From a virus (taxonomy: Duplodnaviria > Caudoviricetes): a DNA stretch of 52,224 nucleotides. This document shows positions 1-52,224 of the stretch, piece by piece. How positions within the stretch are numbered: the stretch's first letter is position 1; each line of letters starts with the position of its first letter. The translations under genes were made by a program, and so were the position numbers. Where the stretch lies: the IMG/VR virus record IMGVR_UViG_3300025674_000061, positions 1 through 52,224 of that record, one strand, 5' to 3'. The notes below the pieces were generated by a model, which was given only the letters and a program-made list of their open reading frames with translations, was not told the DNA's origin and searched no databases.

Positions 1-188
1 GGATGACCATCGACAACAACGTTATGAGGAGGTAAAACATTGTTGATAAAATGAATGCTATCACCAGCACTGATACTAACATCCGAAGGTTCGAAAACAA
101 GTTGTCCATTATTACCCATTTGAACATCTACTGCCCATGCAGGAAGGGCAAAAAACATTGTAGCTAGAAGTGCAAAAAAGAATTTCAT
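1..188 (-). CDS. petE: Plastocyanin, 5' part (runs off the left edge of the window)
   Basis: Not in the ORF track. Manual translation gives MKFFFALLATMFFALPAWAVDVQMGNNGQLVFEPSDVSISAGDSIHFINNVLPPHNVVVDGH: signal peptide plus plastocyanin motifs LVFEPS and PPHNVV. Confidence 0.93.
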   Translation of the reverse strand, partial: MKFFFALLATMFFALPAWAVDVQMGNNGQLVFEPSDVSISAGDSIHFINNVLPPHNVVVDGH

Positions 189-221
189 TAGGTATTTGCA
201 ACTACAACTATGTATGAATAC

Positions 222-458
222 CTATTCAACACTATTCTCTTCTGTTGTGGATTGCAAATAATCTTTTTCTGTTTGATATGGATGCGATTTGCCTGACCAG
301 ATCTCGTAACCTTCTACAAGATCTGGGATCAACCACTGGTCAACACGGTAGCAATACTTCCAGTTGACAGGTTGAATACAATTCATCACAACAACTTGGA
401 AGAATGCTACTAGGTGGATCCAGAAACTATACACTCTCTGGAGGTTGTGATGGAACAA
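222..458 (-). CDS. Hypothetical cyanophage protein (true start uncertain)
   Basis: ORF track; co-oriented and tightly packed between its neighbours. Confidence 0.55.
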   Translation of the reverse strand: MFHHNLQRVYSFWIHLVAFFQVVVMNCIQPVNWKYCYRVDQWLIPDLVEGYEIWSGKSHPYQTEKDYLQSTTEENSVE

Positions 459-732
459 AAGGACTTCGACTACGGTTCTTAATTACAATAAAAGCATCCT
501 TGTTATATTTAACTGTTCCCTTTAGTGGTGCCCATTTAGTTCCAGCACCGTCAATACCATAGACAGACATACCACCAATCTCTACGTGGATATCATCTCC
601 AGGTTCCCATTCAAGATCAGAGATAGCGGAACCTAGTTGTCCCAACCAGGGATTAGGCCATTCTTTAGCAGGATCTCTTACTGTTTCATTGTCTTCCATA
701 ACATGTTCTTCTGGATCTAGTTTTCCGTGCAT
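427..732 (-). CDS. Hypothetical cyanophage protein (MHGKLDPEEH...)
   Basis: ORF-track 427..843 trimmed to the ATG at 732, because the longer version overlaps psbA and its terminator. Confidence 0.65.
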   Translation of the reverse strand: MHGKLDPEEHVMEDNETVRDPAKEWPNPWLGQLGSAISDLEWEPGDDIHVEIGGMSVYGIDGAGTKWAPLKGTVKYNKDAFIVIKNRSRSPFVPSQPPESV

Positions 733-757
733 AAAAAAAGAGGGTCTCTCGACCCTC
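733..757 (-). terminator. Rho-independent terminator of psbA
   Basis: Minus strand GAGGGTC-GAGA-GACCCTC followed by T7. Confidence 0.85.
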
Positions 758-784
758 CCATTATAACAGTTATTCAGTTTTAAA

Positions 785-1864
785 TCAACCAACAGCAGGT
801 GCGGTGAGTGCAACAGGAGTAGACTCTGCAGCTGCGAGGTCAAGAGGGAAGTTGTGAGCGTTGCGCTCGTGCATCACTTCCATACCGAGGTTGGCGCGGT
901 TGAGCACGTCAGCCCAGGTGTTCAGCACACGACCCTGGGAATCCAGGATCGACTGGTTGAAGTTGAAGCCGTTCAGGTTGAAGGCCATGGTGCTAACACC
1001 AAGAGCAGTGAACCAGATGCCAACAACAGGCCATGCTGCGAGGAAGAAGTGCAGAGAACGAGAGTTGTTGAAGGATGCGTATTGGAAGATCAGACGACCA
1101 AAGTATCCGTGAGCAGCAACAATGTTATAGGTCTCTTCTTCTTGACCGAACTTGTAACCATAGTTCTGGGACTCAGACTCGGTGGTTTCACGAACCAGCG
1201 AGGAAGTAACCAGAGAACCGTGCATTGCACTGAACAGAGAACCACCGAACACACCAGCGACACCCAACATGTGGAAGGGGTGCATCAGGATGTTGTGCTC
1301 TGCTTGGAAGACAAGCATGTAGTTGAAAGTACCACTAATGCCCAGGGGCATTGCATCAGAGAAAGAACCTTGACCGAAAGGATAGACCAGGAAGACAGCA
1401 GATGCAGCAGCAACAGGTGCAGAGTATGCAACGCAGATCCAAGGACGCATACCTAGACGGTAAGAAAGTTCCCACTCACGGCCCATATATGCATAGATGC
1501 CGATGAGGAAGTGGAAGACTACGAGTTGGAAAGGTCCACCATTGTAGAGCCACTCATCGAGAGAAGCTGCTTCCCAGATGGGATAGAAGTGAAGACCAAT
1601 TGCATTGGAGGAAGGGATAACAGCACCAGAGATGATGTTGTTTCCATACATCAGAGAACCAGCGACTGGTTCACGGATGCCGTCAATGTCCACAGGGGGA
1701 GCACCGACGAAGGCAACGATGAAGCAGGTTGCTGCAGCGAGCAACGTAGGAATCATCAGGACACCGAACCAACCAACATAAAGGCGGTTGTCAGTGGAGG
1801 TTACCCAGTTACAGAATTGTTCCCAGGCATTAATAGAACGTTTTTGTGAAAGAGTTGCAGTCAT
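785..1864 (-). CDS. psbA: Photosystem II D1 protein
   Basis: Unmistakable D1 sequence ([32 protein letters not shown]); 359 aa; no intron. Confidence 0.99.
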
Positions 1865-1877
1865 TGTTATGAACAGT

Positions 1878-1985
1878 TAGTAAGTCCATCAGGGAAATGG
1901 TGGAGGTACTATTTCCTCGCCACCCTCAGGCGAGGATATGAGAGACGTGCTTTATACACCCTATAGGTCTCGGTTTGGGGTGTTA
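1878..1985 (-). ncRNA. Structured psbA leader, PhotoRC-II-like RNA motif
   Basis: Leader has a CACCC/GGGTG stem, potential GAGAC/GTCTC pseudoknot, hairpin TCCTCGCC-TGAGGGT-GGCGAGGA and a CCAT/ATGG stem. Position and look match the phage psbA PhotoRC-II motif as remembered. Confidence 0.7.
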
Positions 1986-2025
1986 CAAACGATTAGAAAT
2001 GTTTACATTCCTTAACCCGTTGACT

Positions 2026-2059
2026 TATTTAGTATAACCCGAACCCACTTTCGTGTCAA
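2026..2059 (-). promoter_or_regulatory. psbA promoter: sigma70-type overlapped by a late-like CTAAATA
   Basis: TTGACA(2059-2054)-17 nt-TATACT(2036-2031), continuing into CTAAATA (2032-2026). Confidence 0.8.
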
Positions 2060-2086
2060 GCCATGGGTTTTGGTGATTTAGTTTCC

Positions 2087-3355
2087 TTATAGGATACATT
2101 GAGTACACTTATGTGCAAGTCCAGGCATGTGTTCGAAGTATCCAAAGTCAAACACGGCATCAAGTTCCCAGATAAACATTGGATGAGCGATAGGAGATGT
2201 GGTCCAGGTATCATCCATCTGCACCGCTCCCTCCAAAGTAAAGTCTTTGGACATACAGATCTTCATGAACTCAGATCCTTGGACTTGGTTCATGGATACT
2301 TCAGAAGCCCAGTCCCAGAAAGGAGTCTTGTGAATACTTCCTCTGTGATAATGAAAAGCAATAAAGTCTCGGAATGAATGTAAATATCTTCGATACTGAT
2401 CATTCAATTCATCTTCTTCCAGATCATAGTTAAAATAATCTATCGCCATAGTAGCGAGAGTTGTATATAAAGGAACTCCATATCCATGAAGAGGTTCGTA
2501 TGTATAAAGGGCATTTCCATTCCTTAAAATTTTTCCATCAACAAATTTCTTAGAGTGATAGTGAGGCCAAGAAAAAGATTTTACGTTGTCCCTCAACTTA
2601 TCATAATCAATATGAGCTCTAGGAATTCTATGTTCTCGTAAAAATCTATGCGAGTCCTTTATTGCTTCTTCTTCAGTAGTGACCTTATTATTGTACAGGT
2701 ATCCCCAACTACTCCTATTACTAACTGGGATGCCAAACATCCATCCATTTGGATGAGCGATGTGATAGGTCCATTCCCAATCGCCTGGTTTATCACAGAC
2801 GTTTATGATCACAGAATTAATTGCAATCGATTCTGGATCTTCATATGTGTCATCAAATTCCTTTGGTATGCCTCTACAATCTATGACGTAATTGTATTTG
2901 AGAACTTCATCACCAAGGGACACATAAGCACCAGCAGAGTCTTGCCAGATATCTTTAACTACACCATGGACTTCCTTGAACTTGTGTCCCCAATAATGTT
3001 TGAGTCTGGGAAGTACAAATGGTCTCCATGAATATGTGTCAGCGTGTACTCCTTGACAGGAAAGAGATAGATATCCATTGAGGCTCTCAGGAAAGTTCTG
3101 AGTCTCACACCAATCCACAAGAGCAACACCATGTTTGGTTGTGGCATTTATTTCCTTCATGTCAAAAGGAAATTGAAACTGAAGTGATCCCCTAAGTAAC
3201 TGAACAAAGTCATGCGAAAGACTCTCCCCCACACCAATGATGGGAGAATTTGGATCATGTATTAAATCAACCTCCAAATCTACAGGAGACCTTGAACACA
3301 TGACCATCGCGGAAACTAATCCGCCTGTTCCACTTCCGACTACAGCTACTTTCAT
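2087..3355 (-). CDS. Flavin-dependent (tryptophan halogenase/PrnA-like) halogenase
   Basis: GSGTGG FAD motif, IGVGES, conserved Lys in NATTKHG, GWMFGIP (variant of WxWxIP), EPLHGYG. Confidence 0.85.
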   Translation of the reverse strand: MKVAVVGSGTGGLVSAMVMCSRSPVDLEVDLIHDPNSPIIGVGESLSHDFVQLLRGSLQFQFPFDMKEINATTKHGVALVDWCETQNFPESLNGYLSLSCQGVHADTYSWRPFVLPRLKHYWGHKFKEVHGVVKDIWQDSAGAYVSLGDEVLKYNYVIDCRGIPKEFDDTYEDPESIAINSVIINVCDKPGDWEWTYHIAHPNGWMFGIPVSNRSSWGYLYNNKVTTEEEAIKDSHRFLREHRIPRAHIDYDKLRDNVKSFSWPHYHSKKFVDGKILRNGNALYTYEPLHGYGVPLYTTLATMAIDYFNYDLEEDELNDQYRRYLHSFRDFIAFHYHRGSIHKTPFWDWASEVSMNQVQGSEFMKICMSKDFTLEGAVQMDDTWTTSPIAHPMFIWELDAVFDFGYFEHMPGLAHKCTQCIL

Positions 3356-3367
3356 AAAATCAGGTAC

Positions 3368-3394
3368 AAAAAAAGTCAGAATCTCTTCTGACTT
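3368..3394 (-). terminator. Rho-independent terminator
   Basis: AAGTCAGAA-GAGA-TTCTGACTT followed by a T-tract. Confidence 0.8.
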
Positions 3395-3405
3395 CCTTGA
3401 AATAT

Positions 3406-3531
3406 TTAGATAGGGTTGTAAGCAGGGATCATCATTCCCCCATCCATGTCGTCATCATCGTCTGCATTGGAACTACCAGAGGCGACAATCAATAGATACG
3501 TTCCCAGTAGTATCATTGCAAACAATAACAT
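3406..3531 (-). CDS. Small membrane peptide (MLLFAMILLG...DDDDDMDGGMMIPAYNPI)
   Basis: ATG overlaps the hli stop (TGATG); one TM segment plus an acidic tail. Confidence 0.65.
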   Translation of the reverse strand: MLLFAMILLGTYLLIVASGSSNADDDDDMDGGMMIPAYNPI

Positions 3532-3638
3532 CACCAAATACCAGGAATGATTTGACCTGTGGTGGCATAGGATCCCATTGCAGCGATCACTCCGATCATT
3601 GCTGCCCAACCATTAATACGTTCTGCGCGTTCGTTCAT
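3531..3638 (-). CDS. hli: High-light-inducible protein (35 aa)
   Basis: Below the ORF-track cutoff. MNERAERINGWAAMIGVIAAMGSYATTGQIIPGIW has the AExxNGxxAM and TGQIIPG motifs. Confidence 0.93.
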   Translation of the reverse strand: MNERAERINGWAAMIGVIAAMGSYATTGQIIPGIW

Positions 3639-3786
3639 TTGTTTTCTCCTGTTTTGTTTTGTTGTAAATAATAATCTCTTCACCGTCGTGGGTGAAGACT
3701 AGTTCATCATCGTGCGCCCAGCAAAGTTCTTCATACAAAGAATTGAGTCTCCTCATATCTTCCCAGAGAGCATTTTCCTTAGACAT
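3613..3786 (-). CDS. Small hypothetical protein (MSKENALWEDMRRLNSLYEELCW...)
   Basis: Manual translation, 57 aa; fills the gap between petF and hli. Confidence 0.7.
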   Translation of the reverse strand: MSKENALWEDMRRLNSLYEELCWAHDDELVFTHDGEEIIIYNKTKQEKTNERTRRTY

Positions 3787-3790
3787 AATA

Positions 3791-4084
3791 TCAATAGAGT
3801 TGATCTTCTTGATCAGTCAATAGGGTAACATCACTGGTTGGATATGCAACACAAGTCAGAACAAATCCAGCTTCAATTTGATCATCATCAAGGAAGGACT
3901 GGTCACCTTGGTCAACAGTACCACTTACAATCTTACCAGCACAGGAAGAACAAGCACCTGCACGGCAGGAGTAGTTCATATCCACACCCTGATCTTCAGC
4001 AGCATCCAAGATGTACTGATCATCTTCACAAGTGATAGTGGTTTCACCTTCTGCACTCTTAAGAGTAATGTTGTAGGAAGTCAT
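3791..4084 (-). CDS. petF: Plant-type [2Fe-2S] ferredoxin
   Basis: [11 protein letters not shown]...LTCVAYP. Confidence 0.97.
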
Positions 4085-4170
4085 TAATAAGTTTCAGATA
4101 GTTTTTCTACAGAGTACGCCAACAAAACAAAGAAGGCGATACTAGTGATTGTAAAGCAAATCTGTGTCAT
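4084..4170 (-). CDS. 28-aa hydrophobic peptide ([28 protein letters not shown])
   Basis: Fills the gap; its stop overlaps the petF ATG (TAATG). Confidence 0.55.
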
Positions 4171-4172
4171 TG

Positions 4173-4391
4173 TCAAATACCAAAGGCACCGAAAAAGAAC
4201 AGACTACCAGTAGTGGCATAAGAAATGACCGCTGCTACAAATCCAAGCATTGCAGTACGACCATTGAGTTTCTCTGCACGTTCTGCATGAGACTCCATAC
4301 CATACTTAGCACGGTCTTCATCAGTCATATACATTGCAGGTTCGATAGCGAACATATTTTGTTGTCCGCGTTCGTTTGTAGTAACAGTCAT
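4173..4391 (-). CDS. hli: High-light-inducible protein
   Basis: AEKLNGRTAMLGF motif; N-terminal NMFAIEP. Confidence 0.95.
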   Translation of the reverse strand: MTVTTNERGQQNMFAIEPAMYMTDEDRAKYGMESHAERAEKLNGRTAMLGFVAAVISYATTGSLFFFGAFGI

Positions 4392-4416
4392 TATTTTGTT
4401 AAGATTTACAACTATA

Positions 4417-4446
4417 ATTATATAGTATTGTAACAGTTTTTGTCAA
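4417..4446 (-). promoter_or_regulatory. Sigma70-type promoter of the hli/petF cluster
   Basis: TTGACA-18 nt-TATAAT. Confidence 0.65.
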
Positions 4447-4462
4447 CGGTATTTTTGTTATA

Positions 4463-4618
4463 TTAGTAACCAAATTCCATCAGTTTATCTAATACTTTAG
4501 ATAAGTACTGGTGGGCTTTCCACTTTTCCCCATTAGGAATTTCCTCGTGGTCCAGCTGGTGTTTCAAGTTATAGATATGGGCAATCAATATGTTCTTGTC
4601 CACAGGTCCTCTAGGCAT
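4463..4618 (-). CDS. Small hypothetical protein (MPRGPVDKNILIAHIYNLK...)
   Basis: Manual translation, 51 aa; co-oriented. Confidence 0.65.
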   Translation of the reverse strand: MPRGPVDKNILIAHIYNLKHQLDHEEIPNGEKWKAHQYLSKVLDKLMEFGY

Positions 4619-4644
4619 TGTTCTAAATGAGTATTCATTACTAG

Positions 4645-5232
4645 TTATACCTCAGGAACATCAAAGTTATACCATCCTGTTGCGATATACTTCGTTTGTG
4701 TGTGGGAAACCTGACTTCTATGAGTATGCGTCCAATACGCAGGCCAAATAACTACCCTACCTTCGACTGCTTTTAGTGTAGTTTCTTGGTCTAGAAATTG
4801 AGTGCCGCCATCTGGAACATCATTTAAGTAAATCATCCAAGCAAGTATCCTCCTACATGCATCAGAATGAGGAAACTCATTAAAGTTTCCATGTTCATGA
4901 TGCCAATTTTTAAATCCGCCTCCTGGGAAATACTTCTGAATGTTGTAATAGGGATCCAAGTTCCAAGAACTAGAGACATAATTGATCCCCTTTACTTCTT
5001 CATGATATTCTTTTGTATGATATATAAGAATTTCTTCAAGCAATTGATCTACTGGATCTTGTTCCCTGAAGTCCTTAGTCCAGTCAGTAGATTGTTTATG
5101 TGATTGATCTACTTCGCCACCCCAAGCAACCCCAGGACTGTGTTTGTCTGGGTGCATTTCAAACCATTTAATAACCCTCTCACATTCAACATGCGAGAGG
5201 GCACCATCACGAACGTATATAAATTGCATCAC
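4645..5232 (-). CDS. 2OG-Fe(II) oxygenase
   Basis: WHHE, LAWMIYLNDV..GGT.F, WPAYWTHTHR, KYIATGW. Confidence 0.9.
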   Translation of the reverse strand: MMQFIYVRDGALSHVECERVIKWFEMHPDKHSPGVAWGGEVDQSHKQSTDWTKDFREQDPVDQLLEEILIYHTKEYHEEVKGINYVSSSWNLDPYYNIQKYFPGGGFKNWHHEHGNFNEFPHSDACRRILAWMIYLNDVPDGGTQFLDQETTLKAVEGRVVIWPAYWTHTHRSQVSHTQTKYIATGWYNFDVPEV

Positions 5233-5256
5233 TAATCACAGAAGTGTTCTCTATTA

Positions 5257-5460
5257 CTAATTATATTCACTAATAATCCGTTCACACTTCTCCGTATTCT
5301 TCTTGCAAAATTCCGTAACGTAAGAATCTACGTCTACATTCATTTTATAGTGAGCATGTGTATGGATTAATTGTATTGCACATAAAGATCCAACAGTTAT
5401 CAACAACAAATGACAAATAGGACTGCTTGCACAGCAGAGTAGATTCTTACGAAAGTTCAT
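5257..5460 (-). CDS. Hypothetical membrane-anchored protein
   Basis: ORF track; TM segment; coupled to the upstream gene. Confidence 0.65.
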   Translation of the reverse strand: MNFRKNLLCCASSPICHLLLITVGSLCAIQLIHTHAHYKMNVDVDSYVTEFCKKNTEKCERIISEYN

Positions 5461-5816
5461 CAGAAGCGATACTTAGTGGTGATCTCTGCCTTCCAATCAG
5501 TCTTGGTGCTCAGGCTGATTGCTTCAACCTTTGCCTTAGCAGAAAGCTTTTCGGTCAACTTGATAGCGGATCCGATCTCAGCAGCAACGAAACCTTTGGA
5601 GTCGCCACCATCAGGGGTCTTGGCACCACCACCAAGCTCAACATAGGGCTTAGCGATACCAACTTTCCAGTCATAACCAAGACGAGCCTGGTTGACTGCT
5701 TCTTTGTAGTTGTCGTCGGTGAATTTGAATTCAGACTTCGTGGACACATAGGGTCCTGCAAGGGCAGGTGCTGCGATCATGGGCAGTGCCAGAGCAGCAA
5801 GAGCGATTGCTTTCAT
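5460..5816 (-). CDS. Small outer-membrane beta-barrel-like protein
   Basis: Start trimmed to MKAIALAAL; signal peptide ending ALA-GPYV; amphipathic strands; C-terminal KYRF. Confidence 0.7.
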   Translation of the reverse strand: MKAIALAALALPMIAAPALAGPYVSTKSEFKFTDDNYKEAVNQARLGYDWKVGIAKPYVELGGGAKTPDGGDSKGFVAAEIGSAIKLTEKLSAKAKVEAISLSTKTDWKAEITTKYRF

Positions 5817-5850
5817 GGGAAATTTCCTTTGAATTGGGTTTACTTGTCTC

Positions 5851-5885
5851 AAAAAAAGAGACCTCTACAGTTTAGTAGAGATCTC
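5851..5885 (-). terminator. Rho-independent terminator
   Basis: GAGATCTCTAC-TAAACT-GTAGAGGTCTC followed by T7. Confidence 0.85.
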
Positions 5886-5914
5886 GGATTTTGTCGTTAA
5901 GTATTAGTTAACAA

Positions 5915-6286
5915 TCAGAAAGTGAACTTCAGACCAGCCTTGGTGCCGTAAGAACGGTCAACACCAGCAACGCCACTACCAACGAAGGAGACTTCGCCGT
6001 AAGCAGACAGTTGATCGGTCAGACCAGCAGACAGACCTGCCTTACCCGAAGGAACGGTGTCAGAAGCACCACCGTCAGGAGCAACGATCGTAGCACCACC
6101 TTGGACGTACCAAGCAGCGGACTCACCCAGAGCACCTTCGTAGCCGACGTGGGTGTCGATGTTGGTGCCAGAGTAGTTAGAACCAGTGAAACCACTGTTG
6201 GCTTCTACGTTAACGTAGGGACCTGCAAAAGCAGCGCCAGCGAACAGGGGGGCAGCAGCAGCGGCTGCGAGAACAGATTTAAACAT
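5915..6286 (-). CDS. Small outer-membrane beta-barrel-like protein (paralog of 5460..5816)
   Basis: Start trimmed to MFKSVLAAA (RBS GAGGA); signal peptide AFA-GPYV; C-terminal GLKFTF. Confidence 0.75.
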   Translation of the reverse strand: MFKSVLAAAAAAPLFAGAAFAGPYVNVEANSGFTGSNYSGTNIDTHVGYEGALGESAAWYVQGGATIVAPDGGASDTVPSGKAGLSAGLTDQLSAYGEVSFVGSGVAGVDRSYGTKAGLKFTF

Positions 6287-6304
6287 TTGAATTCCTCGTA
6301 ATTT

Positions 6305-6357
6305 ACTTGCGGAATGGTTACCCGCAGATGATGGATCGGGTTCGACTTTCCGATCGC
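6305..6357 (-). promoter_or_regulatory. Two-hairpin structured 5' leader
   Basis: GATCGG-AAAGTCGAAC-CCGATC and TGCGG-GTAACCATT-CCGCA, between promoter and RBS. Confidence 0.5.
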
Positions 6358-6364
6358 TATTAAT

Positions 6365-6492
6365 AGAATACCACATAACCGTGGTCAGGTCAACAAAACG
6401 TCTGCGAGTAGTTGAGGCTTTCGTTTGTTGTAAAACGTAACACTGGGTTACGTCCATTTATTTATACTACCTTATTTCTTTAGGATTGTCAA
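6365..6492 (-). promoter_or_regulatory. Promoter stack: two sigma70-type plus one T4 late promoter
   Basis: TTGACA-17-TAGTAT (6492-6464), TATAAATA (6466-6459), TTGACC-17-TATTCT (6393-6365). Confidence 0.7.
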
Positions 6493-7331
6493 GCCATCGC
6501 TGGAGATTGCAGTTCTTGTTGTTGAACTTGGTCTCTTCCCGCGACACGACCCAAATATGGATCGAAATCAGAAATCATATCGATAGTGATATCCGAACCT
6601 CGGGTCTCCCAAAGTTCTCTCAAACCATTGTGGCTACCTCTGTGGAAGATCTCGATATGTTCTGGGTGAATACTCGATCCCAGTTCGATCTTATACAGGA
6701 AGATAGGACAGGCATAAGAGGCACCAGAGTTGTAGATGAGATCATCTGCAACAGGACGTGGCTTAACACCATTGTCCAACTTATACTTTTCTCCTCGGCA
6801 ATGCAAGTCAATCAACTTCTTGGCATGGTGACGAGTGATCACATAACATGCCGTGGAGAAATCATTGATGAATCTGCGATGAATATTTACATGCAGTTCT
6901 CCAGGACAAATGATGGCGACTTGAACCACGTCCCAATCATATGGGACTCTAGACATAAACTGACGCCAGGTAAAAGTCCAGAACCTAGCGATGCTGATGT
7001 CACAATCATCTTCCATCATGATTGCATATGGTGCATCAGTTTCCTCATAGAAGTGTTTAATAGCCTTCAAGTGAGAGGTTAGACACCCAATCTCTCCAGA
7101 GGAAACCTGTTCTGGATATCGTCCTTGGATAATTTCACTTAAATCACTACCAACATTAGGTCTACCATCATAAGCAGAGATACGAGTGTAGTCTTCGATT
7201 TCCCAATACTTAAGTTGATTCTCCATCCAAGCCCATCTCTCTGGTTGATCATCCAGATTGATGATATACAGAGGACCAAACCCCTTCAGTTTATATGCTG
7301 ATTTGTTCTTATCCATTTGGTTCGATGTCAA
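6489..7331 (-). CDS. Glycosyltransferase family 25-like
   Basis: YIINLD...ER, RISAYDG, GEIGCLTSH, MEDD. Likely start is MDKNK at 7316. Confidence 0.85.
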   Translation of the reverse strand: MTSNQMDKNKSAYKLKGFGPLYIINLDDQPERWAWMENQLKYWEIEDYTRISAYDGRPNVGSDLSEIIQGRYPEQVSSGEIGCLTSHLKAIKHFYEETDAPYAIMMEDDCDISIARFWTFTWRQFMSRVPYDWDVVQVAIICPGELHVNIHRRFINDFSTACYVITRHHAKKLIDLHCRGEKYKLDNGVKPRPVADDLIYNSGASYACPIFLYKIELGSSIHPEHIEIFHRGSHNGLRELWETRGSDITIDMISDFDPYLGRVAGRDQVQQQELQSPAMA

Positions 7332-7827
7332 AAAAGAATACCTGTGTAAGTCTGCTAGTTTCTATACTATTCCCAAAACCAGGAATCGTACTTCTATGAT
7401 ACATTATATCGCCTCTATATGCAACTAATCTATTATAAACATTACCAATGCGGATATCTTCTGCATAGTCTCTGATATCTACTCTATGATAGATTGAAGT
7501 TCCGGCTTTAAACGGAGCATCTGGAGTTAGATATAGGACTGCGGCCCATTGAGATCCAATGTCCCTATGAACCCATGTCTCCGTGTCTTCATCGCATGAT
7601 TGGAAATGGAACGTATCATTATTCCAATTCCATTTTATCTTTGCGTTAAAAATTTCCTCAAATCGTTTTGTAATTCCAGTCTCATACTCCCCAGATGCCC
7701 TATTACTACTTCGTACACCAGGAACATGCTTATCGTATTTGGTGTACTCAAATTCGGTTAAAGCAAGGTTCCTGATGTAGTCAGGGGCATCTAAAAAGTT
7801 ATCTACAACTATTAAATTACGATCCAT
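7309..7827 (-). CDS. DUF6445-like / 2OG-Fe(II) oxygenase-fold protein
   Basis: IVVDNF, WVHRD, WAAVLYLTP..GT, YNRLV, RLTQVFF. Confidence 0.7.
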   Translation of the reverse strand: MDRNLIVVDNFLDAPDYIRNLALTEFEYTKYDKHVPGVRSSNRASGEYETGITKRFEEIFNAKIKWNWNNDTFHFQSCDEDTETWVHRDIGSQWAAVLYLTPDAPFKAGTSIYHRVDIRDYAEDIRIGNVYNRLVAYRGDIMYHRSTIPGFGNSIETSRLTQVFFFDIEPNG

Positions 7828-8669
7828 CCTTCACAATAGAGATCTTTAGTGTCCTTATCTGCATAGTCTGGACCAAACCACATCTTAGGTGCAACAACAG
7901 GTCCACGACCGTTCTGCAACCAGGCACCCCACCAGGACAGAGAAGAGTTAGCAATGACAGCACCGCTGCAGAGACTCATGATACAGAGGTCCACAAAGGG
8001 TTCATACGAACCATCCTTATACTTGTCCGTAGGTTCAGAGACCATGAACCTATCATCCTCAAACATCTCCTGTTCTTTAACCCACTCAGGAGAGTCAGAA
8101 CAGATGATTACGGGTTGATCCTCAGGGAAGTTCTTCAGAGCTTCCTCGTAATAGGCCAACGGCTGTGGTGGATGTTGTGACGAACACTGCGTATACGACC
8201 ACTTAAATCCCCTAGCATCGACAAGGTTAGGATCACCCCTACGAACATGAAGAAAGAGAGGCGCTTGATCAAGAGAACCCATAAGTTCCTTGACAGGGTT
8301 GAGGATCGAATCGTGGAAGGTGAAGTCTTCTCTAATCTCATTTTTGATGTTAGCAAAGTACTTCTCTGTCTGGAAGAATCCAAACAAACTCACATCGTTG
8401 GGACACATACGATGAAGTTCTTCATCGAAGTGAAAATGTTTTTCAACAACGACAGGAGCGTGTCCATTATCTAGGACGTGAAGATTTCTCCTCGTCACAT
8501 TGGGAAGAGTAAAAGCTCTATGCAGACTATAGTTATCCACACGATTGCTTTCAAAAGGAGGAATACCAAATTCGTATCCACGCATTGCGGCAATACCTCT
8601 CACCGCAGCATACTGGAACATCTGGTTTCCCAGTCGTCCCAGATTACCCATATTATTAAAGGCTAGCAT
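7812..8669 (-). CDS. GT11 alpha-1,2-fucosyltransferase-like
   Basis: GRLGNQMFQYA, GFFQTEKYF, HVRRGD, IANSSLSWWGAWL. Confidence 0.92.
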   Translation of the reverse strand: MLAFNNMGNLGRLGNQMFQYAAVRGIAAMRGYEFGIPPFESNRVDNYSLHRAFTLPNVTRRNLHVLDNGHAPVVVEKHFHFDEELHRMCPNDVSLFGFFQTEKYFANIKNEIREDFTFHDSILNPVKELMGSLDQAPLFLHVRRGDPNLVDARGFKWSYTQCSSQHPPQPLAYYEEALKNFPEDQPVIICSDSPEWVKEQEMFEDDRFMVSEPTDKYKDGSYEPFVDLCIMSLCSGAVIANSSLSWWGAWLQNGRGPVVAPKMWFGPDYADKDTKDLYCEGWIVI

Positions 8670-9492
8670 TTAATTCTTTCCCCCGTCGTTTGATGTAGTC
8701 AAGTGTTGAATAGTATTTTGTAAGACTTTCTTTGTCTTGTTTTCGAATCCAGTTCCAAAGACTATCATTAGCTTGGAACTTAGGATTATGATAGTGGGAA
8801 TTGAAAGTTCTACCATGTTCAAAGTGATAGATGTCATCAATGACTCTACCAACTTTAAATCCAAATAGATTTAGGCGATAATAAAACTCACAATCTTCTG
8901 CTCCCCAAGAAATGAACTCTTCATTCCAAAGACCAGCAGATACCTCACATGATTTGGTGATCATCTGACCCCAACCAATAGAGGATGGGATACGAACTTT
9001 GTTATCCTTTAGAACATCAAAGTCAAAGTCACTTCCATCATGAGATGAAAGGAACTTATCTAACAGTTGGTCACCATAGTTAACAGCCCACTGATAGATT
9101 CCGCATCCAAAAGGATAAACAGCATCAGAGCCTTCTTTAGTGATGGAATGGTATGCAAGTTCATGACTATTCTTAGGTACAACAACATCCACATCATGAT
9201 TATACACGATTGGAGTATCTGCGGCTACACAGAGATCATTGAGAATTCTAGTCTTATGAAAGAACTTCTCTTCACTCTCCTCAAAGATATGTTTGAGTTG
9301 ACTTGTGTCACCAACATACTTTTTAATTTGAGGAAGAGCATACTCCTTGAAATTAGAAGTGGTATCTACTTCTTTGATTAGAACTTTTGCCTCTGGAAAG
9401 TTCTTAAGTAGATACGTTACTGATGTAATTACATTGCGGAGACGATCGTCCGTCTCAATTCGACAAGGCAGGAGATAAGTTAGATCTTTCAT
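8656..9492 (-). CDS. GT2/GT7-like glycosyltransferase
   Basis: DVD motif; GLWNEEFISWGAEDCE; terminal H-x-x-H (HFEH). Confidence 0.8.
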   Translation of the reverse strand: MKDLTYLLPCRIETDDRLRNVITSVTYLLKNFPEAKVLIKEVDTTSNFKEYALPQIKKYVGDTSQLKHIFEESEEKFFHKTRILNDLCVAADTPIVYNHDVDVVVPKNSHELAYHSITKEGSDAVYPFGCGIYQWAVNYGDQLLDKFLSSHDGSDFDFDVLKDNKVRIPSSIGWGQMITKSCEVSAGLWNEEFISWGAEDCEFYYRLNLFGFKVGRVIDDIYHFEHGRTFNSHYHNPKFQANDSLWNWIRKQDKESLTKYYSTLDYIKRRGKELNASL

Positions 9493-10385
9493 TCTGGAGT
9501 CACTGGGGTTGGGTCATTGTGTACCTTCACCCATCTTTCAGGGATCATATCCTTCATGTTGTAGTGTGCGTATGCAGGACCGAACCAAGGGTCAGGAGCG
9601 ACTACCTTAACGTCAAGACCCTGCAACCATGCGCCCCACCAACTCAGAGAAGAGTTAGCGATAATCGCACCACCACACATACTCATGAGACAAAGGTCAA
9701 TGTAGGGGACTGAGGCACCGTCTCCGAACTCTTCATAAGAAGCGTCAGAGAAATAGAATCGATCACCCTGCAACCAAGACTGTTCCTTGCACCAATCAAT
9801 AGTATCAGAAACAACAACGACTTTCTTGTCGTCTGGGAACATCTTTAAAGCTTCAAGATAATATTCAGCTTTACAGAGCGGGTGGTATTCTTGGACCATC
9901 TGATAAGACCACTTCTCCCCTCTGCGCCCAGTAAGATTTGGAGAACCGCGACGAACGTGCAAAAAGATGCACTCATCACGTCCACCAAGAGAAGCAATAA
10001 ACTCTTTACACGGCTCCGAATACGCCTTCTTAAAAGTGAAATCCTCACGGATAGACGAGGCGATGGCCTCGAAATACTTTTCTGTTTGGAAGTTGCCTGA
10101 GAAGTTTGTGTTATCTTCGCATTCATTGAAAATCTGTTCGTTGAAGTGCATGTCACGATACTCAACCTTCTTGGCGAAGAATGGTTCCCCAGTATTTTTA
10201 CTGAGGTCACAGTTGGCGAGTTCAAAACAATCAAATAGGCCGTAGTTATCTAGTCGATCTGCGTCGGGACCAGGAATGATCCAGTCGAATCCACGATTAG
10301 CGGCAACGCCACGAACAAAAGCATACTGAAACATCTGGTTACCCAGACGACCTTCGTTGCCAAGACCCTGAAATGAAATAGACAT
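9489..10385 (-). CDS. GT11 alpha-1,2-fucosyltransferase-like
   Basis: GRLGNQMFQYA, HVRRG, NSSLSWWGAWL. Confidence 0.92.
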   Translation of the reverse strand: MSISFQGLGNEGRLGNQMFQYAFVRGVAANRGFDWIIPGPDADRLDNYGLFDCFELANCDLSKNTGEPFFAKKVEYRDMHFNEQIFNECEDNTNFSGNFQTEKYFEAIASSIREDFTFKKAYSEPCKEFIASLGGRDECIFLHVRRGSPNLTGRRGEKWSYQMVQEYHPLCKAEYYLEALKMFPDDKKVVVVSDTIDWCKEQSWLQGDRFYFSDASYEEFGDGASVPYIDLCLMSMCGGAIIANSSLSWWGAWLQGLDVKVVAPDPWFGPAYAHYNMKDMIPERWVKVHNDPTPVTPE

Positions 10386-10392
10386 CTATTAT

Positions 10393-11247
10393 TTACCTCA
10401 AAAGTTTAACATAGGGATACTCATCGGACATTCTTCCGTCATAGTTTTTGTACTCTTGTGCTGTATTCAATTCTATATCACAATAAAAATATTGTCTACC
10501 TTGTCTAGGAACGTTTGTTTGCCACCCCATAAAATTAAGAACTCCACTAGGACTAGAAGTAATAGATTCGTTTATTAAACTTTCATCACCATTCCAGTTC
10601 CAAGGAACACAGGAATCAACAGTAATTAAATTTGATTGACTTTTAAAAGCCGTCATTCTCAAAAACCCTTCACTATAACTAGAAAAAACATCATTGCGTT
10701 TATCATTTTTATTCCACTTCATACCATTAGTGGCATGAAATATAACAGATAATCCCCTATCTACAAGGTGTCTTTCACAAAAAGCAATTCCTAATTCTTC
10801 AGCTGCACCCCACATATCATTACAAATCATACCAATAGCCCAGACTCCTGATTCCAATTCAAAATATCGAACAGGATCGTCATTAAGTCTACCAAGGCAT
10901 CGGTCTTGTGAAATACAATAGGTCTTACGAGTTATCGTATTTAATTTACTAGACTTGTCATAATGTCGGATTTGATTCCTATGAATTAATCCAATGGATT
11001 CTTTTTCTTTTGTAAGTACACCCAAATGTAGTCCAACACCACGTTGACATTGTTCTATTTCTTTGAGAGCACTAGATATTTCTTCGTCCTTTTCTTGCCA
11101 TCCATCACAATATCCAGAGAGAGCTCCCTCTGGGGTCAAAAGATGGTCAACTCTATTTTGTTTTGCCCAATCTAAAGCCTTTAGGATCTCTCTCTTATTG
11201 GATTGAATATTTGGTCCTACAGGAATTTGAGCTCCTGCTATACGCAT
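10393..11247 (-). CDS. Carbon-nitrogen hydrolase (nitrilase superfamily)
   Basis: MRIAGAQ; E-K-C triad in TPEG / RKTY / ICND. Confidence 0.8.
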   Translation of the reverse strand: MRIAGAQIPVGPNIQSNKREILKALDWAKQNRVDHLLTPEGALSGYCDGWQEKDEEISSALKEIEQCQRGVGLHLGVLTKEKESIGLIHRNQIRHYDKSSKLNTITRKTYCISQDRCLGRLNDDPVRYFELESGVWAIGMICNDMWGAAEELGIAFCERHLVDRGLSVIFHATNGMKWNKNDKRNDVFSSYSEGFLRMTAFKSQSNLITVDSCVPWNWNGDESLINESITSSPSGVLNFMGWQTNVPRQGRQYFYCDIELNTAQEYKNYDGRMSDEYPYVKLLR

Positions 11248-12122
11248 TACTTACTCCAATCTAAAGTTTCCCAATATGCGGGTACGATTTGACTGGTGTC
11301 GAGATGAGACATAGCAGTACCAAACCACTTCTCTGGATTGGGTGCTACAACTTTACCACGACCTTTTTGTAACCAAGCGCCCCACCAAGAGAAGGAAGAG
11401 TTGGCAATAATTGCACCATTACAAAGACTCATCAGACACAGATCAACCTGAGGTAGAAGAGTGTTCTGCATCTTGCCAGTGCCATCAATGGTCTGGTACT
11501 GATACCTCTCAGGATTATCATTGAACATGAATCTATCCTGTTTGAAGAACTCCTGAGACTTGCACCACTCTAGATCATCAGTGAATACAAAGCAAGGAGT
11601 ATCTTCAGGGAATTGTTTTAGCGCGTCTTCAAAGAACGAAATGGGAAGGATGGGGTGATACTCTTCTCTCCCAATGTTGTCAGACTGACGAACATGGAGA
11701 AAGATAGGAGGACGATCCAGGCTGTTAATGTACTCCATACAAGGAGTGAGATAATCCTCTCTAAACGTGAAGTCTTCATGGATCTGGTCAGCAATATGAA
11801 CGAAATAGTTCTCGGTTTGCATATAACCATCTAGGTTCACGCCATCAGTGCAGTAGAAAAGACTTTCATCAAAGGCGTGAGTTGTTTCTTGAATTGTCAT
11901 TGCACTATTAAACCCAAGGTTCTCGGGTTTACAGTGAGTCATTTCAAAGGTTTCAAACAATCCATAGTTATCTTTATGGTTGTGTTCCTCAGGTGGAATC
12001 ATCCACTGGAAACCATTATAAGCTGCAATACCTCTGAGAGAGGCGTACTGGAACATTTGATTTCCCAGTCGCCCATTACTCCCAAGGCGATTATAACTAA
12101 TCGTCAAAGATCTATCCTCCAA
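11247..12122 (-). CDS. GT11 alpha-1,2-fucosyltransferase-like
   Basis: GRLGNQMFQYA, HVRQSD, NSSFSWWGAWL. Confidence 0.92.
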   Translation of the reverse strand: MEDRSLTISYNRLGSNGRLGNQMFQYASLRGIAAYNGFQWMIPPEEHNHKDNYGLFETFEMTHCKPENLGFNSAMTIQETTHAFDESLFYCTDGVNLDGYMQTENYFVHIADQIHEDFTFREDYLTPCMEYINSLDRPPIFLHVRQSDNIGREEYHPILPISFFEDALKQFPEDTPCFVFTDDLEWCKSQEFFKQDRFMFNDNPERYQYQTIDGTGKMQNTLLPQVDLCLMSLCNGAIIANSSFSWWGAWLQKGRGKVVAPNPEKWFGTAMSHLDTSQIVPAYWETLDWSK

Positions 12123-13255
12123 ACAGGTTCATGAATTTCACTCTTGTTAGTAACGAAAACAATGTTGTCACCGTAGGCATCAATCAAGTCATCTTCACAT
12201 TGAGAAACGACATCATCAATTTCCTCAACATAAACAGTATAACCTTTCTTGAGTAGATCTTCAACCAGTCGAAGTCTAGGACTTTCAACTACCATATCAG
12301 TTCCTTTCTTAAAACAAATGCTTTGAATAAAGAAAGGAAGTTTATCTACGTTCTGTTCGACGCAATAGTTAGCAATGAAATTTGCATGTGCATCGTTGAA
12401 CTTATCCGTAACATCGGGAAGACTATATTCTAGTCCCACGCGATTAGCGTAGTGTCCCAATGCACGGTTGTCTCGGGGGAGACAAGGACCACCGAAGCCT
12501 AATCCGTAACGCAAGTATTTAGACCCCACTCTGGTGTCGTCTCCGACAGCGGAGAGGACGTTATCAATCTCATCACCACAACCAGCGTTGTAGAGAATCT
12601 GACCCATCATGTTTGCATAACTGATCTTATAGGTCAGGAAACAGTTCACACCAATCTTAGTGATCTCTGCTGCTGTACGAGACATTGGATAGAAATGAAC
12701 ATCAACATCTTGAATATCATCAAAGATACCTTCGATAATATCAAATCCTTCTTGATCATCACCACCACAAAGAATCATGTCTGCATTACGCATATCTTTG
12801 AGGATGGAACCCTGAGCAATAAACTCAGGATTATAGTAAACTCGAAGACCCCTGTCCTTTAATCTCTCCTGAACTGTGTCGGAGTACCCAGGATTCGTGG
12901 TACAACCAATAACAAAGATCTTGCCATCAAGGTTAGGAGAGTCTTCTAGGTCTTGTACAACCTGTTCGACATACTGAACATCATAAGAACCATCTTCAAG
13001 AGATGGAGTGGGAACGAAGGTAAAGATAACATCAGAGTTACGAATAACATCCCTGTTACTAACAGTAGCAGTGAGATTCTCCGATCGCATTAAAAGATCT
13101 TCTACCTCAGGTTCATTAGAAAAGATCTCTTTGTTATTAAGATCCTGAACGTAATGCCTGTTTACGTCAGAACATTGGACATGATGTCCTGCAGCCTCAC
13201 AAAGGAGAGCAAAACAGATACCAAGTCGTCCTGCTCCGATAACACCGATGTTCAT
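12104..13255 (-). CDS. ugd: UDP-glucose/GDP-mannose 6-dehydrogenase family
   Basis: GAGRLG, VPTP, NPEF, GFGGPCLPRD. Confidence 0.88.
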   Translation of the reverse strand: MNIGVIGAGRLGICFALLCEAAGHHVQCSDVNRHYVQDLNNKEIFSNEPEVEDLLMRSENLTATVSNRDVIRNSDVIFTFVPTPSLEDGSYDVQYVEQVVQDLEDSPNLDGKIFVIGCTTNPGYSDTVQERLKDRGLRVYYNPEFIAQGSILKDMRNADMILCGGDDQEGFDIIEGIFDDIQDVDVHFYPMSRTAAEITKIGVNCFLTYKISYANMMGQILYNAGCGDEIDNVLSAVGDDTRVGSKYLRYGLGFGGPCLPRDNRALGHYANRVGLEYSLPDVTDKFNDAHANFIANYCVEQNVDKLPFFIQSICFKKGTDMVVESPRLRLVEDLLKKGYTVYVEEIDDVVSQCEDDLIDAYGDNIVFVTNKSEIHEPVWRIDL

Positions 13256-14016
13256 TATACCTCCAGTTTAAAAGTAGGAATGGGATTCATTTTATGTTGA
13301 TTTTTACAGTTAAACTCATGCAAGATTTTAACTGCTGGTCCAGTGCCATGTTCCATGGCATACTCAAGGTCTTCATAAGATGCACCGATCTGATCTTCAT
13401 CAGTACGACCATCTTCCCACAGACCATCAGTGGGTTTTGCATTAAGAATCTCTGGAATTACTCCAACAAATCGTCCGAGTTCTCTGACCTCGGTTTTGTA
13501 AAGGTCAGCAATAGGGGCGATATCAACACCACCATCACCATACTTAGTATAAAAACCGACTCCATAATCTTCTACCTTGTTACCAGTACCAACAACAATA
13601 CCATTAACGGATGCAGCAACCTGATATAGGGTCATCATTCTCATACGAGACTTACTATTTGCCCTGGCCATATCATTGATGGTGTATTCCACTCCAAGAT
13701 CAGCCGTAAGTTGTTTGATAAACTTAGTAAAAGGCTTTGTAAGATCTGTCTTAAGAACTGTCACATTTGGATAATTCTTTTCCAACCAGAATAGATGGGC
13801 ATCAGAAAGAGTTTCCTGTTCAGGACTCTGATTGAGTGGCATACCCATTGCATAGACAGGAAGTCCAGTCTTTGCAGCTAGAGTAGAAGAAACGGCGGAA
13901 TCAATCCCACCAGACACTCCTACAACTAGGGATTCAATATTGTTGTCACTACAGTACTTACAAAGAAAGAGAGTAATATCGCAAGTTACTTTGAGATAAT
14001 CACTAATTCGATTCAT
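13255..14016 (-). CDS. nadE: NH3-dependent NAD+ synthetase family
   Basis: GVSGGIDS, NSKSRMRM, GTGNKVE, GFYTKYGDG, DLYKTEV, PTDGL..DE. Confidence 0.92.
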   Translation of the reverse strand: MNRISDYLKVTCDITLFLCKYCSDNNIESLVVGVSGGIDSAVSSTLAAKTGLPVYAMGMPLNQSPEQETLSDAHLFWLEKNYPNVTVLKTDLTKPFTKFIKQLTADLGVEYTINDMARANSKSRMRMMTLYQVAASVNGIVVGTGNKVEDYGVGFYTKYGDGGVDIAPIADLYKTEVRELGRFVGVIPEILNAKPTDGLWEDGRTDEDQIGASYEDLEYAMEHGTGPAVKILHEFNCKNQHKMNPIPTFKLEV

Positions 14017-14800
14017 CTTTACGTGTGGCGAGAATAACAGTGTTTTCGTAGTCTTTACCTACGTCAAAGGTGTAATTTTCTTTCACCTTATCTATGAAAT
14101 CATTATAGTAGAAATCATTAAAATTGACAAGATTGTAGATAATGTAAGCAAACTTAGAATTTGCGACCAACTTATCATAGTATTCCATCTGGGTCTCTAC
14201 ATTGCACTCAGAGAGAGCATAGTTGCTGATGAAGAGGTCGATGTCTTTGATCTCTTCGTACTCAGTGCATGGAATACATTTTACCTTATCTTTGATATCT
14301 GGGAACTGATCGATGTACTTTCGTTGCAAAGCAGAGACTTCTGGAAGGTCAATCAGAACATACTCATCAAACTCACAGACAGTACTGAGAACCTTACACA
14401 GTCCACCATATCCACCACCAACTTCTACAATGCGACCAATCTCTGCATCATTACAGAGAAAAGAGATCTCAAAAGTGTTCTTAATGTACCTAGCAGTGGT
14501 AGGAGAAATCATTCCCACACCAGAGTACATGTGTACCTCGGGATTACCATACTTATCATTCTCTTTAAAACCAGCAAGGTTACCAAAGAGTGCAGTCTCA
14601 TTCATGTCAACAGCCATGTTCAGGTACTGTTCACCCTGAGACTTGAGGACATGTTCTAGAATAGTCTTATACTTGGGATTACTTTTGAAGTTAGCAAAGG
14701 CTTGATCATCCTCTACAGCTTCAATGCAAGCAGCAATATACTCATCTGCAATCTGAGTTTCTGCTTCCCATCCTTTACGGTCTTGTACTGTGGTCGTCAT
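14003..14800 (-). CDS. Putative sugar O-methyltransferase
   Basis: IVEVGGGYGG SAM motif, LIDLPE, ISNYALSE. Confidence 0.8.
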   Translation of the reverse strand: MTTTVQDRKGWEAETQIADEYIAACIEAVEDDQAFANFKSNPKYKTILEHVLKSQGEQYLNMAVDMNETALFGNLAGFKENDKYGNPEVHMYSGVGMISPTTARYIKNTFEISFLCNDAEIGRIVEVGGGYGGLCKVLSTVCEFDEYVLIDLPEVSALQRKYIDQFPDIKDKVKCIPCTEYEEIKDIDLFISNYALSECNVETQMEYYDKLVANSKFAYIIYNLVNFNDFYYNDFIDKVKENYTFDVGKDYENTVILATRKDESN

Positions 14801-15753
14801 ACTGTTACGGGCCTCTGGTTTCTAAGTGGATCTAATTGAACTAGGTAGTTCTTGTACATATAGTCTTCTGCAGTTCTCATTTCCTTAGCAATATTGAAGT
14901 TCTCTTCAATAGCATCTTTCTTTGACTCATAGTATTCTGGAGTCAACTTGTCCCAAGGAATATTTTCATGGGGTTGATTCTGATCAAGGAAAATGATACC
15001 CTCATGATTAAAATACTGTGCAACTCCTGCAGTACCATAGTACACAGGAATGGTTCCACAGGCAAAACAATCAGTTAGTTTCTCTGTGAAGTAGGTTGGA
15101 TAATTTGCGTTCTCAACAGCAAAGGAGAACATATAATCTCTAAGTGCTCTAGACTTTTCCTTAAGAGGAAGTTCTTGAGGAAGTCCCCAACCAAACAAAT
15201 CATCACCACCAAACTTATTCCAGTATTCCTGTACTACTTTGAGGCGACGTTGATGTCCCACAGTGTATCCTTTGTTAGATGCGACCATTGAGACGAGCTT
15301 AGACTTGGGATAGAGGTCTCTGTCCATGACCCAAGGAGCAGCATTAGAGAGGCAATAAAGAAATTTACCGTCAGGACCCGCCTCGTGAGTGAGTCTTTGG
15401 TCACAAGTAAAGATACCATCCACACGACTAGCAACAAAATCATAGTTGTCCTCAATGAATTTGTACTGTTCAGGAATGATCTCCCTAGACTCTAGTAACC
15501 AAATAAACTTTGGAAGATTACTGGTATCTTCCAAAGCTTTCAAAGCAAAATGATTTACATAGAGGTTACAAAGTCCAGAACCATCATGAACCCATCTAGT
15601 ATAGACGGATCTATTGTTAGCAGATGTAGATGGTTCTAAAGAATCATTACAAATTAAATTGATTGGAAACTTATTCTCTGGTCCCAAAATAGGAAGGTCT
15701 AAACCTCCAGGGTTCTGACGTGCTTGTCCAAGAACCTCTTTAATATCACTCAT
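14797..15753 (-). CDS. GT10-like (alpha-1,3-fucosyltransferase-like) glycosyltransferase
   Basis: YMFSFAVEN...YFTEKLTDCF..GTIPVYYG. Confidence 0.8.
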   Translation of the reverse strand: MSDIKEVLGQARQNPGGLDLPILGPENKFPINLICNDSLEPSTSANNRSVYTRWVHDGSGLCNLYVNHFALKALEDTSNLPKFIWLLESREIIPEQYKFIEDNYDFVASRVDGIFTCDQRLTHEAGPDGKFLYCLSNAAPWVMDRDLYPKSKLVSMVASNKGYTVGHQRRLKVVQEYWNKFGGDDLFGWGLPQELPLKEKSRALRDYMFSFAVENANYPTYFTEKLTDCFACGTIPVYYGTAGVAQYFNHEGIIFLDQNQPHENIPWDKLTPEYYESKKDAIEENFNIAKEMRTAEDYMYKNYLVQLDPLRNQRPVTV

Positions 15754-16600
15754 GGTAATGCTTCATCTCTCGATATACGTTTGCGATACCCTCTTCGATA
15801 CTTGTTTTTGGTTTCCACCATTTAGTAATAAAGGGGTCTGCTTGGTTGCGAGCATCTTTCTGAACAGTGTCTTTGGAGTCCGCAGGTACAACCTTAACTT
15901 CTTGACCATCAGCAGCAAATAGATCTTGGATAATGTTTCCAACTTCCAGAATGCTTGTACTGACAAAAGAAGTAATATGAAGAGGGTCAAAAGAGGTGAA
16001 GTCATCGTAATTTTCCATGACTGCCTCAAGAGCCTCACAGCAATCTTCTGCGTAGAGAAACTCTCTTTGTTCTGTACCATCTGTCATCATGTCGATGACA
16101 CCGTTCCTAAATCCCTTTACGATAAAGTCTGTAATGACGTGGGCTTTTTCCATGTCATTCTCAATACCATACACGTTCCAGAACTTAACAATCTTGCCAC
16201 CAAGCGACTCAGTATATAGTTCACCAACTCTCTTCATCACACCGTAAGGAGAGTAACTCATGCTACTCATCTGGGAAGATGCAAACACAAAGGGAGTCTT
16301 GAATTCTTCAAGATACTGAAATGCATTTGCCATCAACCTGGCATTATTATTGATGAAGTTGAAGGTGTGTTGATACTTCTTCAGGTAGTGGGAACCACCA
16401 ACATCAAAGGCAAGGAAGAAACAGAAATCAGTATCCACAAGTGCATCTCGAAGATTCACATTGGGGATACGAGTCATATCCTGCCAATCTGCATTAGCAA
16501 CATCAAACTCAACTACAGTATGTCCTTTTGCTTTCAAATACTGGGTCAGGTAGGCACCCACCTGACCAGCAGATCCTAAAATGGTAATCTTCATGCCCAA
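15746..16600 (-). CDS. NAD-dependent epimerase/dehydratase
   Basis: GSAGQVG, FASS, YGVMK, NVYG. Confidence 0.88.
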   Translation of the reverse strand: MGMKITILGSAGQVGAYLTQYLKAKGHTVVEFDVANADWQDMTRIPNVNLRDALVDTDFCFFLAFDVGGSHYLKKYQHTFNFINNNARLMANAFQYLEEFKTPFVFASSQMSSMSYSPYGVMKRVGELYTESLGGKIVKFWNVYGIENDMEKAHVITDFIVKGFRNGVIDMMTDGTEQREFLYAEDCCEALEAVMENYDDFTSFDPLHITSFVSTSILEVGNIIQDLFAADGQEVKVVPADSKDTVQKDARNQADPFITKWWKPKTSIEEGIANVYREMKHYHE

Positions 16601-17187
16601 TCAATATCGTGCTTAGAACCAAAGTTTACAAGTCCAGTACCACTCATGTGACCAACTGGAGTCACATCAATCTTGGGTTCTTCAATTGCATCCCACATGT
16701 CCTGAACCTCAGGCCAACCAGGACCAATATCATCCAGAAGCATGATACCTTTCCAACCTTTCTCGTTCAAGAATTCCATCATCTCAACTTCTTGAACACC
16801 GTCATGGGGATCAACATCGATCATGATGATAGAAATGTTATCCCAATCAAGAGTTTCATCCTCACGGAAGTCTTGAATCTTGAAAGTGATATTCTCTTTC
16901 TTGATAGCAGAGCTAGCACCCTGTTCAACCAGATCATAACTGATAACTTGGTTCTTATCGTTGTAAGAAAGAGCAAGTGCAGAACCTCCTGTACGGGTTC
17001 CAACGTCAAGGATGGTGGTGTTTTCAAACTGACTGGAGAGCCATGCATAGAGACGATACTCGCTCTGTCCTGCAGTCAACCAGTCGTTAGGATTGATGGA
17101 TTGTTCCTCAAGAGCAGACACATCTAGTGCCCGCACTGCATCCTTATCAATTCGAATAGTCTTTTTAGTCAGTGTAGAATTAGGCAT
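16591..17187 (-). CDS. Class I SAM-dependent methyltransferase
   Basis: LDVGTRTGGS, IDVDPH, LDD. Confidence 0.8.
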   Translation of the reverse strand: MPNSTLTKKTIRIDKDAVRALDVSALEEQSINPNDWLTAGQSEYRLYAWLSSQFENTTILDVGTRTGGSALALSYNDKNQVISYDLVEQGASSAIKKENITFKIQDFREDETLDWDNISIIMIDVDPHDGVQEVEMMEFLNEKGWKGIMLLDDIGPGWPEVQDMWDAIEEPKIDVTPVGHMSGTGLVNFGSKHDIDWA

Positions 17188-18226
17188 TTACAAGTTCCTT
17201 AGATGTAGTTTCAGATTCCTTACGGGATTTAATTTGTTCAGAGATCCAGGCATAAGTGATACGAATGCCTTCCTCTAGAGATTGAGAATAATCCCAACCA
17301 AGTTTCTCACGGATGAGATCGTTATTGGAGTTACGTCCACGGACACCAAGAGGTGCATCTAGTTTGTGTCGTTTCTGAACCACTTTACCAGATACCTTAG
17401 CGGCAGTCTCAACCAGTTGGTTAATCGTTACCATTTCCTCAGAACCAATATTAACTGGTCCCATGAACTCTCCGTCCATCAGTCGTCGAGTCGCTTCAAT
17501 GCATTCATTAATGAACAGGAAGGAACGAGTTTGTAGACCGTCTCCCCACACCTCGATGGATCCACCTGTCTCTGGGAGGTAAGCGACTTTACGGCAGATT
17601 GCAGCTGGAGCTTTCTCCTTTCCACCTTCCCAGGTTCCTTCTGGTCCAAAGATATTATGATACCTAGCAACACGAACAGGGATCCCATAGTTACGATTGT
17701 AAGCAAGGAAGAGACGCTCAGAGAATAGTTTTTCCCATCCATACTCGGAGTCGGGGTTAGCTGGGTATGCGGATTCTTCACGGCAGTCAGGGTTGTCAGG
17801 ATCCAGTTGATTGTGTTCTGGGTACATGCAAGCAGAAGAACTATAGAAGATCTTCGTTGCATTTACATTATTAGTTTCATTATAATCTCTAACGGCATCC
17901 AATACGTTCAAGTTAATGGATGCGGAGTTGTGCATGATATCGGCGGAATGTTCATCTGTGAAGATGTATCCTGCTCCACCCATGTCAGCAGCAAACTGAT
18001 AAATCTCATCAAACGGTTCGGAATCAGGAGAGATGATGAGTTCCTTAACTCTAACAGCATCCCTCAGGTCAGCTTGAACAAAGTCATCTGCTGCAGATAC
18101 ACTGAACTCAGGGTACTTAATATCGACCCCACGAACCCAGTATCCTTCAGAACGAAGACGTTTTACCATGTGACTTCCAATGAACCCACCAGCACCCAGA
18201 ACGAGTGCAGTTTTACTATTTGCCAT
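17180..18226 (-). CDS. GDP-mannose 3,5-epimerase-like SDR
   Basis: GAGGFIG, AADMGGAGYI, SSACMYP, YGWEK, GGKEKAPAAICRK, GVRGRNSNN. Confidence 0.85.
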   Translation of the reverse strand: MANSKTALVLGAGGFIGSHMVKRLRSEGYWVRGVDIKYPEFSVSAADDFVQADLRDAVRVKELIISPDSEPFDEIYQFAADMGGAGYIFTDEHSADIMHNSASINLNVLDAVRDYNETNNVNATKIFYSSSACMYPEHNQLDPDNPDCREESAYPANPDSEYGWEKLFSERLFLAYNRNYGIPVRVARYHNIFGPEGTWEGGKEKAPAAICRKVAYLPETGGSIEVWGDGLQTRSFLFINECIEATRRLMDGEFMGPVNIGSEEMVTINQLVETAAKVSGKVVQKRHKLDAPLGVRGRNSNNDLIREKLGWDYSQSLEEGIRITYAWISEQIKSRKESETTSKELVNA

Positions 18227-18250
18227 AGTCTAGTTTTTTGACTGCGTTGA

Positions 18251-18258
18251 TATTTATT
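18251..18258 (-). promoter_or_regulatory. T4-type (gp55) late promoter heading the sugar operon
   Basis: AATAAATA about 25 nt upstream of the ATG at 18226. Confidence 0.7.
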
Positions 18259-18263
18259 ATAAT

Positions 18264-18289
18264 AAAAAAAGGGTATTTTGACAATACCC
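18264..18289 (-). terminator. Rho-independent terminator
   Basis: GGGTATT-GTCAA-AATACCC followed by T7. Confidence 0.8.
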
Positions 18290-18301
18290 ATTCCTTCGTA
18301 T

Positions 18302-18892
18302 CTATAGTGGTTGTTGTAAATTCAATGAATGAACCTGAACCTGTTGTGCAAGTAGGCCAATATCACATTGATACCATCCTGTAGCAATATACTTATCTTG
18401 CATAGGTGGATTTCCCCTATGTAAATGAGTAAATGACCCAGGCCAAATAACTACCTTACCCTTTTCGGGTTTAATTTTAGTACTTTGATATAAAAACTCT
18501 GTCTCTCCACCCTCTTCTACATCATTAAGATAGACCATCCATGCCAGTGTTCGAGTGCTTGTATTCCAATTCAAATCCTCACCATGAAAGACATGATATC
18601 CTTCAGTTGGTGCAGTTTTTTGGAGAAGTACCAAAGAACTGATGTAATTAAAATTGGAAAGATATGGATATTTTTTCGAATAATAAAGAAGACAACCGTT
18701 AACGGGGTCCATTAGATCTGCAGCTTCTCCAGGAGAGAATGCATTCAGACATACTTGTTTGTCATGTACATGTGATGCTTGTCTAGCATTCACATATGAA
18801 GAAGAGTCTATATAATCCACCAACCAGTCACAAAGTTCTGGATTTACAGCCTCTTTGAAGACTCCGATAAAATCGTTATAGATTGGTTCCAT
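18302..18892 (-). CDS. 2OG-Fe(II) oxygenase
   Basis: YHVFHGE, LAWMVYLNDVEEGGETEF, FTHLHRGNPP, KYIATGW. Confidence 0.92.
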   Translation of the reverse strand: MEPIYNDFIGVFKEAVNPELCDWLVDYIDSSSYVNARQASHVHDKQVCLNAFSPGEAADLMDPVNGCLLYYSKKYPYLSNFNYISSLVLLQKTAPTEGYHVFHGEDLNWNTSTRTLAWMVYLNDVEEGGETEFLYQSTKIKPEKGKVVIWPGSFTHLHRGNPPMQDKYIATGWYQCDIGLLAQQVQVHSLNLQQPL

Positions 18893-18907
18893 GTTTTCTG
18901 TAGGTTT

Positions 18908-18996
18908 GCAGGCTCGCCACCAATTCTTTGACTGGAAATTGGAAACCAGGCGGGGTTACCCCATCCGCACCACTTTGTTTTAGGAACAAAGAAACC
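18908..18996 (-). ncRNA. manA-like RNA, 3' half (modules C and D)
   Basis: Two paralogous units, GGTTT-CTTTGTT-CCTAA-AACAAAG-TGGTGCGG and GGTTT-CCAATT-TCCAGTCAAAG-AATTGG-TGGCGAG, separated by GGGG-TAA-CCCC. Matches my memory of cyanophage manA RNA. Confidence 0.7.
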
Positions 18997-19248
18997 TTAC
19001 CAAAAATCCAAAGGACATTTGGATGCGCTGAATCGCACTTTGTTTGAAAGATAACATCCGCAATCTGTACATCTATGTTCTACTTCATCATAAAACTGAC
19101 AGGTAGAACAAATTTGCAACCTAGCATCTTTCACATGATCAGGAACAAGTAAGTCACCAGTACTTACAAACTCTTTGATTATACCAAAAGCTGTTTTTGT
19201 TAGGTTGGCCATCTGCTTAGAAGCGGATGGGTATTGTTGATCTTCCAT
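18997..19248 (-). CDS. Small Cys-rich (CxxC..CxxCGC..CP) protein, DUF6171-like
   Basis: Start trimmed to MEDQQY; RLQICSTC...CTDCGC...SKCPLDFW. Confidence 0.75.
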   Translation of the reverse strand: MEDQQYPSASKQMANLTKTAFGIIKEFVSTGDLLVPDHVKDARLQICSTCQFYDEVEHRCTDCGCYLSNKVRFSASKCPLDFW

Positions 19249-19257
19249 AAGATTAAA

Positions 19258-19303
19258 GGGACACACTCCCGACCAGGGCACACTTAACGTCTGTCCGAGA
19301 CAT
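19258..19303 (-). ncRNA. manA-like RNA, module B
   Basis: Hairpin ATGTCT-CGGAC-AGACGT, then TAA, then GTGTGCCCTGGTC, then hairpin GGGA-GTGTG-TCCC. Confidence 0.6.
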
Positions 19304-19931
19304 GTACAAGATTTGTTCCATTCCCAATCTCCCCATAAACAAAGTAATTAAAAGCAATGGAGTACCTAGGTTCATCAGTTTCGGAGGCTGGAACCATGTG
19401 TGTTAGGTGGGAAGGAAACAAGAGTAACATATTAGTATTCACTCTCTTCAAATGAACTAATTCATTTTGAGCGGTTAACTCATCTAAATTAAATTCCCAA
19501 GCATCACTGGTCCAAGTAGGACCCATTCTCTTGAAAACAATTCCTGGCCCAGAATTGGGTGGAATATTTAGATAGTATACACCACTAAAGACACTGTTTG
19601 AATGATGATGTTCATGACAATAGTCATTCAAGTAGTGTCTGTTTGCCCATGAGTTAGTTCTCTTTACCGTAAGTTTTCTTGAAACTCGTAAGAAATCATG
19701 CACAAAAGCGTGCATATGATTATCTATGATAGTTGCAAGATTGGATAATGGATTGTGTGCAAGCACATCAAATACATCCAGATATTGTCCATTAGGATGA
19801 TCATGAATGTCAGTATCCGTAATCCAATCTAAATGTTCAACATAAGATTGGATTCTTGACCGTTCGTCATCAGAGATGTCTAGTTGGTCATGGTAAATTG
19901 GGGTTGGGAATAGTAATTGAACATCAGCCAT
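19284..19931 (-). CDS. Putative 2OG-Fe(II) oxygenase (TIGR02466-like)
   Basis: LFPTPIY, SWAN, HHHSNSVFSGVYYL, FPSHLTHMV, RYSIAFN. ATG at 19931 follows GGTGGAG. Confidence 0.88.
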   Translation of the reverse strand: MADVQLLFPTPIYHDQLDISDDERSRIQSYVEHLDWITDTDIHDHPNGQYLDVFDVLAHNPLSNLATIIDNHMHAFVHDFLRVSRKLTVKRTNSWANRHYLNDYCHEHHHSNSVFSGVYYLNIPPNSGPGIVFKRMGPTWTSDAWEFNLDELTAQNELVHLKRVNTNMLLLFPSHLTHMVPASETDEPRYSIAFNYFVYGEIGNGTNLVHVSDRR

Positions 19932-19969
19932 AGGCTCCACCAGGGTTTTTAACGACTCTCCATGTCGTA
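19926..19969 (-). ncRNA. manA-like RNA, module A
   Basis: Hairpin ACGAC-ATGGAGA-GTCGT, then TAA, then AAACCCTGGTGG, then hairpin AGCC-TAT-GGCT. Confidence 0.6.
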
Positions 19970-20200
19970 AGACACATCATCTTTGATATAACACGGTACA
20001 CGATCTGGATCTAACCATTTCGTATACTCAAAATCCTCCATAGCAGTGGTAAGTTGCATACCATTATCACAAAGATACATGTCACTGTATCGTTTGGTAT
20101 AAGAATCTGCCTTCTGAATACGATAGTCGGGGAACCCATTGTCTAGGGTTCCAACTTCGACATACCGATAGGGAAAACGTTCAAGAATAATCTTTGTCAA
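19949..20200 (-). CDS. Conserved cyanophage hypothetical protein
   Basis: ERFPYRYVE...PDYRIQK...DMYLCDNGMQ; coupled to the upstream ORF. Confidence 0.8.
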   Translation of the reverse strand: MTKIILERFPYRYVEVGTLDNGFPDYRIQKADSYTKRYSDMYLCDNGMQLTTAMEDFEYTKWLDPDRVPCYIKDDVSYDMESR

Positions 20201-20424
20201 GCGAGTACTCCTTCAGTTTGAAGATCAGCTGCAATCAAATCAAGGACGAGTTCATAATCATCGTCAGGATCATTATAAAACTGAACTCCTTGATTGCGGT
20301 AATACTTCACAATCTTTTTGTAAATCTTAGGGTGGCGGAGGTCTAGATCCGTTTCCCGATTCACTGCGGATTGCAGAAGACTCAAATTGGTCTTGAACTT
20401 AGAAACAAACGCCGAGTTAGACAT
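20197..20424 (-). CDS. Hypothetical protein
   Basis: ORF track; lies downstream of a sigma70 promoter. Confidence 0.75.
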   Translation of the reverse strand: MSNSAFVSKFKTNLSLLQSAVNRETDLDLRHPKIYKKIVKYYRNQGVQFYNDPDDDYELVLDLIAADLQTEGVLA

Positions 20425-20447
20425 TGATCGTTGTGTTGAACAGGTTT

Positions 20448-20476
20448 ATTGTACGATGGAATGAGTCGGATGTCAA
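20448..20476 (-). promoter_or_regulatory. Sigma70-type promoter
   Basis: TTGACA-17-TACAAT. Confidence 0.8.
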
Positions 20477-20691
20477 GATCCTTCTCCAGTCTGATGATAC
20501 ATTTCAAAGTATGTATCATCAAGTTCAGAAACTAGTCCAGAATCAATAGATGCTTTGATGACTCCAGCATTAGGAACCATCATAACATCCTTACCATCTG
20601 GAGTCATGATATGAAATGATTTTCCTTGTTCTACTTGATCGAAGATGTCATCAAAGTTATCTTCAAGGTACTGCAAAGTAATCTTTTCCAT
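20473..20691 (-). CDS. Phd/YefM-fold-like small protein
   Basis: Start trimmed to MEKITLQYLEDNFDDIFDQVEQGKSFHIMTPDGKDVMMVP, because the ORF-track extension runs through tRNA-Pro. Confidence 0.6.
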   Translation of the reverse strand: MEKITLQYLEDNFDDIFDQVEQGKSFHIMTPDGKDVMMVPNAGVIKASIDSGLVSELDDTYFEMYHQTGEGS

Positions 20692-20708
20692 GAATTTAAA
20701 AAGGAAAA

Positions 20709-20782
20709 TCGGAATGATAGGATTCGAACCTACGGCCACCCGCTCCCAAAGCGGGTGCTCTACCAAACTGAGCTACATTCCG
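20709..20782 (-). tRNA. tRNA-Pro(TGG)
   Basis: Cloverleaf; anticodon arm CCCGC-TTTGGGA-GCGGG; GTTCGAAT. Confidence 0.96.
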
Positions 20783-20796
20783 AAGAAGACCTAGTA

Positions 20797-20825
20797 ATAA
20801 TACTCGATTACTACTAGGTTGTCAA
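20797..20825 (-). promoter_or_regulatory. Sigma70-type promoter for tRNA-Pro
   Basis: TTGACA-17-TATTAT. Confidence 0.8.
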
Positions 20826-21488
20826 TTAACCGATTGGGGCTGAGTTTACTTTTTGATTGGACCAATTCCCAGATCCATCATCGATGGGTTTTGGTGCCGA
20901 GAGATCGATAGTAGAAGACTTCATAGATCCAGCAGCTTGAATTTCATTAACCTTCTTCAAATAAGCGATAACACTTTCGGGAGTGCTTTCGATATATGGA
21001 TCATCTTCAGCATTATGATGAGTGGAAGGATTAGCAGACTCTTCCATGAAGACGTGAGTTACAATAAGATCTTCTACATGAATAGCATATCTCCAAGATC
21101 TTAAACCAAGTCCTTTATTATACTTTTTGACAAGGAATCCTTCTGGTTCTGCAATACCAGAGACTTCATTATGTCTTGCAGTGAAAGCAGCATTACCATC
21201 ACAAAGATACTTTACGTTTTGAACCTTTAGTTGTTTCCACCAAGCCTTCATAACAAAAGGATCGTTGATAGAAAGACAGTATACTTCATCAATACCAAGT
21301 GCCTTGATATCATCATATGCTTCATCAAAGTCAGGAACTTGACTGTTGCTGCAGGTGGGAGTGAATGCACCTGGGATACAGAAAATGATTACATTTTTGC
21401 CCCTAAGAGTATCATGGAGTGCTTCTCTCTTTAGGGTATTCTTACTGTTGAGAGAGAATAACTCAGCATTAGGTAGTTGATAAGCCAT
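20826..21488 (-). CDS. Peroxiredoxin (Prx5/type II)
   Basis: PGAFTPTCS, SINDPFVMKAW, DGN, GLRSWRYA. Confidence 0.9.
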   Translation of the reverse strand: MAYQLPNAELFSLNSKNTLKREALHDTLRGKNVIIFCIPGAFTPTCSNSQVPDFDEAYDDIKALGIDEVYCLSINDPFVMKAWWKQLKVQNVKYLCDGNAAFTARHNEVSGIAEPEGFLVKKYNKGLGLRSWRYAIHVEDLIVTHVFMEESANPSTHHNAEDDPYIESTPESVIAYLKKVNEIQAAGSMKSSTIDLSAPKPIDDGSGNWSNQKVNSAPIG

Positions 21489-21527
21489 GTTAAATCAATA
21501 GGTCGTAAACGTTAATTATATATGCAC

Positions 21528-21740
21528 TTAAGCACGGGTATTTTGTGGTTGCCTAGACAGTTTTTTGTCGAGAAAACCCTCCATAGTATAACGGAGTTCA
21601 TGGTTTTCTGTCAAGACATAATAACCAGTAAGATCTTTGCCATCATCACACCACCCATAAGATACAATTCTCTCATTCACAAGATCATGTTTCCTGTCTG
21701 TGTTGAGATAGTGGTTGTAAAGCTGGTGCAGGTTGATCAT
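21528..21740 (-). CDS. Hypothetical protein
   Basis: ORF track; coupled to its neighbour. Confidence 0.7.
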   Translation of the reverse strand: MINLHQLYNHYLNTDRKHDLVNERIVSYGWCDDGKDLTGYYVLTENHELRYTMEGFLDKKLSRQPQNTRA

Positions 21741-21982
21741 CGTTCCTCAAAATCAAGTTTACGAACTTTGCGTTTGCGTCGTTCCTCTTGGTATTTTAGG
21801 TCACTTTCTGTCAGGAAACCATGATTTTTTATAATGTTTTTAGATTTGATTAAAACAACTTCATTCAAATCGTTTGCTGTGATCGTACTGTCAGTGACTG
21901 TCATCATGTTTGAACATCCACAGCTTTGCATTCTAGTTCCGCCAACAATTTCTTTGTTGCAACATTTACATCTGGCTATCAT
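21737..21982 (-). CDS. Small putative Zn-binding protein
   Basis: RCKCC...SCGC; basic C-terminus. Confidence 0.7.
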   Translation of the reverse strand: MIARCKCCNKEIVGGTRMQSCGCSNMMTVTDSTITANDLNEVVLIKSKNIIKNHGFLTESDLKYQEERRKRKVRKLDFEER

Positions 21983-22865
21983 TGTTTTTACCTTGTATTC
22001 CTAATACAAGTTCAAACTCTTTCAAGATACTTTCGTTGGGAAATTGTTCTTTTATATTACAATACTCCAACCATCTTAAGGTAGTTCTCATAGGTTCGGA
22101 TAAACCTTTGCCATAGAGTATTGTATTTGTCCTGTCTTCCAGAGTACAGAAAGTATGAACTATATTTTCCGATTCGTATCCGATGAAGTATTGAACTTCT
22201 TTTCTAGTCTTTAATAATTTATAAGATTGAAACTCTGTGCCATAAATTGAGTGGAATAGAGCGGCTATTTGTTCAATATCAGATCTACCATACTCCATAA
22301 TTAGATTGGCAACATTAATGGAGTGATCCATAAGACTACCATCCCCATGGGGTACTTTATGCATGTCAAGGTTTTCCATCCACTCAACATACTTTTTAGC
22401 AAGAGCTGGTTGTACCCTCTTATTTTTATTATAAAGAGCTACACTCAGAGTAACTCTCGGACCAGGAGCATGTGGTTCATGATAAGTTTCTACAGGCATG
22501 AATAGAGAGTCGCCTGGGTGCAATACACACGGTTCATCATTAACGAAATACCGCATCTTGCCAATTAATTGGATCAATTCAATATCATAAAAGTCATAAT
22601 GATTATCATGTGACTTAGCATGTCCAGAGAAAGAAACATAAAGATCTATATTATGAAGATCAACTTGATCACGTAGTTTCATTTGATCTACTACATTCAT
22701 AATAGAATCAGGAAGCCAAGACCCCTTTAATATAAAGGTAGGAGTTTTACCAGTAACGCCACTAATAATATCGTAGTCACCAGAAGAAAAATCTCTATTT
22801 ATTTTTTCTATTACATCATCCCAAGTTACTTGAGATACATCGTATGTTTTTTGAGTATATTGCAT
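21966..22865 (-). CDS. JmjC/cupin domain fused to a DUF6817/HD-like domain
   Basis: Start trimmed to MQYTQK. N-terminal HYD...PGD.LFMP..YH; C-terminal PH..SLMDH...ALFHSIYGTE. Confidence 0.7.
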   Translation of the reverse strand: MQYTQKTYDVSQVTWDDVIEKINRDFSSGDYDIISGVTGKTPTFILKGSWLPDSIMNVVDQMKLRDQVDLHNIDLYVSFSGHAKSHDNHYDFYDIELIQLIGKMRYFVNDEPCVLHPGDSLFMPVETYHEPHAPGPRVTLSVALYNKNKRVQPALAKKYVEWMENLDMHKVPHGDGSLMDHSINVANLIMEYGRSDIEQIAALFHSIYGTEFQSYKLLKTRKEVQYFIGYESENIVHTFCTLEDRTNTILYGKGLSEPMRTTLRWLEYCNIKEQFPNESILKEFELVLGIQGKNNDSQM

Positions 22866-22880
22866 ATCACTCTGTATGCA

Positions 22881-22952
22881 TGGGAGATACAAGGATCGAA
22901 CTTGTGACAATCTCGGTGTAAACGAGGTGCTCTACCGCTGAGCTAATCTCCC
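22881..22952 (-). tRNA. tRNA-Val(TAC)
   Basis: Cloverleaf; anticodon loop TTTACAC. Confidence 0.95.
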
Positions 22953-22955
22953 AAA

Positions 22956-23028
22956 CTCCTCCACCTGGGCTCGAACCAGGGACATTCTGATTAACAGTCA
23001 GACGCTCTACCGACTGAGCTATAGAGGA
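22956..23028 (-). tRNA. tRNA-Asn(GTT)
   Basis: Cloverleaf; anticodon loop CTGTTAA. Confidence 0.96.
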
Positions 23029-23055
23029 ATGGGTGTTTCTATTATAACACAGAAA

Positions 23056-23337
23056 CTAATCTTGTGGAAGCTCTTCTGGATTTTCTAACTCTAACTCATG
23101 AATTAGAGGAAGACATTCTTCTTGTGCAAGGTATGCTGCAGCTTTATAAAGATCTTCTTGATCCCAAACTTTATTTTTGTTTGCTTCCATCAAGATGTCG
23201 GGATCATCATAACATAGTGATGGAAGTTCGTCAAATGTAAATGGGATGTAATTTATAAAGTACATCTTAACGAGCAAGGTTTCCTCATAAGTCTCATACC
23301 AACAATAAGATGTTTGGATCCTGTACTTCTGGGACAT
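23056..23337 (-). CDS. Conserved cyanophage hypothetical protein
   Basis: Start trimmed to MSQKYRIQTSYCWY; VKMYFIN.IPFTFDE. Confidence 0.75.
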   Translation of the reverse strand: MSQKYRIQTSYCWYETYEETLLVKMYFINYIPFTFDELPSLCYDDPDILMEANKNKVWDQEDLYKAAAYLAQEECLPLIHELELENPEELPQD

Positions 23338-23373
23338 GTCTCGTTTTCCTGACACATTACTATTTAACCAGTA

Positions 23374-23445
23374 AGCGGGTGATCGGATTCGAACCGACGA
23401 CATTCAGCTTGGAAGGCTGACGTTCTACCACTGAACTACACCCGC
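23374..23445 (-). tRNA. tRNA-Gly(TCC)
   Basis: Cloverleaf; anticodon loop CTTCCAA. Confidence 0.96.
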
Positions 23446-23976
23446 ACCTAAAGATCCTAGATAAGCAATATTACCTGCCACCATAAATCTATTGTCTACA
23501 GGACATGGTTCTACTTTATGTATAAGATGTCCAGCAAATATAACCAGTTGACCTGATTCAACTTGAATTTCATTCCCATCAATAATGATTGGGGAACTTC
23601 CTTCTGGGCAGTTTACATAATATGCAAAAGACATTGCATAAGGCCAGTGGTTGTGTTCCATGGCGGAAGCACCTTTATTATACCACATTCCCCAGTAATC
23701 TGCAATATCAAAATTTCTATGCCAGTCTGGAGAACCAAAGTATGCACTATTAGATCCTTGTGCCAATTTATTTGCACAAGAAACTAGATTAGAACGAATC
23801 CAATCAAATAGTATATCCAATTCTTCAACTGGAGATTCTTCAAGTCTTGTGCAATAGAAAGGAGTTCTAGAAGTTCCTGTTGGAAGTGTAAGATAACTAT
23901 CAGATTTAATCCATTCTATTAGTCCAGGATTAATCTGATCTGCTTTTTCAAATTGGGTTGAAAGAATCGCAAACAT
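23425..23976 (-). CDS. Putative 2OG-Fe(II) oxygenase
   Basis: WGMWY, HNH, YYVNCPEGSSP, FAGHLIHKV, RFMVAGN. Confidence 0.85.
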   Translation of the reverse strand: MFAILSTQFEKADQINPGLIEWIKSDSYLTLPTGTSRTPFYCTRLEESPVEELDILFDWIRSNLVSCANKLAQGSNSAYFGSPDWHRNFDIADYWGMWYNKGASAMEHNHWPYAMSFAYYVNCPEGSSPIIIDGNEIQVESGQLVIFAGHLIHKVEPCPVDNRFMVAGNIAYLGSLGAGVVQW

Positions 23977-23977
23977 A

Positions 23978-24059
23978 TGTCGATGAAAGGACTTGAACCT
24001 TCATGAGTTGCCTCACTGGAACCTAAACCCAGCGCGTATACCAATTCCGCCACATCGAC
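23978..24059 (-). tRNA. tRNA-Leu(TAG)
   Basis: Cloverleaf with long variable arm; anticodon loop TTTAGGT. Confidence 0.95.
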
Positions 24060-24064
24060 GAAGG

Positions 24065-24138
24065 CGACTCAAGTAGGATTCGAACCTACGACCGACTGCT
24101 TAGAAGGCAGTTGCTCTATCCAGCTGAGCTATTGAGTC
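24065..24138 (-). tRNA. tRNA-Arg(TCT)
   Basis: Cloverleaf; anticodon loop CTTCTAA. Confidence 0.96.
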
Positions 24139-24146
24139 ATGGGACA

Positions 24147-24175
24147 ATCATACCAGAGACTGGTCAGATTGTCAA
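24147..24175 (-). promoter_or_regulatory. Sigma70-type promoter between tRNA-Ser and tRNA-Arg
   Basis: TTGACA-17-TATGAT. Confidence 0.8.
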
Positions 24176-24262
24176 CGGAGAGTGAGAGATTCGAACTCTC
24201 GAAGGAGTTACCCCCTTACAGCATTTCCAGTGCTGCGCCATCGTCCACTCGGCCAACTCTCC
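24176..24262 (-). tRNA. tRNA-Ser(GGA)
   Basis: Long variable arm; anticodon loop CTGGAAA. Confidence 0.95.
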
Positions 24263-24266
24263 AAGG

Positions 24267-24348
24267 TGGGCAGGGAGGGATTTGAACCCCCGTAGGCAGA
24301 GCCAGCGGATTTACAGTCCGCCTCCATTAACCACTCGGACACCTACCC
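24267..24348 (-). tRNA. tRNA-Tyr(GTA)
   Basis: Variable arm; anticodon loop CTGTAAA. Confidence 0.96.
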
Positions 24349-24539
24349 TTCTCTTCTTTATTGAGTTTGAAGTACTTACTATAATACTTCTTTTTTAGGT
24401 TGTCAAGGACTTCCATGTCTTCATAGAAACCCATGTACTTAGTGAGTTGATAAGATCCTTCTAGCTCACTTATCAATCTTAGAATGTTTACTGAAGTTAC
24501 TGGGAGACCTCCAGGTTTGAATTCACTTGAAGGTCTCAT
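24327..24539 (-). CDS. Conserved cyanophage hypothetical protein
   Basis: GGLPVTSVNILRLISELEGS..LTKYMGF; the stop codon lies inside tRNA-Tyr. Confidence 0.7.
   Translation of the reverse strand: MRPSSEFKPGGLPVTSVNILRLISELEGSYQLTKYMGFYEDMEVLDNLKKKYYSKYFKLNKEEKGRCPSG
24378..24406 (-). promoter_or_regulatory. Sigma70-type promoter for tRNA-Tyr/Ser (intragenic)
   Basis: TTGACA-17-TATAGT. Confidence 0.65.
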
Positions 24540-24543
24540 AAAA

Positions 24544-24615
24544 TTAGGTGCGGCTATACAATTTGTGTAGATAGGGTAAACGATTTTTTGCTCTACGGGT
24601 GTTCTACCGCACCAA
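24544..24615 (-). ncRNA. Structured intergenic RNA, wcaG-motif-like
   Basis: Closing stem GGTGCGGT/GCCGCACC and inner stem GTAGA/TCTAC; fills the whole intergenic gap. Name from memory. Confidence 0.55.
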
Positions 24616-24621
24616 CAGTAT

Positions 24622-25227
24622 TTAGGCCAGGACTAACTTTTTGGTATAATCGTATGCATATTGCTGACGATACCCTTTGATACCCCAACCTAACCAGTAG
24701 TAAGCAGCAACCATATACTGATCAACTGTCTTACCATTACCTTCAAACTCAGGAAGGTAACGTTGGAAGACGCTTTCGTTGATCATGTATGCTGTCTGAC
24801 CTTCAAGTGTAGAAGGGTCATACCCATAACGTTTGGCAAAAACACCAAGGTTCCTGTAACGTCCTACACTGGTCCACTGAATAAGACCATAACCCCCGCG
24901 AGTGCAAGACTTGTAAGGAACTCTAGCCCCTCCCTCGCAAATGTTGGGATGGAAGTTGCTTTCTGATTTAATGTTTCCCATGATCGTTGCAAGGGCATTG
25001 CGATCTGAGATTCTGGTCTTCTCTTGGAGTTTTTCCAGGACATATTTCTCATTGGCATTACATCCTGGGCACGTCCAAGTCTTCGGAACCACTTTAATTG
25101 GCACCGCCTTCTCTTCATTGACACTTACATCAACTGGAGGAGGATTTTTGATCTCACTGATTAGTGGATAAGCACAAGCAGCGGGAACAGATGAAGCCAA
25201 CAAAAGTGGCAGAAGTTTTTTGAACAT
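24622..25227 (-). CDS. Phage tail lysozyme-like cell-wall hydrolase
   Basis: MGNIKSES, GYGLIQWT; N-terminal signal-like segment. Confidence 0.85.
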   Translation of the reverse strand: MFKKLLPLLLASSVPAACAYPLISEIKNPPPVDVSVNEEKAVPIKVVPKTWTCPGCNANEKYVLEKLQEKTRISDRNALATIMGNIKSESNFHPNICEGGARVPYKSCTRGGYGLIQWTSVGRYRNLGVFAKRYGYDPSTLEGQTAYMINESVFQRYLPEFEGNGKTVDQYMVAAYYWLGWGIKGYRQQYAYDYTKKLVLA

Positions 25228-25235
25228 TTAATTAA

Positions 25236-25282
25236 TTGAACTCAACATCCGTTACAGGAATTTAACTCCTCCTACGGCTCAA
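25236..25282 (-). ncRNA. Structured leader of the lysozyme gene, abiF-motif-like
   Basis: Nested stems TTGAGC/GTTCAA, CCGT/ACGG and AGGA/TCCT, with a GGATGTTGAGTTC 3' segment. Name from memory. Confidence 0.45.
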
Positions 25283-25426
25283 ATGTGTATCGGTTTCATT
25301 GAAAACACTACGGTATTCTTCATACATGGCTACCGCATCTGCGATCCTACCATCGTTGACCAATTCATGCAAGCGATCAACCAAAGAGTCCCTAACCATA
25401 TCTTCATGAGTCATGTAGTGTTCCAT
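25262..25426 (-). CDS. Small hypothetical protein
   Basis: Trimmed to MEHYMTHEDMVRDSLVDRLHEL... Confidence 0.6.
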   Translation of the reverse strand: MEHYMTHEDMVRDSLVDRLHELVNDGRIADAVAMYEEYRSVFNETDTHLSRRRS

Positions 25427-25901
25427 TGAAGTAATCCTTCCTGAAGTAACGACTGAGAACGTTGTTATTATAGTAAGCAGGTTCCCCGTTGTCAAGAGCC
25501 TCAGTGAGGACGTTGTTCATGAAAAGCTGACGGGTCTCTTCGTAGTTTACAAATCCCTTAGTGGTGTGGACTGAGAGAATTTCCCTTCTAAAGTTCTCCC
25601 TGCCAATGGCAGCGATGTCTTCTTTAAGATTGTCAGAACTTCCATAGTAGTTCTTCCAGTCGCTTTCAGACTTAACTCTCCGATTTTTATTTCTAGGCTT
25701 TCGAAACTGCCAGAAGTATTTTCTACCGATGTACTTCTTCCCATTTCTGAGATTCGTAATACAGTAGACAAAGCCGTAGAGCCCGCCAATATCGTCAGAC
25801 TCAAAGCACTTACCATTGTACATCCAAGGGTTAGTATAGGAGCATGTTTCAGGAGTAGTTCCCCCCGCGCTCTCATTCGCTCTCTTAGTGTCGTCATTCA
25901 A
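25404..25901 (-). CDS. GIY-YIG family endonuclease
   Basis: YGFVYCITN..NGKKYIGRK, YYGS, F.REIL, YYN. Confidence 0.88.
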   Translation of the reverse strand: MNDDTKRANESAGGTTPETCSYTNPWMYNGKCFESDDIGGLYGFVYCITNLRNGKKYIGRKYFWQFRKPRNKNRRVKSESDWKNYYGSSDNLKEDIAAIGRENFRREILSVHTTKGFVNYEETRQLFMNNVLTEALDNGEPAYYNNNVLSRYFRKDYFNGTLHDS

Positions 25902-25959
25902 TGTAACTCATTAATACACTAAGATATATATGAGCTTCCCTTTGAACCCTGGCAGAGTT

Positions 25960-25988
25960 AGTTTACCGAGATTTTAGACCCGTGTCAA
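25960..25988 (-). promoter_or_regulatory. Sigma70-type promoter
   Basis: TTGACA-17-TAAACT. Confidence 0.75.
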
Positions 25989-26169
25989 TCCCAGCCTCTT
26001 TTAAAAAGTCTTTCCATTTTTTACCATGGGATTCTTTAACTTCCGAATCCTGAGTATGTCCGTTCTCCTTACGGAGCATCCCCGCACGGTCCAGCATGAA
26101 TCCAGCAGGGATTTTCTTACACTTCTCGTCAGTGTGACACCAATAACTTCCAGCTTTACACTTACCCAT
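25963..26169 (-). CDS. Small Cys-containing hypothetical protein
   Basis: KCKAGSYWCHTDEKCKKIP; coupled to the upstream gene. Confidence 0.7.
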   Translation of the reverse strand: MGKCKAGSYWCHTDEKCKKIPAGFMLDRAGMLRKENGHTQDSEVKESHGKKWKDFLKEAGIDTGLKSR

Positions 26170-27218
26170 CAGTCAAACCTCGAAGTATGTTTTGCCATCG
26201 CTGCATCATACTTCTTCTCTTTAGAAGTCTTACCGTGCTTAAGTTTTCTAAGAGTATCGCGACCAACTCTTCTGTTATGAGTCTCTAAAGGAGTTTCCTT
26301 AGCACCTTTTACCTTTTTCTTTTGACGAGAACCAGGGAAGTTTTTAGCGTGTGATTTTCCCTCAGGACTCTTACTGATATCCAGTTTAGTACCAGTCTTT
26401 TTCTCGTGCTTATCAAGAACTTTCTGGCGATCTTTCTTTGCCTCAAGAGACTTGGAAGCCTGCTTAGCACGAATCTCAACACCTACACGGTGTTCATCTT
26501 TCTTACCTTCCTTAGCAGCGCGAGTTGCTTCCTTAATAGTATTTGCGGAAGACCACAGATTGTTTTCCTTAATATAAGTATCTACTAACTCTTCTTTCTC
26601 CCACTTAGAAATATCATATCCCTGTTCGTGCAAAGACTCGATCCAGGATTCATACTTCTCTAGATGGTATTCCAGAAGATCTTCCTTATAATTCTCATAC
26701 TGTTCTCTATATCTACCCTTCTTCTCTGGTAACTTGTCATGTTTTGTACCAGCAAAATCTTTTGCATCCTTCTTAGTCATCGATGCAGCAGCAGCTGCAA
26801 CTTCGGGTGATGGTGCAGCCTTACCTTTCTTTGTAGCGTAGACCATACCCATGAATCTCTGCTGAGCTTTACTTACCGCAGCTTCCTTAACCTCAGAAGG
26901 ACACTTCTTTTTTCCATGGAGGGGACACTCTTCACCCTCAATGTTATGAGCACAAGTCTTTTCTTCTTTCGAAAACTCTTTATAGAATGCATCTGCTTCT
27001 CCATGTCTACCTTCTTTGGTAGACTTCTTACTCATGTCAAGCAGTTGTTTTTTAGAGTACTTATGTCCTTTCAGTACAGACGACATTTCAGAGGATGACA
27101 TTCCTTTCTCTATAACAAAATCTTGAACCTCAACAAAAGATTCACCATCAGCGTTTTCCACTGTGGAATATAATGTCTTGTATGCCTCGGATAAACCTTT
27201 TCCTATATCGTGGTTCAT
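26169..27218 (-). CDS. Lys/Glu-rich modular protein with a DUF3008-like segment (possible internal head protein)
   Basis: AVSKAQQRFMG...KDFAGTKHDKLPEKK; late promoter upstream. Confidence 0.65.
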   Translation of the reverse strand: MNHDIGKGLSEAYKTLYSTVENADGESFVEVQDFVIEKGMSSSEMSSVLKGHKYSKKQLLDMSKKSTKEGRHGEADAFYKEFSKEEKTCAHNIEGEECPLHGKKKCPSEVKEAAVSKAQQRFMGMVYATKKGKAAPSPEVAAAAASMTKKDAKDFAGTKHDKLPEKKGRYREQYENYKEDLLEYHLEKYESWIESLHEQGYDISKWEKEELVDTYIKENNLWSSANTIKEATRAAKEGKKDEHRVGVEIRAKQASKSLEAKKDRQKVLDKHEKKTGTKLDISKSPEGKSHAKNFPGSRQKKKVKGAKETPLETHNRRVGRDTLRKLKHGKTSKEKKYDAAMAKHTSRFD

Positions 27219-27242
27219 GTTAAAATCATACTCCTACATACG

Positions 27243-27263
27243 TATTTATTAGATCAATAAATA
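27243..27263. promoter_or_regulatory. Back-to-back T4 late promoters
   Basis: TATTTATT-AGATC-AATAAATA between divergent genes. Confidence 0.8.
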
Positions 27264-27293
27264 GAAGAAAGGGACCTTATCATAAGAACTTAA

Positions 27294-30182
27294 ATGGCTA
27301 GACAGGGAATTTTCACTGGATTTACGCCGAATGATGGTCTGGGAGATTCCCTCGCATCAGGTGCTGTAAAAGTAAACGCCAACTTCCAAGAGATTTATGA
27401 TGCTTTTGGTGATGGAAATAACCTGTCTCCAGGAGCAGGTGCTGGCGGTACATGGTCAAAGGCAAATACATACGGAATTAGTACAAGTAAGTACGTAGGC
27501 ATTGGAACTGACTTGCCTACATCTCAACTACATGTTGTTGGCAACTCACTCCTACAAGGTATCACCACTGGTACATTTGTTGGTGATGGATCTGGACTAA
27601 CAGGCGTTACTGCAACTGGAGATGGCGTTATCTTAAAAGATAACGGAGTACAAAGAGGTGTAGCTCAAACTCTAAACTTCGGTGACAGATTAAACGTCAG
27701 TAACGTCTTCCAGGGTGACGTAGATATTACTGTTGCAGATTACGTTTCATATGCAACTAATGCAGGATTCGCAACCTATGCACCAGTCGCTGGTATTGCA
27801 ACACTCGCAGACAATGCGACAACCGCAGGTGTAGCAACATATGCACCTCTGGCAGGTATCGCAACGTTTGCAACAACCGCAGGAATCGTAACCTATGCAG
27901 GTGCGTCTGGTGTCGCAACTAATGCAGGTGTTGCTGAGTACGCAAAACTGGCAGGTGTATCTACTTATGCAGTAACAGCTGGAGTTTCTACACTAGCTGG
28001 TTATGCAACTTCTACTGGAATTTCTACAGTAGCAAGAAACTTGACTGGTAATCCATCTATTACCATCGAGAACATCAATTCCATCACTGGTATTGTTACG
28101 GTTCCTGGTCAAGGCAGTAAGATGCGCTTTGACTTCGACTCCGTTGCCGACCTACCCCCTGCAGTGCAGTGGAGAGGTATGTTCGCTTATGCAAATAACA
28201 CCAAGTCACCATACGTATCTTTTGGAACAACCAACGGTGGATACCAGGGGTGGAGAAGACTCCTAGCCGAAGACATCTACGGTAACTATGAGACTACAGG
28301 TGTTATTACTGCAACTAGATTTGCTGGTGATGCATCTGGATTGTATAACCTACCATCAACCGATGCGATCTGGAGATCCAATCCAACTGGTATCGTTACG
28401 GCATCGAACGTAGGTATCGGAACAACAAATGCAGAAGAGAAGTTAGTTGTACTAGGAAACTTCCTACTCAAAGGAAGAATCGTTGGTGCTGCAACCACTA
28501 ACATTCTACCTTTCCTCTATGCAACGTATGCAGATCTACCAAGTGCATCCGATTATCACGGTGCATTCGCTCATGTCCATGAGACAGGTAAGGCATATTA
28601 TGCACACAGTAATGCATGGGTAGAACTAGTCAACGTAAGTGCAGGTGGTACTGTAGGTACAGGAACCGAAACTTACAACGTTGGACACTTCCAGGCAGAC
28701 CAAGCAAATATCCTAGGTGTTGTAACTGCAACCAATTTTGTTGGTGACGGTTCTGGTTTAACTGGAATCACCGCTTCTGGAACTGGTATTGAAATCAAGG
28801 ATGAGGGTAGTGTAGTTGGTACTGCAGGAACCATCAACTTCGTTGGCAGTGCAGTCACAACCACATTCGGTTCAGGAATCGCAACCGTAACCATCAGTGG
28901 ATCTGGAGGTGGTGCTGGTGTACTGAACGATCTGACTGATGTTGTTACCAGTGGAGTCCAACTCAATAACTATCTGAGATATAATGGATCTGTATGGACT
29001 CCAGTTGCAGGTATCAGCACACAGAATGCTGATAATGTAACACTAAACTTCGGTACGTCAGACGATCTCAGACTATATCATGACGGAACTAATAGTTGGA
29101 TCACAGATTCTGGATCTGGTTCTCTATTCCTAGATGGAAGTGATGTTTTCCTTCAGAATGGAGGATCCACAAAACTCCAAGTAACCAATGGCGGACTGAA
29201 CGTAACTGGTATTGTTACTGCTACTGGATTCTCTGGTGACTTCTACGTCACTGAGTCTGTAGATGACGATCAGAACTATAACCTAATGATGTTGAACACC
29301 ACTGCGGGTGGTGATGCATACAGGGGAACCATGGTTGATGCTGGAGGCATCACCTTCAATCCAAATGACAATACACTTAGGTTGAGTGGTTCTATTACTA
29401 TCCAGGGTGTATCTGGTCAGATCGATTGTACAAATGTTAATGCAACAGGAATCATCACTGCAAATACTTTCTATGGAGATGGTTCCAATTTAACAGGCGT
29501 TAGTGGTGGTGGCATCGGTACAGACGGAAGTGTAAATACCACTGGTATTATTACCGCTTCTTCTTTTGTTGGCGATGGTTCTGGTCTGACTGGTGTTGTT
29601 GGTTCTGGATCTGGTGTCATCATTCAAGATTCTGGATCTCCAGTTGGTACTGCAGGAACAATTAACTTTGGTACAAACCTCACGGTATCTGCAGTTTCTG
29701 CTGGTGTAGTTACTGTAACTGCAAGTGGAGGGAGTGTTGGTAGTGGTGGAACATGGGGAGTTTCAGTCACAGGTATTCATACCAATAAGAGTGTTGGTAT
29801 TGGAACAGATATTATAGCCGGCACACAATCCCTACAAATTAGAAACACAGTATTTGAAAGTCACGGAGTTGCGTCTTCTTCCTTTACCGCTTCTGCTGGA
29901 ACACCACAAGAAATTGATGTGTTTGTCGATGACTTTATGACTGCAGAATATACCATACATATTATTAATGGCAATAATTACCAGGCACAAAAAGCACTGG
30001 TAATGCACACGGGAGCAGGAACAACTGCATACGTATCTGAATATGGTGTCATGTTTGAACCCAATAGAATTGCTGATGTATCAGTAGCACTAGCTGCTGG
30101 TCAGATTCAAGTAAGTCTAGTTCCTCTATCTGGAATATCTGGCGTAACAACATATAGATTCACTTCACAAAAAATGCTTTGA
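27294..30182 (+). CDS. Tail fibre/baseplate-associated virion protein
   Basis: T4 gp9/gp10-like N-terminus (NDGLGDSL..GAVKVNANFQEIY); repeated F.GDGSGLTG and VGIGT motifs. Confidence 0.85.
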   Translation: MARQGIFTGFTPNDGLGDSLASGAVKVNANFQEIYDAFGDGNNLSPGAGAGGTWSKANTYGISTSKYVGIGTDLPTSQLHVVGNSLLQGITTGTFVGDGSGLTGVTATGDGVILKDNGVQRGVAQTLNFGDRLNVSNVFQGDVDITVADYVSYATNAGFATYAPVAGIATLADNATTAGVATYAPLAGIATFATTAGIVTYAGASGVATNAGVAEYAKLAGVSTYAVTAGVSTLAGYATSTGISTVARNLTGNPSITIENINSITGIVTVPGQGSKMRFDFDSVADLPPAVQWRGMFAYANNTKSPYVSFGTTNGGYQGWRRLLAEDIYGNYETTGVITATRFAGDASGLYNLPSTDAIWRSNPTGIVTASNVGIGTTNAEEKLVVLGNFLLKGRIVGAATTNILPFLYATYADLPSASDYHGAFAHVHETGKAYYAHSNAWVELVNVSAGGTVGTGTETYNVGHFQADQANILGVVTATNFVGDGSGLTGITASGTGIEIKDEGSVVGTAGTINFVGSAVTTTFGSGIATVTISGSGGGAGVLNDLTDVVTSGVQLNNYLRYNGSVWTPVAGISTQNADNVTLNFGTSDDLRLYHDGTNSWITDSGSGSLFLDGSDVFLQNGGSTKLQVTNGGLNVTGIVTATGFSGDFYVTESVDDDQNYNLMMLNTTAGGDAYRGTMVDAGGITFNPNDNTLRLSGSITIQGVSGQIDCTNVNATGIITANTFYGDGSNLTGVSGGGIGTDGSVNTTGIITASSFVGDGSGLTGVVGSGSGVIIQDSGSPVGTAGTINFGTNLTVSAVSAGVVTVTASGGSVGSGGTWGVSVTGIHTNKSVGIGTDIIAGTQSLQIRNTVFESHGVASSSFTASAGTPQEIDVFVDDFMTAEYTIHIINGNNYQAQKALVMHTGAGTTAYVSEYGVMFEPNRIADVSVALAAGQIQVSLVPLSGISGVTTYRFTSQKML
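27748..28035 (+). repeat. Degenerate 9-aa (27-nt) repeat Y/F-A-x-x-A-G-[IV]-[AS]-T
   Basis: YATNAGFAT YAPVAGIAT ... YAPLAGIAT FATTAGIVT ... YAKLAGVST YAVTAGVST. Confidence 0.8.
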
Positions 30183-30195
30183 TGGGGAATAACTA

Positions 30196-33100
30196 ATGTT
30201 TTCTACAGAAACAAATTACGAAGAATGGATTCAAGAGAGAAGAATTTCTTTTGAATCTTACAAGGATGAACTACCCAAAGTTCCAACAGAACCAGAGGCA
30301 AAGAAAGAGTATGTAGTTCTGTGTACTTCTAAGGAAGATTGGGAACACGTCCATGAAATTTTGATGCAGGACGGCACTCTAGAAGATAATATTCCAACCA
30401 GACACGTAGATTGCACTAGTGAATGTAACCACAGTGATGTGAGAGGAATATATCTTTTAGACGATGATGAAGTTGCTCAACTGAAAAACCACCCAAAAGT
30501 ATTGGGAGTAAATATCAATCACGGTTCTTATCCAGGATCTTTCATGGATAACCCAGATGATCTAACCTGTGAATTCAGTACACCATTAACAAAGACTAAC
30601 AGATATCCAAGTAATGTTTGGTGTCAAGGTAGCATTAATAGAAATTTTTATCTGAACTTTACACCAGGAGCAGATCTCAAAAATAGAGGATCGAGTCAAA
30701 TAATTAGACACATGCAAAGGGAAAGTCCCTTTGTAAGTCTATGGTGGTCAAACCCAGACAACCTAAGTGGAATTGCCGCAACACCAGGAGCATATGTCCA
30801 ACTAGGCAATAGACTGCCACAATATGGAACTGGTAAGGATGTTGATGTAATTGTATGTGACCAGGACATGTGGTTTGGCCACATTGAATTCCAAAATACT
30901 TTAGGTATCAGTACACTTACTTCTGCTGATGTTCCATCAAATTATGTTGGTGGCAATGCATTATCCAATCGTGGCATATCACCGAATTCTGGTACTTGCG
31001 ATCTATTAGATCTAACTTTAGATGCACCAATGTATCTCGATCCAGACTTCTTTAATGCTCGACTTGATGTATACTGGAATGGTCCAGTTGGTAATGTTGT
31101 TGGTGATGGTAGTGATTTCTTCAAGCGTGAAGTTACAACTAACGGTGTAAGGATTATGGGTGCAGGCACTGTTGGTGGACAAACAGCAGTACCAGATGCT
31201 TGGTTAGAAAAAGTTGGTCGTATGTTTGAACTGTTTACAAATCCATCAGGTCCAGCTGGTGTTGCAACAGTAGGCATTAATACAACATTCCAAAAAGGGT
31301 TGATTAACACACTGAGTGGTGAAACAGGAACTTATCACGCAGGCTTACCGACTATACAAAGAGTAGCAAGAGGTGCAGGAGCAGATTACACTCCAAACTT
31401 CTTAACTGACGAAGGCGTTGTATTTTGGAACCTAACTAACCTGTTTGACACTCACGTGCAAAATGACATGGTGTGGTACTTGAACTCAACTGGTAGTGGA
31501 TACGGCGACGGCGACCTAGACGCACAAGAAGTTATTGAACACGTATTCCACACACTTCATATGCACGGGTTACCTGCAGATGATATAAAACTATATCCAT
31601 ATATAAGTTCCGATTGGAACACTGGTGATTTGTATGCCGCAATGGAAGAAGCATATGATGCAGGCAAATGGGATCCATCAGGTTATCAAAGTCCATCAAA
31701 TGCTTGGAAAACAGATGCAGATGCATTTGAAGTAGCCGCAAAAGAATACTTATACTTACTAAACTTCTGCATGTTTGAATACACAGAACTTTGGGAAGGT
31801 GGAAGTCTTGCTCCAGAATGGACAGACGACATGCGTACCCAACTGGGTATTCAAGCAAATAATCCATTGGGGTATGCATTCTTTAACACATGGATGGCTC
31901 CAATTATCACTAAGCCTTCACTTACTACTATTAGGAGCATATTCCAAGACGGCAACACACCAGACCAAGACGATCCAACTCTAGCAGGAGCATCAGGATA
32001 TGTTGTGGATAATAATGGTAGAACGGAGACACGATGGGATGGAACTACCGTTCCTACAGATGTAGCAGCAAGAAACTGGTGGAGAAACAACAGTACAACT
32101 TATAGATCTCCCAAATATGTATCCGTAGGTATAGGATCAGGTACGGCAGTTCCAGGATCAGCACAAGACTTTGGTGCAATTCTAGTTAATAATGGGTACA
32201 GTAGACAAGTGTGCAATGGAAATCACACTACATATCAAACAGGAACTGGTTACCATGCAACTCCATGTGCTTCTCAAGCATATGGCAGACAATATGGTTG
32301 GGCATATAATTCAAACAAATGGTTCTTGAATCACTATGGAACTAACAACAGTGGATGGGAAGTTGGATTTGACCAACAGAAAGTGTTCCACCAATGCAAA
32401 CCAATAAATCCAGCATATGGCACACAAGATCCAACAATTTCCTCTAACAGTTGGGGACATAGACTTACTCCAGACTCTACTGGATGGATTTCTCATAGAA
32501 ATAATGTAACTGGTGATGGTACGGGTCAGGCAAAACTAGATGGATCCGATATGGTTCAATATAATAGTAAACCAAACTGTTTAGTTGCATATAATAATAC
32601 CGATATGGGAATTGCATATGCTACAGACAATAGTGTAATTCAAGCAGGAAAAGAACTAGTTGATTCTGGTGTTATCTATTGTTATGCTGCAGGAAACCAC
32701 GACCAAAAACAAGTTAGAGGAGATCATCCAGATTTCAACAACTACTACAGTGATCAAAATGAAGATATAGAATCTGCTAGAAGAAATGCCTTGTACAGCA
32801 GTATGTTTGGAACTCAATATTATACTTTCTACAATAGACCTGGGTTCCCAGGACATATTGGAGAGAGAACTGATGATAATGGAGTATCTTACTATAAGAC
32901 AATTGCTGTAGGTGCTCTTGATGAAACTGGTGTGACCTCTGGTGTAGGAACTTACTATAGAGAAGCCAAAACATTCTATACTAATACTGGCAATGCAGTT
33001 GATTGTTGGACCTTATGTGATAATAGTCTTTCTGCATGTGATGATAATACTGGTACTAGATACAATCGATATGATGCTTTCTACACTCTTGGTGGTATAC

Positions 33101-33474
33101 AGTCTGTCGAATCTGAAGATAGATTATTCAATGGAACCAGTTCCGCAACTCCTATTGCCGTTGGTCTCATTGCAACCAAGTTAGAATATAATAGACATTG
33201 GACTTGGGCAGATGTTAAGGGTTGGTTCAACACTCTGGGTTCTTTTGAGAGTATTAGAGACGCCGCTGGGACACTCGCAGTTTATACTGGAACTGAAGGT
33301 GGTAGTAATATAAATGACACTAATTACTTAGATTCTTATAACCTACAGGGATCTGATGCTCCTTTATTATGGGACGCTCCAACAGGAAATGAACCCAATA
33401 TATCTAAACTAATAGAAGGTGGATCTGATCCGATTTCCTTTACTGGCAATATAACAATTAAGATCGTAGAATAA
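30196..33474 (+). CDS. Subtilisin-like (S8) peptidase, probably virion-associated, with a large internal inserted domain
   Basis: Prodomain-like N-terminus; D in DVIVCD, H in HATPCAS, oxyanion N in AAGN, S in GTSSATP. Confidence 0.8.
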   Translation: MFSTETNYEEWIQERRISFESYKDELPKVPTEPEAKKEYVVLCTSKEDWEHVHEILMQDGTLEDNIPTRHVDCTSECNHSDVRGIYLLDDDEVAQLKNHPKVLGVNINHGSYPGSFMDNPDDLTCEFSTPLTKTNRYPSNVWCQGSINRNFYLNFTPGADLKNRGSSQIIRHMQRESPFVSLWWSNPDNLSGIAATPGAYVQLGNRLPQYGTGKDVDVIVCDQDMWFGHIEFQNTLGISTLTSADVPSNYVGGNALSNRGISPNSGTCDLLDLTLDAPMYLDPDFFNARLDVYWNGPVGNVVGDGSDFFKREVTTNGVRIMGAGTVGGQTAVPDAWLEKVGRMFELFTNPSGPAGVATVGINTTFQKGLINTLSGETGTYHAGLPTIQRVARGAGADYTPNFLTDEGVVFWNLTNLFDTHVQNDMVWYLNSTGSGYGDGDLDAQEVIEHVFHTLHMHGLPADDIKLYPYISSDWNTGDLYAAMEEAYDAGKWDPSGYQSPSNAWKTDADAFEVAAKEYLYLLNFCMFEYTELWEGGSLAPEWTDDMRTQLGIQANNPLGYAFFNTWMAPIITKPSLTTIRSIFQDGNTPDQDDPTLAGASGYVVDNNGRTETRWDGTTVPTDVAARNWWRNNSTTYRSPKYVSVGIGSGTAVPGSAQDFGAILVNNGYSRQVCNGNHTTYQTGTGYHATPCASQAYGRQYGWAYNSNKWFLNHYGTNNSGWEVGFDQQKVFHQCKPINPAYGTQDPTISSNSWGHRLTPDSTGWISHRNNVTGDGTGQAKLDGSDMVQYNSKPNCLVAYNNTDMGIAYATDNSVIQAGKELVDSGVIYCYAAGNHDQKQVRGDHPDFNNYYSDQNEDIESARRNALYSSMFGTQYYTFYNRPGFPGHIGERTDDNGVSYYKTIAVGALDETGVTSGVGTYYREAKTFYTNTGNAVDCWTLCDNSLSACDDNTGTRYNRYDAFYTLGGIQSVESEDRLFNGTSSATPIAVGLIATKLEYNRHWTWADVKGWFNTLGSFESIRDAAGTLAVYTGTEGGSNINDTNYLDSYNLQGSDAPLLWDAPTGNEPNISKLIEGGSDPISFTGNITIKIVE

Positions 33475-33477
33475 ATA
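33470..33477 (+). promoter_or_regulatory. T4 late promoter
   Basis: AATAAATA upstream of 33495. Confidence 0.7.
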
Positions 33478-33494
33478 GTTAAAAAATAGGAACC

Positions 33495-34100
33495 ATGGCA
33501 GATAAACCATTTGGTGTAAGACAACTGAATATAGTTGGTGCAGCAGGTACACCTACGATTGAAAGTGCAGCAGCACTAAGAATTGGTGGACAACAGGTTG
33601 CAATCACCACTAATACTTCTGTTGCTGGTGTCGTAACTGCAGCATCATTTTATGGTGACGGATCAAATCTGTCTGGAGTTGCGGTTCCAGCAAACCTAAC
33701 TGCAACTACTTTAGATGTATCTGGTATTTGTACGGCTGGTAGTTTTGTTACGGACCTGATCTCAGGTGATGGAACCAGTAGAGGATTTGCAACTAGATAT
33801 TACATCACTGCAGATGGTTCTACCAGTTATCGTTTTGCTGGTCCTGGTATGCCAAACACTGTGGCAAATCCAACTCTCTATCTAATGAGAGGATTTACAT
33901 ATATCTTTGAAAACTCCACTGGTAGTTCTCACCCATTCCGTATCCAATTCACAGGAACAACAACTGGCGTTGGAACATACGTTAGTGGATCCAATCAAGG
34001 GATTCAGGTATTCACAATCCCCCATGATGCACCAGCAAATTATCAATATCAATGTACCATTCATGGTGGTATGATAGGTTCATTCGTAATCCCTAATTAA
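33495..34100 (+). CDS. Virion fibre-like protein with a C-terminal cupredoxin-like domain
   Basis: FYGDGSNLSG; NPTLYLMRG, HPFRI, YQCTIHGGM. Confidence 0.75.
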   Translation: MADKPFGVRQLNIVGAAGTPTIESAAALRIGGQQVAITTNTSVAGVVTAASFYGDGSNLSGVAVPANLTATTLDVSGICTAGSFVTDLISGDGTSRGFATRYYITADGSTSYRFAGPGMPNTVANPTLYLMRGFTYIFENSTGSSHPFRIQFTGTTTGVGTYVSGSNQGIQVFTIPHDAPANYQYQCTIHGGMIGSFVIPN

Positions 34101-34101
34101 T

Positions 34102-34698
34102 ATGTCACCACTAGCATTTGGGATCGGAAAGTCCAGAGGAACTTTATTCGATCCAGCAGTATTTTACTGTAACTATCTTGTATTCAATCACAACTGGACT
34201 GACGGTAAAGACTTAGATCTTATTGCCAGTTTTTTATATCCAAATATCGATGGAGCATGTGGTTCCAGACAAGGAAACGAAATCACAAACGCTGAAGGAA
34301 CCGTCGTTTATATGAAGTGGGGTGGAGACAACACCGAAGATACTGTTGGATATGAATCTATTTACATTGATGTTCCCGCTATCAAACAAATTCCTGGGTT
34401 CGCTGGTGATGAAATTGAACTAGATTTAAGAGCTATTTGGTATTCTGAGGTGGGACAAGACCCAGTGATTGTTACCGCTGATGGATATCAAGACGGAAAT
34501 ATGTTACTGGAATCGGAAACTCCTAATGTTCCTGGTTATGGATTTCTAAATCCAACGTCAACAAGATCTTATATTGGATATAAAGAAACTAACGGAAAAC
34601 AACTTCAGTCTACCAATAGAGAAGACTCTGGACAAAGATTAACAAGAGCTAAAATTAATCTAAACAGTTACTCATTGACTTTTGTTGAGGATGATTAA
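34102..34698 (+). CDS. Hypothetical (probably structural) protein
   Basis: ORF track; lies in the late operon. Confidence 0.7.
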   Translation: MSPLAFGIGKSRGTLFDPAVFYCNYLVFNHNWTDGKDLDLIASFLYPNIDGACGSRQGNEITNAEGTVVYMKWGGDNTEDTVGYESIYIDVPAIKQIPGFAGDEIELDLRAIWYSEVGQDPVIVTADGYQDGNMLLESETPNVPGYGFLNPTSTRSYIGYKETNGKQLQSTNREDSGQRLTRAKINLNSYSLTFVEDD

Positions 34699-34721
34699 TA
34701 CTAAATAATTTTGACGTAGAT

Positions 34722-35189
34722 ATGGCTCAAATGAAAAGTGCAATCGCCACTTTTGCTATGATTCTGATGACCGCAAGTGCAGCTAATGCAGGCGGACTTG
34801 TTACTAAACATGCTTCTAGCGTTCAACTAACTGTTGATGCTGCACGGTCTACTGCGGTAAGAATCGGTGGTAGTTATTCTGCTTCTGGTTCTAACATCAC
34901 GGCAGGCACGATGGGTGGTGTTTCCACTGGTGCTGGCACATACACTGTCACCACATCTGGACAAGATTGGTCGTTGACTGAATCGTATAACGCAGCAGAT
35001 AGTGTTCCTGCCTCTGCTGTTAGCACAGGTGATGTTCCTAACTTCGGTAACCTTACCTCTTATGCTGCTGGTTCTGCTGGCACACTCGCAGGTACGATTG
35101 ACAGAACTCATGCTATCACGCTGACTGCTGGTGGTGCTGGTTCATCTGCAACAGGACAGTTCGTTACTGAGATCACTGTTATCGACTGA
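34722..35189 (+). CDS. Conserved cyanophage protein with a signal peptide
   Basis: Signal ending ANA-G; Gly/Thr/Ser rich; CTAAATA at 34701. Confidence 0.75.
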   Translation: MAQMKSAIATFAMILMTASAANAGGLVTKHASSVQLTVDAARSTAVRIGGSYSASGSNITAGTMGGVSTGAGTYTVTTSGQDWSLTESYNAADSVPASAVSTGDVPNFGNLTSYAAGSAGTLAGTIDRTHAITLTAGGAGSSATGQFVTEITVID

Positions 35190-35200
35190 GACTATATACT

Positions 35201-35635
35201 ATGAATAGATTATTAGAAGCAATCGGTCTCGGATTGGTTCTTGGTGCCTTACATGGGGCTGCTCAGGCAGTCCCCGTGGTCCCTAACTTCACACAAGGCT
35301 CCATGACCAGTCACACTGAGACGACACAAAAAATTACAGAGACCATTAATTCAATGGACTATAACACAGGGTATCAATACTCTGTGACAGGGAGTGGAAT
35401 TACAGCATCAGGTTCACTGCAACCAGGAACAGGTGCTAACAATGTAACTATAGACGGTGTGACATCATCATGGACAGGTATCAACAGCAGACCAAACTTC
35501 ACACAGACGACACCAGGAGCAGCGTTTCAGTTCACAGAAACCTACTCAGGTCCTGGTTTAAGCAACCACACAATTATTCAAAGGACCACAGAGGTCACAA
35601 GTATCACAGATACTACAAGTATCTTCTCGCAATAA
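35201..35635 (+). CDS. Conserved cyanophage protein with a signal peptide
   Basis: AQA-VPVVPNFTQG. Confidence 0.75.
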   Translation: MNRLLEAIGLGLVLGALHGAAQAVPVVPNFTQGSMTSHTETTQKITETINSMDYNTGYQYSVTGSGITASGSLQPGTGANNVTIDGVTSSWTGINSRPNFTQTTPGAAFQFTETYSGPGLSNHTIIQRTTEVTSITDTTSIFSQ

Positions 35636-36357
35636 TCCTCAGTGGATTCCTTCCTACAAAAGCACTGGCTGAAGTTGGCGGTGTTTCTGCTACTGCGGCT
35701 CCTGTCGCCAATAGTTCTGGCAGTGTTACTAACCAGGCCATCCAAGTTCTCCAAGGACCCTACATTACCAACACATATGGAAACGGAATCCAGTGTCAAG
35801 GTCCTACTAGAAACTTTACCCCATATGTAACTGGTAGTGCATCCGCTACCAGACCATATGAACCATATTATTATGATCCTGTCTATGACATGAGGGACAT
35901 AGATGAGGACGGCGCACCAGATAATCCTGGCTCTGTTTTATATCGTGTTCCCATAAGAACTGGACAGAAAGATAACTACAACCTAGGTGTTGGTTTCTCA
36001 ATCACATGGTCTGAACCATTAGATAAGAAACTACAACAACAATGTAAGGAAGCAGCACAAGCTAACATTGATCTGATGAATCAAACAACTGCTAACAAGA
36101 GATTAGATTTTGAGATCGCTAGATTAAAAAATTGTGGCGAATTGATGAAGCAAGGTATTCAATTCCACCCTCGCTCACCTTATTATAAAGTGTGTGCTGA
36201 TGTGGTTGTGAATAATCCTCCAGGACATACTCACCCACACTATCACACTATCCCTTCCGTTTCTTCTTCCTCGGGAACACAGAACGCAACTCCCGAACAG
36301 CGTGGTTCATCTGACGCTGCTCTGCTCGGCGCTCCCCTGACGACAGGACGGGAATAG
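35470..36357 (+). CDS. Conserved cyanophage protein (true start uncertain, probably near 35600-35640)
   Basis: ANSSGSVTNQAIQVLQGPY; RLDFEIARLKNCG. Confidence 0.7.
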   Translation: MDRYQQQTKLHTDDTRSSVSVHRNLLRSWFKQPHNYSKDHRGHKYHRYYKYLLAIILSGFLPTKALAEVGGVSATAAPVANSSGSVTNQAIQVLQGPYITNTYGNGIQCQGPTRNFTPYVTGSASATRPYEPYYYDPVYDMRDIDEDGAPDNPGSVLYRVPIRTGQKDNYNLGVGFSITWSEPLDKKLQQQCKEAAQANIDLMNQTTANKRLDFEIARLKNCGELMKQGIQFHPRSPYYKVCADVVVNNPPGHTHPHYHTIPSVSSSSGTQNATPEQRGSSDAALLGAPLTTGRE

Positions 36358-37045
36358 GTTTCTTCCTGATCGTAGCAATCTTCTTCATCACTTTCTTAAT
36401 CGTTGGTTTGACTGCTTTCAAAAGTATGTCTGCCAACGGTTTTGCTAGCAGTGCTGATGCAGTAGCAATCACAGCAACACCACCCACCTGAACAACCTGG
36501 CCACCACTAGGCAGTCCTGCTACTATCTGTTGAGGTAGTGGGACTGCTTCTGTTATCTGGACACACTCGTTGCCTATTAGTTTATATTCAACAACCTTCT
36601 TTCTAAATCCCTCCACCATTGTTCCTACAGGTTCCTTTGCTTCTTGTGCTGCTGTAGGACAATCTACCTTCGCAGTAGCAGGAGGAATTTTAGGTGTCGC
36701 TGGTAACTTGGGAGCTACGGGAGTTTTAGGTTGCCGTGTATCTACTCCCGAAGGTTTAGTAGGGATTATCTGTTCAGGTTCAAAGTTAATGGGATTGTAA
36801 CTGGGAACACCACTATCACAATAAGTGACCAATCCTCGCGAGTCATCTTGACCTAAGGTTTTAGATTTGCTGTTACTTTCGTGAGCTTCGACACAACCAG
36901 GCACGTCAACGATAGGCACACCAATATTTACCACTACAGGTGGTGCTAGTGGAGTTGATGTGTAATATTCGTCAGCAGTTATAACTCTCGGAATATCAAT
37001 ATCTCGGATATTGATATTGGGAGAAGTTATATTAGGAATCTCCAT
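36248..37045 (-). CDS. Conserved cyanophage membrane-associated protein
   Basis: ORF track; Pro-rich middle, TM segment, basic tail. Confidence 0.75.
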   Translation of the reverse strand: MEIPNITSPNINIRDIDIPRVITADEYYTSTPLAPPVVVNIGVPIVDVPGCVEAHESNSKSKTLGQDDSRGLVTYCDSGVPSYNPINFEPEQIIPTKPSGVDTRQPKTPVAPKLPATPKIPPATAKVDCPTAAQEAKEPVGTMVEGFRKKVVEYKLIGNECVQITEAVPLPQQIVAGLPSGGQVVQVGGVAVIATASALLAKPLADILLKAVKPTIKKVMKKIATIRKKPIPVLSSGERRAEQRQMNHAVRELRSVFPRKKKRKG

Positions 37046-37164
37046 CAATCATCATCAGTAAACAAATTCAAAATACCAGTCCAAATAGAATGAAAAAAGA
37101 CGTAAAGAAAGAAGGTTTCTGTTGCTTCTTTATTTGCTCTTTTCTTATAAGTCGATTGTGCCAT
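37045..37164 (-). CDS. 39-aa peptide (MAQSTYKKRANKEATETFFLYVFFHSIW...)
   Basis: Manual translation; TGATG coupling to the next gene. Confidence 0.6.
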   Translation of the reverse strand: MAQSTYKKRANKEATETFFLYVFFHSIWTGILNLFTDDD

Positions 37165-37189
37165 AAGTATAATAAAAAATTTTAATTAT

Positions 37190-37438
37190 TTAAGGAAGTT
37201 GAATTCCCCCAGGAACGGAAGGAACATCTCCACCAGTTGTACCTGGCATCTTAGGCATAGCAGATTCCAGCATCCCTGGGAGGGCACCAGCGACTGCTTC
37301 TGTTGCTGCCTTGGTAGCAGCAGTCTTTGCCTGATCGATCAGTGCATCTTTATTCAGAAGCACATAACCAGCGCCACCGATGAGGGCAGCAGATGTAAGA
37401 CCAGAGAGAAGAGCAATAGCGTTGATTAATTTTTGCAT
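37190..37438 (-). CDS. Hypothetical membrane-anchored protein
   Basis: MQKLINAIALLS...; ORF track. Confidence 0.75.
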   Translation of the reverse strand: MQKLINAIALLSGLTSAALIGGAGYVLLNKDALIDQAKTAATKAATEAVAGALPGMLESAMPKMPGTTGGDVPSVPGGIQLP

Positions 37439-37439
37439 T

Positions 37440-37598
37440 TTATTTCTCGTTGAATGTTTTTTCTAAATCTTTCAACTCAGAATAATATTCACAAGGATAC
37501 TCCATGGTGATTGGATCATTATCCATCATTATATCGGTTCTACACATCCCATTACCAAGTTCCATGTGTCCAATAATAAACAGTGTCATTAGTAACAT
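37440..37598 (-). CDS. 52-aa hypothetical protein
   Basis: Manual translation MLLMTLFIIGHMELGNGMCRTD...; fills the gap. Confidence 0.6.
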   Translation of the reverse strand: MLLMTLFIIGHMELGNGMCRTDIMMDNDPITMEYPCEYYSELKDLEKTFNEK

Positions 37599-37602
37599 TG
37601 TT

Positions 37603-38064
37603 CTATACCGTTGGCATTACAGGTGGCTCACCGTCCTTCTTAGGTGCGGTGGCAATTTGAATAGGTGCTTGTTCAATACGAATCGTTTGAGCAGGTGCTG
37701 TCTGTGCTGCTGCGGCAATCAGTTTCTCTAGATCTGCCTTAGAGACACCGCCGCCACCACCCATCTTCATCGTTCCATCACCAGACTTCTTCGCAGTCTG
37801 AACTCCAAAGGTAGCTAAGACCCCAGTGAAGACGGATGCGATGAAAGTAGGATCAAGTTTCTGCTCGGGAATACCAAGAGCAGGAGGTAGTTTGATGTAG
37901 GCAAGCGTAAGAATACCACCAGACCAGATAAGAATACCAAGTCTAACCATTGTGCTGATCGCTTCTAACTGACCTTCATGATCAGCAGCAGCATCCTTTA
38001 GTTTAGCAAACGGACCTTTCTTTTTCTCTTCCTCTTTCAGAGGTTCTTTTACTTCTTCGGGCAT
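37603..38064 (-). CDS. Two-TM conserved cyanophage membrane protein
   Basis: VRLGILIWSGGILTL; DPTFIASVFTGVLATFGV; late promoter at 38088-38095. Confidence 0.8.
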   Translation of the reverse strand: MPEEVKEPLKEEEKKKGPFAKLKDAAADHEGQLEAISTMVRLGILIWSGGILTLAYIKLPPALGIPEQKLDPTFIASVFTGVLATFGVQTAKKSGDGTMKMGGGGGVSKADLEKLIAAAAQTAPAQTIRIEQAPIQIATAPKKDGEPPVMPTV

Positions 38065-38086
38065 GATGAGCCATAATTAGGCTCTT

Positions 38087-38332
38087 CTATTTATTATAGA
38101 CGCCTCTTGGATATAGAAGACCTTTCTGTGGTCTCTTGGTTGGTATTGCACTACGTGGATCATCAACCTCTAAAGATCGGAATCCAATATCAATGTTACC
38201 AACATTAAGTGTTTGGTTAGTAGTTTTTACCTGATAAGAATATGGTATTTGATTATCATCTTGGAAATAAATTGTACTAGCTACTCCAGCCCTTGCTGTT
38301 TGTAGATCTGGAAAAGTATAGTCAGCAGCCAT
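38087..38332 (-). CDS. Small virion-associated hypothetical protein
   Basis: RP.KG.LYPRG C-terminus; coupled to the upstream gene. Confidence 0.7.
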   Translation of the reverse strand: MAADYTFPDLQTARAGVASTIYFQDDNQIPYSYQVKTTNQTLNVGNIDIGFRSLEVDDPRSAIPTKRPQKGLLYPRGVYNK

Positions 38333-40305
38333 CAGACCTTCCTCGCACAGAATAGAATTCCTCTAGTGATATTATCAGATGTCATGTTGTAAGAACCCGA
38401 GATCACTGTGTAAACTTCAGAGGGACTTAGAGTAATGGTATCGCCCTGTTGGATATTAGCATTAACTGCATTATAGTTGAAGTTAATGAATACAAAATCA
38501 TCAGGAATATAATATGGGACAGGCATCATCTTTACAGATAATGGAATTCCTTTAATAACTGCGTTGAAATCAGCATCAGCCGATAGTGAATAAGACTTAT
38601 CTGCTTGGTTGTTATACCAATATCCTCCACTCTTATATGGATAGTTGGTTCTACTTCTATGGTAGAATGCAACATCACTAGAAGTATATGTTTCGTCCAA
38701 TGTAGAACATTGATACTTGGTATCAAAATATCTCATATTATCTGTATAATTTAAATTACCATTCACAGTTTGATTGTATCCAAATTCAGCAGTTCCAACC
38801 GCTGGGGTGGAGTTGTAAGCTTGTCTCTGAGTACCCGCAGTAAAAGTTCTAAATGTAATGTATGGTAAACTTGAACTTGTATTGGTTTCTGTAAAAATCT
38901 GAGTATGTCCACCAAGGAAAACATAATCTAGATCCCAAATATCAGTTACAAATTTATGAGTAAACCATGTGCCATAAGTATTGCCATTAATATTTGTAGC
39001 AGATAAAGTTGGTGCTCTGAATGAGAACACTGCAAAGTTGGGGTCTAGTGAAGATCTGAAAACATTCAAATCTAATTGATACTGAGTATTGTTTCCAGTA
39101 GTAATTGCTCCACTTGATGCAGATGTGTTATTAACAGATGAAGCAAAGTCGATAATACCAGGATACGTTGTTTCACTCCCAAAATTCATATCAGTATCGG
39201 GGATGGGATAAGACTGGTTTACGTTAAATGGGCCATTACCCGCTACATCCAGATAAGGGATACCAGCATATCTATGTCCATATCCATGACCGTGATATAC
39301 ATCCTTATTATTTCCTGCATCAGAATAATCATGAGGGAAATAGTAAGGAGCTGCTGCATACAAGACACGACTAGTTTCGTTAGGCATGATATAACCTTGG
39401 TAGGTAACTCCCTTCTTCTTGCCAGATTGAATTACATTTCTAACAACACCCCAAGGATAAGTTCCCTGATAACCACCAAAATCGTGTTTGTCATAGAACC
39501 CCGTAGTAAGTCCAACTGTAGGATATGTTATGTCTCCAGCTGAGGCTTCCTGTACAACCAGTCTTGCATAGTCAGCGTAGTCGCCATCATCAACAACTCT
39601 ATACTCACCAGCTTGACCCACTAATGGAGTCCAGATCATAGTCTCCCCATTATCCGCGCCCTGATTAGTTACATTGGCGACTTTATTAGTGTTATTAGAG
39701 GTAGTGTCATAGGTGTTATTGATTATCTGAAGATCATACGCACTACTTCCCATCTCATTAAAGAATGTAATCGTGTCGCCTTCTTTAATGGTAATGGTTG
39801 GTTCAGAAGTTCCATCACTATTAACAGCACCATTTCTATCTTGACCAGCCCAAGCTCTATAATTGCCGTTAATAGTTACTGTAATTGCATACCCAACTCC
39901 ATTGGCAATTGTAGAGTGTACATATGGTTTGAGAACCAGATTAGTTGCACCATTTAACTGACCACCAATATCATTAGCGGAGATAGTTATAGTTTCTCTT
40001 CCAGTGTATCCGATTCCAGGACTATTAACTACGACCCATACATTACTATTATATCTCGATACTTGGAACATTGCTCCAGTTCCCAGTCCGCTCGATACAC
40101 CTTCTACCTCATAAGTACGAGAGATATTATTATTGGGATTTCCACCACCAGCAAAAGTAGTTATACCTACGATATGTCCGCCAGCATCCTGGGAATGCCA
40201 ACCCAACCAAGTATGTGCATCTTCAATCAGATCAATGACATCATTTCCGTTCCAGGTTGCAACGTCTAGTATATTTGTTTTAAAGACTGCTGTTGTAATT
40301 GCCAT
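38332..40305 (-). CDS. Virion structural protein (tail-associated)
   Basis: Asn/Thr/Gly rich; C-terminal P.PYYIPDDFV...GDTITLSPSEVYTVI...FCARKV. Confidence 0.75.
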   Translation of the reverse strand: MAITTAVFKTNILDVATWNGNDVIDLIEDAHTWLGWHSQDAGGHIVGITTFAGGGNPNNNISRTYEVEGVSSGLGTGAMFQVSRYNSNVWVVVNSPGIGYTGRETITISANDIGGQLNGATNLVLKPYVHSTIANGVGYAITVTINGNYRAWAGQDRNGAVNSDGTSEPTITIKEGDTITFFNEMGSSAYDLQIINNTYDTTSNNTNKVANVTNQGADNGETMIWTPLVGQAGEYRVVDDGDYADYARLVVQEASAGDITYPTVGLTTGFYDKHDFGGYQGTYPWGVVRNVIQSGKKKGVTYQGYIMPNETSRVLYAAAPYYFPHDYSDAGNNKDVYHGHGYGHRYAGIPYLDVAGNGPFNVNQSYPIPDTDMNFGSETTYPGIIDFASSVNNTSASSGAITTGNNTQYQLDLNVFRSSLDPNFAVFSFRAPTLSATNINGNTYGTWFTHKFVTDIWDLDYVFLGGHTQIFTETNTSSSLPYITFRTFTAGTQRQAYNSTPAVGTAEFGYNQTVNGNLNYTDNMRYFDTKYQCSTLDETYTSSDVAFYHRSRTNYPYKSGGYWYNNQADKSYSLSADADFNAVIKGIPLSVKMMPVPYYIPDDFVFINFNYNAVNANIQQGDTITLSPSEVYTVISGSYNMTSDNITRGILFCARKV

Positions 40306-40312
40306 TGTATCC

Positions 40313-43300
40313 TTATGCCTCCAGTTGAAGAATTGTTAGATAAGCGGTTACCGACTGGGTAGAACCTGAAAGATTTTGAATTGATGCGTAGATTGTAGTG
40401 TCTGGAGGTTCGTTTAAGTTACCACCCAGTACGAATGGACTCATGATTTGGGATGTAGATAATCCAGTCGTTACTACCTCGGCAATAACTCCACTGCCTG
40501 GCAGTGGATCTTCACCAACACTTCTAGATGCATCCGCAGTTCTAGATGCACTATCAGTATATAGTCTCAACCAAGCCGATGTGGACAATCCGACCTTCAT
40601 CAGCGAGTATGCTTTAAATCCAATAATGTCAGTATTACCAATAGCGGTGTTAGCAATGACCGTTGTCACTCCTACCTTCACCAGTCTCTGTCTCAGGGAT
40701 CCACCAGATGCAGAGACCGTCGCAATGCCAGACGCGGCATCATAATCAACGTCAATACCAGTACCGAAGTCAAGAGTCTTCGCAGTTCCAGCGTTGACCC
40801 CATCATCCTCAACGACCACACCCTCACCAGATGCGTTAACGTTGAGTAGATTGGAACCATCAATTGCGGGTAGAGCACCCGTTAATTGACCCGCAGGAAG
40901 ACCTGTAAGACCCGCCGCAGATCCAGCGAAGGATGTTGCGGTAACGACTCCAGTGACCTCTGCACCACCCTCAGAGAGGGTTACGGCAGTACCTACATAT
41001 GCTCTCTGACCAAGAGTACTTTCACCATCTACCTGAAGGTTTCTGTAGATTCTTACTAGTCTGTCTGGGTTTCCACCAGCACTATAGATTCTCAGTGCAT
41101 CCTTCTGTAGAGAAGGAATACCTGGGTCAGTTGTCCTAAAGAGAATACTACCAATCTCACCTGGGGAATCTGTGCCCTCAAAGTTAGTAATCTCTAAAGT
41201 CTTGGTAAGTGTTTCGTATGCAATCCTAGACTTGTCAGAGAGGAAGTTAATCGTAGATGCAACAGAAATACGATCACCAAACTCAGATGTTCCTTCTACA
41301 GTTAGGTTACTGTATAGGTGAACGTTTGCAGTAGTGTTGATTCCAACTCCACCATTACTCCAGTAGTTTGGAGCACCCGTGATAGAAGCGATACCACCAG
41401 CAAGAGAAGCAGTGATATTTTCACCGAAGTTCATCGTGGCAGCAACACCCAATACGGTATTGTTCTCTCTGATTTCTACACCAGATCCAACTGCCGTAAC
41501 GCCAGTCAAAAGAGAACCATCAATTGCAGGTAGTTGACCAGTGAGGTTTGCTGCGTCAAAAGATCCATGGAAACCAGTTGCAGAAACAATACCAGCAACG
41601 TTCAGTGCCTCATGCAATACAGTAGTATTGATACCACACTTACCAGTACTATCGAAGTACTGTCTTACAGTCCCAGAACCATCGGAAAGAACGATGTTGT
41701 AATCGCTCGTTCTAATATCAATATCATAGTTGTTACCAAGAAAAGATCCAATGACGACATTGTAGTCTCCAGTTGTTATGTTTTGTCCCGCTCTATCACC
41801 TAGACCGATGTTGTATCCACCAGTGGTGACTTGGTAAAGAGCATACTCTCCATACCCTAGGTTATGTCCAGGGGATCCAGATTGAACAGAAGCAAGAGTA
41901 TTGTCACCAATACCAATGTTTCTTTGAGATCCAGTCCCAAGAGAGTTGTTTCCTATTTTTATATTTGCAGTTCCAGGTATCTGAATATGACCACCTGTCA
42001 GTGTAGAGACACCAGAGACACTAAAGTAAGTAGATTTTAAAACACCCTCAATACTTGTCTGCCCCTTGACCTGAAGTTGCAGTTCTCCAGGAGCAAGAGT
42101 AGTACCAATACCAACAGAAGCAGTGGTTCCAATACCAAGAACACCAGATGTCCAGGCACCGTCTCCCGACCCTGAGGAGGAGATGGTAGCGATACCACCT
42201 GTGACTTCAATGAGGGTGTTTGCACCTGCTTGTAGGGACGTTATGACACCTGTCAGTCTTGAACCATCGCCAAGATAAGATCCGAATACGGTGACACCTA
42301 TACCAATAGTCTCAAACTTCTTCGTTACGCCATCATATAGTTCTACAGATCCACCAGGGATGAATCTTGCAACAGCATTATTACTATTATCTCTGATACT
42401 GACTGGGTTACCAGACTGAGTTACAAACTCCGATCCATTGTAGAACTGATTGACTTCCTGACCAAATCCATACTTGACCTTGATATTATTATCAAGAAGA
42501 ATACTACCAACAGACGTAGGACTAATGGTGATATTACCATAAACAGTCAATGCTTCTGTGGCAGTGGTTGTACCAATACCAACAGAAGATACGGTGTTAA
42601 TTCCAGTAGTATTCTTGGACCAGTATCCTGTTCCGAGACCCGCTACAATGTTGGTCAGTGCGATAGAAACGTTAGTAATAGAAGAGATCTTACCATTACC
42701 ATCAACTACAATCTGAGGGACTGTAGAATCATTACCATATGTTCCAGGACTTGCACCAGTAAGATTCGTAAGAGCACCACCATTGCCAAAGAATTGTGTG
42801 GCAGTAACAACTCCACTCAGATTGAGACTTGCATTGCCATCTAGTGAGTCCGCAATGTCCGCTCTATTTGCTCTTGGTGCAACAACCTGTTGAGAGTAGG
42901 AAAGGATAGACCAACTATCACCATCAATACCTACAATCCAGTCACCAGAGTAGACACTAGAAATCCCAGGGTTAGTGTACGTTGCAATACCAACGTCAGC
43001 ACCACCCTTAGATACGATGAAGTAATCACCAGTATTAATACCGACGCTAGGAAGTGTCAGACCGATTCCAAGTCCTGGTCTTCCTTGACCTACAATAGTC
43101 AGACCAGTTACTACACCCGCAACGGCATCATAGAAACCTACAATGTTTAGGTTGGTTCCCAATGAATTGATTTGCGCTTGCAGAACTCCTACATCAACAG
43201 AGGTAGAAATTCCAGTCAGTTGAGATCCATCACCCCTGAAGGAGGTTGCAGTAACAATACCACCAACAACAGTGATACCATTGGCATCAACAGTTTTCGT

Positions 43301-43597
43301 CAAGAACCCAGTATCATTTGTGAACTGGGAGAGTGCTGTTGGAGTATTAGTTAGATTTAGATAGTTTCTATAATAAGATGGTAACTGATTATCAAAGTAT
43401 ACTGCATTGGTAGCAATACCTGATATGTCAGAATACCTTGCGGTATCGAGTCCTGTAATGGGGGTTAAGCCTGTGCCATCACCTAGCGTATTATAAATCT
43501 CGGTAAAGTTTTGGTTTACCTTGATAGCCCCCTGTCTCAGGGTATCTCCCGTACCGTCGTTACTGGCAGCTCCAGTATTGATTAACTGAATAGGCAT
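40313..43597 (-). CDS. Tail fibre/baseplate-associated virion protein
   Basis: NDGTGDTLRQGAIKVNQNFTEIY N-terminus; F.GDGS.LTG and LPAIDGS repeats; GATAAATA late promoter at 43625-43632. Confidence 0.85.
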   Translation of the reverse strand: MPIQLINTGAASNDGTGDTLRQGAIKVNQNFTEIYNTLGDGTGLTPITGLDTARYSDISGIATNAVYFDNQLPSYYRNYLNLTNTPTALSQFTNDTGFLTKTVDANGITVVGGIVTATSFRGDGSQLTGISTSVDVGVLQAQINSLGTNLNIVGFYDAVAGVVTGLTIVGQGRPGLGIGLTLPSVGINTGDYFIVSKGGADVGIATYTNPGISSVYSGDWIVGIDGDSWSILSYSQQVVAPRANRADIADSLDGNASLNLSGVVTATQFFGNGGALTNLTGASPGTYGNDSTVPQIVVDGNGKISSITNVSIALTNIVAGLGTGYWSKNTTGINTVSSVGIGTTTATEALTVYGNITISPTSVGSILLDNNIKVKYGFGQEVNQFYNGSEFVTQSGNPVSIRDNSNNAVARFIPGGSVELYDGVTKKFETIGIGVTVFGSYLGDGSRLTGVITSLQAGANTLIEVTGGIATISSSGSGDGAWTSGVLGIGTTASVGIGTTLAPGELQLQVKGQTSIEGVLKSTYFSVSGVSTLTGGHIQIPGTANIKIGNNSLGTGSQRNIGIGDNTLASVQSGSPGHNLGYGEYALYQVTTGGYNIGLGDRAGQNITTGDYNVVIGSFLGNNYDIDIRTSDYNIVLSDGSGTVRQYFDSTGKCGINTTVLHEALNVAGIVSATGFHGSFDAANLTGQLPAIDGSLLTGVTAVGSGVEIRENNTVLGVAATMNFGENITASLAGGIASITGAPNYWSNGGVGINTTANVHLYSNLTVEGTSEFGDRISVASTINFLSDKSRIAYETLTKTLEITNFEGTDSPGEIGSILFRTTDPGIPSLQKDALRIYSAGGNPDRLVRIYRNLQVDGESTLGQRAYVGTAVTLSEGGAEVTGVVTATSFAGSAAGLTGLPAGQLTGALPAIDGSNLLNVNASGEGVVVEDDGVNAGTAKTLDFGTGIDVDYDAASGIATVSASGGSLRQRLVKVGVTTVIANTAIGNTDIIGFKAYSLMKVGLSTSAWLRLYTDSASRTADASRSVGEDPLPGSGVIAEVVTTGLSTSQIMSPFVLGGNLNEPPDTTIYASIQNLSGSTQSVTAYLTILQLEA

Positions 43598-43630
43598 TAT
43601 CGACAGGGATTAACACATATAAAGTATTTA

Positions 43631-43783
43631 TCACCCTGTCTTTCGGAGGTACTTGAATTTAAGTGCTTGTATCATCCAAGCTTGAGATAAACTCTTGGGT
43701 CCATAGAGAAGTATTTCTACCTCTTTGTCCCCAAGAGTAGGATCACTTAGAGCTAATTTTTTCCACTCTGGAAGTTGAGTCAT
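43631..43783 (-). CDS. 50-aa hypothetical protein (MTQLPEWKKLAL...GPKSLSQAW)
   Basis: Manual translation; TAATG coupling with nrdB. Confidence 0.7.
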   Translation of the reverse strand: MTQLPEWKKLALSDPTLGDKEVEILLYGPKSLSQAWMIQALKFKYLRKTG

Positions 43784-44976
43784 TAGAGTTTGAATCCTGA
43801 GAAAGCATCCTTTGTAAGATCTTGTTTAATTCCACCCACTACATAAGATTCTACTTCAGTCTCTTGTGGTGCAACTTGCAAACCTTTAGAAGAAATCCAA
43901 TGTTCAGTCCAAGGAAGTGGATTGTTCTTTGCTGGAATATCAAAGATAGGTTTCAATCCAATCGCCTTCATGCGACGATTAGCAATCCATTCCACATACT
44001 GAATCAAAAGTTTATCATTAAGACCAATCATACTACCATCTTTGAAAAGGTATTGGGCCCATTCCTTTTCCTCTTCAACAGCCTTTCTGAACATATCAAT
44101 GACGTTCTCTTCTTCCTCTTTAGCAATCTGCAACATGTCAGGATCATCACCATCCTTCCACTTATTCATGATGTTCTGAGTCAGGACTAAGTGTTGGTTT
44201 TCGTCCCTGGCGATAAGAGAAATGATCTTTGCCGATCCTTCCATGAGCTTAAGTTCACCAAAAGCGAACGAGCACGCGAAGGAGACATAGAATCTAATTC
44301 CCTCCAGAATGTTGACGTTTGCGACTGCTCGATAGAGTTTTCGTTTGAGTTCATAGAGTTCGTTTTGTGCATTAGGAACCCCGTCTAGATAATGCTCCCA
44401 CATTGGACCAGACCCAAAGTTCTGTGCGGCATTAATGAATTCATTATAGGATTTCGTGACTGATTCAGCTCTAGAGAGGATCTTCTGATCATCAAGAATG
44501 GTGTCGAAGACTTCAGTAGGATCTGGATATACATTCTTGATGATATATGTATAAGAACGAGAATGTATGAGTTCCATAAATTCCCATGCAGTCATAGCCG
44601 CTTCAAGTTCTGGAAGAGAACAATATGGAATAAAAGCCATTCCAGGACCACGACCCTGAACACTATCCAAAAGAATCTGATACTTTAGGTTAGACGTAAA
44701 GATATGTTTCTGTTCATCCCTCAAAGATTGATAGTCAGCTCTATCTTTTTGTAGAGAGACTTCCTCTGGTCTCCAGAAGTATCCAAGTTGTTGTTGAGTC
44801 AGTTTATCAAAGACAGGATACTTATAAGAATCGTATCTTTGAACTCCTAAAGGAGCACCGAAGAACATCGGTTGCTTCTTTAGGTTTACTTTGTTCTTAT
44901 TGAATACCGTCATTCCCTCAGGGAGATGAGCAATGGTATCTTTCTTTGATTGTTCTTCAGATCTTACAAGATTCAC
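43783..44976 (-). CDS. nrdB: Class I ribonucleotide reductase beta subunit
   Basis: FWRPEE, LDSVQ, EFMELIHSRSY, LEGIRFY, DENQH, VAPQETE. Confidence 0.98.
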   Translation of the reverse strand: MNLVRSEEQSKKDTIAHLPEGMTVFNKNKVNLKKQPMFFGAPLGVQRYDSYKYPVFDKLTQQQLGYFWRPEEVSLQKDRADYQSLRDEQKHIFTSNLKYQILLDSVQGRGPGMAFIPYCSLPELEAAMTAWEFMELIHSRSYTYIIKNVYPDPTEVFDTILDDQKILSRAESVTKSYNEFINAAQNFGSGPMWEHYLDGVPNAQNELYELKRKLYRAVANVNILEGIRFYVSFACSFAFGELKLMEGSAKIISLIARDENQHLVLTQNIMNKWKDGDDPDMLQIAKEEEENVIDMFRKAVEEEKEWAQYLFKDGSMIGLNDKLLIQYVEWIANRRMKAIGLKPIFDIPAKNNPLPWTEHWISSKGLQVAPQETEVESYVVGGIKQDLTKDAFSGFKL

Positions 44977-47254
44977 AGTCTTCTTCCTCCTGGGTTTCGA
45001 TATCGGATACTAATTGCTCTAGGGATAACTTCTTTTCGTCTAACTCATCATTCTTCATATCGTGGGTGTTCTGGTAATAAGAGGTCTTCCAACCATACTT
45101 GTAAGTATTCAGAAAATCATTTGCCATCACAGTAACTGGCACTTCATTGTCTGGATAGTTCTCTGGATTATAACTCCAGTTGCCAGAGATTGCCTGGTCA
45201 AAGAACTTTTGCATAACAGCAACAATCTTTATATATCCTTCATTAGATTTCATGTCCCAGAGCAAAGTATAATTGTTCTTCAGAGATTGATACTGTGGAA
45301 CAATCTGCTTAAGAGGCCCTTTCTTTGACTTCTTAATGGACAAGTAATCTCTGGGAGGTTCGATTCCGTTGGTTTCGTTTGACACAACGGAACTACTCTC
45401 CGATGGCATTTGTGCGGACAGTGTTGAGTGTCTGAGACCATGTTCTTTGATATCTGCGCGAAGACTATCCCAATCATAATGGAGTTCCTCAGAAGTAATC
45501 TCGTCTACGTCCTTCTTGTATGTATCAATAGGGAGAATACCATCAGAATACTTTGTACCGCTGAACTGAACACAACGTCCTTTCTCTTTTGCAAGTTGAT
45601 TAGATGCTTTCAGAAGATTATATTGGAAAGACTCTGTGAGTCTATGTACAGCGTCCCAGGCGTCCTGTGAGTCGTACTTCCACCCATTCTTAGCCAAGTA
45701 GTGTGCAAGACCAATATAACCGATTCCAAGGGATCTACGACCCAGCGTGGCTAACTCAGCAGCGTTAACAGGATAGTTTTGATAATCGATCAGTTCTTCA
45801 AGTCCACGAACAGCAAGGTCACAAAGGTTCTCCAGTTCATCAAGATCACGGAGTTTGCCGATGTTGATAGCAGAGAGAATGCAGAGAGCAATCTCACCAT
45901 CAATAGCATCAATATGATTAAGTGGTTCTGTGGGAAGGGTGATTTCCTGACACAGGTTACTCATGTTCACCTTGTCCTTAAAGGACGAGTGAGAGTTACA
46001 GTGGTCAATGTTCATGATATAGATTCGACCAGTCTCTGCTCTCTCCTTCAGAAGGTCCAGAATGAGTCCTTGAGCACGGACAGTCTTTCTTGGAACACGG
46101 ACATCTCGTTCATAATCCACATATAAATCGTCAAATCTATCAGTACCAAAAGCATCATACAGACCTGGCACATCGTGAGGGCTGAAGAGGGAGATCTCCC
46201 CATCTTGGATGAATCGTTCATAGAACAATTTGCTGATTTGAATACTGTAGTCTAAACGACGAACACGATTATCTTCGGTTCCTTTATTGTTCTTTAAGAC
46301 TAGGATGTCTTCGATCTCTTGGTGCCAGATAGGAAAGTGGACAGTAGCTGACCCACCTCGGATGCCGTTTTGTGTGCAGCATCGGACAGTTGACTCAAAC
46401 TTTTTGAGGAAGGGGACCACACCTGTGTGTTGAACCTCTCCGCCTCTGATCTTACTGTTGATGCCACGGATGCGGCCTGCGTTGATGCCGATTCCCGCCC
46501 TTTGTGCAACGTAGCGGCCAATTGCCATATCAGAGCTAAAGATAGAATCGAGGGTGTCATCAACATCAACAAGAACACAGCTAGCAAATTGTCGAAGTGG
46601 AGTTCGCACTCCCGCCATGATAGGTGTGGGAATGTTGATTTTGTGCTTTGAGATTGCGTTGTAGTATCGTCTGACATAATCGAGTCTGTTTTCTTGAGGA
46701 TACTCAGCAAAGATTGTCATTGCAATCAATGCGTACATAAACTGTGGTACTTCGTAAACTTGATTGCTGCTACGATCTTGGACTAGATACTTATCTACTA
46801 CTTGACGAAGACCAGCATAAGTGAACAGAAGGTCACGATCATGATCAATAAAGCTATTTACCTTTTCAATTTCTTCTTCGGTGTACTTCCGTAGAATATC
46901 TGCATCATAGATTTTCTTATCAACACCATTCTTGATCTGAGTCAATAGATCAGGAAGATCAATCATTCCACCATATAGACTCTTCCTAAGAGAGAAAAGA
47001 AGAAGTCGTGCAGCAACGAACTGATAATTAGGATGATCCAAATCAATTAGATCACTAGCACTACGGATAAGAATCTCTTGGATCTCTGCCGTGGTAATAC
47101 CATCGTAAAACTGAATGCCAGAATTAATCTCTACTTGGGACGCAGAGACTCCTGCTAATCCACTACATGCTGCATCAACCATTTTATGCAGCTTATCCAA
47201 ATCAAGAGACTCAACTGAACCACTTCTCTTGATTACTTTGATACCATTGCTCAT
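44957..47254 (-). CDS. nrdA: Class I ribonucleotide reductase alpha subunit
   Basis: ATP cone, QFASC, SNLCQE, KTSYY, C-terminal CESC; no intein. Confidence 0.98.
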   Translation of the reverse strand: MSNGIKVIKRSGSVESLDLDKLHKMVDAACSGLAGVSASQVEINSGIQFYDGITTAEIQEILIRSASDLIDLDHPNYQFVAARLLLFSLRKSLYGGMIDLPDLLTQIKNGVDKKIYDADILRKYTEEEIEKVNSFIDHDRDLLFTYAGLRQVVDKYLVQDRSSNQVYEVPQFMYALIAMTIFAEYPQENRLDYVRRYYNAISKHKINIPTPIMAGVRTPLRQFASCVLVDVDDTLDSIFSSDMAIGRYVAQRAGIGINAGRIRGINSKIRGGEVQHTGVVPFLKKFESTVRCCTQNGIRGGSATVHFPIWHQEIEDILVLKNNKGTEDNRVRRLDYSIQISKLFYERFIQDGEISLFSPHDVPGLYDAFGTDRFDDLYVDYERDVRVPRKTVRAQGLILDLLKERAETGRIYIMNIDHCNSHSSFKDKVNMSNLCQEITLPTEPLNHIDAIDGEIALCILSAINIGKLRDLDELENLCDLAVRGLEELIDYQNYPVNAAELATLGRRSLGIGYIGLAHYLAKNGWKYDSQDAWDAVHRLTESFQYNLLKASNQLAKEKGRCVQFSGTKYSDGILPIDTYKKDVDEITSEELHYDWDSLRADIKEHGLRHSTLSAQMPSESSSVVSNETNGIEPPRDYLSIKKSKKGPLKQIVPQYQSLKNNYTLLWDMKSNEGYIKIVAVMQKFFDQAISGNWSYNPENYPDNEVPVTVMANDFLNTYKYGWKTSYYQNTHDMKNDELDEKKLSLEQLVSDIETQEEEDCESCKI

Positions 47255-48249
47255 ACTCGTTTCCAGTTTTGTAATTTTAGTTTAGCTTCTAGTCCGCTGT
47301 AGATGTTAGATTCTACCAGATTTTGAACTTCAAGTCCAGATAAAACCATGTCATTTAAGTCCTTCTCCTGAATTTCTTTTGGCCATATCACTACCTTATT
47401 TCCGTACTCGGCGGTCTTAGTAATCTTCTCAACGATCTGTCTGTTTCTTGGTTCGTTGTCGTAGACGAATACAAACTCACAATCCATAAAGCGCAAGTCA
47501 ACATCGCTACCACACATAGCGATAGAGTTCCCAATGAAATAGGAGTCGAAGGGTCCTTCTGTGACATAAACAAGATTCTCACGATTAATTTTGTCGAGAC
47601 CAAAGACCTTGGGAGCATCGTCCTCAAGCATGATCGTAATATATTTAATTTTTGATTTGGGTACTAATGACCTACCTTGGTATCCAATTAAGCGTCCCTC
47701 AAACCTAAGGGGAATGATAATGCGCGGTTCGTCTTTTGTGACATTATCGAAGGTCTCCTTGTGTTGGTTTGTCCACTCTTTAAAACGTTCGACGTAGTAC
47801 AGATCTTCCAGTGCCTGACTGGGAAGTTGTCTACCCTGTTCTAGGTAAATTCGAGCGGGATGTTCTTTATTTAGGTTTGAGATTTTCTCCAGAGAGGACA
47901 AAATATCCTTCGGTTTGAAGGTTGGTTTTTGGAACTTGAAGTCGGGTTTGGGGGTGTTTGATTTGCGTCCTACAGCACCCCTCTTATACCGCTCCATGAC
48001 GTACTGATCATGTACGATAGGGTCTTGATCCTTCAGGAAGTTTGTGAGGGTTTTGGTGACCCCACAGTTATGACATTTAAAATTATAATCATTTTTTACG
48101 AGATACAAGTATCCCCTCGCCTTGTTCTTATGCTTCTGCGAGTCTCCACAATAAGGGCATCGGAAGTTGTATAGTCCGTTTTTCTTCCTTGCAAACTTTT
48201 GTAGCCGTGACGAGACTAAACCGATATACTTGTCGTCAACGAATACCAT
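47251..48249 (-). CDS. gp61: T4 gp61-like DNA primase
   Basis: RCPYCGDS...CHNC zinc finger; EGPFDS; YDNEPRN; KDLND. Confidence 0.95.
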   Translation of the reverse strand: MVFVDDKYIGLVSSRLQKFARKKNGLYNFRCPYCGDSQKHKNKARGYLYLVKNDYNFKCHNCGVTKTLTNFLKDQDPIVHDQYVMERYKRGAVGRKSNTPKPDFKFQKPTFKPKDILSSLEKISNLNKEHPARIYLEQGRQLPSQALEDLYYVERFKEWTNQHKETFDNVTKDEPRIIIPLRFEGRLIGYQGRSLVPKSKIKYITIMLEDDAPKVFGLDKINRENLVYVTEGPFDSYFIGNSIAMCGSDVDLRFMDCEFVFVYDNEPRNRQIVEKITKTAEYGNKVVIWPKEIQEKDLNDMVLSGLEVQNLVESNIYSGLEAKLKLQNWKRV

Positions 48250-48673
48250 CTACCAGAGCACTTTGAGGTGGCTCTATGATACCTGAATTTGCGGGCAGTG
48301 TCAACAACGCACCGAAAATATCTGCACCCTTAATGATGAAGACTGCAGCAACACCAATGCCTACAGCCATCCATCTAAATTTGTATAGATCATCAATCTT
48401 CTTTTCCATCTGTTCGAATCTCTCTGAGAATCTTTCGAACATTTTTTCATCATATCTCTGATGATCATTGATCATTTTGATGATAGCAGCGTTGGCTTTG
48501 TCACCCTCGTCTAATCTATTCTCGTGACGCTCCAGGATGACAGCAACCTTGTTACTGTTTTCTGAGATTGTTCCGACGGCTCTTTCGAGTTTGTCGAGCA
48601 TTTCTTTTGACAGGTCTTCATAAATATCGAGCTTGCTTTCAAGGACCGCTAATTTACCAAGACCGAATGCCAT
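48236..48673 (-). CDS. Coiled-coil protein with a C-terminal TM segment
   Basis: ORF track; adjacent to the primase gene. Confidence 0.75.
   Translation of the reverse strand: MAFGLGKLAVLESKLDIYEDLSKEMLDKLERAVGTISENSNKVAVILERHENRLDEGDKANAAIIKMINDHQRYDEKMFERFSERFEQMEKKIDDLYKFRWMAVGIGVAAVFIIKGADIFGALLTLPANSGIIEPPQSALVDGIR
48276..48304 (-). promoter_or_regulatory. Sigma70-type promoter for primase/nrdAB
   Basis: TTGACA-17-TATCAT. Confidence 0.75.
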
Positions 48674-48847
48674 TTATCCGTCCTTTAGTTCTTTTACTTT
48701 TTTAAGTTTCCTTGGTTTCTTCATTACCTTATCATATCCAGCAACAGGACCTTCCGCAGGAGCGGATGCAGTAAATCCACCAGTCCCAGCAGACATCATT
48801 TCTCTGATGACTCTCCTAACATTAGATAAAATTCTATCGTTATTCAT
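48674..48847 (-). CDS. Small hypothetical protein
   Basis: Trimmed to MNNDRIL...GPVAGYD. Confidence 0.65.
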   Translation of the reverse strand: MNNDRILSNVRRVIREMMSAGTGGFTASAPAEGPVAGYDKVMKKPRKLKKVKELKDG

Positions 48848-49215
48848 AGTTGATTTAAACAAGATAAACAATTATCATCCATCGGGACATCATGAATATG
48901 CGATTTTGGATATTCAGGAAATCTCCCAAGATATACAATAAATGTTTTTACCACAGGCCACAGGTCTTTGTCAATCTTATAGAACAACAAAGGTGTAGCG
49001 GCTTCACCAAACACATTATATAAAATAATAAAATGATTAATGAGAAGATGGGCTTTTAAAACGCCAGTAGTTTTATAGCGTTTTAAAAGCCTCTTAATCC
49101 ATTTGAATCGTTTGAGATCTTCCTCAAAGTCTTCCTTTGTTACTGCGTGTGGATTCTCATAATGTTTAATTGCAAAGATAACATAGTTATTATCATTCAA
49201 CTCAGTAAACTTCAT
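48844..49215 (-). CDS. Conserved T4-like phage hypothetical protein
   Basis: FAIKHYENP...DLKRFKWIKRL...NHFIILYNVFG. Confidence 0.8.
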   Translation of the reverse strand: MKFTELNDNNYVIFAIKHYENPHAVTKEDFEEDLKRFKWIKRLLKRYKTTGVLKAHLLINHFIILYNVFGEAATPLLFYKIDKDLWPVVKTFIVYLGRFPEYPKSHIHDVPMDDNCLSCLNQL

Positions 49216-49243
49216 ACATCATTACTTGTCTGTACTATGTATA

Positions 49244-49741
49244 TCAGCTATCTGCGAGGACAGAATCGTCGTTAGCATCAGAAGTGATACTAGATCCAGC
49301 GACAAATACTTCAGTCTTTGTTCTTGTGTTTCCGTGTTGATCAACGTATGTGGTAATTCCTACCCAACCAGCATGTGCAACCTCATAGATTCCACCACGA
49401 GCAGCGGCAGTTTCAGCTACATCTGCACCATAAACTTCATTACCTGCCCAGTTTTGATCCTTGACAAGGTACTTAGGAGATTCACTGATATTGAAGGCCT
49501 GAGTGATTCCACTTGTAGAAACTCCACTTAGTCCTGCAGGACTATCAAGAGTTAGTTGAGTATCCGAATCAATCGACTTAATAACACCAGCACCATAGGC
49601 ACCCATGGTGATAACTTGACCAGCCTCAACAAGCCCCGAAGTGGAGAAAGTTGTGCCAGATCCAGTAACTACACCCTCAGCAGTGATGGTGGTAATGTTA
49701 CCAGTCGCGTATACGGTATCTTTATTTCCCCAAAGAGACAT
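49244..49741 (-). CDS. Late (probably structural) protein
   Basis: MSLWG...HAGWV...R.KTEV; TATAAATA at 49778-49785. Confidence 0.75.
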   Translation of the reverse strand: MSLWGNKDTVYATGNITTITAEGVVTGSGTTFSTSGLVEAGQVITMGAYGAGVIKSIDSDTQLTLDSPAGLSGVSTSGITQAFNISESPKYLVKDQNWAGNEVYGADVAETAAARGGIYEVAHAGWVGITTYVDQHGNTRTKTEVFVAGSSITSDANDDSVLADS

Positions 49742-49777
49742 GGGCTATTACTCCAATGTTTGACTATGATCTAGATT

Positions 49778-49807
49778 TATTTATAAAAACAGGGGACTTG
49801 CGTCCCC
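49778..49807 (-). terminator. Terminator immediately followed by a late promoter
   Basis: GGGGAC-GCAA-GTCCCC-TGTTTT, then TATAAATA. Confidence 0.75.
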
Positions 49808-49816
49808 CATCTAAGA

Positions 49817-50044
49817 TTATTCAGATACTTCCTCTTCTTCTCTTGCGAGAATTGCCTTCTCAACTACTTCTAGTAGTTGATCATCCATATCGGTCTTGGT
49901 CAGTTTAACTGCTTTTTTTAGAATGACTAGACAAATTTCAACTAGTTTCTCACCTAGTTCTTCGTTGTCGGGAATCTTTGTAACAGCATCAGAGATAATT
50001 TTTGATGCCAGTGGGAGTAGAAATGATAACATGATATTTTGCAA
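49817..50044 (-). CDS. Conserved hypothetical protein
   Basis: ORF track. Confidence 0.75.
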   Translation of the reverse strand: MQNIMLSFLLPLASKIISDAVTKIPDNEELGEKLVEICLVILKKAVKLTKTDMDDQLLEVVEKAILAREEEEVSE

Positions 50045-50108
50045 TAATGAGCATCCTATTTAGTCTTGATAATCATCTCCTAAGTATTTCTTTAGATACT
50101 CTTTTTCC

Positions 50109-50300
50109 CTAATCCCATTGATCCTCTTCATCAATGTCTGCATATGCCTCCGCCACATACGGTCCATGTGGTACTTTTGATTCTCGTTCGACATACTTTT
50201 CCTCCGTGTATACTCCAGAGAGCCATACTGCTACCTTCATTATAACGAATATTACCGCAAGTGGTAGAAAACACAGAGAAATAATTAGTGCATTGTGCAT
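50109..50300 (-). CDS. Small membrane protein
   Basis: One TM segment; coupled to its neighbour. Confidence 0.65.
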   Translation of the reverse strand: MHNALIISLCFLPLAVIFVIMKVAVWLSGVYTEEKYVERESKVPHGPYVAEAYADIDEEDQWD

Positions 50301-50758
50301 TAAGTTAACGTGCCATGAGCACGACGAATTTCGCGTAACTCTTCAAAGTCCTTCTGCTTAGTACCACCATCGTATGCCCAGGCATATCCTTCGGTGATCA
50401 TTTGCTCGTTGAGGGAGAGTTCTGCGTCTCCAATATAGAGCCACCCGAGAAGACGCCCATACTTGCCCATACCGCCAACAAGCTCAGTGCGGATAATGAG
50501 ATCATCGTCGCCAGAGATAGCACCTTCAAGTTTCTCCTCAAGCCAGTGGGTGGCATCGTAACCCAATGCTTTTTCTTCATCATCTCTAGTTCTCTTCTCA
50601 GGAGTGTCAACTCCTGCTACTCTAACACGTTCTTTTTTATATAAATCAAAACCCAAGTCAATAGTGACATCTATAGTGTCACCATCAAGGACTCTGTTGA
50701 TTTCCACTACTCGGAAGTTGTAACAACTCTTCCGACTCGGGGGTGTCATTGCTCCCAT
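50300..50758 (-). CDS. Thermonuclease (SNase-like) family nuclease
   Basis: DGDTIDV, RVAGVDTPE, KYGRLL. Confidence 0.9.
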   Translation of the reverse strand: MGAMTPPSRKSCYNFRVVEINRVLDGDTIDVTIDLGFDLYKKERVRVAGVDTPEKRTRDDEEKALGYDATHWLEEKLEGAISGDDDLIIRTELVGGMGKYGRLLGWLYIGDAELSLNEQMITEGYAWAYDGGTKQKDFEELREIRRAHGTLT

Positions 50759-50972
50759 GATTACTCTCCTTTCTATGGAATGCTTCAGGTTCAGTATTAT
50801 GTATCCAAGTTTTTAACCTTGAAACATATAACCTAAGTAAATCTGCTTGATTTAAATGAAATGAATCTTGAGTTTTAAAATAAAGTTCATTGTGGAGATC
50901 TATGCCGTCCAGGCACTTCTTTATGATAGGGTTCCACGGTTCCCTAAAAGAAGTATTCCATTCGCGTGGCAT
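50685..50972 (-). CDS. Hypothetical protein
   Basis: MPREWNT.FREPWNP; overlaps the nuclease start. Confidence 0.7.
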   Translation of the reverse strand: MPREWNTSFREPWNPIIKKCLDGIDLHNELYFKTQDSFHLNQADLLRLYVSRLKTWIHNTEPEAFHRKESNHGSNDTPESEELLQLPSSGNQQSP

Positions 50973-50975
50973 ATA

Positions 50976-51074
50976 TTATTTCTTCTTACCACCGTTTTTT
51001 GCTTTCTTAGCAGTCGCGTTCCCTTGATTCTGCTTCGATTGACCCTTCTTGCCCTTGTTCGCGGACTTGGCCAT
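50976..51074 (-). CDS. 32-aa highly basic peptide
   Basis: Manual translation MAKSANKGKKGQSKQNQGNATAKKAKNGGKKK. Confidence 0.6.
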   Translation of the reverse strand: MAKSANKGKKGQSKQNQGNATAKKAKNGGKKK

Positions 51075-51195
51075 CTTCTTCTAGTTCCTTAAATGATAGG
51101 CGTAGAATATATATAACGCAATATAGCGTAAATGCTAATCCACAACAGAGAAGTATAATTACAGACCAGACAGGAGAAGTAACGTTATAATCCAC
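51007..51195 (-). CDS. Small membrane protein
   Basis: PVWSVIILL...IYILRL; start probably the GTG at 51195. Confidence 0.55.
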   Translation of the reverse strand: MDYNVTSPVWSVIILLCCGLAFTLYCVIYILRLSFKELEEDGQVREQGQEGSIEAESRERDC

Positions 51196-51196
51196 T

Positions 51197-51448
51197 TCAA
51201 TTGGTGTAGGCAATCTTAGCGGCTTTAATACCTGCACCACCCTCTAATGTATCGGATGGATCTTTCTCGGTTAGAACTGACTCATTTGCCCCAATGGTGA
51301 AACTCCCAAGTGTATCACCACCAGAATTCTTTCTAGTAACAACTGTTGCAGATCCAGTGTTGTGTAGTCTAACTACCGTTGCACTGCTAACGTTCGTAGC
51401 AGAAGTTAAATCAGTCTCAGCTGCTAAAACTTTAATGAGGGATGCCAT
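51197..51448 (-). CDS. Small late protein
   Basis: ORF track; AATAAATA at 51474-51481. Confidence 0.75.
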   Translation of the reverse strand: MASLIKVLAAETDLTSATNVSSATVVRLHNTGSATVVTRKNSGGDTLGSFTIGANESVLTEKDPSDTLEGGAGIKAAKIAYTN

Positions 51449-51472
51449 GAGATAATACTAGTTCTTTACGAA

Positions 51473-51700
51473 TTATTTATTCGTATCCTCTTCCATTGGC
51501 TTGAGACTAGTCAATCTCTGTTCCCAAGTATCACCACCTTCCTGTCCTACGCATGGATTGATACAAGTGTTATCACCAAGGCGATTACACACCAAGCCAG
51601 CAAGATCCAACTCATTTCCTAACTTCCCCGTTCCTGACCAGTAGTGTTGTCCGTTAATCCAAGTAGCACCACATTTAGGACATGTTTTTGTATCAGACAT
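51473..51700 (-). CDS. Small Cys-rich hypothetical protein
   Basis: CPKCGA.WING.HYWSGT...DLAGLVCN...CINP. Confidence 0.75.
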   Translation of the reverse strand: MSDTKTCPKCGATWINGQHYWSGTGKLGNELDLAGLVCNRLGDNTCINPCVGQEGGDTWEQRLTSLKPMEEDTNK

Positions 51701-51893
51701 CGAAGTCGCTCCAATTCTTTGGTGGTAGGTTTAACTCCCTTTCTAACTTCCTCTTCATATGATACATTCTAACTTTCACATAAGCATACTTTACTTGAAG
51801 CTCAGCGAAGTTAACGAGACGCATGGTCTCTTCCCATCCCGCATAAGCAACAAGAATAAGAAGAAAAGCGACTAGAATGTAAAATACGTACAT
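51693..51893 (-). CDS. Small membrane protein
   Basis: Trimmed to MYVFYILV. Confidence 0.65.
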   Translation of the reverse strand: MYVFYILVAFLLILVAYAGWEETMRLVNFAELQVKYAYVKVRMYHMKRKLERELNLPPKNWSDFDV

Positions 51894-52047
51894 ATCTAAA
51901 AGTATCAACCTGTTACCATTATACTCTTATTTAGATTTTATAGTGTAAATTTATGTAACAATATCAGGATTTGCTCGTAAAAATACCTGATTTGTGTTAT
52001 AAATTCTCCTTATTTTAACTATTACTTAAGTGTTGCGAAACAATAGT

Positions 52048-52224
52048 TTACCTTTGTTCAATCCAGTTAAGTACCGCAAGTGCTGACTTGTTAGTGTTGG
52101 GAGCTGCACAAGCAAGAGTATAAGTATCACTGATTGTACCAATACCAGTTCTTCCAAGTTGTAGTGCTGCTTTATCATCAACATTAACCAGAGAGGCACC
52201 ACCAGCAATCGTAAATCCTGAGAG
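52048..52224 (-). CDS. 3' end of a probable structural protein (runs off the right edge)
   Basis: Open frame LSGFTIAGGASLVNVDDKAALQLGRTGIGTISDTYTLACAAPNTNKSALAVLNWIEQR*. Confidence 0.7.
   Translation of the reverse strand, partial: LSGFTIAGGASLVNVDDKAALQLGRTGIGTISDTYTLACAAPNTNKSALAVLNWIEQR

Follow-up and report, generated by a model that had tools for sequence, protein, structure and literature searches.

A putative pseudoknot module linked to the wcaG RNA at gene junctions of a T4-like cyanophage operon

The wcaG RNA, an orphan riboswitch candidate since 2010, occurs in T4-like cyanophages ahead of exopolysaccharide or high-light genes, according to the passages of Weinberg et al. (2010, PMC2864571) that treat the motif, and our search of the literature on wcaG found no ligand or mechanism reported. 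Its Rfam model (RF01761) describes three hairpins with conserved linkers and starts at GUUUC before the first hairpin (P1), leaving out the upstream units described here and the hairpin that joins them to P1, and no pseudoknots appear in the consensus line that cmscan prints. Where the RNAcop study (PMC4787817) treats wcaG, stabilizing pairs are flagged in the 3' flank and not in 5' modules. A second orphan riboswitch candidate, manA (RF01745), shares this habitat, T4-like cyanophages and often a place among tRNA genes, and in phage S-CREM1 lies 373 nt from a wcaG RNA; it is a contiguous, multi-stem RNA of about 192 positions with another consensus.

Other known systems resemble parts of the locus described below. 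The preQ1-I riboswitch is a small H-type pseudoknot aptamer with a short stem, an A-rich third loop, and loop bases that pair with the 3' tail, while CsrB/RsmZ-type RNAs are arrays of hairpins with GGA loops. T4-type phages are also said, reportedly by Arbiol et al. in 2010, to carry promoter-early stem-loop (PeSL) cassettes.

The window, by which we mean the whole stretch of DNA analyzed (52,224 nucleotides), belongs to a phage whose nearest relatives are Synechococcus myoviruses. A first-pass annotation made from its letters had described one manA-like RNA divided by two complete genes into four modules, A to D, in two pairs of like members. All four were found again on the minus strand at the same places, and the genes between them are, as it had said, those of a 2OG-Fe(II) oxygenase and a Cys-rich protein (Table 1). 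Modules C and D correspond to hairpins P1 and P3 of a single RNA, both of the form GGUUUC-hairpin-(G)UGG. Together they constitute one contiguous and complete wcaG RNA, recovered by covariance-model search at 96.3 bits (gathering score of RF01761, 42 bits) over model positions 1-98 of 98, although such a search had been expected to miss or truncate the RNA. It shares with the family its three hairpins, conserved linkers, and T4-like cyanophage origin, and the genes downstream, a 2OG-FeII_Oxy_3 oxygenase and a sugar epimerase/dehydratase, the gene type that gives the RNA its name, agree with the context described in the pertinent part of Weinberg et al. (PMC2864571). C+D is an ordinary wcaG regulatory RNA in its canonical place, not manA. 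The small ORFs called over the wcaG RNA in published genomes (e.g., Syn9 gp208 and S-RSM4_042) are probably spurious.

Table 1. RNA modules and genes of the operon region, in order of transcription (positions in the window).
Feature	Position	Strand	Structure or placement	Basis
83-aa ORF	19949..20200	minus	X unit A encodes its last five codons and its stop	no Pfam family
X unit A	19934..19969	minus	stem CGAC/GUCG (19967-19964 with 19956-19953), loop AUGGAGA 19963-19957	models R2, R1
Small hairpin after A	19926..19938	minus	AGCC-UAU-GGCU	read from sequence
2OG-Fe(II) oxygenase, 215 aa	19284..19931	minus	between A and B	PF13759, 65.9 bits
X unit B	19267..19304	minus	stem UGUC/GACG (19302-19299 with 19291-19288), loop UCGGACA 19298-19292	model R2
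Small hairpin after B	19258..19270	minus	GGGA-GUGUG-UCCC, then UUUAAUCUU and AUG of Cys-rich ORF	
Cys-rich ORF, 83 aa	18997..19248	minus	between B and wcaG RNA	DUF6171, 23.6 bits, below cut-off 27
wcaG RNA (C+D)	18906-18999	minus	P1 18991-18973, P2 18962-18952, P3 18942-18920	RF01761 match
2OG-Fe(II) oxygenase, 196 aa	18302..18892	minus	AUG 14 nt after wcaG RNA	PF13640, 44.1 bits
Terminator-like hairpin	18289-18271	minus	after 196-aa oxygenase	consensus scan only
NAD-dependent sugar epimerase/dehydratase, 348 aa	17180..18226	minus		PF01370, 134.2 bits; PF16363, 100.6 bits

Compensatory changes across loci show, as far as covariation can, that P1 and P3, the outer hairpins of the wcaG RNA, each form a local pseudoknot with the linker immediately 5'. 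In this phage the P1 loop pairs through CCU with AGG (18997-18995), a strand that the Cys-rich ORF overlaps with its stop codon (18999-18997), and the P3 loop pairs through CCAG (18935-18932) with CUGG (18949-18946). In 95 of 105 cases the P1 loop is complementary to the triplet that precedes UUU, with pair types that include AGG:CCU (28), GAG:CUC (22), UGG:CCA (8), and AAG:CUU (5); shuffled triplets gave 70.4 ± 3.1 complementary cases and a maximum of 82 in 1,000 trials, statistics that overstate independence because many loci are related. For P3, complementarity holds in 60/62 cases, among them CUGG:CCAG (41), CCUG:CAGG (6), CUAG:CUAG (3), CAGG:CCUG (2), CGAG:CUCG (2), and CCAG:CUGG (1).

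Modules A and B had been called paralogous, and this was confirmed with a model (R2) built from 65 related units of other loci, hereafter X units, with this phage and its close relative L004 left out. A scored 45.9 bits (E = 2.4e-11) and B 36.5 bits (E = 9.9e-9), and in the 52,224 bases, searched on both strands, the next-best match was partial, at 12.2 bits; model R1 gave the same picture, with A at 46.5 bits. Both also show the loop-tail pairing of the family and lie upstream of the wcaG RNA on the same strand, B ending 268 nt and A 935 nt before it. The linker of A, UUAAAAACC, contains the UAA stop (19951-19949) of the first 83-aa ORF and is followed by CUGGUGGAGC, with U19962:A19946 as the proposed loop-tail pair; its GGAG stands 3 nt before the oxygenase AUG (19931-19929), which lies within the small hairpin after A, an element of putative role. 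The linker of B contains the UAA stop of the oxygenase gene (19286-19284) and is followed by CUGGUCGGGA; here the proposed pairs are C19297:G19279 and A19294:U19280, and in the L004 counterpart the three spacer bases beside the two pairing bases differ while the pairing bases are kept. A shared 10-mer, CCCTGGTSGR, was dropped as evidence since it occurs at chance frequency in the window (11 matches at ≤1 mismatch, 5.7 ± 2.2 expected).

The X unit spans about 38 nt: a stem of 4 bp closes a 7-nt loop (N-Y-G-G-N-N-N), and the linker (N)UAAA(A/C) leads on to (C)CUGGU(C/G)G(G/A)G. The covariation of the hairpin and the GG of the loop are partly imposed by the rules by which units were selected. The base at loop position 2 has its partner 3 nt 5' of CUGG in every case (C-G 89, U-A 44; 133/133 unique units), and in long-spacer units the base at position 5 has its partner 4 nt 5' of CUGG (69/69). 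A 67-row alignment gives CG 42 and UA 25 for the first loop-tail pair (67/67), and AU 17, GC 13, and UA 6 for the second (36/36, with 31 gaps); this covariation score was reached by none of 500 shuffles, a statistic that likewise overstates independence, and shifted registers are paired in only 16-35% of cells. The covariation of the two loop-to-tail pairs points to a small pseudoknot of the H type whose third loop is A-rich. Hundreds of related units with covarying pairs occur in other phages; in named phages outside the model they score 30.7-53.5 bits directly 5' of wcaG, with two units in S-CAM1, two in S-CREM1, and one in S-RSM4. In size (about 35-38 nt), in architecture, and in a Shine-Dalgarno-like element just downstream the X unit is like preQ1-I, a likeness of form only, as its conserved bases are others and only two covarying tail pairs flank the unpaired GG. 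Assignment to a preQ1-I-type riboswitch is not supported: no Rfam 15 family matches the X unit, and nothing was found over A or B at E ≤ 10. With CsrB/RsmZ-type RNAs the X units have in common tandem short hairpins with GGA in the loop, but in X the bases on either side of the loop GG are paired to the tail of the same unit.

Nearly all X units lie on the same strand as a wcaG RNA and no more than about 900 nt upstream of it, either fused to it or with one small (rarely larger) ORF between. Scans of the collection used exact-match patterns, with 118 and 120 stretches listed, and the percentages describe a sample. The listed loci L128-L241 held 114 matches to the wcaG core, from which 8 with too little upstream sequence and 15 duplicates were removed. 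Among the remaining 91 listed non-redundant loci, the X unit is contiguous with wcaG in 42, lies 63-130 nt away in 4 and 131-500 nt upstream, usually with one small ORF between, in 30, and is absent within 500 nt in 15; the 30 loci make genes between modules a recurrent layout. Elsewhere, only 3 X units were met in 1.89 million strand-bases scanned. A class of X units without wcaG was considered and rejected: 44 X-bearing loci were listed that lacked a strict core match, and each of the 17 checked with Rfam carries a wcaG RNA above the gathering score, the strict pattern having missed variant forms. Among matches listed, 54/76 assessable X-to-ORF contexts have the order X, one small ORF, wcaG, and at least four unrelated small-ORF families occupy this same slot, namely a TM protein (28/34), MAxKGxAA (12/13), MTPYELRF (7/7), and the Cys-rich family (2/6). 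A survey of module spacing and cargo, as the first-pass annotation had envisaged, thus finds the modules in direct contact in many phages and set apart by complete ORFs in others: the gene-interrupted set that it had perceived does recur, although not as one manA fold. PeSL cassettes likewise combine repeated structured intergenic modules with small ORFs in plastic regions, varied cargo occupying the same slot, but X and wcaG show RNA-type covariation and are without a promoter consensus. The X unit is a new accessory module tightly linked to a known RNA, though published supplements may already hold a pseudoknot annotation or an equivalent entry.

The genes around the modules recur in part. 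Homologues of the first 83-aa ORF end in ..VPCY.KD..SR*, and in many loci these ends extend into X units belonging to other subtypes. For the 215-aa oxygenase, the only close locus among the viral contigs searched is L004, which carries a 94% identical protein. Homologues of the Cys-rich ORF come after an X unit in five loci, among them Sf-FS3, where two X units in a row are followed by ORFs and then by wcaG, and the layout CUGGUCGG, G-rich/C-rich, U-rich, AUG precedes this ORF family in 6 contexts. Promoter-like sites occur in the region at chance frequency (10 found, 9.9 expected in a consensus scan).

We therefore favor, with a probability of roughly 0.6, the reading that the 1.06-kb stretch is part of a minus-strand operon in which each of three cistron junctions carries a member of one family of small, locally folding RNA modules, one X unit at each upstream junction and the wcaG RNA at the last, rather than one split RNA. 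Each module would act in cis, on the junction where it lies. The modules of this window all share bases with the stop codon of the cistron before them and end 4-21 nt ahead of the next start codon, so that a terminating ribosome would melt them, and a folded module could gate initiation or protect the RNA segment downstream. All of them would probably answer to one shared putative factor or ligand through the invariant GG and UGGU elements, and the genes between them would be ordinary cistrons in a recurrent slot rather than insertions into one fold. Granted the points shown above, we put the combination of cis action, melting by the ribosome with gating or protection, and a shared factor, as judged from sequence comparison, at about even odds. 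Against independent action, the tight linkage of X to wcaG and the recurrent slot mean that the two may be functionally coupled. Some arrays, moreover, do not precede a protein gene, which tells against this reading: that of S-RSM4 lies between an ORF and a tRNA gene, in Syn9 (no X unit at E ≤ 1) a TTGACA-N17-TATAAT promoter-like site separates wcaG from the hli genes, and in L012, L013, and L028 the array is succeeded by a terminator-like hairpin.

That the four modules form one manA-like RNA, folding by long-range kissing loops across two cistrons or joined by processing, as the first-pass annotation had proposed, is refuted as regards manA and, as a long-range fold, appears very improbable. 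The modules do form a recurrent set, and the short complementarities it listed (UGGAG/UUCCA, GGA/UCC, AAACC/GGUUU) are present as letters, but they do not go beyond chance: the best duplex energy with wcaG is matched or beaten by 11.8% (A) and 21.8% (B) of 2,269 other 45-nt same-strand windows, and is reached by 17.9% and 92.4%, respectively, of mononucleotide shuffles (1,000 trials). At E ≤ 10, manA (gathering score 55.2 bits) has no match in 18600-20300 or in the whole window, nor does it match the fused arrays, while the same tools gave the genuine manA of phage S-SSM7 123.6 bits; the segment order that the annotation gave for manA was wrong. Even where the modules are naturally contiguous, as in the tRNA-X-X-wcaG array of L210, wcaG is recognized at 98.8 bits and manA is not, and no Rfam family matches the X units there at E ≤ 10. 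The CC-containing loops of P1 and P3 are engaged locally, each by the bases immediately 5' of its own hairpin and with compensatory changes, and the P1 loop alternates among CCU, CUC, CCA, and CUU in step with the neighboring triplet rather than with the X loop. Covariation between X and wcaG was absent from 46 contiguous arrays, for which a mutual-information scan returned only local helices and one weak signal; it joins X loop position 5 to a P1-region column (A-U 34, G-C 6, G-U 3, other 3; n = 46), falls where short and long P1 loops were aligned with gaps, and is provisionally read as an alignment and subfamily effect. Splicing or excision finds no echo in four RNA-library contig sets, which are without joints and collinear with the DNA, among them a 1,058-nt contig (18967-20024), identical in the 4 libraries, that spans B and both genes; this material consists of contigs that may contain DNA and may miss rare spliced forms. 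Contig depth in the four libraries is 3-6 times higher upstream than downstream of wcaG, a measure that cannot rank genes.

At the other extreme, A and B might be ordinary gene junctions (stop codon, Shine-Dalgarno-like GGAG, start codon) that are alike by chance, as both do overlap a stop codon and adjoin a start codon and the shared 10-mer alone is at chance frequency; we give this next to no credence, since it is refuted by scores that stand far above a background of at most 12.2 bits and by covarying pairs in hundreds of units of other phages, X units also occurring in tandem with no ORF around them. An unlikely, though less remote, reading is that the modules matter mainly as DNA, as conserved flanks at which co-infecting cyanophages recombine and swap small genes, much as PeSL cassettes serve in T4-type phages. 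Different ORF families do share the slot between the X and wcaG flanks, and contigs of the four RNA-library assemblies break within wcaG (18954-18996) and near A (19977-20024), their loose ends reading into other arrangements that include the fused X-hairpin-wcaG form; assembly alone, however, gives breaks at conserved repeats, and the compensatory changes seen in stems and pseudoknots show that a folded single strand, and more than mere identity of sequence, is under selection. We entertain more readily, if still tentatively, that X units and wcaG are two ends of one device that brackets a cargo ORF and acts on the enclosed RNA segment, for example by shielding a processed mRNA from decay that depends on its 5' and 3' ends or by sensing translation of the ORF; it need be neither manA nor extensively base-paired between its ends. 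In favor of such a device are the presence of X within 500 nt of wcaG in 76/91 listed loci and its rarity elsewhere, the converse linkage in all X-bearing loci checked, and the unrelated ORF families enclosed. Arrays often begin right after a tRNA gene (L015, L210), where processing would make a new 5' end, and an X hairpin with its linker can replace P1 (L128, L149, L194, L211). Yet X and wcaG are fused without cargo in 42 of the 91 listed loci, no X position covaries with one in wcaG, and the linkage could come from shared descent of one region in related cyanomyoviruses. If the bracketing were real, a possibility that we hold as tentatively, X pseudoknots and wcaG would be two halves of one regulatory or stability device across a translated ORF, wcaG would so far have been studied as a truncated fragment, and its true extent would be that of a modular array of pseudoknots able to bracket, and perhaps to help exchange, small cargo genes.

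Whether as locally folding junction modules, the reading we prefer, or otherwise, the conserved X units that almost always accompany the wcaG RNA in the listed sample, together with the covarying pseudoknots of its own outer hairpins, should be included in constructs for ligand screens, probing, and structure determination. The slot between X and wcaG, occupied by at least four small-gene families, offers a testable handle on the organization of the plastic, tRNA-rich regions of cyanophage genomes, and bears on how marine cyanophages perhaps exchange accessory genes.

The minus strand carries every feature of the region under study, which lies in a fragment of a T4-like cyanomyovirus that makes up the entire record and has Synechococcus phages as its nearest named relatives. 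The ORF listing and Pfam assignments place RNA modules A and B in the first two gene junctions and the hairpin pair C+D in the third. The first-pass annotation had read these four modules as one manA-like RNA split by genes. In an Rfam scan, C+D is a full-length wcaG RNA (RF01761; 96.3 bits, gathering score 42), and neither 18600-20300 nor the entire window has a match to manA (RF01745) at E<=10, so the manA identity falls; the true manA of phage S-SSM7 scores 123.6 bits with the same tools. The A-B-C-D order was also considered as a manA layout and rejected, the S-SSM7 manA consensus bearing no resemblance to it. C and D had been described as paralogous modules: their hairpins are real, but they are P1 and P3, the first and third hairpins of one complete wcaG RNA. 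Nor did a covariance search miss or truncate this RNA, as had been expected, since it was found whole (model positions 1-98 of 98). A natural contiguous array exists in the viral locus L210, where two A/B-type units joined to wcaG RNA come after a tRNA gene; at E<=10, Rfam reports wcaG (98.8 bits) and the tRNA there, no manA, and no family matching the two units.

Features of the window, in order along the minus strand
Feature	Position	Strand	Assignment
tRNA genes (n=8)	20709-24348	-	directly upstream of operon, same strand
83-aa ORF	19949-20200	-	ORF listing; no Pfam family
A (X unit)	19934-19969	-	
2OG-Fe(II) oxygenase, 215 aa	19284-19931	-	PF13759, 65.9 bits
B (X unit)	19267-19304	-	
Cys-rich ORF, 83 aa	18997-19248	-	DUF6171, weak (23.6 bits, under cut-off 27)
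wcaG RNA (C+D)	18906-18999	-	RF01761
2OG-Fe(II) oxygenase, 196 aa	18302-18892	-	PF13640
Sugar epimerase/dehydratase, 348 aa	17180-18226	-	PF01370
PhotoRC-II RNA, complete	1901-1995	-	RF01717, 80.2 bits; a further cis-regulatory motif of cyanophages

A and B are copies of what we call the X unit, a hairpin followed by a UAAA linker and a CUGGU module. A first search pattern built from both (stop-linker plus CCCTGGTNGG) matched many cyanophage-like contigs among at least 118 stretches of viral contigs, in which a hairpin-UAA-CCCUGGU element adjoins, on its 3' side, a variable hairpin that leads into the start of wcaG RNA. Among the matches listed, 133 unique canonical units were extracted from all loci, and 67 were aligned (94% similarity cut, 41 columns), which gives the consensus AGUC-[N Y G G N N N]-GACU-(N)UAAA(A/C)-N2-4-(C)C-CUGGU(C/G)G(G/A)G. 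A and B are the only full-length matches that covariance model R1 has in the window, which bears out their paralogy. A second model, R2, for which both rows of L004, a relative with 93% identity, were left out, scores A at 45.9 bits (E 2.4e-11) and B at 36.5 bits (E 9.9e-9); its third-best match in the window is partial, at 12.2 bits. Units that were not in the model adjoin wcaG RNA directly 5' in S-CAM1 (two), S-CREM1 (two) and S-RSM4 (one), at 30.7-53.5 bits, and Sf-FS3, which is in the model, has two tandem units ~760 nt upstream of wcaG. Syn9 has only a degenerate look-alike, with no X unit at E<=1; the X model found none at the S-SSM7 manA locus, and no family of Rfam 15 covers the unit.

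No description of the X unit was found in the literature on cyanophage intergenic pseudoknots or the wcaG motif. PMC2864571 presents the wcaG and manA RNAs of T4-like cyanophages as candidate riboswitches, PMC9964418 and PMC9602691 list Rfam hits, PMC4787817 describes pairs in the 3' flank that stabilise wcaG, and PMC10690425 contains a catalogue of more than ten thousand candidate viral RNAs. The wcaG pseudoknots may already be drawn in figures or supplements of the 2010 paper, PMC2864571.

The 4-bp stem of the X unit covaries (one pair is U-A in 51, A-U in 14 and C-G in 2), partly by construction, as the extraction rule demanded a stem. Two loop-tail pairs were not imposed by that rule. Loop position 2 pairs with the base 3 nt 5' of CUGG in 133/133 units (C-G 89, U-A 44), and loop position 5 with the base 4 nt 5' of CUGG in the long-spacer class (A-U 27, G-C 27, U-A 14, C-G 1); in the short-spacer class the latter positions are A-A in 64. 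Standard pairs occupy 67/67 and 36/36 rows of the alignment, respectively, the loop-tail covariation score was reached by 0 of 500 shuffles, and in slid registers 16-35% of cells pair. These pairs, together with an A-rich linker that joins the stem to the tail, predict a small H-type pseudoknot. Flanked by the two pairing loop bases is a near-invariant GG, partly a selection criterion, in place of which S-RSM4 has GA. The pairs are U19962:A19946 in A, and C19297:G19279 and A19294:U19280 in B; between the window and L004, the pairing bases of B are kept and all three adjacent spacer bases differ.

Local pairing is also found in wcaG RNA, where the triplet immediately before the UUU linker has its complement in the P1 loop in 95 of 105 unique RNAs, against 70.4 +/- 3.1 (maximum 82) for shuffled triplets; matched changes include AGG:CCU, GAG:CUC, UGG:CCA and AAG:CUU. 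In 60/62 the P3 loop is complementary to the tetranucleotide preceding its own UUU linker (including CUGG:CCAG 41, CCUG:CAGG 6, CUAG:CUAG 3, CAGG:CCUG 2, CGAG:CUCG 2 and CCAG:CUGG 1). For the window's own wcaG RNA, the AGG strand of the first pseudoknot (18997-18995) coincides in part with the stop codon that closes the Cys-rich ORF. The long-range kissing once proposed between the loops of A/B and those of wcaG is unlikely, because the CC-containing loop bases are used locally, the P1 loop covarying with its neighbouring triplet and not with the near-constant X loop, because X-to-wcaG column pairs show no convincing covariation in 46 fused arrays, and because duplexes of A and B with wcaG RNA have energies within background.

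The linkage of X to wcaG was assessed in a second scan by wcaG-core pattern, which gave at least 120 stretches. From 114 core matches listed (L128-L241), 8 without 500 nt of upstream sequence and 15 duplicates were removed; among the remaining 91 listed loci, X is fused to wcaG in 42, lies 63-130 nt upstream in 4 and 131-500 nt upstream in 30, and was not found within 500 nt in 15. In a pooled sample of 104 loci, the 131-500-nt spacings are mostly 270-309 nt. Only 3 X units occur elsewhere in 1.89 million strand-bases. Conversely, wcaG RNA was above threshold in 17/17 loci given to Rfam, taken from 44 X-bearing loci without a strict wcaG-core match. For unfused X, 77 unique contexts among the matches listed have an ORF start <=90 nt away. 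The ORFs in this slot belong to a membrane-protein family of 75-84 aa (35 contexts; wcaG signature 3' of the stop codon in 28 of 34 assessable), the MAxKGxAA family (13; 12/13), the MTPYELRF family (7; 7/7), the Cys-rich family seen in the window (6; 2/6) and others (16; 5/16). A broader count of 197 unit contexts among the matches listed, made with a detector version that missed B, has on the 5' side an ORF (60 codons or longer) that uses the unit's UAA as its stop in 48 and another unit in 55, and on the 3' side an ORF in 77, wcaG in 56, another unit in 55 and something else in 9.

In L128, L149, L194 and L211 the X hairpin plus linker replaces P1, so that X and P1-type hairpins are interchangeable partners of one UGGUGCGGAU-P2 core. 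X arrays start a few bases from a tRNA 3' end in L015 and L210, and wcaG-type arrays precede tRNA genes in L012, L018 and S-RSM4. In S-RSM4 (L243 1570-1660) and several alignment rows, the array can extend past P3 into further units of the same grammar, namely GUGGUGGA, a small hairpin and CCCC, then another GUUUC-type hairpin and UGGCGUGCAUG. The Rfam wcaG model corresponds to one conserved section within longer modular arrays. Small 'hypothetical protein' ORFs annotated over wcaG RNA, Syn9 gp208 (L242 1426-1584) and S-RSM4_042 (L243 1481-1594), are probably spurious calls. A 37-nt abiF RNA match (RF03085) lies amid tRNA genes near wcaG in L015 (13624-13660) and S-CREM1 (L244 2258-2294), and tRNA-Sec matches within cyanophage tRNA clusters (L052 1308-1393, 48.3 bits; L056 1083-1168, 49 bits) are barely above the threshold of 47.

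The region is present in seven metatranscriptomic runs, and the contigs of four were compared; being contigs, these show presence only, and DNA carry-over is possible. A 1,058-nt contig (18967-20024) spanning B and both genes is identical in 4/4 runs. The contigs of these four runs contain no joints, which argues against a major spliced form, although a rare one could exist. Contigs break inside wcaG RNA and near A, and their loose ends read into other arrangements, including the fused X-hairpin-wcaG form; variant layouts thus coexist within the same communities. One contig in each of the four sets has an extra base in the P2 loop at 18954, a community variant, since L004 likewise has one extra P2-loop base.

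In the window, A, B and wcaG RNA each overlap the stop codon of the upstream ORF; A and B end 4 and 20 nt before the next AUG, and wcaG RNA 14 nt before the next gene. We propose that the junction modules act in cis. Because each overlaps a stop codon, ribosomes terminating upstream would have to unfold it, and the modules, once folded again, could gate initiation or protect the RNA downstream. A purely local translational role is opposed by the arrays of S-RSM4, Syn9, L012, L013 and L028: none stands before a start codon, and what comes next is a tRNA gene, a terminator-like hairpin or a promoter-like site. The tight X-wcaG linkage also leaves room for a model in which X and wcaG would act as brackets or in stability. 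In L012, L013 and L028 a terminator-like hairpin with a U-run lies 3' of the wcaG-type array, and beyond it comes the start of a GDP-mannose-dehydratase-like gene (L028) or a tRNA gene (L012), so the 3' context of wcaG is not uniform. The GG and UGGU elements repeated in these modules suggest one shared ligand or protein.

Follow-up and report, generated by a model that had tools for sequence, protein, structure and literature searches.

Integrons encode a tyrosine-recombinase integrase (IntI) beside the cassette array. Their attC sites are imperfect inverted repeats that have conserved core sites and fold as single-stranded DNA; all share one orientation, and each follows the 3' end of a cargo ORF without its own promoter, in some cases overlapping the stop codon. 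In the preQ1-I riboswitch, a short hairpin is followed by an A-rich tail and then by a 3' segment which pairs back to the loop, just ahead of the ribosome-binding region. In T4-type phages, the promoter-early stem-loop elements (PeSLs) are mobile regulatory cassettes (PMC2839356; PMC4122927) which run in series through the hyperplastic regions of the genome (PMC4122927). The texts examined report none from cyanophages, the term 'cyano' being absent from PMC4122927, and PeSLs were judged unlikely in S-PM2 (PMC4503421). The wcaG RNA is a riboswitch candidate of cyanophages proposed in 2010, with no ligand or mechanism reported in the literature examined, including the original description (Weinberg et al., 2010, PMC2864571).

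The locus analyzed here carries a wcaG RNA and, upstream of it, two small modules called A and B. Both modules lie in a cyanophage fragment of 52,224 nt, referred to as the window, and all features described below are on the minus strand. A sigma-70-like promoter match upstream of p75 (TTGACA-17-TACAAT, 20448..20476, 11 of 12 consensus positions) is the probable start of the transcription unit holding A, B and the wcaG RNA; it is a consensus match only, and the regional count of such matches is no higher than in shuffles. The usual first gene of the locus, p75 (20197..20424, phrog_552), encodes a small conserved helical protein and is followed by p83 (19949..20200, phrog_481), which encodes a small, highly conserved protein. 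Then come module A (19926..19973), a 2OG-Fe(II) oxygenase as cargo gene 1 (19284..19931; PF13759, 2OG-FeII_Oxy_5), module B (19258..19308) and cargo gene 2 (18997..19248, phrog_13558). The latter encodes a small Cys-rich protein with a weak DUF6171 match, has homologues in the same slot in five related loci, and has its ATG (19248) 10 nt past the second hairpin of module B. The wcaG RNA itself (RF01761, 18906..18999) matches model positions 1-98 with 96.3 bits against a gathering score of 42, and modules A and B are found about 950 and 270 nt upstream of it, with genes between. Downstream of the wcaG RNA are a further 2OG-Fe(II) oxygenase (PF13640, 18302..18892) and a terminator-like hairpin with a U run (18289-18271) that overlaps another sigma-70-like promoter (TTGTCA-17-TATAAT, 18284-18256). 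This composite (18256..18289) probably closes the unit and opens the epimerase operon, and A and B lie within one predicted transcription unit. The NAD-dependent nucleotide-sugar epimerase/dehydratase that follows (17180..18226; PF01370, 134 bits; PF16363, 101 bits) belongs to the gene class that gave the wcaG RNA its name.

The first-pass annotation had treated A, B and a 'module C', which is the wcaG RNA, as one kind of module. A and B are indeed related, but C is a full wcaG RNA and alone reaches the wcaG threshold, whereas A and B gave no match to wcaG or any other family in a permissive Rfam scan of 18700-20300 (E <= 10). Likewise, an nhmmer profile built from the wcaG copies of the loci matched only C in locus L001. 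A and B are members of a conserved family of ~45-nt RNA modules outside the known Rfam families. The family is not described in the literature searched; the alignment files of Weinberg et al. (2010) may already show flanking modules or tandem wcaG RNAs.

The family is defined, on the coding strand, by a hairpin 1 with a YGG loop, a UAA, a spacer of 5-8 nt, and CUGGU followed by GGAG or CGGG, and it ends with a second hairpin (GGAGYC..GRC or GGGA..UCCC). Both A and B have this organization and are recovered by the two covariance models R1 and R2. In module A, of the GGAG subtype, ACGAC (19968-19964) pairs with GUCGU (19956-19952) around the loop AUGGAGA, followed by the UAA (19951-19949), the spacer AAACC, the core CUGGUGGAG (19943-19935) and hairpin 2, AGCC(19936-19933)-UAU-GGCU(19929-26), which spans 19936-19926. 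In module B, of the CGGGA subtype, hairpin 1 is formed by AUGUCU (19303-19298) and AGACGU (19292-19287) around the loop CGGAC, and the UAA (19286-19284), the spacer GUGUGCC, the core CUGGUCGGG (19276-19268) and hairpin 2 (GGGA-GUGUG-UCCC, 19270-19258) follow. The phage isolate DSL-LC03 shares a 35-nt stretch with module B at 97% identity.

R1, built from 51 units with A and B included, gave scores of 46.3 bits for A and 41.6 bits for B in a scan of both strands of the 52 kb, where the next match reached 14.5 bits. R2, built from 68 units which all came from other contigs, had B as its top match in the window (39.1 bits, E 1.7e-11), followed by A (12.5 bits, E 0.017); no other match exceeded 7.9 bits. 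Across 164 related contigs there are 163 unique module copies, on the coding strand in every case. In related loci, R1 gave 96 matches at E <= 0.1 in 83 loci and nhmmer gave 121 matches in 80 loci that had been found by the unit pattern alone; neither had a match on the non-coding strand, a bias that cannot separate an RNA from a DNA role because the genes of the region share one strand. Two strong R1 matches each were found in G001 (239 kb, rated 100% complete) and Sf-FS3 (216 kb, deposited complete genome), in both at the p75/p83-to-wcaG locus only, and R1 found no strong copies in S-SSM7 and ACG-2014d.

Other ways of recognizing the modules were less useful. A repeat search of 18200-20500 did not pick up A and B because the two copies are too dissimilar, and the pattern CTGGTSGKR had nine matches in the window against 2.06 expected, but only one of these is a module and the others are coding sequence. 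By eye, neither a sigma-70 -10 box, the cyanophage late-promoter word CTAAATA nor E. coli Chi fits the modules family-wide; CTAAATA trails some units in relatives, outside the unit proper. The GGA in the hairpin loops is reminiscent of CsrA-type binding sites.

The fold is conserved at the level of base pairs. Hairpin 1 is present in 59 of 60 units chosen by sequence anchor alone, compared with 1850 of 5000 control TAA sites under the same rule, and RNAalifold returned the same hairpin unaided. In the A4 alignment, stem pair 7-21 occurs as AU (32), CG (9), UA (8) and GC (3), and pair 9-19 as UA (44), AU (18) and CG (4). The covariation score of this alignment was 0.350 versus 0.090 when shuffled (0 of 500 shuffles reached 0.350), slid partners scored at most 0.100, and the stem covaries in the same way in the A1 alignment. 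Additionally, the Y of the loop is matched to an R in the spacer, at position -3 from CUGGU. This pair is C-G in 52 and U-A in 14 of the 68 units in A4, and C-G in 32 and U-A in 18 of the 51 units in A1, which gives 66/68, 50/51 and, in total, 116 of 119 aligned copies. C-A and U-G are absent from these columns (Fisher p 1e-14 per alignment, not corrected for kinship and overstating independence because the 119 units are related sequences), and at least three backgrounds show clean double changes of the pair between modules that are identical in all other respects. The corresponding predicted pairs are U19962-A19946 in module A, and C19297-G19279 and G19296-U19280 in module B. Since the loop base pairs with the spacer, the module probably forms a small H-type pseudoknot, as judged from alignments in which the second stem has 1-3 bp and one covarying pair is its chief support. 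Folding energies of A, B and C are no better than those of shuffles (z +0.14, +0.21 and -0.35, respectively), and single-sequence folding of the three together with two relatives was uninformative (z -0.35 to +2.1). The covariation of the hairpin would also suit single-stranded DNA.

The topology of the module is like that of the preQ1-I riboswitch, but the second stem is this short, and the invariant CUGGU and a second hairpin follow it. The preQ1 classes are absent among the Rfam matches at E <= 10 in 18700-20300, and the resemblance is one of possible mode of action and not of membership.

The relation to the wcaG RNA is closer in position. The modules belong to the same phage lineage and locus, and usually adjoin a wcaG-type RNA; 67 of 152 evaluable unique units lead directly into a wcaG-like match, and such a match is found downstream in 106 of 125 loci. 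Most relatives have one to three modules in a row, gene-free, between p75/p83 and one or two wcaG-type RNAs, which in turn precede sugar-nucleotide, 2OG-oxygenase, hli or tRNA genes. Of the 152 units, 27 stand in tandem with nothing in between. The isolates DSL-LC03, Sf-CH11 and S-CAM1 have the unit or units and then a wcaG RNA of 84-104 bits, and while two unit-bearing records have a wcaG RNA, two unit-less records have none. The two elements also have words in common, namely UAA(A) beside or in a hairpin, then (C/G)UGGUSSGR and a G-rich/C-rich stem. However, the unit has ~45 nt compared with 98 for the wcaG RNA, its P1 is replaced by the separate YGG-loop hairpin which pairs with the spacer, and solo units such as A and B lack P3 and the 3' GUGGCGAGCC box. 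Units also occur one to three per locus, with coding genes running into them. In two records, the unit-bearing stretch itself scores as a weak full-length wcaG match. One is G001, where the stretch with the first unit is a full-length match below the threshold (27 bits), and the canonical wcaG match (72.5 bits) comes just after it and overlaps the second unit with its start. Divergent tandem wcaG copies also begin with the small module.

On balance, we consider it somewhat probable that A and B are strand-specific ~45-nt RNA modules of the wcaG leader region that act in cis. Each module comprises, in order, a 4-5 bp hairpin with a Y-G-G loop, an A-rich linker with the invariant UAA, a spacer of 5-8 nt, CUGGU and a short hairpin. 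On the transcript, the modules may serve as small protein- or ligand-binding folds which set the translation or stability of what follows, modelled on the action presumed for the wcaG RNA. Membership of the family, the covarying fold, the distribution and the variable cargo are shown by the data, and action at the RNA level and its nature are inferred. Accessory genes would have been gained, lost and exchanged repeatedly between the modules because these are short conserved repeats. Cargo exchange would be a consequence of the repeats and not a site-specific cassette system. As genes separate A and B from the wcaG RNA, these two copies may also be relics without a role of their own. As a counterpoint to RNA action in cis, the reassorted halves and enriched breakpoints described below fit a role in recombination equally well.

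The modules had been proposed as repeated gene-boundary elements, and possibly as recombination junctions in an integron-like array. The first part of this proposal was confirmed among the relatives, where at almost every type of junction the upstream ORF stops within 0-25 nt of the UAA, and the same slots hold different ORFs or none. Among 100 arrays, 34 carry one or two ORFs, from 13 families, and 66 carry none. The slot between the first and second unit, after p83, holds a 2OG oxygenase (with 94% or about 36% identity to that of the window), a cupin of the mannose-6-phosphate-isomerase type, one of two unknown ORFs, or nothing. The modules themselves are reassorted as well. Two hairpin/spacer types and two core types exist in all four combinations, and exchange has therefore occurred at or near CUGGU; in five unit pairs, the 5' halves are nearly identical and the 3' halves unlike. 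Long high-identity matches end within 45 nt of CUGGU in 26 of 260 cases at their 3' ends and 30 of 247 at their 5' ends, compared with 2.0% for random positions, a five- to six-fold excess of homology breakpoints at the modules. In four libraries, contigs branch at 19977, where A has its 5' edge, and at 18996, the 5' edge of the wcaG RNA, and lead into variants like those of loci L058 and L053. These libraries are RNA-labelled (metatranscriptomic) runs that were available as contigs with possible DNA carry-over, which is no proof of transcription, and the branch points alone were used; contig depth, e.g., 658 versus 179 in X4 on either side of the wcaG RNA, cannot rank genes. Finally, a comparison with the closest contig (L005) shows that the oxygenase downstream of the wcaG RNA (18302..18892) has been exchanged as one block with gene-precise ends, with 26-40 of 50 columns identical within the gene and 43-49 of 50 in its flanks.

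The variable cargo, the reassorted halves, the clustered match ends, the branching contigs and the swapped oxygenase would all be expected if the modules were selected mainly as junctions for homologous-recombination swaps between co-infecting phages, in the manner of PeSLs or integrons. We regard this as doubtful, as each whole genome searched has two strong copies at a single locus, most arrays are empty of ORFs, and the same cargo families are found elsewhere without units (e.g., in S-SSM7 and two related loci). Conserved islands yield breakpoints at their edges under any mechanism. Moreover, the invariant UAA, the covarying stem and the loop-spacer pair are the product of selection on a fold, which is unexpected for a patch of homology.

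The comparison with described cassette systems points in the same direction. Like attC sites, the modules are structured repeats in one orientation at the 3' ends of cargo ORFs, but they do not look like an attC site, with a single 4-5 bp hairpin in place of a long imperfect palindrome and the remainder conserved on one strand. There is no attI-plus-promoter platform, and no tyrosine recombinase (PF00589, E <= 0.01) was found in the window, which represents 26% of a genome, or in G001 and Sf-FS3, while the same search found one in 14 of 14 reference genomes. With arrays that are mostly ORF-free and two strong copies at one locus in each of G001 and Sf-FS3, the integron-like part of the proposal did not hold. 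Like PeSLs, the modules are short conserved stem-loop repeats in a hyperplastic region of a T4-like genome, flanking ORFs that differ between close relatives. Unlike PeSLs, they have no sigma-70-type promoter and terminator-like stem-loop, as a scan of 18200-20500 found neither signal in 19258-19308 or 19926-19973, they do not form a genome-wide series, most of their arrays have no ORF, and their fold covaries in the way of a functional RNA. The modules thus mark cargo junctions, but are neither integron-like nor PeSL-like.

A broader and more speculative reading, to which we assign a low probability, is that the wcaG RNA is the largest member of a modular RNA system, where small pseudoknot units that sense a ligand or protein tile the leader and also serve as docking and exchange points for auxiliary metabolic genes (AMGs).

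It is distinctly unlikely that the modules are punctuation for RNA processing or stability, where cleavage of the single-stranded UAAA linker would provide every cargo gene, wcaG leader or tRNA with a stability of its own. Hairpin 1 would then form a protective 3' end for the upstream RNA, and CUGGU with hairpin 2 the protected 5' end of the downstream RNA. The closeness of upstream ORF ends to the UAA and the A-rich linker between two structured parts are consistent with this, as are the location of A and B in one predicted transcription unit without a promoter or terminator of their own, and the fact that units precede ORFs, non-coding wcaG RNAs and, through a wcaG RNA or directly, tRNA genes. 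However, pairing between loop and spacer would hide some of the linker, processing by itself does not readily account for units that directly follow one another, and contigs from RNA-labelled libraries cannot show 5' or 3' ends.

The stop and start codons within the modules were central to the first-pass annotation. As it described, p83 and the oxygenase end on the TAA after hairpin 1 of A and B, respectively, and the TAA of the third gene adjoins C. p83 takes its last six codons (YDMESR) and its stop from hairpin 1 and the UAA of module A (GUCGU-UAA, 19951-19949), and the last codons of the oxygenase (VSDRR) and its stop lie within hairpin 1 and the UAA of module B (AGACGU-UAA, 19286-19284). 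The TAA of cargo gene 2 (18999-18997) overlaps the first three positions of the Rfam wcaG match. In module A, GGUGGAG is present at 19941-19935 and the oxygenase ATG (19931-19929) is inside hairpin 2, and the MAD.. start is kept in the homologue in L053, where the ATG is likewise in hairpin 2. These positions stand, but they are not built-in functions of the module. Of 163 unique units, 162 have the UAA, and it is kept in 61 of 61 units that have no ORF end nearby, 36 of which are directly behind another unit. Among 102 unique junctions, 53 have an ORF that ends exactly on the UAA; these involve 7 of 18 families of upstream ORFs and include 9 of the 12 unique p75-unit junctions. At the other 49, the stop mostly precedes the UAA by 5-25 nt, and in 11 it lies past the UAA. 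The distance from the core to an ORF start varies between 0 and 80 nt, 81 of 150 units lack any ORF start within 85 nt, and a start within 12 nt is seen in only 4 of 51 GGAG-type units. The stop codons and the ATG inside the modules are opportunistic by-products of genome compaction, and ORFs abutting a module would extend to the first in-frame stop, often the invariant UAA.

That the modules are translational coupling devices, in which a ribosome stopping on the UAA melts the fold and passes to the ATG with GGUGGAG as the Shine-Dalgarno sequence, is very improbable: A and B do each carry the upstream stop with the next ATG 17 and 35 nt on, and a tryptophan halogenase in Sf-CH11 also ends on the UAA, but the UAA persists where no ORF ends, start distances are scattered, GGAG ends just 3 nt before the AUG in module A, and SD-like 4-mers are found ahead of only 16 of 61 window genes. 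A mini-ORF of 7-8 codons (M-P-V-x-x-x-R-stop), in the frame of the window's oxygenase tail, passes through hairpin 1 and stops at the UAA in five related loci, with another form in a sixth; it is not a general feature, as tandem units in four loci have no in-frame ATG.

p83 has 39 invariant columns, while its tails are variable after ..CY(I/V)(K/R)D, and p75 ends on the UAA of a unit in some relatives. The short tails at the C-termini of p83, p75, the oxygenase and other proteins represent read-through into the RNA element and not conserved protein. The predicted fold of p83 has four strands and two helices (pLDDT 78, residues 68-83 below 50); Foldseek found nothing similar at E <= 0.001, and the best VIA Z was 5.0. 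p75 is predicted to be helical (pLDDT 89.5), with no match in a structure search. As these searches gave no informative match, we make no claim that either protein binds the module RNA.

The cis-acting RNA modules that we favor have consequences for annotation and for work on the wcaG RNA. At least one deposited gene start, that of a GDP-mannose dehydratase in DSL-LC03, overlaps a wcaG RNA. As the wcaG RNA is usually preceded by one to three smaller related modules, the functional unit may be longer than the described RNA and modular, which changes the choice of what to clone, probe and screen. The modules also pinpoint where 2OG oxygenases, the mannose-6-phosphate-isomerase-type cupin and other small genes come and go. 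The region is among the most variable in marine T4-like cyanophages, and the modules offer a testable handle on how auxiliary metabolic genes are shuffled there. If the reading as a modular RNA system is true, the locus would be an RNA-defined gene-cassette array without an integrase, in which AMGs are loaded, unloaded and individually regulated in cyanomyoviruses.

The locus lies in a 52-kb fragment, rated 26% complete, of a T4-like cyanomyovirus from IMG/VR whose closest named relatives are Synechococcus phages. All genes around it are on the minus strand, in the order p75 (phrog_552; 20424-20197, with a sigma-70-like promoter match upstream), p83 (phrog_481; 20200-19949), a 2OG-FeII_Oxy_5 oxygenase (19931-19284), a small Cys-rich protein with a weak DUF6171 match (19248-18997), the wcaG RNA, a 2OG-FeII_Oxy_3 oxygenase (18892-18302), a nucleotide-sugar epimerase (18226-17180) and a methyltransferase. 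Eight tRNA genes are found at 20709-20782 and 22881-24348 (minus), one of them directly upstream of the p75 promoter match, and a PhotoRC-II RNA (RF01717, 80.2 bits), a known cyanophage cis-regulatory motif, lies at 1901-1995 (minus).

The first-pass annotation had grouped three RNA modules, A (19926-19973, minus), B (19258-19308, minus) and C (18906-18999, minus), as one repeated gene-boundary element. This holds for A and B. C, by contrast, is the wcaG RNA in full length (RF01761), scoring 96.3 bits where the threshold is 42; the motif is described as a riboswitch candidate from marine metagenomes and T4-like cyanophages that precedes exopolysaccharide and high-light genes (PMC2864571). For A and B, a scan as permissive as E <= 10 gave no Rfam match, yet they are not chance. 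Many of 80 IMG/VR loci encoding a p83 relative (the first set) carry, 3' of p83, one to three copies of an element (the unit) consisting of a 4-5 bp hairpin (hairpin 1) with Y-G-G in its loop, zero to two bases and then UAA, a 5-8 nt spacer, an invariant CUGGU that leads into GGAG(U/C)C or CGG(G/U), and a second short hairpin. When the window was scanned with a covariance model (R1) trained on 51 unique copies, A and B included, A scored 46.3 bits, B 41.6 bits and all else at most 14.5 bits. Because A and B are among the training copies of R1, a second model (R2) was built from 68 copies, solely from 80 further contigs retrieved by a sequence pattern without a hairpin condition. B (39.1 bits, E 1.7e-11) and A (12.5 bits, E 0.017), which has the other core subtype than the R2 copies, were the top two matches. 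Both models also gave a weak partial match at 2365-2384 (plus; R1 14.5, R2 7.9 bits) that comprises the hairpin plus UAAA only; the genes lie on the other strand, and the match is probably fortuitous.

The folding energies of the modules are unremarkable; the evidence for a fold is comparative. Hairpin 1 was present in 59 of 60 units chosen by the anchor UAA..CUGGU alone, compared with 1850 of 5000 other TAA sites under the same permissive rule, and RNAalifold predicted it unaided. In the independent set, two positions of its stem show covariation (AU32/CG9/UA8/GC3 and UA44/AU18/CG4), with a score of 0.350 against 0.090 for shuffles (0/500 reached the observed value) and at most 0.100 for slid partners; the stem behaved in the same way in the first set. 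The base 5' of the invariant loop GG complements the base three positions before CUGGU, as C-G in 52 and U-A in 14 units of one set and as C-G in 32 and U-A in 18 of the other (U19962-A19946 in A, C19297-G19279 in B), and C-A or U-G was found in these columns in neither set. Three rows are exceptions: L110, which is no unit; L149, where the C faces an A; and L063, which on visual reading is U-G once an alignment shift is allowed for. Where the spacer is 7-8 nt long, the one or two pairs that come next are for the most part G-U or G-C. Fisher values of about 1e-14 for the loop-spacer pair overstate independence, as the sequences are related; the better argument is that a clean double change between otherwise identical modules is seen in at least three backgrounds. 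The most likely fold of the module is a small H-type pseudoknot whose A-rich linker carries the invariant UAA, a topology that bears a resemblance to preQ1-I. We rank first, as moderately probable, that the modules act as an RNA fold. Selection on a fold is indicated by the invariance of the single-stranded words, by the covariation in the stem and most of all by that of the loop-spacer contact.

The first-pass annotation also raised recombination junctions that let cargo be swapped, as in an integron-like array. Across relatives, the slot behind p83 and its first unit indeed holds different ORFs or none: an oxygenase (94% identical in locus L005, ~36% in L053, L055 and L061), a cupin of the mannose-6-phosphate-isomerase type, which likewise has its stop at the UAA of the following unit (L045), two unknown ORFs (L024, L026, L032), or nothing (L007, L008, L011, L014 and Synechococcus phage DSL-LC03, among others). 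Among 100 arrays, each a unit with a downstream wcaG-like element, 66 hold no ORF of at least 60 codons, 23 hold one and 11, with the window in this class, hold two; the cargo totals 45 ORFs of 13 families. Each of the four possible pairings of a hairpin/spacer type with a core type is found, so exchange has occurred at or near CUGGU, and internal ends of long matches (at least 85% identity) fall within 45 nt of CUGGU in 26/260 and 30/247 cases versus 2.0% at random, an enrichment of five to six times. Contigs of four libraries branch at 19977, the 5' edge of A, to a p83 ending without a module, like L058, and again at 18996 to a unit joined directly to the wcaG RNA, like L053. The oxygenase behind the wcaG RNA is a gene-precise replacement relative to L005. 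The 3' boundary of this swap is a terminator-like hairpin with a U run and an overlapping near-consensus sigma-70 promoter (TTGTCA-17-TATAAT; 18256-18289, minus) in the 75-nt gap before the epimerase. This composite resembles PeSL cassettes, the closest evolutionary analogue of the modules, whereas A and B, in which no promoter or terminator match was found, do not; the modules have neither the promoter-plus-terminator nor the high copy number that define PeSL. In the same region, a peroxiredoxin-like gene (20826-21488, minus) is ~50-80% identical to L005 with both flanks >90%, and is a second gene-sized mosaic patch. The exchange evidence fits swapping at the modules, and the same picture would come from any pair of conserved islands that flank a variable region. 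Integron membership fails, as no integrase was found in the window or in the genomes of two relatives. Recombination is doubtful as the selected function of the modules, and is likely as a side effect of repeated conserved words. That the modules are RNA processing or stability punctuation is considered quite improbable.

All R1 matches (96/96, in 83 loci) and all nhmmer matches of the second set (121/121) are on the coding strand. A relative's 239-kb genome rated 100% complete (G001) and Sf-FS3 (216 kb) each have two strong matches, both at the p75/p83-to-wcaG locus, and S-SSM7 and ACG-2014d have no unit and no wcaG RNA; the units are not a genome-wide junction signal. The two sets, selected via p83 and via a CGGGA-type pattern, hold 201 units, 163 of them unique in the sense of non-identical sequence, not independent lineage. 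Of 152 evaluable unique units, 67 are followed immediately by a wcaG-like element, 42 by an ORF start no more than 80 nt away, 27 by a further unit and 16 by other features, tRNA genes among them. A wcaG-like match, a class that takes in partial and divergent nhmmer matches, lies downstream in 106/125 loci. DSL-LC03 has a p75-like gene, two units, the wcaG RNA (2551-2648, 103.7 bits), GDP-mannose dehydratase and fucose synthase; S-CAM1 has two units, the wcaG RNA and tRNA-Gly; in Sf-CH11, a tryptophan halogenase ends on the unit's UAA, followed by the wcaG RNA and tRNA-Gly. A tRNA-like sequence after a unit is also seen in L103, L119 and L120. The deposited GDP-mannose 4,6-dehydratase start of DSL-LC03 (2543) is upstream of the wcaG RNA and reads through it, and the true start is probably further downstream. 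CTAAATA, presumably the cyanomyovirus late-promoter word, follows the second unit in L008 (~3125-3140), L010, L012, L031, L056, L064, L073 and L078, and would provide a separate late promoter for the small ORF that comes next. In G001, the stretch holding the first unit is a full-length sub-threshold wcaG match (27 bits), directly 5' of the canonical one, whose start overlaps the second unit. By inspection, the array grammar is hairpin, (C/G)UGGUSSGR, stem, and the canonical wcaG RNA appears to be the largest arrangement of this grammar common to the units.

The weakest explanation, that the modules are termination-reinitiation coupling devices, starts from stop codons and an RBS/ATG that the first-pass annotation considered built in. 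The coordinates of that annotation are all correct: p83 stops at UAA 19951-19949, immediately 3' of ACGAC-AUGGAGA-GUCGU, the oxygenase at UAA 19286-19284, 3' of AUGUCU-CGGAC-AGACGU, and the UAA of the third gene supplies the opening bases of C as matched by Rfam. ATG 19931 lies inside AGCC-UAU-GGCU with GGUGGAG directly upstream, and is taken as the oxygenase start instead of GTG 19940 because of the conserved M-A-D start in the ~36% identical L053 homologue at the same kind of junction. This hairpin is the module's regular second hairpin, its 3' arm coming from the gene's first codons. As a general property, neither codon is built in. The triplet is TAA in 162/163 unique units (one TGA) and in 61/61 units without an ORF (at least 40 codons) ending within 40 nt, 36 of these directly behind another unit. 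With crude ORF calling, as used throughout (longest plus-strand ORF, at least 35-60 codons, greedy choice), an ORF ends exactly on the UAA at just 53/102 unique junctions (18 ORF families), i.e., 34 of 49 for p83, 9 of 12 for p75, 4 of 12 for an unknown ORF family, 2 of 7 for the oxygenase, 1 of 2 for the cupin and 3 of 3 for two other families. Elsewhere the stop mostly precedes the UAA by 5-25 nt, inside hairpin 1 or immediately ahead of it, and in 11 junctions the ORF runs past the UAA. Since the UAA is kept without ORFs, and the hairpin-encoded protein tails are not conserved and predicted disordered, it is a module feature that ORFs use if the frame allows. A start within 12 nt was found in only 4/51 GGAG-type units, the window's included (the GGAG of A ends only 3 nt before the AUG); 81/150 units lack an ORF start within 85 nt, and the other starts are 0-80 nt from the core. 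Coupling is considered very improbable.

A 7-codon mini-ORF (M-P-V-x-x-x-R-stop) lies 12-13 nt behind the previous unit's GGAG, runs through the next unit's hairpin 1 and ends on its UAA in DSL-LC03 (2496-2519), L014, L011, L007, L068, L090 and L104, and is absent from other tandem units. In DSL-LC03 it shares its last five codons exactly with the window's oxygenase. Candidate readings of the mini-ORF are a leader peptide, a remnant of gene loss and mere chance.

Among known entities the wcaG RNA comes closest, but its model does not recognise A or B. No description of the units or tandem arrays was found in the covered parts of the wcaG, PeSL and cyanophage-genome literature (PMC2864571, PMC9964418, PMC9602691, PMC4122927, PMC4503421, PMC3037559). 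p83 and p75, always adjoining the array and one or the other flanking it in most loci, yielded no structural match that was informative. For a small phage ORF of unknown function, p83 shows unusual conservation (39 invariant columns in 23 sequences), with a predicted fold of four strands and two helices and no clear structural relative (best Z 5.0). The tight association of the modules with wcaG-type RNAs suggests a role in the same leader.
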